Notes under the pieces: generated by a model
Database searches by the model: none
Told to the model about the DNA's origin: nothing
Seen by the model: only the letters and a program-made list of their open reading frames with translations
IMG/VR virus record: IMGVR_UViG_2681813318_000007
Coordinates: 1-14,644 of that record
From: a virus
Lineage: Duplodnaviria > Heunggongvirae > Uroviricota > Caudoviricetes
Reading direction: 5' to 3' (one strand)
DNA: 14,644 nucleotides
Position numbers and translations under genes: made by a program
Part shown: in pieces, positions 1-14,644 of the stretch
Position numbering within the stretch: the first letter of the stretch is position 1
Layout of the letters: the number at the start of each line of letters is the position of its first letter

Positions 1-224
1 CCCCGCCATACTTACCGCCGCGCCATTTCGCGGAGTGCCACAACCGGAAGCGCACGGTCGACGAAAATTTAACGACAGGCTATCTATGAACCAGCTACCT
101 CGCCGTGCGCTTTCGCGTTATGGTCTGACTTTTCAGGGAAATATCCTTTCAGTAAACTGTCAGTGCCGGATGCTCACCCGTGTCCGGCACACGCACTCCA
201 CCTCACCCGTGGAGAACTCCTTTA

Positions 225-440
225 TTACCAACCTGTAATCATTCTGGCAATGCTTAATGCTGCTGCTTTTTCCAGATTGGTGATATCCTGCTCCAGAGCG
301 GACAGATTTTCAGCCTGCTTAGCCCTGGCTTCATTGGCCCATTTCAGATCCTGCGCTGCATTAATTTTCTGGTGCATCCACTCATAAAGTTCATCATCGG
401 TATAGTCTGGCGCGATGATGACGGGTTCTCGTTTCTGCAT
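225..440 (-). CDS. ydfC: YdfC-like small prophage protein (71 aa), third gene of a dicB-operon-like early-left cluster
   Basis: ORF begins MQKREPVIIAPDYTDDELYEWM, with a GAGGA Shine-Dalgarno 7 nt upstream of the ATG at 440. Size and position match the ydfA(51)-ydfB(42)-ydfC(72) arrangement of Qin as I recall it; not database-checked. Confidence 0.65.
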   Translation of the reverse strand: MQKREPVIIAPDYTDDELYEWMHQKINAAQDLKWANEARAKQAENLSALEQDITNLEKAAALSIARMITGW

Positions 441-469
441 ACTGATTCCTCGCGGTGCTGTTTCGCTTA

Positions 470-598
470 TCAGCCGTTAGATTTTGCCGAACTGGAAAGC
501 GCCTGTTTAAATTCGTTGAAGCTGAGAGCTTCTTCGCCTTCGGCAAGACCTTCGAAGTATTCTTCGTAAGCCTTTTCCATGATTGTGTCGAAATCCAT
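470..598 (-). CDS. ydfB: YdfB-like small acidic prophage protein (42 aa)
   Basis: Hand-translated minus-strand ORF MDFDTIMEKAYEEYFEGLAEGEEALSFNEFKQALSSSAKSNG; it is below the ORF-track size cutoff. Its ATG lies 1 nt after the ydfA-like stop with an AGGTGAG Shine-Dalgarno, indicating translational coupling. Confidence 0.6.
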   Translation of the reverse strand: MDFDTIMEKAYEEYFEGLAEGEEALSFNEFKQALSSSAKSNG

Positions 599-599
599 A

Positions 600-755
600 T
601 CACTCACCTGAGTTTCTTTTCAGCCAGCGACGGGCACCATTTTCGGTTTTAAACGTTTTGCTTTTGGTATACGTCATCGCGGTGAACGTACCGTCCTGGT
701 TGGGAAACACGCCGTACACCAGAGATTCGTTGTTGCCAAGATCGATAGTATCCAT
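600..755 (-). CDS. ydfA: YdfA-like (DUF1391-type) small prophage protein (51 aa)
   Basis: Internal ATG of the 600..836 ORF gives MDTIDLGNNESLVYGVFPNQDGTFTAMTYTKSKTFKTENGARRWLKRNSGE, with a GAGG Shine-Dalgarno about 7 nt upstream. Sequence and length match my recollection of Qin YdfA. Confidence 0.7.
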   Translation of the reverse strand: MDTIDLGNNESLVYGVFPNQDGTFTAMTYTKSKTFKTENGARRWLKRNSGE

Positions 756-940
756 GTTGACCTCATTTCCCCTTAACGCCGGGGTAGCGGAACAAAAACC
801 TGCTGCATAGTTATTAAAGTTGAACCCTGCCGTCATGTTCTTACGCCTCGGGCTGGCTACTTAACCCCTGACCACTGCCTGGTAACTCGAAGTATTGCCC
901 TGCATTCTGTGGGGTGGGGTGGGTTGGTATGAAAGGAAGG

Positions 941-980
941 ATACCCATGGGTATCCAAAAAGTAAATACCCATGGGTAAT
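941..980. promoter_or_regulatory. Two palindromic operator-like sites (ATACCCATGGGTAT at 941..954, TACCCATGGGTA at 967..978), candidate operator/promoter of the ydfA-like operon
   Basis: Perfect 14-bp palindrome and a second 12-bp copy 26 bp away, between the repressor gene stop and the ydfA-like start. On the minus strand they overlap a TTTACT-N17-TATCCT promoter-like spacing. The arrangement resembles the second DicA operator in front of the dicB operon. Confidence 0.45.
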
Positions 981-1020
981 TTTTTGATGTGTCTTAACTG
1001 GTGACTGGTTGTTTGGTGAG

Positions 1021-1440
1021 TTATGATGCGTTTTGTGCTTTCTTTTTACGGATTTCTTCGTAGATCATATTGTAATACTGTTTTTTCTCTTCAAGAGTTT
1101 TTAATAAGTTATCCGCTTCACTTTCTGGCAGTTCGTCTAAGAGATCTAAAAAAATACGTTGTCGTGGCGTTAGAACCCTTGTTTCATAATTGGAGGCTGT
1201 GTTCGTTGATGATGAAACGATACCATCCATCCATCCCCGGGGTAACCCAAAGGACTCTTCTATAATCTCCACCATATCATCAGCGATCCGTTTTTTTCCT
1301 TTTTTCCCCTCTGGGTACAACATTCTTGATACATAAGAAGGCTCGCGACCGATCTTTCTGGCCACGTTAACCGCTTTACCATCGCATTTCTCATCACGAA
1401 TTTTGATGAGTTGTTGTCGTCTAAATTCATATTTGTCCAT
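1021..1440 (-). CDS. Prophage immunity repressor, HTH protein with a DicA-family-like C-terminal region
   Basis: Translation from the ATG at 1440 is MDKYEFRRQQLIKIRDEKCDGKAVNVARKIGREPSYVSRML..., an HTH-like segment. The C-terminal stretch LTPRQRIFLDLLDELPESEADNLL resembles the DicA C-terminus. It is divergent from a Cro-like gene. The ORF-track start at 1482 is a TTG and less likely. Confidence 0.75.
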   Translation of the reverse strand: MDKYEFRRQQLIKIRDEKCDGKAVNVARKIGREPSYVSRMLYPEGKKGKKRIADDMVEIIEESFGLPRGWMDGIVSSSTNTASNYETRVLTPRQRIFLDLLDELPESEADNLLKTLEEKKQYYNMIYEEIRKKKAQNAS

Positions 1441-1487
1441 AGGTAAATAATAGATGCGATTACCGCAAGGTAAACAACCCAAGGGTA

Positions 1488-1516
1488 TTGACTTTTGTTT
1501 ACCTGTGGGTATTCTT
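1488..1516 (+). promoter_or_regulatory. Candidate rightward promoter for the Cro-like gene, with repressor half-sites
   Basis: TTGACT at 1488..1493, a 16-17 bp spacer, then TATTCT/ATTCTT at 1510..1516. GGGTAT half-sites at 1483..1488 and 1507..1512 match the arms of the 941..954 palindrome. Confidence 0.4.
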
Positions 1517-1540
1517 TGCTGTGTTTACTAAGGAGTAGCT

Positions 1541-1822
1541 ATGGAAGAATTAAGAATATTTCTCAATTCTCTTTCGTCAGATGAACAGCGTATGTTTGCA
1601 TGTGAGTGTGGTACTAGCATCGGTTATCTAAGAAAGGCATTGAGTAAAGGTCAAATGTTAGGGGCATCGTTATGTGTCCTTATTGAGCGAGCCAGTAATG
1701 GTGAAGTTACACGTCAGCAACTAAGGCCTTTTGATTGGATGAATATTTGGCCCGAGCTGGAAGATACCAAAACGTTAACACAACCACTTACTAGGAGCTT
1801 GATTCATGAAAATCAAGCATGA
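1541..1822 (+). CDS. Cro-like HTH protein of the YdaS family (93 aa)
   Basis: AAGGAG Shine-Dalgarno 7 nt upstream. The motif LIERASNGEVTRQQLRPFDW matches the conserved YdaS-family pattern. Divergent from the repressor. Confidence 0.8.
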   Translation: MEELRIFLNSLSSDEQRMFACECGTSIGYLRKALSKGQMLGASLCVLIERASNGEVTRQQLRPFDWMNIWPELEDTKTLTQPLTRSLIHENQA

Positions 1823-2231
1823 ACACATCCGCATGGCGATGAATGCCTGGGCGCGTCCTGATGGCGAAAAAGTTCCAGCAGCTGGAATAACCCAGGCTTA
1901 TTTTGAGTTGGGTATGACGTTTCCTGAACTGTATGACGACAGCCATCCGGAAGCCCTGGCTCGCAATACCCAGAAAATTTTCCGCTGGGTAGAGAAAGAC
2001 ACCCCTGATGCAGTTGAAAAAATTCAGGCGTTGTTACCAGCGATCGAAAAGGCAATGCCACCTTTGCTGGTGGCCAGAATGCGCAGCCACAGTTCAGCTT
2101 ATTTTCGGGAGTTGGTGGAGACGCGGGAGCGACTGGTGAGAGACGCTGATGATTTTGTCGCAGTGGCAATCGCCGGTTTCAATCAGATGAACCGTGGTGG
2201 CCCGGCAGGAAATGCTGTGGCAGTACATTGA
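1806..2231 (+). CDS. YdaT-like prophage regulatory protein (141 aa)
   Basis: Begins MKIKHEHI with an AGGAG Shine-Dalgarno; overlaps the upstream Cro-like gene by 17 nt. Position and N-terminus match the YdaS-YdaT pair of Rac-type prophages. Confidence 0.7.
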   Translation: MKIKHEHIRMAMNAWARPDGEKVPAAGITQAYFELGMTFPELYDDSHPEALARNTQKIFRWVEKDTPDAVEKIQALLPAIEKAMPPLLVARMRSHSSAYFRELVETRERLVRDADDFVAVAIAGFNQMNRGGPAGNAVAVH

Positions 2232-2302
2232 CTGACAATAGCCATATCGAATCGCTTCCGGCAATTCGTGAGTAAAAAGATTCGGTATCAGAAGAGGTGA
2301 GT

Positions 2303-3373
2303 ATGGCTAACGCCTGGCTCAGATTATGGCATGACATGCCAAATGACCCTAAGTGGCGAACAATTGCCAGGGTGTCAGGGCAGCCAATTGCAACAGTGAT
2401 GGCAGTGTATATCCACCTCCTGGTGAGCGCGTCACGAAATGTCACGCGAGGTCACATTGATGTCACGACAGAAGATTTGGCAAGTGCGCTCGACGTGACA
2501 GAAGAGGTAATTGATTCAATTTTGCAGACGATGCAGGGGCGGGTACTTGATGGTGATTTAATCACTGGATGGGAAAAACGCCAGGTGCTTAAAGAGGACA
2601 ACGGCAATATTTCGCAAACCGCAAAATCTCCGGCAGAGCGCAAGAGGGCGCAGCGTGAGAGGGAAAGAAAGCGGGAACAAAATGGCGATTGTCACGGCGC
2701 GTCACGAAATGTCACGCACATGTCACGACGAGTCACGACAGATAAAGATACAGATAGAGATACAGATAAAGAAGATCAAAACACTATGGTCCATGGCGTA
2801 AAAAACGCCACGAACCATGTAGGGGATGTTCAGACCGTCACTCCTGGCCAGCCCGCAGGCACGACACCGGAAGCCGATTCAGCGTATGCGCTGAAAGCCG
2901 ATTCGGGCGCTGTGCAGCAGGCGATGACCGCTGGGCCGGAGCAATCACACCAACTGCAGCAGCCTGAAGCCGATTCCGCCATTCAGCGGGAAGCCGATCG
3001 GGTAGTCCCGGAAAACACCGGGCAGCCTGTGGGACGAGTGGATTATCCGGATGTGTTCGAACAGGTCTGGCGGGAATACCCGTTACGAGCCGGGGCAAAC
3101 CCGAAGAAATCCGCTTTCAGTGCCTGGAAGGCCAGATTACGCGAGGGGGTGCCACCAGAGGCCATGCTGGATGGTGTAAGGCGTTACACAAGATACCTGG
3201 CTGCTACCGGGAAAACGGGAACGGAATTTGTTCAGCGAGCGACGACGTTTTTTGGACCGGACCGGAATTTTGAAAACCCCTGGTTGCTCCCGGTAAGCGG
3301 CACGAACAACCAGCGTTGTGTTAATCATATTTCTGAACCGGACACCGAAATTCCGCCGGGATTCAGAGGGTAA
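2303..3373 (+). CDS. Phage replication initiator / replisome-organizer-like protein with embedded origin iterons
   Basis: ATG at 2303 with an AGAGGTGA Shine-Dalgarno; the track start at 2297 is a GTG two codons upstream. Occupies the lambda O position after the immunity genes and contains two clusters of GTCACG direct repeats. No helicase-loader gene follows. Confidence 0.75.
   Translation: MANAWLRLWHDMPNDPKWRTIARVSGQPIATVMAVYIHLLVSASRNVTRGHIDVTTEDLASALDVTEEVIDSILQTMQGRVLDGDLITGWEKRQVLKEDNGNISQTAKSPAERKRAQRERERKREQNGDCHGASRNVTHMSRRVTTDKDTDRDTDKEDQNTMVHGVKNATNHVGDVQTVTPGQPAGTTPEADSAYALKADSGAVQQAMTAGPEQSHQLQQPEADSAIQREADRVVPENTGQPVGRVDYPDVFEQVWREYPLRAGANPKKSAFSAWKARLREGVPPEAMLDGVRRYTRYLAATGKTGTEFVQRATTFFGPDRNFENPWLLPVSGTNNQRCVNHISEPDTEIPPGFRG
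2431..2471. repeat. Iteron cluster 1: four direct repeats of about 10 bp with a GTCAC(G/A) core
   Basis: GTCACGAAAT, GTCACGCGAG, GTCACATTGAT, GTCACGACAG in tandem with one-helical-turn periodicity. Confidence 0.6.
2691..2790. repeat. Iteron cluster 2 (five GTCACG repeats) plus an AT-rich GATACAGATA repeat region, candidate phage replication origin
   Basis: GTCACGGCGC, GTCACGAAAT, GTCACGCACAT, GTCACGACGA, GTCACGACAG, then GATAAAGATACAGATAGAGATACAGATAAAGAAGATCAAAAC. Iterons followed by an AT-rich tract inside the initiator gene, as in lambda ori. Confidence 0.6.
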
Positions 3374-3410
3374 CAGATTTCAGGTCATGGGGTAATTTTC
3401 AGGAGGGCTT

Positions 3411-3686
3411 GTGGCAAAAGTTTTTACTCCCGAACTGCGGGAAGAAGTGAAGGCGCGCATTGTGGAACTGGTACGCAGAGATGGGCGAAAAACGCGTAAA
3501 CAACTGGAAAATGAAACCGGGGCGACGAGACACCTGATAGAAGTTCTGGTGAAAGAGCTGGTAGTTAGTGGCGCAGTATATGGTTCAGGACATGGAATAT
3601 TTCCTTCGGAGCAGGCTCGTAAGGACTGGGGAAAAGCCCGCAAAAAAAATGTCGAGAGCGGCAGTGAAAAAGAAGAGCGACCCTGA
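3411..3686 (+). CDS. Hypothetical small basic protein (91 aa), nin-region gene
   Basis: GTG start with an AGGAGG Shine-Dalgarno at 3401..3406; the lysine/arginine-rich helical sequence suggests nucleic-acid binding. Confidence 0.55.
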   Translation: MAKVFTPELREEVKARIVELVRRDGRKTRKQLENETGATRHLIEVLVKELVVSGAVYGSGHGIFPSEQARKDWGKARKKNVESGSEKEERP

Positions 3687-3819
3687 CCTGATTTATTCAT
3701 TGCTAGATGGCGAAATACGCCGTTACAACAGACGACAGAATATAATTTGTCGCGAGTGTCGTCAGAGCGAAGTTATGCAGCGCATACTGGAATTTTATCA
3801 GGGAAATGTTCGGTATTAA
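3649..3819 (+). CDS. Hypothetical small protein (56 aa) overlapping the 3' end of the preceding ORF in the +1 frame
   Basis: ATG at 3649 immediately after an A8 homopolymer (3642..3649); translation MSRAAVKKKSDPDLIYSLLDGEIRRYNRRQNIICRECRQ.... No clear Shine-Dalgarno, so it may be an independent gene, a frameshift product, or an artefact. Confidence 0.35.
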   Translation: MSRAAVKKKSDPDLIYSLLDGEIRRYNRRQNIICRECRQSEVMQRILEFYQGNVRY

Positions 3820-3963
3820 TTGAAGTGACGAAATTAAAGAGCATTAGTTCAGATATTAATTGACACTTCGATGGCACAGGCCCAGACCTAGTCTGGTTGT
3901 CAGCTTTGAGCTAGGTGAACGTTGGTATCGTTAGTTTGTATTAATCAACGGAGAATAGGCCAA

Positions 3964-3994
3964 ATGACTTTTCTTTGCCTCTTTTAATTATAAT
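3964..3994 (+). promoter_or_regulatory. Candidate promoter in the AT-rich spacer upstream of the large defense-like gene
   Basis: Perfect TATAAT at 3989..3994 with ATGACT/TGACTT 18-19 bp upstream; AT-rich region 3820..4062. Confidence 0.3.
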
Positions 3995-4062
3995 TCAAGT
4001 TCAATTGATTACATTGAAGTACTAATGTGAGTCCGTCAAACAAATAGCTCAAGGAATAGGTC

Positions 4063-6861
4063 ATGTGGGGAAGTGAAAACAAACAAAATCTGGACGTACT
4101 GGATCCTGTGCAGTTGGTGCGTATCGAAGCGGTACACCGGGGGTTCCTTTACCAGCATCTTTACGCTGTAGGCTGCTTACTTTTGGCGCAGAGGGCAGCT
4201 ATGGACTCAGTAACTGTCGAGCTTGATGAGGATATTGAGCTGAAATCCAAACAGGAACGTCTCTACATTCAGGTTAAAACCCGTTCAAAACCTATTATGC
4301 CCAACGATGTGTCGGGGGCTCTGGAGCGATTTGTAAAGCTCAGAAATGAGCATACTTCGGCAAACCGCGAAGGGGTGGCTTCTTTTGTGATTATTGTAAA
4401 CCAGGCGCCTGGACCGCTGCTTCAGAAGATGATTGACGATAAAAAGCTTCCTTCTGATGTTCTTATTGTCTGGCCCCAGTCGACAGCTGGACGTCACCCG
4501 GCACTTCCGCCCGCATGGAGTACTCTGGCTGATGCGGCCACATGGTGTATCGCAGAAGCAGAAAAGCTGAAATTTTCACTATTGTCCCCAGAATCCTTGA
4601 TTTGGAAGTTAGCAGGATTGGTTCAGCTTGCCGCCACCGGAGGCGATATCAATGGACAACATACGTTTTTCACGGAAGAACTTACTGAACTATTTGAACA
4701 GTTGATCGTTCAGCTACAGGACTTTCCTGCACCACCAGCACTGTACCGCCCACAGAACGAAGAACCTTCTCTCACATCTGGTGAGCGGATCCGTATCCTT
4801 TGTGGACTCTCAGGTGCAGGCAAGACAGCTTGGGCCGCACAGGCCGCATTACACTCCACTGCACTTTGTGCTTATTACGACACCGGTGATCTTCCCGGTC
4901 CAGCTCTGGCCAGTACGCTGGTGCGCGAGATGGCTGCTAGATTTACAGCCCGTGACCAAGACGGTTTGCGCAGGATTTTGCTCCCCGGTGCCAGTGGTTT
5001 TGAGGCTCTTAGGAGTTTTGATACCTACCTGAAAGAGCAGGGTACCACCTTGGTGCTGGTTCTGGATAACGCCCATCGTGTACCTGCGGAAAATCTACTG
5101 GATGTTCTGAATGCAACTACACATATTCGTTTTGTGCTGTTGTGCCAGCCTCACGAAAACGTTCGCGAACTGGAGGTCATGACGGGGCTACAGCGCGAGG
5201 GCCTGCAGGGATGGAATCTCGATACGGTAGCTGTCGTTGTAAACGATATCGGAGGATTTGCCACCGCTATGGGATACGAGCAGCTACGGGCTTACACTGG
5301 TGGTCTTCCCCTGTATGTAGAGAGCGCCGCAAAAATCGCCGTTTCTGATTATGAGCGTAATGTCGATGCTCTGTGTGCTGAACTCCAGCAACAAACCCAT
5401 ACTGCGGAAACCGCCCAAGAAATTATTCTGTCACGTGTATTTCAGGGATTTGAATCACTACTTCAGAGCGCGCTGGCATTGTTCAGTCTCTCTGACGTAG
5501 GGCTGAGTCGCGAAGAGATTTCTACGCTCCTAATCAATTCGCTGAACATTTCACCAAGCAGTGCTGCTTCTTTAATTAGGAAAATGCGCGCTACTGGCAC
5601 TATTGAAATTTATGGAAACCAGACCCTGAAGGTACATGATGCTGTCAGGGGGCTAGGACTGCAACATCTGGAACTGATGGATCAGGGTATATCGAACAAA
5701 GCGCTACTAGCGCTGAAAGACCTTTTAGTTGAAAGTCTTCATAATACCCGCAATACAAAACGGTTATCGTTGTTGACTCAACTTTATATTAAGCTCAATG
5801 ATGTCACGACGTTGATCGAACTCTCAGGCCAAGAAATGTTTTATGAGATGGGCGTGACGGTCGACATTCTTGCAAGCTTGGAGCGTGCTGCAACATCGGA
5901 CTTATTGGGACCTGTTCATAAATTCTGGGCATTGGATGGCCTTGTTTTCGTTGAGCTTAAAGACGGAATATCCGACCACATTGCTCAGAGGTTAAACATC
6001 ATGGGAGCTTTACTTGCGGAGCACAAGTTCGGCTATCAAGAAGAGATGGCCTATGCAATGAAACGAATGTTATTTTCGGCAGAAAGCAATGATGCACGAG
6101 AAGTTCAAAAGCTGGCACAGGAAGTCCGCCCCCAACTCCCAGATGAAGAACATAAACGCATCTTTGACTACAACCATGCCATTGCACTCTGGAGATTAAA
6201 AAAACTCAAGGATGCTGAAACATTAAGCTGTAATGTTATACAAGGGTACTATTCTTTATTTGGTATCACACCTGCTGATGTCATAGGAAAAAACGCCGAC
6301 GCATTATGGAAAACTATTAATCATTCCGAAAATATGCAGGAACACTTTAAACATATGGCTGATGCTCTGGAGTTGCTGGCCAGAATTCGTGATGCGCAGG
6401 GAAAACTGTCACCATTACTGCGTATTCATTCGATGAAGTTCTACAATCTGGCCATGGCCCCGGAATCCATGGTCAGGGTGGGCCAAGATCTGGCGGATGA
6501 GTTTGTTGCCATAAAGGATTACGACGGTGCCAAGGAAGTCATGGAGCAACATGTCCTGCCGGTTGTCAATGAGGCAGGTCTAGTACATCGACTGATTCAG
6601 GTTCGAAGCCAATACGCAGTCATATTAGCACTATCGGGTCAGCATAAAGCAGCTGATGTCGAAATGCAGCGCCTTGCTCCCTATATCGAAGGCCTCACAG
6701 GTGTACAGCGTCAAGAAATCCAAAATCAATCAAATTACATCGTACAGCTTGCCCATAAAGCAGCAAAGACTAAATTAACTGAAGTTTTTGGTGCGGTCGG
6801 CCGGAATGAACAATGCCCCTGTGGCTCGGGAATAAAGTACAAAAAATGTCACGGTGCCTGA
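4063..6861 (+). CDS. Large multidomain protein (932 aa): Cap4/DUF4297-like N-terminal nuclease, P-loop STAND/AAA_16-like NTPase, helical C-terminal region, terminal SEC-C zinc motif; candidate antiphage defense protein (Avs-like)
   Basis: Uninterrupted 2.8-kb ORF. N-terminus has GFLYQHLYAVG, VELDEDIEL and LYIQVK (a PD-(D/E)xK-like E/D...QxK pattern). Walker A GLSGAGKT at aa 248-255 (nt 4804..4827) and Walker B LVLVLDNAH at aa 330-338 (MalT-like hhhhDxxH). The last 15 residues are CPCGSGIKYKKCHGA (SEC-C). AT-rich flanks; lies in the nin region next to a hok locus. Confidence 0.85.
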   Translation: MWGSENKQNLDVLDPVQLVRIEAVHRGFLYQHLYAVGCLLLAQRAAMDSVTVELDEDIELKSKQERLYIQVKTRSKPIMPNDVSGALERFVKLRNEHTSANREGVASFVIIVNQAPGPLLQKMIDDKKLPSDVLIVWPQSTAGRHPALPPAWSTLADAATWCIAEAEKLKFSLLSPESLIWKLAGLVQLAATGGDINGQHTFFTEELTELFEQLIVQLQDFPAPPALYRPQNEEPSLTSGERIRILCGLSGAGKTAWAAQAALHSTALCAYYDTGDLPGPALASTLVREMAARFTARDQDGLRRILLPGASGFEALRSFDTYLKEQGTTLVLVLDNAHRVPAENLLDVLNATTHIRFVLLCQPHENVRELEVMTGLQREGLQGWNLDTVAVVVNDIGGFATAMGYEQLRAYTGGLPLYVESAAKIAVSDYERNVDALCAELQQQTHTAETAQEIILSRVFQGFESLLQSALALFSLSDVGLSREEISTLLINSLNISPSSAASLIRKMRATGTIEIYGNQTLKVHDAVRGLGLQHLELMDQGISNKALLALKDLLVESLHNTRNTKRLSLLTQLYIKLNDVTTLIELSGQEMFYEMGVTVDILASLERAATSDLLGPVHKFWALDGLVFVELKDGISDHIAQRLNIMGALLAEHKFGYQEEMAYAMKRMLFSAESNDAREVQKLAQEVRPQLPDEEHKRIFDYNHAIALWRLKKLKDAETLSCNVIQGYYSLFGITPADVIGKNADALWKTINHSENMQEHFKHMADALELLARIRDAQGKLSPLLRIHSMKFYNLAMAPESMVRVGQDLADEFVAIKDYDGAKEVMEQHVLPVVNEAGLVHRLIQVRSQYAVILALSGQHKAADVEMQRLAPYIEGLTGVQRQEIQNQSNYIVQLAHKAAKTKLTEVFGAVGRNEQCPCGSGIKYKKCHGA

Positions 6862-6934
6862 GTCTTTGTACGACCATGCGGGCCTTATTGTCTTGCTATT
6901 GCTCTTATGGTTCGCCTTTCTGATTGATTTCATA

Positions 6935-6963
6935 TTGGCGAGGTGACGGGAGTTAAGTAGAAT
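6935..6963 (+). promoter_or_regulatory. Candidate hok/mok mRNA promoter
   Basis: TTGGCG at 6935..6940, 17-bp spacer, TAGAAT at 6958..6963. The predicted transcription start near 6969-6970 coincides with the 5' fold-back element. Confidence 0.45.
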
Positions 6964-6967
6964 GGCT

Positions 6968-6981
6968 GCGGGTGCTTGAGG
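6968..6981 (+). promoter_or_regulatory. 5' fold-back-inhibition element of the hok mRNA (pairs with 7344..7358)
   Basis: GCGGGTGCTTGAGG is complementary, with one bulge, to CCTCAATGCACCCGC at 7344..7358 just upstream of the terminator, the 5'-3' pairing typical of hok mRNAs. Confidence 0.55.
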
Positions 6982-7081
6982 CTATCTGTCTCAGGCATGA
7001 ACACCAAAGGCAGATAGAGAAAAGCCCCAGTTAACATTACGCGTCCTGCAAGACGCTTAACATTAATCTGAGGCTCAATCT

Positions 7082-7294
7082 ATGAACGGCAAATCTAGGT
7101 TAGCCTCTTACGTGCCGAAAGGCAAGGAGAAGCAGGCTATGAAGCAGCAAAAGGCGATGTTAATCGTCCTGATCGTCATCTGTTTAACCGTCATAGTGAC
7201 GGCACTGGTAACGAGGAAAGACCTCTGCGAGGTACGAATCCGAACCGGCCAGACGGAGGTCGCTGTCTTCACAGCTTACGAACCTGAGGAGTAA
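7082..7294 (+). CDS. mok: Mok-like reading frame (70 aa) extending hok upstream in the same frame
   Basis: ATG at 7082 in frame with hok; the extension MNGKSRLASYVPKGKEKQA precedes the Hok sequence, as I recall for chromosomal mokC. Confidence 0.45.
   Translation: MNGKSRLASYVPKGKEKQAMKQQKAMLIVLIVICLTVIVTALVTRKDLCEVRIRTGQTEVAVFTAYEPEE
7139..7294 (+). CDS. hok: Hok/Gef-family type I toxin (51 aa membrane peptide)
   Basis: MKQQKAMLIVLIVICLTVIVTALVTRKDLCEVRIRTGQTEVAVFTAYEPEE is near-identical in pattern to HokC/Gef (MKQHKAMIVALIVICITAVVAALVTRKDLCEVHIRTGQTEVAVFTAYESE). Confidence 0.9.
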   Translation: MKQQKAMLIVLIVICLTVIVTALVTRKDLCEVRIRTGQTEVAVFTAYEPEE

Positions 7295-7362
7295 GAGACC
7301 AGGCGGGGGAGAAATCCCTCGCCACCTCTGATGTGTCAGGCATCCTCAATGCACCCGCACTT

Positions 7363-7389
7363 AACCCGCTTCGGCGGGTTTTGTTTTTT
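7363..7389 (+). terminator. Rho-independent terminator of the hok mRNA
   Basis: AACCCGC-TTCG-GCGGGTT stem-loop followed by TTTTGTTTTTT. Confidence 0.8.
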
Positions 7390-7461
7390 CCTGGCATTCT
7401 GGTTTACAATTCGCACGCCAGCCTGAACAACTGGCACCTGCTGCGCCAGCAGAGACAACCG

Positions 7462-7740
7462 ATGGCGCACGATACCAAATTACACAATTCTAATGATTCT
7501 GCTGTCTTTGCCAGCAGGTGCGGACGGCGTTTTCACGCATTCACATCAGACTGGTTCCAGCATCCTCCATGCACTGAAGAGCAGGCTGAATGGATAATTC
7601 AGTGTTACCGCAGGCGTGGATACGAGGTTAAGAAAGCTCTTAGTCTCGACTATCGTCACTGGATAATCTCAGTCAGACTCCCTTACTCCGAACGCCCACC
7701 GCGTCCGTCCCGCACATTCCAGCAACGCATCTGGAGGTAA
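7462..7740 (+). CDS. Hypothetical prophage protein (92 aa)
   Basis: Internal ATG at 7462 downstream of the hok terminator; the track start at 7333 would run through the terminator. Stop is 1 nt before the next gene. Translation MAHDTKLHNSNDSAVFASRCGRRFHAFTSDWFQHPPCTEEQAEW...; weak Shine-Dalgarno. Confidence 0.5.
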   Translation: MAHDTKLHNSNDSAVFASRCGRRFHAFTSDWFQHPPCTEEQAEWIIQCYRRRGYEVKKALSLDYRHWIISVRLPYSERPPRPSRTFQQRIWR

Positions 7741-7741
7741 C

Positions 7742-8791
7742 GTGCGGGTATTACTTCGACCTGTTCTGGTACCGGAACTCGGGCTGGTGATCGTTAAGCC
7801 GGGCCGTGAATCCATGCCGGTATTCCACAATACCCGGGTACTGGTGGAGCCGGAACCGAAAAGCATGCGTAATCTGCCGTCCGGGGTCGTTCCTGCCGTT
7901 CGCCAGCCGCTGGTGGAAGACAAAACATTGCTGCCGTTTTTCAGTAACGCACGGGTGATTCGTGCTGCTGGTGGTGCTGGTGCATTGTCTGACTGGCTGT
8001 TGCGCCATATTAAATCCTGCCAGTGGCCACACGGCGATTATCATCACAGCGAAACCGTCATTCACCGTTATGGTACCGGCGCAATGGTGTTGTGCTGGCA
8101 CTGCGACAACCAGTTGCGTGACCAGACCTCCGAATCACTCGGGCAACTTGCTCATCAAAACCTGTCAGCATGGATGATTGACGTCATCGGTCACGCAATA
8201 AGCGGTACGCAGGAGCGTGAATTATCTCTGGCTGAATTATCCTGGTGGGCGGTCCGCAATCAGCTGGCGGACGCGCTACCGGAAGCGGTATTACGTCGCT
8301 CGCTGGGATTACCAGCGGAAAAAATCTGCTCGGTGTACCGCGAAAGCGACATCGTACCGGGAGAGCAGACCGCCACCAGCATATTGAAACAGCGCACAAA
8401 AAATCTTGCACCGTTGCCTCACGCCCACCAGCAACAAAACCCATCACAGGAAAAGACGGTGGTAAGCATTGCCGTTGATCCTGAGTCTCCGGAATCTTTC
8501 ATGAAACGACCTAAACGTCGCCGCTGGGTTAACGAGAAATACACTCGCTGGGTGAAGACACAGCCGTGTGCGTGTTGTGGTAAGCCAGCCGACGATCCCC
8601 ATCACCTGATTGGTCATGGTCAGGGCGGAATGGGGACAAAATCTCACGATATTTTCACGCTACCGCTGTGTCGGGAGCATCACAACGAGCTTCATGCGGA
8701 TCCGCTGGCGTTCGAAGAAAAGCATGGTTCTCAGGTTGATTTAATTTTTCGTTTTCTTGATCACGCCTTTGCAACTGGCGTGCTTGGGTAA
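7742..8791 (+). CDS. ydfU: DUF968-family prophage protein (YdfU-like, 349 aa) with a C-terminal Cys/His metal-binding motif
   Basis: GTG start with a GGAGG Shine-Dalgarno. N-terminus MRVLLRPVLVPELGLVIVKPGRES and C-terminal CACCGKPADDPHHLIGHG...LCREHHNELH match my recollection of Qin YdfU; it sits immediately upstream of rusA. Confidence 0.75.
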   Translation: MRVLLRPVLVPELGLVIVKPGRESMPVFHNTRVLVEPEPKSMRNLPSGVVPAVRQPLVEDKTLLPFFSNARVIRAAGGAGALSDWLLRHIKSCQWPHGDYHHSETVIHRYGTGAMVLCWHCDNQLRDQTSESLGQLAHQNLSAWMIDVIGHAISGTQERELSLAELSWWAVRNQLADALPEAVLRRSLGLPAEKICSVYRESDIVPGEQTATSILKQRTKNLAPLPHAHQQQNPSQEKTVVSIAVDPESPESFMKRPKRRRWVNEKYTRWVKTQPCACCGKPADDPHHLIGHGQGGMGTKSHDIFTLPLCREHHNELHADPLAFEEKHGSQVDLIFRFLDHAFATGVLG

Positions 8792-8803
8792 AAGAGGTGA
8801 CTG

Positions 8804-9178
8804 ATGCTCATAGATTTGGTTTTACCTTACCCGCCGACGGTGAACACTTACTGGCGACGCCGTGGCAGCACATATTTTATCTCGGAGGAGGGAAAGCGTT
8901 ATCGCCGGGCTGTGGCGCTTATTGTTCGCCAGCAGCGGCTGAAATTAAGCCTGTCCGGAAGGCTGGCGATAAAGGTGATTGCAGAGCCACCGGATAAGCG
9001 TCGTCGCGACCTGGACAATATCCTGAAAGCACCGCTGGATGCGCTGACGCATGCGGGAGTGTTAATGGACGATGAGCAGTTTGATGAAATCAATATCGTT
9101 CGTGGTCAGCCAGTATCTGGTGGACGTCTGGGGGTGAAGATTTACCCCATAATGCATGAAGAGCAGGTCAAAAAATGA
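8804..9178 (+). CDS. rusA: RusA-family Holliday junction resolvase
   Basis: AGAGGTGA Shine-Dalgarno; the motif PPDKRRRDLDNILKAPLDALTHAGVLMDDEQ matches RusA (PDRRRRDLDN...DALT...DD). Typical position upstream of Q. Confidence 0.9.
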   Translation: MLIDLVLPYPPTVNTYWRRRGSTYFISEEGKRYRRAVALIVRQQRLKLSLSGRLAIKVIAEPPDKRRRDLDNILKAPLDALTHAGVLMDDEQFDEINIVRGQPVSGGRLGVKIYPIMHEEQVKK

Positions 9179-9996
9179 AACTGGAAGATTTACCGAAATA
9201 CTACTCCCCAAAATCCCCTTGCCTGACCGATGCATCGGCCTCAACGTCAAAAGATGCGCTGAGTATCACTGATGTGATGGCCGCGCAGGGCATGACACAG
9301 AATCGGGCTGAGATGGGGTTTTCTGCGTTCCTGGGGAAAATGGGCATCAGTATGAATGACAGGGCGCGGGCAACAGAATTACTGGCAGATTATGCACTCA
9401 GTCGGTGCGATCGTGTGGCGGCGTTGAGAAAACTTCCGGCAGAAATAAAACCGGTAGTGATGCGCATTATGGCTTCGTACGCTTTTGAGGATTATGCCCG
9501 CAGCGCAGCGAGTAAAAAGCAGTGCCCCTGTTGCTATGGGGAAAAATTTATTGAAAGCGTAGTTTTTACAAACAAGGTCCAGTATCCGGATGGTAAGCCG
9601 CCGGTATGGGCAAAGTGTACGAAAGGTGTGTATCCGTCTTACTGGGAAGAATGGAAAAAAGTCAGGGAGGTGGTAAAAGTTGCCTGTCCGGAGTGTGGCG
9701 GAAAGGGTGAGGTTTCCACCGCCTGTAAGGATTGCCGTGGGCGTGGTGTCGCCATTCACCGTGAAGAGTCGGTAAAACGTGGTATGCCTGTTATCAGAGA
9801 CTGCCAGCGTTGTGGTGGTCGTGGCTATGAAAGACTACCATCAACGGAGGCATTTAATGCTATATGTGAGGTGACAAACCAGATAACACGCGCGTCATGG
9901 GAAAAAACAGTTAAGAAATTCTATGATGCGCTGGTGACCCGGTTTGATATTGAAGAAGCATGGGCTGAGCGGCAGTTAAAAAAGGTAACTAGGTAA
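9175..9996 (+). CDS. Late-gene antitermination protein Q (QuuQ/YdfT-like, 273 aa, multiple CxxC zinc motifs)
   Basis: ATGA start/stop overlap with rusA. Begins MKLEDLPKYYSPKSP and carries CPCC, CPECGG, CKDCRG and CQRCGG motifs. Followed by a promoter, terminator and tRNAs, as downstream of Q in Stx-type phages. Confidence 0.8.
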   Translation: MKLEDLPKYYSPKSPCLTDASASTSKDALSITDVMAAQGMTQNRAEMGFSAFLGKMGISMNDRARATELLADYALSRCDRVAALRKLPAEIKPVVMRIMASYAFEDYARSAASKKQCPCCYGEKFIESVVFTNKVQYPDGKPPVWAKCTKGVYPSYWEEWKKVREVVKVACPECGGKGEVSTACKDCRGRGVAIHREESVKRGMPVIRDCQRCGGRGYERLPSTEAFNAICEVTNQITRASWEKTVKKFYDALVTRFDIEEAWAERQLKKVTR

Positions 9997-10001
9997 CAAG
10001 G

Positions 10002-10029
10002 TTGATTTTTCCGGAATCTGTGGTAAATT
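10002..10029 (+). promoter_or_regulatory. Candidate late promoter PR' (Q-utilisation region)
   Basis: TTGATT at 10002..10007, 16-bp spacer, TAAATT at 10024..10029, directly downstream of Q. Confidence 0.45.
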
Positions 10030-10077
10030 CGTCATAACGATGGGCTTTTTATGCCTGACGTTAGAAGAGTTTCTACA

Positions 10078-10100
10078 ACCCGCCGCCGAGCGGGTTTTTT
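10078..10100 (+). terminator. Rho-independent terminator (tR'-like) downstream of the late promoter
   Basis: ACCCGC-CGCCGA-GCGGGT stem-loop followed by TTTTTT. Confidence 0.7.
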
Positions 10101-10139
10101 ATTGCGGAATTAATTACGGACCGTTATTATTCTGCTCAC

Positions 10140-10215
10140 GGCCCTTTAGCTCAGTGGTGAGAGCGAGCGACTCATAATCGCCAGGTCGCTGGTTCAAATC
10201 CAGCAAGGGCCACCA
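10140..10215 (+). tRNA. tRNA with CAU anticodon (Ile2/Met type, ileZ-like)
   Basis: 76-nt cloverleaf: acceptor GGCCCTT/AAGGGCC, D-arm GCTCAGTGGTGAGAGC, anticodon loop CTCATAA, T-arm GGTTCAAATCC, encoded CCA. Confidence 0.9.
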
Positions 10216-10315
10216 TCACAAACCGCCATTAGCTTATCAGGAAGAGCAGACGACGCGATAACAGGGTTGTTGGTGCGGGGGCGGGTCCCCGATGGCGGTC
10301 CATTATCGGTATTCA

Positions 10316-10392
10316 GCGTTGTTAGCTCAGCCGGACAGAGCAATTGCCTTCTAAGCAATCGGTCACTGGTTCGAATCCAGTACAGCGCGCCA
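10316..10392 (+). tRNA. tRNA-Arg (UCU anticodon, argO/argN-like)
   Basis: 77-nt cloverleaf: acceptor GCGTTGT/ACAGCGC, D-arm GCTCAGCCGGACAGAGC, anticodon stem-loop ATTGC-CTTCTAA-GCAAT, T-arm GGTTCGAATCC, encoded CCA. Confidence 0.9.
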
Positions 10393-10529
10393 TATTCATT
10401 CTTCCAGATTCCTTCCGGCAGAGCCTTATACTGAAATATACCTGGCTCAGGATCTTGTTGAAAATATTATATGTTTGTCAAAAATAAAAGTTCTGTTAAG
10501 TATTGATTGAGTGTTTGTTATACCGTCTA

Positions 10530-10856
10530 ATGGTTTTTTCAGCATTAAATATTTATCATTCATATGGTGTGGGTAGAGTGAATATTGATGAGGCGTCGGG
10601 GTGTTTCATCCTTAGGCAGCGTATTGATATAGTCAATGCAGCACGAGCAAAGGCCTTCAGCCGTTTGACAGTTTTGTTTTGTACTCCTGATCGTCTTTCG
10701 GGAAGAGACGTTATTATTCTGAATAGTGATGCTATACAGAGGGTTTGCGATGAGTTCATGGTTGCTAATTCAGAATTATTTGCTCTTGTTCAGGAGTACA
10801 ACAGAATAGCCAGGACCTGTGGTATGGATGAACTTCGGATTACTCATCTGGGGTAG
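10530..10856 (+). CDS. Hypothetical protein (108 aa) in the AT-rich insertion downstream of the tRNAs
   Basis: Only sizeable ORF in the AT-rich region after the tRNAs; no convincing Shine-Dalgarno and no recognisable family, so coding status is uncertain. Confidence 0.3.
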   Translation: MVFSALNIYHSYGVGRVNIDEASGCFILRQRIDIVNAARAKAFSRLTVLFCTPDRLSGRDVIILNSDAIQRVCDEFMVANSELFALVQEYNRIARTCGMDELRITHLG

Positions 10857-11330
10857 ATACATATCTGGATTATCACCTGTTACGGTAAAAAGTTATTGCT
10901 TACTGTTTTTGTGAATGGCATTGCAGCAGCCGGATAATGTCAGTGCTGGCTGACGGTGTGCTGGTGGCGGGTGTGGTGGTTATTGCTTTCCCGTTGCTGA
11001 AAAAGAAAACGCCAGACTGTTAGCCGGGTATCAGTTAGCGGGAGAAATTTTTAAATACTTCACAATTCAGGCGGTTGACTGTTGTCTGGTTTGCGGGGAG
11101 TTTGTTAAAAGAAACTGGCATGGTGAATCCCCCTGTGCGGAGGGGCAATCAGCGAGTAGGTATATGGGATAATCGCGGATTCAGGTGCTGGTACTGAATT
11201 CACCGGGAGGCACCCGGCACCATGCACTTCAATAGATTCTCTCCACATTATGGATATTCTTTCAGAATATCCCACGCAGACTTTGTGTAAATGTTAACAA
11301 ATGTGCGTTTTATTTGATCTGATTCGCTGT

Positions 11331-11360
11331 TTGAGCGTCCAAAACAACGGTATATATAAT
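11331..11360 (+). promoter_or_regulatory. Candidate promoter for the first TolA-domain lipoprotein gene
   Basis: TTGAGC at 11331..11336, 18-bp spacer, perfect TATAAT at 11355..11360, followed by a GAGGA Shine-Dalgarno and the ATG at 11390. Confidence 0.5.
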
Positions 11361-11389
11361 CCTTTACTATATGACATATGTGAGGAAAA

Positions 11390-11818
11390 ATGGGTTTTCG
11401 TAGCGCATCAATTCTTACGTTGATTATTAGTGGGATTATTATCGGGTGCACTGATGCTGTATCGACAAATTATCATGACCGTACATCATATTACTCCGAT
11501 AAAGCAATAGAGACACAGTATGTGAGTTCATCTGAACGTACTTCTGATGTTAGTGAGGATATCCGTCTGTATGCCCATCAAATCAAGAGCGCTATCGAAA
11601 AACAGTTCGGGGATGCGAGTAAGTATTCAGGAAAAGAGTGTACACTGAGAATGCATATGGCCCCGAATGGCCTTCTACTGGAGGTTAAAAGAGAAAGTGG
11701 AGACCTCGATTTATGTCGTGAAGCGATGAATGCGATAAAGAATGCTGATATACCTGCCCCCCCTTCGCCGGAAGTATATAAAGTATTTCAAAATGGGGTG
11801 CTGGATTTTAAACCCTGA
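11390..11818 (+). CDS. Lipoprotein with a TolA C-terminal (domain III)-like domain (142 aa)
   Basis: Signal peptide with lipobox IIGC (MGFRSASILTLIISGIIIGC). C-terminal YAHQIKSAIEKQFGDASKYSGKECTLRMHMAPNGLLLEVK...PEVYKVFQNGVLDFKP closely parallels the E. coli TolA C-terminus (YAGQIKSAIESKFYDASSYAGKTCTLRIKLAPDGMLLDIK...YEVFKNAPLDFKP). Confidence 0.85.
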   Translation: MGFRSASILTLIISGIIIGCTDAVSTNYHDRTSYYSDKAIETQYVSSSERTSDVSEDIRLYAHQIKSAIEKQFGDASKYSGKECTLRMHMAPNGLLLEVKRESGDLDLCREAMNAIKNADIPAPPSPEVYKVFQNGVLDFKP

Positions 11819-11968
11819 TATTTATTGTTTTGTAATAAACGGTTTCGGCTTAGGTTTGTTCTGACACAACTACGGCACTGAGCTAAATTTAGCGGATAGT
11901 CAGCTCTGAGCCAGTGGCGGACGTAACAACTACTATTGCTGAGATTTTAATGGATTGAGGAGCAAGAA

Positions 11969-12364
11969 GTGGGATTAAAGAAAATCGTTATGTTGACTTT
12001 TTGGGTCGGTTTTGTTGCGGGATGCACACCTTTACACCCTTCAGATTGCCACAAAACTACTGCTACAGGTAGTTGCAGTTCAGGACGCTGGGATGATCAG
12101 GATGAATGGGGGGCGCAAGCGCGGGGAATCAGAGCTGCAATTAATGCCAAACTTGATGAGCCGCATAACTGGAAAGGGAAAAAATGCAGGTTGCATATGG
12201 AATTCTCTCAGGATGGCACGGCGTTAAAAATATCTACCAGTAACGGTGATAAAGCCTATTGCGAAGCGATAAAGTCCGCAGCTCATAAAGCCAAATTTCC
12301 GGCCTTCAACAATCCGGAAGTCTACAGAGATTTTCAGAAATCTGGCTTTGACATGCGAGGTTAG
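11969..12364 (+). CDS. Second, more divergent lipoprotein with a TolA C-terminal-like domain (131 aa)
   Basis: GTG start with a GAGGAG Shine-Dalgarno; signal peptide with lipobox VAGC. GIRAAINAKL...KGKKCRLHMEFSQDGTALKIS...PEVYRDFQKSGFDMRG aligns with the first copy and with TolA domain III. Confidence 0.8.
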   Translation: MGLKKIVMLTFWVGFVAGCTPLHPSDCHKTTATGSCSSGRWDDQDEWGAQARGIRAAINAKLDEPHNWKGKKCRLHMEFSQDGTALKISTSNGDKAYCEAIKSAAHKAKFPAFNNPEVYRDFQKSGFDMRG

Positions 12365-12489
12365 CTCTTCAATTACTATATCTCATTCATAGCAAACTGA
12401 CAGATTTGATGATGTTCTATATACGAAACCTGTGATGTCAAGTCTGAGCTAATACAAATAAACATAATATCAGAGAAATACATTTTATT

Positions 12490-12511
12490 AGCTCGCTACG
12501 GCGAGCTTTTT
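12490..12511 (+). terminator. Rho-independent terminator after the lipoprotein pair
   Basis: AGCTCGC-TACG-GCGAGCT stem-loop followed by TTTTTAT. Confidence 0.7.
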
Positions 12512-12615
12512 ATATTGCATCGTCTCCAGCATATATATCAATTAAGGCTCTGATTGATGTGTCTGGAAGCCTACACATAATAACTATGCCATCCGTTCCG
12601 TGCGGAGGTGAGGCT

Positions 12616-12831
12616 ATGAAATCCATGGACAAAATTTCAACAGGCATTGCCTACGGCACCTCCGCAGGCAGTGCTGGCTACTGGTTTTTACAGCTGCTCG
12701 ATAAAGTCACGCCCTCACAGTGGGCAGCAATAGGTGTGCTGGGTAGCCTGGTATTTGGCCTGCTGACGTACCTGACAAACCTTTATTTCAAGATTAAAGA
12801 AGACAAGCGTAAGGCTGCACGGGGAGAGTAA
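12616..12831 (+). CDS. Phage-21-type class II holin/pinholin with dual start (MKSM antiholin start at 12616, MDK holin start at 12625)
   Basis: [71 protein letters not shown] matches S21 pinholin; GGAGGTGAGG Shine-Dalgarno. The upstream extension in the ORF track is unlikely to be translated. Confidence 0.9.
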
Positions 12832-12835
12832 TTCA

Positions 12836-13180
12836 ATGACTCAAAAATATGAACTGATTGTGAAAGGGATCCGCAATTTTGAGAATAAAGTTACGGTAAC
12901 TTTAGCGTTACGGGACAAAGAACGCTTTGACGGTGAAATTTTTGACCTGGACATCTCGCTGGACCGTGTTGAAGGTGCCGCGCTGGAGTTTTATGAGGCA
13001 GCAGCCAGAAGGAGCATCAGACAGGTCTTCCTGGATGTTGCTGCCGGGTTATGTGAAGGGGATGAGCTGTCGCCGGAAAAGCGCCCCATAATTTTAGAGG
13101 CGCAGAATGTGTGGATAACCTACAAAGGAAAGCTACCGGGAAGAATTACTGGTTCTCTGAAGACTCCGCTGAAATGGTAA
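12836..13180 (+). CDS. YdfR-like (DUF1327-type) small protein inserted between holin and endolysin (114 aa)
   Basis: ATG 5 nt after the holin stop with a GGAGAG Shine-Dalgarno. N-terminus MTQKYELIVKGIRNFENKVTVTLALRDKERFDGEIFDLD matches my recollection of Qin YdfR, which sits between essQ and rrrQ. Confidence 0.65.
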   Translation: MTQKYELIVKGIRNFENKVTVTLALRDKERFDGEIFDLDISLDRVEGAALEFYEAAARRSIRQVFLDVAAGLCEGDELSPEKRPIILEAQNVWITYKGKLPGRITGSLKTPLKW

Positions 13181-13418
13181 TTTCACCAGCATATTTTTCT
13201 TCCAGTAATACCGCCAGCCACTTGAAAGAATTTTGTTGTTGCTGGGACCATTTGGGGTTGAGTGATTCAAGCTGGAGCGATGCCAGTGTTGGTTGCATTT
13301 GTTCCTTGGGAATTGAGAATGCCAGATATGAAAATGCGACAGTAAGGGCATTTACATCATCCCGAAGCTTGGAAATGCAGTCGAGCAACTCCTGTAGAGA
13401 AATGGTGCTATTGTCCAT
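13146..13418 (-). CDS. Hypothetical small helical protein (90 aa), antisense within the lysis cassette
   Basis: ATG at 13418 preceded by a GAGAGGA Shine-Dalgarno and a TTGAAT-N17-19-TACAAT promoter-like sequence on the minus strand. Its 3' end overlaps the YdfR-like gene convergently by 35 nt. The overlapping plus-strand ORF 13111..13443 looks non-coding. Confidence 0.45.
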   Translation of the reverse strand: MDNSTISLQELLDCISKLRDDVNALTVAFSYLAFSIPKEQMQPTLASLQLESLNPKWSQQQQNSFKWLAVLLEEKYAGEITISAESSENQ

Positions 13419-13523
13419 AAACAATCCTCTCTATTGTATTTAACTATTCCTTGCCTGATTCAACAGGCCGGGACAGATAAACATATCCAGGGTTCAGAAA
13501 CCGATAAACCCTGATAAATATCC

Positions 13524-14066
13524 ATGAACGTAAAAATCAGATACGGCCTGTCGGCTGCCGTTCTGGCACTGATTGCCGTCGGTGCGCCTGCGCCTGATAT
13601 TCTCGACCAGTTTCTGAATGAAAAAGAAGGTAACCACACAACGGCATACCGCGATGGTTCCGGCATCTGGACCATCTGTCGGGGTGCCACGGTGGTGGAT
13701 GGAAAACCCGTTTTTCCCGGTATGAAACTGTCGAAGGAAAAATGCGACCAGATTAACGCCATTGAACGGGATAAGGCGCTGGCATGGGTGGAGCGCAATA
13801 TTAAAGTGCCACTGACCGAACCACAGAAAGCGGGTATAGCGTCATTTTGTCCCTATAACATTGGCCCCGGTAAGTGTTTCCCGTCGACGTTTTATAAGCG
13901 GCTGAATGCCGATGATCGTAAGGGGGCATGCGAGGCGATTCGCTGGTGGATAAAAGATGGTGGGCGTGATTGCCGCCTGACAAAAGGGCAGAAGAATGGC
14001 TGTTATGGGCAGGTCGAGCGGCGCGATCAGGAAAGCGCACTGGCGTGCTGGGGGCTGGAGCAATGA
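13524..14066 (+). CDS. SAR endolysin (T4-lysozyme-like muramidase with N-terminal signal-anchor-release domain)
   Basis: N-terminal SAR-like segment YGLSAAVLALIAVGAPAP; catalytic E...D...T spacing in EGNHTTAYRDGSGIWTICRGAT; C-terminal ...ACWGLEQ. Follows the pinholin. Confidence 0.9.
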   Translation: MNVKIRYGLSAAVLALIAVGAPAPDILDQFLNEKEGNHTTAYRDGSGIWTICRGATVVDGKPVFPGMKLSKEKCDQINAIERDKALAWVERNIKVPLTEPQKAGIASFCPYNIGPGKCFPSTFYKRLNADDRKGACEAIRWWIKDGGRDCRLTKGQKNGCYGQVERRDQESALACWGLEQ

Positions 14067-14569
14067 AAATTAATCCGGATCTTATAGGCGTTGTCGTTAT
14101 TGCTGGCCTTTCGGTCGCTCTCGTCAAGAGTTGCTCTCACGCCAGTAATCTTCAGAGCGATAACGACGTTCTGCGAAGTGACAACTCTATGCTGGGGCAG
14201 GTAATCGCCACCCAGGCATTCAACTTCAATCGATTCAATCAGGTTGCAGAACATGCCAACAGTCTTAACTCCCTGATCGACACCAGCACCGAAAAAACCG
14301 TAATCGAATACCGGGAGATTCTCCGCCGTGAAAAAACCTGTGATCTGCCTGTTCCTGCTGATATCGCTGGTGGGTTGCTCGAATACACGTACCGTTTACG
14401 TGCCAGCGCCATGCACACCGATACCGGCAGACCTAATGAAGCCTATGATCGTACCGCTACCACCAGCTCAATGACCTACTGCCAAGCTGTCTTGTGGATT
14501 AAGCCGCTACTGGCGTTGATAGAAAAAGGAAATAATAATTTTTCGAGTATTCGTAACCGGCTCATTTAA
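14063..14569 (+). CDS. Rz: Rz i-spanin
   Basis: ATGA overlap with the endolysin stop. N-terminal transmembrane segment MKINPDLIGVVVIAGLSVALV followed by a helical periplasmic domain. The track start at 13970 is an upstream extension. Confidence 0.85.
   Translation: MKINPDLIGVVVIAGLSVALVKSCSHASNLQSDNDVLRSDNSMLGQVIATQAFNFNRFNQVAEHANSLNSLIDTSTEKTVIEYREILRREKTCDLPVPADIAGGLLEYTYRLRASAMHTDTGRPNEAYDRTATTSSMTYCQAVLWIKPLLALIEKGNNNFSSIRNRLI
14328..14474 (+). CDS. Rz1: Rz1 o-spanin lipoprotein embedded in the +1 frame of Rz
   Basis: GTG start with a GGGAGA Shine-Dalgarno. Translation MKKPVICLFLLISLVGCSNTRTVYVPAPCTPIPADLMKPMIVPLPPAQ has lipobox LVGC and is proline-rich; it lies entirely within Rz. Confidence 0.75.
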   Translation: MKKPVICLFLLISLVGCSNTRTVYVPAPCTPIPADLMKPMIVPLPPAQ

Positions 14570-14644
14570 ACCGTCTGGTCTGTTTCCTCCGGCTCTACAA
14601 AAATAATGTCCATCATTTTTAATGGACACTATCGTATGAAACAC

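What the first reader, a model, noticed from the sequence alone, without database searches (positions are those of the whole stretch)
6935..7389. Complete hok/mok type I toxin locus with 5'-3' fold-back pairing, directly downstream of the defense candidate
The Hok peptide is near-identical in pattern to HokC/Gef. A promoter-like TTGGCG-N17-TAGAAT predicts a transcript start at about 6969, where GCGGGTGCTTGAGG (6968..6981) is complementary to CCTCAATGCACCCGC (7344..7358) just before a strong terminator (7363..7389). That is the fold-back-inhibition architecture of functional hok mRNAs, so the locus looks intact rather than decayed. An antisense Sok-like RNA would be expected on the minus strand around 7040..7130, but I could not define its promoter confidently. 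The toxin may stabilise the adjacent island or act in abortive infection.
Basis: partly seen in the sequence, partly recalled or inferred. Interest (0 to 1): 0.55.

Follow-up and report, generated by a model that had tools for sequence, protein, structure and literature searches.

The report
Intact prophage hokD/hokW toxin-antitoxin cassette
This is a complete but ordinary copy of the well-known hok/mok/sok RNA-controlled toxin cassette, sitting in an E. coli lambda-like prophage and about 93% identical in DNA to the experimentally studied hokW-sokW locus of phage Sp5.

Summary
There is a promoter-like site at 6935..6963. The 14-nt 5' element (6968..6981) is complementary to 7344..7358 with one bulged base. 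A terminator lies at 7363..7389. The 51-aa Hok peptide (7139..7294) differs from K-12 HokD at one residue. It matches HokW at 46/51 and HokC at 40/51, so it is HokD/HokW-type rather than HokC/Gef.

Folding predicts the classic two-state hok mRNA. In the full-length RNA, tac pairs with fbi (probability about 1) and ucb covers the mok ribosome-binding site. Once the 3' end is removed, tac pairs with ucb (about 0.98) and the mok site pairs with dcb. Thirty-eight loci from Escherichia, Kluyvera, Photorhabdus, Pantoea and Citrobacter keep these helices, with compensatory changes.

Its promoter is TTGCCT-N17-TAACCT (7125..7097), base-for-base identical to the sokW promoter, whose -10 mutation abolished antitoxin activity (PMC8621323).

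The cassette is a discrete module found in many contexts, so no specific link to the upstream defence candidate is supported. About 70% of complete E. coli genomes carry a close copy, and PGAP annotates the toxin gene as hokD. Already known; low interest.

The parts
6935..6963 (+). hok/mok mRNA promoter: -35 TTGGCG (6935..6940), 17-nt spacer, -10 TAGAAT (6958..6963)
   Evidence: It is the only sigma-70-like site in 6800..7500. A -10-like hexamer (TAGAAT, TATAAT, TACAAT, TAGACT, TATATT and others) sits at the same distance from tac in loci of several genera (alignment). No transcript data are available.
6968..6981 (+). tac (translational activator) element at the mRNA 5' end. The transcription start is inferred at 6968-6970.
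   Evidence: It pairs with fbi in the full-length fold (P 0.90-1.0) and with ucb in the 3'-trimmed fold (P 0.96-0.99). The Rfam RF01794 model starts at 6970. Column 8 of alignment A2 covaries with the fbi column: U-A in 24 sequences, C-G in 11.
6990..6996 (+). Candidate partner (CUCAGGC) of tac bases 6974..6980 for the transient 'metastable' hairpin of the nascent transcript
   Evidence: Seven complementary bases read directly from the sequence. The concept comes from R1 hok (PMC9841398). This is inferred and was not tested statistically.
7022..7028 (+). ucb (upstream complementary box, anti-SD) AAGCCCC
   Evidence: In the full-length fold it pairs with the mok SD (7025, 7026 and 7028 with 7073, 7072 and 7070). 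In the truncated fold it pairs with tac. The tac-ucb pairs are invariant and 99% paired in 38 loci.
7018..7090 (-). Predicted Sok antisense RNA, about 71-75 nt. It has a 9-nt unpaired 5' tail (GCCGUUCAU), a long hairpin, and GGGGC followed by a U-tract.
   Evidence: It folds at -31.5 kcal/mol with a free 5' tail. The body is identical to sokW apart from one loop base and 8 differences in the first 16 nt. sokW is a 71-nt antisense RNA detected by northern blot (PMC8621323). The K-12 sokC annotation aligns with its 5' end at window 7090. The hairpin helix shows compensatory changes: pairs 65-105 AU 26/GC 12 and 69-100 GC 20/AU 14.
7097..7125 (-). Sok promoter: -35 TTGCCT (7125..7120), 17-nt spacer, -10 TAACCT (7102..7097)
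   Evidence: It is 100% identical to the sokW promoter region. Primer YO-421 compared with the wild-type sequence shows that the 'pro-less' mutant changed exactly this TAACCT, and the mutant lost antitoxin activity (PMC8621323). It falls below the generic promoter scan threshold at 7 of 12 matches.
7070..7073 (+). mok Shine-Dalgarno sequence GAGG, 8 nt upstream of ATG 7082
   Evidence: Invariant in 38 loci. It pairs with ucb in the full-length fold and with dcb in the truncated fold.
7082..7294 (+). mok reading frame (70 codons), in frame with hok and sharing its stop codon
   Evidence: ORF list. The arrangement is the same as the annotated mokC/hokC of K-12 and the 70-aa 'MokW-like' CDS of VT2-Sakai. 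Mok differs from MokW in residues 2-5, plus the Hok differences.
7103..7107 (+). dcb (downstream complementary box) GCCUC, adjacent to the Sok -10
   Evidence: It pairs with the mok SD in the truncated fold (7104..7107 with 7070..7073). The pairs at columns 106-109 with 144-147 are invariant in 38 of 38 loci.
7139..7294 (+). hok toxin gene (51 aa; a HokD allele with A10V). Its SD is AAGGAG at 7123..7128.
   Evidence: Pfam HOK_GEF 81.2 bits. 50/51 identical to K-12 HokD and 46/51 to HokW. PGAP annotates the identical DNA as hokD.
7344..7358 (+). fbi (fold-back inhibitory) element CCUCAAUGCACCCGC
   Evidence: A tac-fbi duplex of -18 to -30 kcal/mol is present in 37 of 38 loci.
7363..7389 (+). 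Rho-independent terminator of the hok mRNA
   Evidence: Terminator scan: 7-bp stem with 5 G-C pairs, a 4-nt loop, and a T-rich tail. Cassette homology to other loci ends here.

Best explanation
The region 6935..7389 is an intact hok/mok/sok type I toxin-antitoxin cassette of the HokD/HokW subtype. It is carried in the early-right region of a Qin/Rac-like lambdoid prophage of E. coli.

Proposed mechanism (shown for R1 hok/sok and partly for hokW-sokW; inferred here from sequence and folding):
1. A constitutive promoter makes a stable mRNA of about 420 nt.
2. The 5' tac element is clamped to the 3' fbi element. In that closed form ucb covers the mok ribosome-binding site, so neither mok nor the translationally coupled hok is translated.
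3. Slow 3' trimming removes fbi. tac then switches to ucb, and the mok site moves into a hairpin with dcb. The RNA becomes both translatable and a target for Sok.
4. Sok is a short-lived antisense RNA of about 71 nt, made from TTGCCT-N17-TAACCT on the minus strand. It pairs across the mok start (7018..7090), blocks translation, and marks the duplex for RNase III.
5. When Sok synthesis stops, the stored mRNA is translated. In Sp5 this happens on RecA-dependent prophage induction. The 51-aa Hok peptide then inserts in the inner membrane and kills or lyses the cell.

By analogy with hokW-sokW, the most likely role here is phage-serving: earlier lysis and release on induction, and possibly retention of the prophage. 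It is probably not a partner of the neighbouring gene.
For: Identity:
- Pfam HOK_GEF, 81 bits.
- Rfam RF01794, 110 bits, E = 9e-25, over 6970..7144.
- 50/51 identical to HokD and 46/51 to HokW.
- 93% DNA identity over 417 nt to hokW-sokW of VT2-Sakai, and 95-98% to phages Evi, Tritos and mEp460.
- Identical DNA is annotated as hokD in RefSeq, and the context is a lambdoid prophage (dicB, ydfB/C, YdaS/T, DUF968, RusA, Q).

RNA switch:
- The minimum-free-energy fold contains tac-fbi.
- Pair probabilities are about 1 for tac-fbi in the full-length RNA and about 0.98 for tac-ucb once the 3' end is removed. The mok SD moves from ucb to dcb. This is the model described for R1 (PMC9841398).

Conservation:
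- 38 loci from at least 6 genera keep these helices (81-96% of cells paired, against 30-54% when partners are slid).
- Compensatory changes are present, for example tac/fbi U-A in 24 sequences against C-G in 11.

Sok:
- The promoter and body are identical to sokW.
- The sokW -10 that was mutated experimentally is this TAACCT.
- The predicted RNA has a free 5' tail and a terminator hairpin.

Function of the nearest homologue: it is toxic, neutralised by sokW, partly dependent on RNase III and Hfq, and induced by mitomycin C through RecA. Deleting it halves phage release (PMC8621323).
Against: - There are no transcript, processing or toxicity data for this allele.
- The Sok promoter is weak by consensus (7 of 12 matches) and was missed by the generic scan.
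- The first 16 nt of Sok and mok codons 2-5 differ from sokW at 8 positions, so binding kinetics may differ.
- Chromosomal hokA, hokB and hokC loci were reported not to give post-segregational killing (Pedersen and Gerdes 1999, as summarised in bioRxiv 10.1101/2025.08.07.668861). Structural intactness therefore does not prove biological activity.
- hokW sits in a different part of its phage, at the far right end and not in an early operon. Transferring its role to this locus is an inference.
- Whether this prophage is inducible is unknown.
Confidence: 0.93

Rival explanations
1. The locus is a silent relic. It is structurally complete but biologically inert, like the other chromosomal hok copies, and is simply carried along with a cryptic prophage.
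For: [quoted passage not shown] E. coli genomes carry a median of 2 and up to 11 such places. The prophage context resembles the cryptic Qin prophage of K-12.
Against: Every regulatory element and both reading frames are intact, with no IS element or truncation. The helices are maintained with compensatory changes across genera. The 93%-identical hokW-sokW is active.
Confidence: 0.2
2. The cassette works with, or for, the upstream 932-aa Cap4-nuclease/AAA/SEC-C protein. It would act either as an addiction module that stabilises that gene, or as an abortive-infection effector against superinfecting phage.
For: The upstream protein has defence-like domains: Cap4_nuclease at 27 bits, a weak LmuA/DUF4297 hit, and AAA_22. 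R1 hok/sok on a high-copy plasmid reduced T4 plating (Pecota and Wood 1996, as cited in PMC8621323). The same gene pair occurs in at least two other strains.
Against: The hok cassette is a self-contained module whose homology stops at its own promoter and terminator. It lies behind unrelated genes in other prophages and phages: relBE in K-12 Qin, another gene in phage Tritos, a QueH-like gene, and a transposase. No enrichment of hok near defence systems was found genome-wide. It has its own promoter and terminator.
Confidence: 0.1
3. The 5'-3' complementarity is a chance or terminator-related feature and has no regulatory meaning.
For: One of 2000 shuffled 3' UTRs reached the same duplex energy.
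Against: The pairing has probability about 1 in the ensemble. It is present in 37 of 38 homologous loci. It covaries: U-A to C-G in 11 sequences and G-C to A-U in 5. It matches the experimentally established tac/fbi stem of R1 hok.
Confidence: 0.01

Closest known systems
hokW-mokW-sokW of Sakai prophage 5 (Stx2 phage VT2-Sakai), Takada et al. 2021 (PMC8621323)
   Same: 93% DNA identity over 417 nt. The Sok promoter is identical, and the Sok body differs by a single loop base outside its first 16 nt. Mok is 70 aa and in frame, and Hok is 51 aa (46/51 identical). The tac, ucb, dcb and fbi layout is the same (alignment A2). Both lie in lambdoid prophages.
   Different: There are 8 differences in the first 16 nt of Sok, which correspond to mok codons 2-5. 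There are 5 amino-acid differences in Hok, mostly in the C-terminal tail (TAYEPEE against VDYESEK). The position in the phage differs: here it lies between the replication module and the DUF968/RusA/Q genes, whereas in Sp5 it is at the far right end beside late genes.
hokD (relF) of the E. coli K-12 Qin prophage
   Same: The toxin is 50/51 identical. DNA identity is 98% from window 7125 to 7388, covering the hok SD, ORF, 3' UTR, fbi and terminator. The downstream neighbours are the same (rem/DUF968 ydfU/Q-like ydfT).
   Different: The K-12 copy lacks everything upstream of 7125: the promoter, tac, ucb, the mok start and Sok. That region is replaced by relBE. The window holds the full-length form of which K-12 hokD is a truncation.
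hokC/mokC/sokC (gef) of E. coli K-12
   Same: The architecture is the same, including an in-frame mok. About 74% DNA identity, and Hok is 40/51 identical. The annotated sokC aligns with the predicted Sok 5' end.
   Different: sokC lacks the 18-nt palindromic extension of the Sok hairpin. In K-12, IS186 has removed the fbi end.
hok/mok/sok of plasmid R1 (parB), the paradigm
   Same: The same mechanism is predicted: a tac/fbi clamp, ucb/mok-SD sequestration, a tac/ucb and SD/dcb switch after 3' trimming, and a cis-antisense Sok over the mok start.
   Different: R1 is plasmid-borne. The peptide is distant: the authors report 44% identity between HokW and R1 Hok. Plasmid maintenance by post-segregational killing is shown for R1 only.

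Membership tests
Hok/Gef toxin family (Pfam PF01848) | A peptide of about 50 aa with an N-terminal membrane helix and the conserved C-terminal Hok/Gef domain, scoring above the Pfam gathering threshold | tested here: met
   81.2 bits against a cut-off of 22, covering aa 6-47 of the 42-position model. 50/51 identical to HokD. The NCBIfam Hok subfamily model scores 49.5 bits, which is below its strict cut-off of 73.
[quoted passage not shown] | An overlapping mok reading frame with its own Shine-Dalgarno sequence upstream of hok | tested here: met
   ATG 7082, a 70-codon ORF in frame with hok, and SD GAGG at 7070..7073. The layout matches the annotated mokC and MokW. Translational coupling itself is not testable here.
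[quoted passage not shown] | Long-range 5'-3' pairing (tac/fbi) that closes the full-length mRNA | tested here: met
   14 bp with one bulge, P 0.90-1.0, -27.3 kcal/mol. Conserved and covarying in 38 loci.
[quoted passage not shown] | Alternative pairings: ucb with the mok SD in the closed form, and tac with ucb plus the mok SD with dcb in the 3'-trimmed form | tested here: met
   Predicted in folds of 6968..7389 and 6968..7340. The helices are invariant and 99-100% paired across 38 loci. Because the pairs never vary, this is conservation and not covariation.
[quoted passage not shown] | A cis-encoded antisense Sok RNA with its own promoter, a free 5' tail and a terminator hairpin, complementary to the mok translation start | tested here: met
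   Met at the sequence level only. The promoter TTGCCT-N17-TAACCT is identical to the functionally validated sokW promoter. The predicted RNA folds as expected. The transcript itself has not been observed.
[quoted passage not shown] | Match to the Rfam covariance model RF01794 ('sok') | tested here: met
   110 bits against a gathering score of 59, full-length model, 6970..7144. The match is on the + strand, which is the hok mRNA leader strand. The minus strand scores only 14.9 bits. The hit therefore identifies the leader/Sok-target region and does not show an antisense transcript.
[quoted passage not shown] | Hok is toxic, Sok neutralises it, the mRNA is trimmed at its 3' end, and RNase III cleaves the duplex | not testable with these tools
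   Shown for hokW-sokW (toxicity, antitoxin activity, partial RNase III and Hfq dependence) and for R1. Inferred here by homology.

The most novel reading that the evidence does not exclude
The hokD-type cassette may mark a cargo-exchange hotspot in Qin/Rac-like lambdoid prophages, between the replication genes and the DUF968/RusA/Q block. Different accessory or defence genes sit on either side of it: the Cap4-nuclease/AAA/SEC-C gene here, relBE in K-12 (which overwrote the hok 5' half), other genes including ImmA/IrrE in phage Tritos, and a 670-bp insert after the terminator in strain AR_0089. The toxin cassette would then help retain whatever cargo lands there. The evidence does not exclude this, but it rests on a handful of loci.
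Probability: 0.12. Interest if true: 0.35.

Novelty: already known. Interest (0 to 1): 0.1.

Why it matters
It matters little beyond correct annotation. RefSeq labels only the toxin ORF (hokD), so the mok frame, the Sok RNA gene (about 7018..7090, minus strand) and the mRNA control elements can be added. The locus also shows what the full-length ancestor of K-12's truncated hokD (relF) looks like. Anyone studying the neighbouring defence candidate should know that a self-contained toxin cassette sits 75 bp downstream. It could confound cloning or deletion experiments, because removing the Sok promoter region while keeping hok would be lethal.

Tried and rejected
1. Loss of the YUNR 'U-turn' motif. 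I suspected the window allele had lost this motif in the Sok-target loop. A scan of 38 loci showed many homologues also lack it, so it is not distinctive.

2. Read-through as the trigger. I considered that transcription reading through from the phage early operon might silence the convergent Sok promoter on induction, which would explain the loss of sokW after mitomycin C. However, hokW in Sp5 is not in the pL operon between int and exo. It lies at the far right end next to late genes, so the idea does not generalise and was dropped.

3. isrK. A sub-threshold Rfam hit covers the hok 3' UTR and terminator at 7303..7384 (27 bits against a gathering score of 50). The alignment shows only a generic shape of two hairpins plus a U-tract, so it was rejected.

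4. Cognate versus non-cognate tac/fbi duplex energies. These separated only weakly (-22.9 against -21.4 kcal/mol) because the element is so conserved. The column-wise covariation is the better test.

5. The generic promoter scan found no minus-strand promoter. The Sok promoter was located through homology and published primer sequences instead.

6. PADLOC has no model matching Hok/Mok.

7. The first Sp5 region I fetched (early genes) contained no hok. The locus was found through the phage collection instead.

Full report
**Where the window comes from**

The 521 bases around the finding are 100% identical to two E. coli chromosomes. Related sequence occurs in 4,956 of 5,426 complete E. coli genomes, and 3,827 of those have at least 80% coverage. 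The median is 2 places per genome and the maximum is 11.

In the identical record the context is a lambdoid (Qin/Rac-like) prophage. The gene order is dicB, ydfC, ydfB, YdaS/YdaT, a replication protein, DUF977, a 932-aa 'SEC-C metal-binding domain' protein, hokD, a small hypothetical gene, DUF968, RusA, antiterminator Q, and tRNAs. PGAP annotates only the toxin ORF, and names it hokD.

**Checking the observation**

All the stated features are present.
- The promoter scan finds a single site in 6800..7500, TTGGCG-N17-TAGAAT at 6935..6963.
- The same scan finds a single terminator at 7363..7380, followed by a T-rich tail.
- The minimum-free-energy fold of 6968..7389 pairs 6968..6981 with 7344..7358, leaving T7350 bulged. 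The fold is far more stable than shuffles (z = -7.9).
- In the ensemble each of the 14 pairs has probability 0.90-1.00.
- The duplex energy is -27.3 kcal/mol. Only 1 of 2000 shuffled 3' UTRs matched it, and it is the best + strand partner of the 5' element in the whole window.

The toxin ORF is 7139..7294 (51 aa; Pfam HOK_GEF 81 bits). The 70-codon ORF from ATG 7082 is in frame with it. K-12 mokC/hokC and the 'MokW-like' CDS of phage VT2-Sakai have the same in-frame arrangement.

**Which Hok it is**

The peptide is 50/51 identical to K-12 HokD (RelF), with one A10V change. It is 46/51 identical to HokW and 40/51 to HokC/Gef.

At the DNA level the cassette is 93% identical over 417 nt to the hokW-mokW-sokW locus of Sakai prophage 5. 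It is 95-98% identical to copies in phages Evi, Tritos and mEp460.

**The RNA switch**

The R1 paradigm, as summarised in PMC9841398, runs as follows. The full-length mRNA is held closed by a tac/fbi stem while ucb sequesters the mok SD. [quoted passage not shown]

Folding the window sequence reproduces this without any constraint.
- Full-length RNA: tac-fbi has P of about 1, tac-ucb has P = 0, and the mok SD (7070..7073) pairs with 7025..7028.
- RNA cut at 7340: tac-ucb has P 0.96-0.99, and the mok SD pairs with 7104..7107.

A 7-bp hairpin (6974..6980 with 6990..6996) could serve as the metastable co-transcriptional structure. I read this from the sequence and did not test it.

The Rfam model RF01794 matches 6970..7144 at 110 bits. 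That match is on the + strand, so the model describes the hok leader. It is not evidence for the antisense transcript. The minus strand scores 14.9 bits.

**Comparative support**

A scan of one genome per species returned 54 loci. I aligned 38 with an intact 5' end (A2). They come from Escherichia, Shigella, Kluyvera, Pseudocitrobacter, Citrobacter, Pantoea and Photorhabdus.

| Structure tested | Cells paired | Cells paired when partners are slid |
|---|---|---|
| tac/fbi helix | 82.6% | 35-54% |
| tac/ucb plus inner hairpin | 95.5% | 30-54% |
| Whole closed 5' domain | 81.0% | about 37-44% |
| Whole open 5' domain | 82.6% | about 34-50% |

- The tac/fbi helix shows true compensatory changes: U-A in 24 sequences against C-G in 11 at one pair, and G-C in 22 against A-U in 5 at another.
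- The variable tac base (column 8) is the one left unpaired in the tac/ucb stem. It changes together with fbi but not with ucb.
- The tac/ucb helix alone is 99.2% paired.
- The closed and open 5' domains each have 12 pairs with changes on both sides.
- The ucb/SD, SD/dcb and tac/ucb pairs never vary. That is expected for segments with two partners, but it means they are conserved rather than covarying.
- A tac-fbi duplex of -18 to -30 kcal/mol exists in 37 of the 38 loci.

**The Sok gene**

The generic scan finds no minus-strand promoter. I located the gene in two other ways.

First, I aligned K-12 hokC/mokC/sokC, whose sokC is annotated. That places the Sok 5' end at window 7090 and its 3' end in the U-tract near 7018-7020.

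Second, Takada et al. showed that sokW is a 71-nt antisense RNA. Mutating its -10 ('pro-less') abolished protection. Comparing their mutagenic primer YO-421 with the wild-type sequence shows that the mutated hexamer is TAACCT.

In the window, the minus strand reads TTGCCT (7125..7120), a 17-nt spacer, TAACCT (7102..7097), six bases, and then G7090. The whole promoter and the Sok body are identical to sokW. The exceptions are 8 differences in the first 16 transcribed bases and one loop base.

The predicted RNA has a 9-nt free 5' tail, a long hairpin and GGGGC followed by a U-tract (-31.5 kcal/mol). The hairpin helix shows compensatory changes across genera.

The variable 5' tail coincides with mok codons 2-5. 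It also varies among other close homologues (alignment A2). Because Sok is cis-encoded it stays perfectly complementary to its own mRNA. Whether this patch limits cross-talk among the several hok copies in a genome is my inference only.

**Intact or decayed**

K-12 hokC has lost its fbi end to IS186. K-12 hokD is homologous to the window only from 7125 onward, and relBE replaces the promoter, tac, ucb, the mok start and Sok. The same relBE-hokD fusion is seen in other E. coli and in a Kluyvera. The window copy has none of these lesions, so it represents the full-length form of hokD.

**Relation to the upstream gene**

The 932-aa protein has a Cap4-type nuclease/DUF4297/LmuA-like N-terminus, an AAA ATPase region and a C-terminal SEC-C motif. 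It is a reasonable defence candidate in its own right.

The hok cassette's homology to other loci starts at about 6950-6962 and ends at about 7382-7389, which are its own promoter and terminator. It lies downstream of unrelated genes elsewhere: relBE, a different gene in phage Tritos, a QueH-like gene, an IS transposase, and Ea22/DUF551-type phage genes.

A recent survey of 44,248 Hok homologues found enrichment in prophages but none near defence systems. I therefore see no support for a specific functional link.

A few loci suggest that both flanks of hok are cargo slots in this prophage lineage. That is the most novel reading left open, but it rests on few cases.

**Likely role**

For the nearest homologue, HokW is toxic and localises to the inner membrane. 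sokW disappears and HokW appears after RecA-dependent prophage induction. Deleting the locus delays growth arrest and halves phage release.

By homology I consider a phage-serving role on induction the most likely one here, with prophage retention as a possible addition. This is an inference, because hokW sits in a different part of its phage.

**Verdict**

The interpretation as an intact hok/mok/sok locus with fold-back inhibition is correct, and it can now be completed with the Sok gene. The HokC label and the tie to the defence candidate are not supported.

The locus belongs to a thoroughly described family and has a closely related, experimentally characterised homologue. Its toxin gene is already annotated in public genomes. 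It is already known and of low interest.

Noticed in passing
window 4063..6861 (+): The 932-aa protein has a Cap4_nuclease/DUF4297/LmuA-like N-terminus (aa 25-119), an AAA_22 ATPase (aa 239-364) and a C-terminal SEC-C motif (aa 914-931). No PADLOC model covers the whole protein. It looks like a STAND-type antiphage candidate carried as a prophage moron.
   Followed up: partly
window 7277..7282 (+), Tyr47 codon of hok: UACGAA is invariant in all 38 aligned hok loci. It matches the TadA A-to-I editing motif. Editing that recodes Tyr to Cys has been reported for hokB, and a similar phenomenon for hokC, hokD and hokE (bioRxiv 10.1101/2025.08.07.668861). In the fold, the three bases ACG are unpaired.
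   Followed up: partly
window ~6950 and ~7389; L002 3484..4155; L007 4452..6326: Both flanks of the hok cassette look like cargo slots. Strain AR_0089 has a 670-bp insert with a 130-aa ORF right after the hok terminator. Phage Tritos has two extra genes there, including an ImmA/IrrE peptidase, and a different upstream gene. K-12 Qin has relBE overwriting the hok 5' half.
   Followed up: partly
window 7082..7096 (+) / Sok bases 1-16: mok codons 2-5, which correspond to the Sok 5' recognition tail, form a small hypervariable patch among otherwise 93-98% identical cassettes. Examples are AACGGCAAATCT here, CTGAACACATGT in hokW and TCTCACAAATGT in E. albertii. It may limit cross-talk between paralogous Sok RNAs. 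This was not tested.
   Followed up: no
window 11089..11279 (+): There is a full-length match to the Rfam sRNA STnc100 (114 bits against a gathering score of 47), downstream of the Q antiterminator and tRNA genes.
   Followed up: no
window 10140..10215 and 10316..10392 (+): There are two phage-borne tRNA genes, with anticodons CAT and TCT (Arg). The closest RefSeq record has three tRNAs here (Ile, Arg, Arg), so the window differs from that strain downstream of hok. The flank is 89% identical.
   Followed up: no
window 7303..7384 (+): A sub-threshold Rfam hit to the Salmonella prophage sRNA isrK (27 bits against a gathering score of 50) covers the hok 3' UTR hairpin, fbi and terminator. The alignment shows only a shared hairpin-plus-terminator shape.
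   Followed up: yes
L023, L028, L013 (genome contigs) and H29 (phages): Near-identical hokD sequence appears on tiny contigs assigned to Acinetobacter idrijaensis (275 bp) and Xanthomonas pisi (431 bp), and in an 'Actinobacillus phage' record (97% identity). These are probably E. coli contamination or misassignment rather than real host range.
   Followed up: no
window 6970..7144 against Rfam RF01794: The Rfam family named 'sok antitoxin' matches the hok mRNA strand, not the Sok strand (110 bits on +, 14.9 bits on -). The model is 157 positions long, about twice the length of Sok. Automated annotation with this model would therefore place 'sok' on the wrong strand.
   Followed up: yes

Follow-up and report, generated by a model that had tools for sequence, protein, structure and literature searches.

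Predicted lipoprotein-anchored homologues of TolA domain III in a moron-like cassette of a lambda-like prophage

The window analysed here, a stretch of 14,644 nucleotides from a Caudoviricetes record (IMGVR_UViG_2681813318_000007), carries two small open reading frames, ORF1 and ORF2, between the antiterminator gene Q and the lysis genes. What are these proteins, and what could they do for the elements that carry them? TolA domain III (TolAIII) is a hub exploited by group A colicins and by filamentous phages of the Ff, If1 and CTXphi types. A preliminary description had read both frames as lipoproteins mimicking this domain, and had proposed that they act as decoys or modulate the host Tol-Pal system. 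Both ORFs are assigned to PHROG 5772, ‘unknown function’, PADLOC models match neither protein, and our literature search found no functional study of genes of either type.

The two genes, like all features described below, lie on the plus strand. They occupy the slot between Q and the lysis cassette, in the order Q, tR'-like terminator, tRNA(CAT), tRNA-Arg(TCT), DUF3927, STnc100 sRNA, ORF1, ORF2 and holin, which is, as had been suggested, the place of stx in Stx phages. Q (9175..9996) is identified by Pfam Antiterm (6e-55) and by the PGAP annotation. It is followed by a pR'-like promoter visible in the sequence (TTGATT-16-TAAATT, 10002-10029) and by a tR'-like terminator found in a terminator scan (10077-10096), both assigned from lambdoid phage organisation, and then by the genes for tRNA(CAT) (10140-10215; tRNA-Ile per PGAP) and tRNA-Arg(TCT) (10316-10392). 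An STnc100-family sRNA gene (11089..11279; Rfam RF02076, 114 bits for a gathering score of 47) lies directly upstream of the predicted cassette promoter. The lysis cassette starts with a holin gene of the EssD / P21 S type (12616..12831; Pfam Phage_holin_2_1, 1.8e-35; PGAP essD). Hence, the two genes are located downstream of pR'/tR', within the Q-dependent late unit, and directly upstream of the holin, endolysin and spanin genes.

The borders of the cassette are marked by a candidate σ70-like promoter (11331..11360), with a -35 box TTGAGC (11331-11336), an 18-nt spacer and a -10 box TATAAT (11355-11360), and by a predicted intrinsic terminator (12490..12512, hairpin 12490..12507), with a 7-bp GC-rich stem, a 4-nt loop and a T-run. 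The promoter scores 10/12 and is the top match in a scan of positions 9900-12900. The terminator folds at -13 kcal/mol (z = -4.19), and none of 200 shuffled sequences was as stable. In addition, positions 11200-12600 have a GC content of 0.39-0.46, lower than the 0.50-0.56 of the Q/nin region. The earlier reading of an AT-rich insertion with its own promoter, including a perfect TATAAT, and its own terminator agrees with these predictions. Conservation of the promoter holds in part. Upstream alignments showed that 91%-identical variants keep the -35 box and have the -10 box changed to TGTAAT, and that the region upstream of 66% variants is unrelated to that of the cassette; upstream conservation is thus restricted to close variants.

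A predicted promoter and terminator, insertion between phage modules, a deviating base composition and the presence of different cargo at this slot in related prophages are the marks of a phage ‘moron’, and the cassette, judged by its sequence, would be one. The stx and nanS-p esterase morons of lambdoid phages occupy the same slot, which follows Q, pR'/tR' and the tRNA genes and precedes the holin gene. However, the cargo there is a toxin or an esterase, whereas here it is a TolA mimic. One ORF1 variant is found directly upstream of a nanS-p-type esterase gene. At least one genome carries the lambda-like host prophage in a defective form, with a truncated terminase.

ORF1 (11390..11818) encodes 142 amino acids from an ATG preceded by a Shine-Dalgarno sequence GAGGA (11382-11386), and ORF2 (11969..12364) encodes 131 amino acids from a GTG preceded by GAGGAG (11957-11962). 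The C-terminal part of each forms a predicted TolAIII domain, comprising residues 51-142 in ORF1 (11540..11815) and residues 45-131 in ORF2 (12101..12361). Both far exceed the cutoff of 25 for the Pfam profile TolA_C (PF06519): ORF1 scores 82.6 bits (E 2.4e-23) over profile positions 4-96 of 96, and ORF2 54.6 bits (E 1.3e-14) over positions 10-92. Residues 55-142 of ORF1 align without gaps to residues 334-421 of E. coli TolA with 59% identity, and both proteins end in ...VY.VF.N..LDFKP. The alignment of the ORF2 domain with TolA is also gap-free throughout. AF2 models have pLDDT values above 90 over both domains. In Foldseek searches, the top matches for both ORFs were all TolAIII structures (target-normalised TM 0.85-0.96); the ORF1 model superimposes on 2x9a_B with an rmsd of 0.6 Å (TM 0.96) and the ORF2 model on 3qdp with an rmsd of 1.0 Å (TM 0.89). 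The order of secondary structure elements (α-β-β-α-α-β) is that of TolAIII as solved in E. coli TolA (residues ~325-421; PDB 1TOL, 1S62, 3QDP/3QDR, 2X9A), and its disulfide cysteine pair is conserved as Cys84/Cys109 in ORF1 and Cys73/Cys98 in ORF2. The residue-for-residue match to TolA and the LDFKP tail claimed for the first frame are therefore borne out, and the profile search and structural superposition that had been put forward as checks both place the two proteins in the TolAIII family.

The N-terminal parts are those of predicted lipoproteins. Each starts with a predicted cleavable signal peptide, in which a basic n-region precedes a hydrophobic stretch and a lipobox, and continues with a disordered tether of 25-30 residues. 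The signal peptide of ORF1 (residues 1-20, 11390..11449) reads MGFRSASILTLIISGIIIG-C20-T and ends in the lipobox IIGC (Cys20 codon 11447-11449); that of ORF2 (residues 1-19, 11969..12025) reads MGLKKIVMLTFWVGFVAG-C19-T and ends in VAGC (Cys19 codon 12023-12025). Both lipoboxes are thus present in the sequence as first described, and they fit the pattern [LVI][ASTVI][GAS]C with the cysteine between about positions 15 and 35. PGAP starts ORF2 at ATG 11990, by which the n-region is lost; homologues conserve the upstream KKIV residues. The tethers, residues 21-50 of ORF1 (11450..11539) and residues 20-44 of ORF2 (12026..12100), are modelled with pLDDT below 50. That of ORF2 is conserved and contains a Cys27-x8-Cys36 loop, which marks the ORF2 clade alone, and an acidic GRWDDQDEW segment. 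A colicin E9-type TolB-binding epitope was considered for GRWDDQDEWG and set aside: the second Trp is part of the folded helix α1 and the spacing differs.

The lipobox is a stable feature of the family. It is found in all 120 ORF2-type homologues listed, with Ala, Ser or Thr at position +2 in nearly all, Cys, Gly or Val in a few and Asp in none; it is also kept in all full-length ORF1-type members, again never followed by Asp. Among 70 short cluster representatives, 52 are lipoproteins, and the ...VY.VFKN..LDFK. tail is the best-kept segment across diverged lipoprotein clusters. With Thr rather than Asp after the cysteine in both proteins, these sequence criteria predict anchoring in the outer membrane.

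At 142 and 131 residues, the two proteins are too short to contain the other parts of TolA, and both lack the transmembrane domain I, the inner-membrane anchor whose SHLS motif provides the coupling to TolQR, as well as the helical domain II. Profiles for the whole protein behave in the same way. NF007065, which describes TolA proper, gives 107.8 for ORF1 and 53.7 for ORF2, below its cutoff of 213. For TIGR02794, ORF2 (47.2) is under the cutoff of 59.45, and ORF1 (75.6) exceeds it, yet over profile positions 265-362 of 362 only. A lipid and a short tether are predicted to fix the two proteins in the membrane opposite to that of TolA, and their genes belong to mobile elements. Overall, the structural reading is fully supported: the moron-like cassette encodes two TolA domain III homologues with a predicted lipoprotein anchor, ORF1 being a close mimic and ORF2 a member of a diverged lineage.

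The relation between the two genes differs from that first assumed. They had been called paralogous, duplicated copies, which is misleading because their identity is only 28-29% and each has an evolutionary distribution of its own. A recent tandem duplication can be set aside, as ORF1 is 59% identical to TolA against 28-29% to ORF2 and each of the two is found singly in other elements. Nor do they form an obligate two-gene system, since tblastn identified ORF1-only prophages without any ORF2-type sequence. A recent capture from E. coli tolA was also rejected: word-11 blastn with ORF1 matched the 898 genomes described below only, and never the host tolA. The best explanation is that the two lipoproteins were acquired independently, ORF2 representing an older, separate lineage. 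Both ORFs are under purifying selection, as judged from pairwise Nei-Gojobori estimates. In ORF1, dN/dS is 0.11-0.25 for the domain and a relaxed 0.37-0.50 for the tether; in ORF2, it is 0.06-0.09 for the domain and at most 0.10 for the tether, with synonymous sites near saturation. The diversifying selection suggested earlier is at odds with domain values of 0.06-0.25, with ORF1 being nearer to host TolA than to ORF2 and with the separate occurrence of each gene.

ORF1-type genes are present in 898 of 5,426 complete E. coli genomes (16%), and are at least 99% identical in 781 of them. Several different prophage backbones carry the cassette at the moron position, and intact variants that have diverged in sequence are present in further prophages. 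Among 50,697 phage records, a single one, identical to the window, carries either gene, which is therefore not typical of sequenced phages. The same kind of gene is found on 917 plasmids, Shigella plasmids among them. ORF2-type genes are carried by pO157-like (toxB-carrying IncF) plasmids and by I-complex plasmids; in MPF_I plasmids of the I-complex, the gene is fixed directly 3' of nikB, in the nikAB relaxase operon region. A third lipoprotein lineage is found on Klebsiella IncF (MPF_F) plasmids, paired with a thioredoxin-fold protein. In addition, orphan ORF2-type genes are found on the chromosomes of other Enterobacterales; in Enterobacter, Klebsiella and Raoultella they stand alone in housekeeping surroundings, an arrangement compatible with a physiological envelope role; one chromosomal copy adjoins GmrSD and HEPN defence-type genes. 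Across five genera, five different neighbourhoods were observed with no conserved chromosomal neighbour, and this lack of shared synteny fits mobile accessory cargo.

Two binding sites of TolAIII were mapped onto the proteins. TolB, the N1 domain of g3p and colicin N bind the β3 strand by strand augmentation, and the substitution D418P or K420P abolishes all three interactions (Ridley & Lakey 2015). Such binding calls for a strand equivalent to TolA L417-K420 that is rich in β-formers and proline-free, with the NH groups at 418 and 420 available (Ridley & Lakey 2015). By sequence, both proteins appear to offer such a strand. In ORF1, which ends in VLDFKP, residues L138-D139-F140-K141-P are identical to TolA 417-421, with no proline at the equivalents of 418 and 420, and interface mapping shows that I348, E349, E381, A391 and F412 of TolA are retained as well. 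In ORF2, F127-D128-M129-R130 is a conservative, proline-free version, GFDMRG replacing PLDFKP. The colicin-A site of TolAIII consists of the β2 strand L375-P380 and of the cation-π lysines K368, K379 and K396, K368 pairing with Tyr58, an essential residue of ColA. ORF1 keeps two of the three lysines (H89, K100, K117; strand LLEVKR), with a histidine at the K368 position. ORF2 has lost all three (E78, S89 and H106, corresponding to K368E, K379S and K396H; strand ALKIST).

In our judgement, the most likely role of these proteins, with the balance close to even, is to act as competitive decoys for Tol-dependent colicins and for filamentous phages. Each lipoprotein would present a complete TolAIII on a flexible tether, without domains I and II that couple TolA to the TolQR motor; because these domains are absent, it could bind TolA ligands, presumably by β-strand augmentation as in TolA, but could not transduce force. 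Captured ligands would be stranded, since the decoy would neither transmit force nor offer a route to the inner membrane. A lysogen or plasmid host would become tolerant of Tol-dependent (group A) colicins and would exclude TolA-dependent filamentous phages of the Ff, If1 and IKe types. As a near-faithful mimic of E. coli TolAIII, ORF1 should serve the β3 ligands g3p N1 and colicin N and, to some extent, the β2 colicin-A site. ORF2 probably has a different ligand range, given its altered β3 strand, the loss of the colicin-A lysines and its conserved disulfide-loop tether; with the same lysines lost and GFDMRG in place of the TolA strand, its ligand may also lie outside the known TolA partners. 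The cassette promoter would allow expression in the lysogen, and the Q-dependent late transcript would also cover the cassette. At high dose, the proteins should compete for the TolB N-terminus as well, giving a tol-like leaky envelope.

Indirect support for a decoy role comes from the LDFKP β3 strand, identical in ORF1 and TolA, from the absence of motor-coupling domains in both proteins, and from the presence of such lipoproteins on I-type and F-type conjugative plasmids, as the TolA-dependent phages Ff and If1 use F and I pili as their receptors. The pO157-type carriers are non-conjugative, so that the argument from pilus-specific phages is not valid for every plasmid host.

Small outer-membrane lipoproteins that exclude competitors by masking a host receptor are known from other mobile elements: T5 Llp and the Cor proteins of phi80 and N15 act on FhuA, and F-plasmid TraT acts on OmpA. 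Like these, ORF1 and ORF2 are small predicted outer-membrane lipoproteins of mobile elements proposed to block competitor entry. In contrast, Llp, Cor and TraT bind and mask the receptor, whereas ORF1 and ORF2 are copies of a co-receptor that would bind the invader, and the two groups are unrelated in sequence and fold. Periplasmic N-terminal domains of g3p are reported to block TolA, prevent Ff infection and perturb colicin sensitivity (Boeke et al. 1982). The proposed decoy would target the same TolAIII-g3p interaction as its mirror image: in g3p-mediated exclusion, the ligand saturates the host co-receptor, but here surplus co-receptor would saturate the ligand. The closest functional precedent is artificially secreted TolAIII, likewise a periplasmic TolAIII without motor. 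TolAIII directed by a signal peptide is reported to make E. coli leak periplasmic proteins (Levengood-Freyermuth 1993; Wan & Baneyx 1998). These laboratory constructs are soluble and over-produced, whereas ORF1 and ORF2 are natural, predicted to be lipid-anchored, diverged into two versions and evolutionarily maintained. Secreted TolAIII reportedly also gives tolerance to group A colicins.

Both functions proposed in the preliminary description, decoy and Tol-Pal modulation, are consistent with all our findings. An outer-membrane-tethered TolAIII is well placed to compete for TolB, which is held there via Pal, and interference with Tol-Pal might be the primary effect. Modulation as the main function, which we consider possible but somewhat unlikely, would have the tethered domain capture the TolB N-terminus in TolB-Pal complexes without force and block TolA-driven mobilisation of Pal; the outer membrane would thereby be loosened for phage lysis and release, late and from pR', or more vesicles would be formed by lysogens and plasmid hosts. 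The location of the cassette in the Q-dependent late unit directly 5' of the lysis genes is in keeping with this, as are the preservation in ORF1 of the β3 site used by TolB and the reported leakiness of cells secreting TolAIII. Moreover, a Tol-Pal review explicitly raises the idea that vesiculation might be regulated by modulating TolB-TolA or TolB-Pal interactions, and TolB is the sole ligand common to all host genera with the conserved tail motif. However, TolA binds TolB weakly (~40 µM) as compared to colicin N (~1 µM), and invaders should therefore be captured preferentially. A constitutive tol phenotype would be costly, yet the genes are under purifying selection in defective prophages of 16% of E. 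coli genomes and in chromosomal copies. The predicted promoter and terminator of the cassette suggest expression outside the lytic cycle, and the plasmid copies have no lysis context.

The TolAIII fold could also serve, above all in ORF2, as a scaffold for another partner, with an envelope function apart from the known TolA ligands, such as strand augmentation with a different outer-membrane or periplasmic protein, or a role in conjugation. The β3 and β2 edges of ORF2 are unlike those of TolA, and its tether is under tighter constraint than a simple linker should be. ORF2-type genes in ordinary chromosomal neighbourhoods, the I-complex gene next to nikB and the thioredoxin-fold protein of the Klebsiella lineage point in the same direction. 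Nevertheless, we regard this explanation as unlikely: the TolA binding tail is almost unchanged in ORF1 and in many other family members, tolA mutants conjugate normally, and no conserved gene neighbour indicates an alternative partner. That the two frames are decaying, functionless fragments of a captured tolA is highly improbable, as the data on selection and architecture all but rule it out. In hundreds of RefSeq genomes, ORF1 is flagged as a pseudogene of tolA, PGAP labelling it ‘tolA, incomplete, missing N-terminus’, and the host prophage carries a truncated terminase in at least one genome. Against such decay, neither reading frame is interrupted, and each has a proper Shine-Dalgarno site and a lipoprotein signal peptide, which is absent from full-length TolA; their dN/dS values are well under 1; ORF1 is nearly invariant in the 781 genomes, and intact diverged variants exist in other prophages. 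Host tolA is undetectable with ORF1 at the DNA level, and ORF1 is therefore not a recent tolA fragment.

In the literature searched, we found no description of a natural, widespread co-receptor decoy borne by mobile elements. If the decoy reading is right, it would add a new mechanism for superinfection exclusion and bacteriocin tolerance. It would correct the systematic annotation error by which ORF1 is flagged as a tolA pseudogene. The proteins would also provide natural dominant-negative tools for Tol-Pal research. For the plasmids, it would suggest how conjugative elements limit the cost of pilus-specific phages, with a bearing on phage-based anti-plasmid strategies and on hosts for M13-type phage display; the copies on pO157-like and Shigella plasmids give it relevance for pathogen ecology. 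More tentatively, and with slightly less confidence than in the decoy role itself, we propose that enterobacterial mobile elements have repeatedly fused TolAIII to a lipoprotein signal peptide and thereby generated a natural class of periplasmic co-receptor decoys. Such a class would help to account for strain-to-strain differences in colicin sensitivity, because ORF1 is present in 16% of complete E. coli genomes while RefSeq labels it a pseudogene. The decoys may form a hitherto unrecognised, broad-spectrum immunity layer just beneath the outer membrane, directed against Tol-dependent colicins and pilus-specific filamentous phages, in which ORF1 and ORF2 would differ in the sets of ligands that they capture and through which conjugative plasmids might compensate for the exposure to phages that their own pili bring about.

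Two ORFs of the window, ORF1 (11390..11818, 142 aa) and ORF2 (11969..12364, 131 aa), encode members of the TolA_C domain family. In both, a basic n-region and a hydrophobic core lead into a lipobox (...IIIG-C20-T in ORF1, ...VAG-C19-T in ORF2). Residues 55-142 of ORF1 align without gaps to residues 334-421 of E. coli TolA, reaching the C-terminus (E 5e-28), with 52 of 88 positions identical; ORF2, likewise gapless, is identical at 27 of 88. Pfam TolA_C scores are 82.6 bits for ORF1 and 54.6 bits for ORF2, far over the cutoff of 25. AlphaFold2 models both domains with pLDDT >90 (ORF1 residues 51-142, ORF2 residues 45-131) and in an alpha-beta-beta-alpha-alpha-beta order, and the 25-30 residues past the lipid-modified cysteine are disordered. 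In Foldseek searches, ORF1 superimposed on 2x9a_B (rmsd 0.6 Å, target-normalised TM 0.96) and ORF2 on 3qdp (1.0 Å, 0.89); TonB C-terminal domains were distant matches only for both models. The preliminary description had proposed lipoprotein signals joined to a likeness to TolA domain III (TolAIII), to be checked by profile search and structural superposition; the lipoboxes, TolA_C scores and gapless alignments bear this out, and both models have the TolAIII fold. TolA proper was ruled out, as neither protein has domains I and II or the full length of TolA. In RefSeq, PGAP takes ORF1 for a pseudogene of tolA ('incomplete, missing N-terminus') and begins ORF2 inside its frame, at ATG 11990, so that the n-region of the signal peptide is lost; in one PGAP-annotated locus (L004) the counterparts lie at 12359-12619 and 12791-13165. 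Hundreds of genome records therefore hide that both genes encode lipoproteins. Both are of 'unknown function' in PHROGs.

The window is a Qin-like lambdoid prophage. DUF968/YdfU and RusA genes lie 5' of the antiterminator gene Q (9175..9996), which is followed by a pR'-like promoter and tR'-like terminator (10002..10096), tRNA(CAT), tRNA-Arg(TCT) and a DUF3927 mini-ORF (10892..11023). A promoter-like site, TTGAGC-18-TATAAT (11331..11360), with the best score in the scanned 3 kb, precedes ORF1, and a strong terminator hairpin (12490..12512; -13 kcal/mol, z = -4.2) follows ORF2, so that the suggestion that the genes have their own promoter and terminator holds, the promoter as a prediction. Beyond this cassette lie the holin gene essD (12616..12831), DUF1327, lysozyme and a spanin-like ORF. 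GC content is 0.39-0.46 in the cassette, versus 0.50-0.56 in the Q/nin region. The cassette occupies the stx slot of Stx phages, and one diverged ORF1 variant has directly downstream a nanS-p-type esterase, a typical gene of the Q-to-holin region. Escherichia phage mEp460_ev081 and hundreds of E. coli chromosomes share the cassette at 99.9% identity.

Several other features of the prophage were observed. An STnc100-family sRNA gene (11089..11279, +; Rfam RF02076, full-length match, 114 bits versus a gathering score of 47) lies directly 5' of the ORF1 promoter, both being in the low-GC cargo island that separates Q from holin. A sok antitoxin RNA (6970..7144, +; Rfam RF01794, 110 bits) belongs to the hokD/sok module of the prophage, which has rem and DUF968 downstream. 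3' of the holin gene, the window diverges from the otherwise identical mEp460_ev081 record over ~13100..14100: the DUF1327 ORF is longer in the window (12836..13180, 114 aa), and the lysozyme ORF, which directly abuts DUF1327 in mEp460_ev081, is at 13524..14066. These differences point to a mosaic junction in the lysis module. What looks like cargo of the defence type, a 932-aa ORF (4063..6861, +), lies between the replication module and hokD/rem. Its N-terminus resembles a Cap4-type nuclease and is also weakly matched by PADLOC LmuA; the protein further has an AAA_22 ATPase domain and, at its very C-terminal end, a SEC-C motif. Just 16 complete E. coli genomes carry it, under the PGAP name 'SEC-C metal-binding domain-containing protein'; mEp460_ev081 and strain IMT16316 have other cargo in its place.

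ORF1-type genes (46 clusters at 90% identity) were found in E. coli only, in 898 of 5,426 complete genomes (16%), 959 of the 962 places being chromosomal. They always lie between Q and holin, on several prophage backbones with differing Q proteins and companion cargo. ORF2 is absent from the ORF1-type loci of those other backbones, and the pair is limited to one prophage lineage (773 genomes). ORF2-type genes form 370 clusters in Escherichia, Shigella, Citrobacter, Enterobacter, Klebsiella, Raoultella and Serratia. Solitary copies lie near psiB-psiA-hok on pO157-like, toxB-carrying IncF plasmids; on I-complex plasmids (IncI1/B/O, IncK2/Z; MPF_I) the gene is fixed 68 bp 3' of the relaxase gene nikB. 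Solitary chromosomal copies have a different neighbourhood in each genus examined. On a Serratia marcescens chromosome (L008 7957-9736), genes for GmrSD_N and HEPN (MAE_28990 / RiboL-PSP) proteins come next after the ORF2-type gene, a defence-island-like neighbourhood; no such defence-type neighbours were found at ORF2-type genes of the other four genera examined. On a Raoultella terrigena chromosome, a gene two places 3' of the ORF2-type gene (L027 7140-7475) encodes a secreted protein of 111 aa that weakly matches TonB_C. This protein, found in this genus only, may be a counterpart in the form of a stand-alone TonB C-terminal domain. Among 50,697 deposited phage genomes, a single one has a gene for either protein. 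The vehicles of the cassette are resident prophages, often defective ones, and not isolated, sequenced phages.

An exhaustive HMMER search over 1.84 billion cluster representatives identified 130 relatives of ORF2. Among the 70 of 105-170 aa, 52 have a lipobox after a hydrophobic stretch, and none of the 53 relatives passing a looser lipobox filter has Asp at +2. All source-named clusters among ten looked up belong to Enterobacterales. At the protein level, TolA_C genes were found on 917 of 72,556 plasmids (488 conjugative, 364 non-mobilizable, 65 mobilizable). Among these plasmid genes is a third lineage, carried by IncFIB/IncFII MPF_F plasmids of Klebsiella: WP_001567367, a 144-aa lipoprotein (LITA-C-S...) with the tail ...AALDFRL, is present on ~300 plasmids, mostly from Klebsiella and of IncF type. 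In both examples (Klebsiella pneumoniae plasmid pMR0617ctx, L022 5217-6246, and L023 with identical coordinates), a secreted thioredoxin-fold (DsbA/DsbC-like) protein is encoded 5' of the gene.

The two genes had been read as a tandem duplication diverging under diversifying selection, and neither part of that reading stands. ORF1 is nearer to host TolA (59% identity) than to ORF2 (28-29%) and each gene is found without the other, which rules out a diverged tandem duplicate. Selection on both domains is purifying, with dN/dS at 0.11-0.25 in ORF1 and 0.06-0.09 in ORF2. In the identity matrix, ORF1 (59%) and the Klebsiella IncF protein (43%) are each closest to E. coli TolA, and ORF2 is about equidistant from TolA (31%), ORF1 (28%) and the Klebsiella lineage (32%), suggesting that TolAIII was fused to a lipoprotein signal repeatedly and independently. 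The tether of ORF2, between the lipid-modified cysteine and the folded domain (12026..12100, residues 20-44), is predicted to be disordered, yet its dN/dS is <=0.10 with synonymous sites near-saturated, a constraint stronger than that on the folded domain. This constraint, together with a Cys-x8-Cys loop and an acidic-aromatic GRWDDQDEW that mark the whole ORF2 clade, suggests that the tether is a second functional element.

By strand augmentation, the beta3 edge of TolAIII (residues 415-421) binds the TolB N-terminus (Kd ~40 µM), Ff/If1 g3p N1 and colicin N (~1 µM); D418P and K420P abolish binding of all three and give a full tol phenotype (PMC7391070; PMC4339652). Colicin A is bound by the beta2 edge (residues 375-380) plus K368, K379 and K396 (PMC3365938). 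ORF1 is identical to TolA L417-P421 (LDFKP), and ORF2 is conservative there (F-D-M-R-G). Among other mutagenesis-probed residues, ORF1 keeps I348, E349, E381, A391 and F412, and ORF2 only I348 and F412. The beta2 strand is conservative in ORF1 (LLEVKR), which keeps two of the three colicin-A lysines (K368 being His), and diverged in ORF2 (ALKIST), which keeps none. Overall, the alpha3-beta3 tail is the best-preserved segment among diverged TolAIII lipoproteins, many of which end in ...VY.VFKN.PLDFK., nearly identical to TolA's VYEVFKNAPLDFKP; the ORF2 clade is the exception, with [FL]-[DN]-M-x-G.

Lacking domains I and II, the two proteins have no means of coupling to TolQR. Lipoproteins without Asp at +2 go to the outer membrane (Lol-avoidance rule), so outer-membrane sorting is predicted for ORF1 and ORF2, which both lack it. 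The tether would keep the TolAIII domain a few nanometres from that membrane, where it would bind TolA ligands without pulling them or delivering them to the inner membrane. Such a domain would, by construction, be a competitive, non-productive binder. Signal-peptide-directed TolAIII reportedly conferred tolerance to group A colicins (Levengood-Freyermuth et al. 1993). It has also been used to cause periplasmic protein leakage from E. coli (PMC6195910). Because of this motor-less architecture and the artificial precedent, the reading we favour, with about even confidence, is that ORF1 and ORF2 may act as decoys, giving tolerance to Tol-dependent colicins and excluding TolA-dependent filamentous phages. 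Ff and If1 phages use F and I pili as primary receptors and then require TolAIII (PDB 2x9a), so plasmid carriage fits a decoy; the plasmid gene directly 3' of a relaxase gene and the Serratia copy beside GmrSD/HEPN defence-type genes would fit as well.

The main rival holds that TolB is the real target and that interference with Tol-Pal would serve lysis or vesiculation. The cassette indeed lies within the late transcript, and TolB is the sole ligand common to all hosts, but TolA-TolB affinity is weak and a constitutive tol phenotype is costly, and we consider this explanation less likely than the decoy. A different partner, above all for ORF2 with its diverged beta2 strand, is unlikely, and it is very improbable that these genes, with both domains under purifying selection, have no function.

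The TolA_C domain family is already known, and the proteins described here carry generic database names. The searched full-text literature, in which subscription journals are thinly covered, returned no functional study of prophage- or plasmid-borne TolAIII lipoproteins. The functionally nearest kinds are the receptor-masking exclusion lipoproteins (Llp, Cor, TraT) and g3p-mediated exclusion; the proposed co-receptor decoy would be a variant distinct from both. The anatomy of ORF1 and ORF2 is solid, and their function we infer. The decoy hypothesis is directly testable by standard assays, and these genes are unexpectedly widespread, reaching 16% of complete E. coli genomes and pO157-like toxB IncF, I-complex and Klebsiella IncF plasmids.

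Follow-up and report, generated by a model that had tools for sequence, protein, structure and literature searches.

The window, by which we mean the whole stretch of 14,644 nucleotides of viral DNA that was analysed, holds a lysis cassette in which one small gene, here called ORF90, is read on the opposite strand from its neighbours. The genes of the cassette, and the segment that is missing from insert-free prophages, are the following.

12616..12831, plus strand: S21-type class II pinholin, 71 aa (Pfam PF04971, E 1.8e-35; dual-start MKSM motif)
12836..13180, plus strand: gene of the YdfR family (DUF1327), 114 aa (Pfam PF07041, E 1.8e-42; full-length phrog_406)
13146..13418, minus strand: ORF90, 90 aa, phrog_2411 (RefSeq/PGAP CDS, PHROG match, codon pattern, homologues)
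13177..13458 against prophage locus L007, about 13173-13478 against locus L008: segment missing from insert-free prophages, limits approximate
13524..14066, plus strand: lysozyme, SAR-type (Pfam PF00959; PDB relatives)

A first-pass annotation of the sequence had reported a gap of about 690 bp between pinholin and endolysin, filled by a YdfR-like gene and a convergent minus-strand ORF of 90 aa, and this description is accurate. From the holin stop at 12831 to the lysozyme start at 13524 there are 692 nt, the product of the YdfR-like frame matches DUF1327 with 143.9 bits (the Pfam gathering score is 25), and ORF90 starts with ATG and encodes the 90 aa claimed for it, with a TTG two codons further 5' that would give 92 aa. 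The 35-nt overlap between the 3' ends of the two genes was also correctly placed, at 13146-13180. The lysozyme has its PDB relatives in 3hde, 3hdf and 4zpu (RrrD), at E about 1e-14, and its translation begins with MNVKIRYGLSAAVLALIAVGAPAP, a Gly/Ala-rich and weakly hydrophobic segment. By its sequence the cassette belongs to the phage 21 type, with a pinholin and a SAR endolysin, and membrane release is predicted.

Positions 12500-14100 match a lambdoid prophage in E. coli GPEC657 at 99.9% identity, and this prophage has Qin-type genes (dicB, dicA, dicC, hokD, rem and a Q-like antiterminator). The gene order given there by PGAP is EssD holin, YdfR family protein, a minus-strand "hypothetical protein" (WP_000370545.1), lysozyme and an Rz-like protein; the pinholin and ydfR of the window thus have their counterparts in the genes called EssD and YdfR family protein.

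The first-pass annotation had spoken of an insertion between pinholin and endolysin, and comparison of prophages indicates that the extra DNA between ydfR and the endolysin gene is indeed a real one. The segment, of about 280-305 bp, is present in some Qin/Rac-like lambdoid prophages of E. coli and is missing from K-12 Qin and from L007 and L008, where ydfR abuts or nearly abuts the lysozyme gene; in Qin, ydfR overlaps rrrQ by 4 nt, and in O145- and N10-type prophages the spacing between ydfR and lysozyme is only 50-63 bp. Its left junction falls within the last codons of ydfR, so that some seven codons at the 3' end of ORF90 come from conserved ydfR sequence. The G+C content is 0.42 in the insert, 0.47 in ydfR, 0.50 in the holin gene and 0.54 in the lysozyme gene, a mild difference. 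Of 5426 complete E. coli genomes, about 1053 carry it in full; one of the carriers is E. coli B, with an intact copy that lies in Rac. Two deposited phage genomes, Chlobot and phiSTEC1575-Stx2k, have an intact ORF90 as well, and in the latter the lysozyme has been exchanged for a different lysis set while holin, ydfR and ORF90 have been kept together.

Other prophages carry an unrelated convergent cassette in the same slot, made up of a YdfR extended to 183 aa and an 86-aa ORF86 (phrog_2572). Although its position and convergent arrangement are those of ORF90, there is no detectable similarity between the two proteins: ORF86 was tried as a homologue and rejected, as BLASTP gave nothing and hhalign a probability of 0.3%.

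ORF90 as a gene and the DNA upstream of it

ORF90 is annotated in RefSeq/PGAP as a hypothetical protein, WP_000370545.1, and it is a genuine, conserved protein-coding gene. Residues 1-90 align with positions 1-90 of the 90 in the phrog_2411 profile (E 2.2e-59), and distant members match it too. The case made in the first-pass annotation depended on the ORF being conserved across related prophages, and this is what we find: the frame is open in every diverged E. coli copy examined, intact despite up to about 17% difference in DNA, and variable sites are in excess at third codon positions. In the part outside ydfR, the counts at positions 1, 2 and 3 are 7, 9 and 24 for five sequences, and 14, 13 and 28 for seven (chi-square p = 0.02). 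Pairwise dN/dS is mostly 0.15-0.5, being 0.15-0.37 in the more diverged pairs and 0.5-0.85 in close pairs. Most alleles have no lesion, those of the large clusters being full-length.

Some copies depart from this. Frameshifted alleles of 94 aa have arisen in several independent events at different positions, an in-frame deletion in L002 takes out the invariant E51, and truncated or deleted copies are seen in L006, L010 and L002. The frameshifted alleles and the loss of E51 indicate that selection is relaxed in some cryptic prophages.

Whether the alignment was shallow or deep, AlphaFold2 predicted one and the same three-helix bundle, with helices at residues 8-35, 38-52 and 59-77 and a mean pLDDT of 78 and 81. 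Residues 80-90 score below 50 and are disordered, and they are exactly the residues encoded within the ydfR overlap. Since the disorder coincides with the codons shared with ydfR, the overlap looks like read-out rather than a designed feature, the C-terminal tail of the modelled protein apparently being what is read into ydfR until a stop codon is reached. The product is predicted to be a small, soluble, cytoplasmic three-helix-bundle protein without a signal peptide. It had not been recognised in the first-pass annotation, and homology and fold searches yield no family or fold that would give it a function: neither ORF90 nor eight distant relatives have a family match in Pfam, NCBIfam or PADLOC at E up to 5, and among solved structures and viral models there is no match from which a function follows. 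No literature on ORF90 was found under its accession, its UniProt or PHROG identifiers or the name "ybl58", and none that links ydfR with holin and prophage. As RNA the insert has no Rfam match and no unusual structure (z = -0.7 for the plus-strand RNA).

The smaller elements around ORF90 are listed here.

13077..13103, minus strand: weak terminator-like hairpin with a 7-bp stem, a 9-nt loop and UUUU, inside ydfR and 43 nt past the ORF90 stop
13425..13431, minus strand: Shine-Dalgarno sequence GAGAGGA, 6 nt before the ORF90 ATG, its AGGA core present in all E. coli copies
13433..13463, minus strand: promoter-like hexamers TTGAAT (13463-13458) and TACAAT (13438-13433) with a 19-nt spacer
13439..13481, no strand assigned: imperfect palindrome or stem-loop with the core GCCTG-N6-CAGGC at 13468-13453, the "-35" hexamer being in the loop
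13482..13492, minus strand: motif CCCTGGATATG, common to the upstream DNA of distant phage-borne relatives and present once in the window
13487..13514, no strand assigned: lysozyme-leader hairpin, also in prophages without ORF90

The Shine-Dalgarno sequence was read correctly in the first-pass annotation and lies at 13431-13425. The two hexamers that it took for the gene's own promoter are also there, but their role as a promoter is not confirmed, with a 19-nt spacer, no site in the scan and a collision with the Shine-Dalgarno sequence. The consensus scan, which allows spacers of 16-18 nt, finds no minus-strand promoter; for the region as a whole it calls a single site, where shuffled sequence would be expected to give 2.4. 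The TACAAT hexamer ends one base ahead of the Shine-Dalgarno sequence; transcription starting about 7 nt past it, at about 13426, would therefore leave a leader of about 8 nt and an mRNA that has lost most of the Shine-Dalgarno sequence. TACAAT is conserved in six of seven copies, and the -35 hexamer is not conserved, being TTGCCT in L002 and L003. As a promoter candidate the pair is thus weak and, in its geometry, at odds with the Shine-Dalgarno sequence.

The GCCTG-N6-CAGGC stem is conserved, and L016, L026, L029 and L030 have a stem-loop in the corresponding place, although the sequence of its stem is a different one. Distant phage-borne relatives have TATCAGG ... CCCTGG[AT]TATG in common in their upstream DNA, followed by a stem-loop. 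A motif and a stem-loop position held in common across unrelated sites suggest that a control region moves with ORF90, and the transcription start of the gene may lie upstream of the stem-loop. Part of this upstream DNA doubles as the lysozyme leader in insert-free prophages, and the lysozyme-leader hairpin, upstream of ORF90, is the only element that the promoter and terminator scan calls on the minus strand. The hairpin at 13077-13103 is not called by the terminator scan, and no convincing terminator follows ORF90.

Relatives in other phage regions and in chromosomes

Relatives were sought with a profile against 1.8 billion representative proteins, and then in a second round with the widened alignment. 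They occur at 30-63% identity in Citrobacter, Serratia, Chania, Chimaeribacter, Gibbsiella, Sodalis and Acerihabitans, those of Serratia, Chania, Chimaeribacter and Sodalis being at about 30-40%. The family, a small one within the Enterobacterales, is marked by the motif ELL..I......L.V...AF.YL.F and varies in its C-terminal tail. A search with P0096 in viral contigs gave no match.

Three phage settings were found besides the lysis slot. A Citrobacter prophage has its relative upstream of the holin gene, another prophage has one beside the terminase region, and in two IMG/VR contigs the gene lies between two minor tail genes, past the tape-measure gene. The gene opposes the late genes in all four settings.

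In Serratia marcescens, Chania and Chimaeribacter the relative is chromosomal, at X in the conserved order pyrC-dinI-X-bssS-solA, where it follows the dinI terminator and has the same direction as its neighbours. Sodalis and a further metagenomic lineage have relatives in other chromosomal settings. The dinI-bssS gene encodes 89-93 aa, is 29-40% identical to ORF90 and has the same motif, length and helical pattern; it is however not part of a prophage, is co-directional with its neighbours and lacks the motif found upstream of the phage-borne copies, whereas ORF90 is phage-borne and opposes the late genes. By eye, neither ORF90 nor the Serratia gene is preceded by a LexA box, and only dinI has one. 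One possibility, which we take to be unlikely, is that the family represents a small regulator, not recognised so far, that lies next to the SOS-regulated dinI and has been captured repeatedly by phages.

A spread over four late-region sites, together with the chromosomal copies, is the pattern looked for in horizontal transfer, and the family is mobile, having spread among phages in this way. ORF90 is thus no E. coli orphan, and the chromosomal relatives beside dinI offer a second system in which its function could be found.

A probable moron-type accessory gene and other explanations

A moron is an independently expressed insert in a phage operon, and its definition includes an own promoter, an own terminator and a deviant G+C content (PMC3594210, PMC2629481). 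The ORF90 segment is extra DNA between genes that are adjacent in related phages, as a moron would be. The explanation that we favour, and that we hold to be somewhat probable, is that ORF90 is an accessory gene of the moron type, which works through its protein and is expressed independently of late transcription. As the first-pass annotation had pointed out, the gene is directed against the late lysis transcript; the plus-strand late RNA cannot be used to read it, and it would therefore need a transcription of its own. The suggestion that it could be a gene expressed in lysogeny is, for an accessory gene, the one that best fits the presence/absence polymorphism and the scattered sites, but transcription in the lysogen itself is something that we infer. 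The result is an already annotated hypothetical gene which, on sequence comparison, proves to be genuine, widespread, of moron type and with chromosomal relatives.

The course of events may have been as follows. The gene was probably captured by a phage from a host, from a chromosome of the Serratia type, and then recombined into several late-operon sites. The cassette would bring its own upstream control region, and transcription from it would be independent of the Q-dependent late transcription, with expression most likely in the lysogen or early after infection. The product probably acts as a protein, by binding a host or phage partner, and not through its RNA. The convergent late transcription would then be a by-product, and would silence ORF90 during lytic growth.

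If this is true, ORF90 is one more prophage accessory gene, carried by about one fifth of complete E. coli genomes, including the E. coli B laboratory strains, and by an Stx2k phage. It is ordinary in kind. Since it consistently lies backwards in late operons and has a conserved upstream element that travels with it, it could serve as a clean and small model for studying how morons and late transcription interact and how the former are shielded from the latter.

Several known systems resemble ORF90 in part. Lambda bor and lom are classic accessory genes of the late region; bor, like ORF90, has its place by the lysis genes, where it adjoins Rz and is transcribed against the late operon. Lambda Bor is an exported outer-membrane lipoprotein, whereas ORF90 is a predicted soluble three-helix bundle, and there is no relation in sequence or fold. 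The gp15 protein of HK97 is membrane-associated, and, unlike gp15, ORF90 is not predicted to be so. The lambda prophage expresses both of these genes while it is repressed (PMC7067206, PMC3594210), whereas lysogen expression of ORF90 is what we infer. HK97 gene 15, the founding "moron" of Juhala and Hendrix, is like ORF90 a piece of extra DNA between adjacent late genes that has spread horizontally (PMC3594210), but it lies in the tail operon, whereas ORF90 lies in the lysis region and has promoter, terminator and G+C signals that are weak or unproven. The "ant moron" of P22, in the immunity I region, is also a variable and independently regulated insert in a late operon, and an effect on how far transcription reads through into the late gene that follows may be incidental to it (PMC2629481); its repressors, antirepressor and sar RNA have however no counterpart here.

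An alternative is that the functional product is an antisense RNA, which would start at about 13426-13470, run into ydfR and the pinholin gene, pair with the late lysis RNA, and either delay lysis or, in a lysogen, block superinfection by phages with the same cassette. The orientation and the 35-nt overlap on which such a role would build are real, no strong terminator stands between ORF90 and the ydfR and holin genes on the minus strand, and in three of its four phage settings the gene faces a small ORF convergently or overlaps with one. There is also a precedent in STnc6030 of the Salmonella prophage BTP1, a prophage transcript antisense to late genes, which is expressed in the lysogen and excludes self-like phage (PMC7067206). 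STnc6030 acts by base-pairing, however, and it was counted among the non-coding RNAs since none of its ORFs exceeds 60 aa (PMC7067206). The conserved feature at the present locus is instead the ORF, of 90 codons and under purifying selection, and the element thus differs from the antisense-RNA class, which is non-coding and without a conserved ORF. The codon-position pattern, the conserved frame and residues conserved down to 30% identity all speak of selection on a protein. The relatives lie opposite quite different genes, or in chromosomes with no late transcript opposite them, and such varied contexts are hard to reconcile with pairing to one particular lysis transcript. Moreover, the insert is absent from most prophages with the same holin-ydfR-lysozyme cassette, and its RNA has neither an unusual structure nor an Rfam match. 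We regard an antisense RNA as an improbable answer. The idea of antisense control of lysis timing, raised in the first-pass annotation, is unsupported, given the selection on the protein and relatives that lie away from any lysis transcript. Our understanding of lysis would remain unchanged unless the antisense explanation were true. It is equally unlikely, in our judgement, that the transcript is bifunctional, encoding the protein and in the lysogen also running antisense into ydfR and the pinholin gene, so that the late lysis RNA of superinfecting or spontaneously induced phages with the same cassette is destabilised in a device for exclusion or lysis delay similar to STnc6030.

The close association with ydfR invites another explanation, in which ORF90 is a partner of YdfR, as inhibitor or chaperone, and the convergent pair is one inserted module; YdfR may have RNase E or RNA as its target and be restrained by ORF90 outside lytic growth. 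In K-12, YdfR binds RNase E in the N-terminal half of that enzyme, and RNA is purified along with YdfR (PMC13232886). In the loci examined, the E. coli ORF90 is found only beside ydfR, and it stays with holin and ydfR when the lysozyme is exchanged; the alternative cassette of the slot is again a modified, extended YdfR with a small convergent ORF. We nevertheless give a partnership little chance, for ydfR occurs without ORF90 in most prophages, K-12 Qin included, and the relatives in Citrobacter, in the tail regions of the IMG/VR contigs and in the Serratia-type chromosomes have no DUF1327 neighbour. It is also conceivable that ORF90 is a remnant in cryptic prophages, in decay or without function, which yields no useful product and was annotated merely because it is open. 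The frameshifted 94-aa alleles and the truncated or deleted copies (L006, L010, L002) could be read in this way, as could a dN/dS near 0.8 in some close pairs and a promoter that does not pass the scan. Yet the great majority of alleles are intact, those of Chlobot and phiSTEC1575-Stx2k among them, the diverged pairs are under purifying selection, the family extends to 30% identity with conserved motifs, and the predicted fold is a confident one, all of which makes a remnant very improbable.

Opposite ORF90 there is a further open frame, on the plus strand at 13174-13443 (13111-13443 if a GTG start is used), the ATG of which overlaps the ydfR stop. Its dN/dS of 0.16 is even below that of ORF90, and it scores equally well because its wobble positions are common to both frames. 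The product would be Cys/Ser-rich and of low complexity. We rejected it as a real gene: four diverged copies (L002, L003, L004 and L013) have stops in it or no ATG, and it is therefore a shadow frame.

Non-coding DNA flanking ORF90

The phage-borne relatives of ORF90, the minus-strand 90-aa gene of family phrog_2411 between ydfR and the lysozyme gene, were compared in the non-coding DNA upstream of them, at the following places.

Window 13439-13492, minus strand: DNA upstream of ORF90
L016 (about 4900-4960) and L026 (about 3880-3950): DNA upstream of distant phage-borne relatives
L029 and L030: DNA upstream of the match in two further phage loci

The insertion sites are unrelated. The motifs TATCAGG and CCCTGG[AT]TATG are common to this DNA, and they are followed by a stem-loop with a 6-nt loop. 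The sequence of the stem varies between the loci, and it differs even between L029 and L030, yet the proteins encoded there share 92-95% identity with one common query. Two further features lie close to the gene.

Window 13487-13514: hairpin CAGGGTT ... AACCCTG, directly upstream of the lysozyme start
Window 13174-13443, plus strand: ORF opposite ORF90, its ATG overlapping the ydfR stop (ATGGTAA)

The hairpin is conserved in the prophages compared both with and without the insert that carries ORF90, and the phage phiSTEC1575-Stx2k retains it despite having a replaced lysozyme gene. The plus-strand ORF has a dN/dS of 0.16, but this mimics purifying selection because its wobble positions are common to ORF90, and as a gene it was rejected as a shadow; four of the diverged copies have a disrupted frame here.

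The ydfR slot and the chromosomal homologues

The slot between ydfR and the lysozyme gene can hold a different cassette, and homologues of ORF90 are also found in bacterial chromosomes.

L009 1237-2110 and L011 1237-2089: alternative cassette in two E. coli prophages
L015 4631-5282, L020 and L021 3556-4270, L022 3626-4279: chromosomal homologue regions of Serratia, Chimaeribacter and Chania

In the alternative cassette YdfR is lengthened to about 183 aa (phrog_2091), a form annotated as a pseudogene in both records, and a convergent 86-aa ORF of phrog_2572 lies on the minus strand, with no similarity to ORF90. According to a 2026 paper (PMC13232886), the YdfR of K-12 binds RNase E through the enzyme's catalytic N-terminal half, and RNA is co-purified with it; an RNase E binder expressed late within the lysis cassette (YdfR gene, 12836-13180, plus strand) may merit separate attention. 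In the three chromosomal genera the homologue is found directly after dinI and before bssS, and a clear LexA box and a terminator accompany the dinI of Serratia (L015).

Accessory and RNA genes elsewhere in the window

Window 4063-6861, plus strand: 932-aa ORF, Cap4-like nuclease at its N-terminus, ATPase domain AAA_22, SEC-C motif at its C-terminus
Window 11390-11818 and 11990-12364, plus strand: two genes in tandem, both encoding proteins with a TolA C-terminal domain (PF06519), a short way upstream of the pinholin gene
Window 6970-7144, plus strand: sok-family match within the hok/sok region
Window 10140-10212 and 10316-10389, plus strand: pair of tRNAs following the gene for the Q-like antiterminator
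Window 11089-11279, plus strand: STnc100 sRNA, located after these tRNAs and before the TolA-like genes

The 932-aa ORF, whose N-terminus matches PF14130 and, in PADLOC, LmuA (E 5e-7), is a candidate anti-phage defence gene of the early-right accessory spot. In the otherwise near-identical prophage of E. coli GPEC657 it is replaced by a DUF262 protein (PADLOC NsnA, E 9e-28). The N-termini of the TolA-like proteins resemble lipoprotein signals (…IIGC, …VAGC), and our guess is that the pair might block Tol-dependent entry. The RNA genes listed are Rfam matches over the gathering score.
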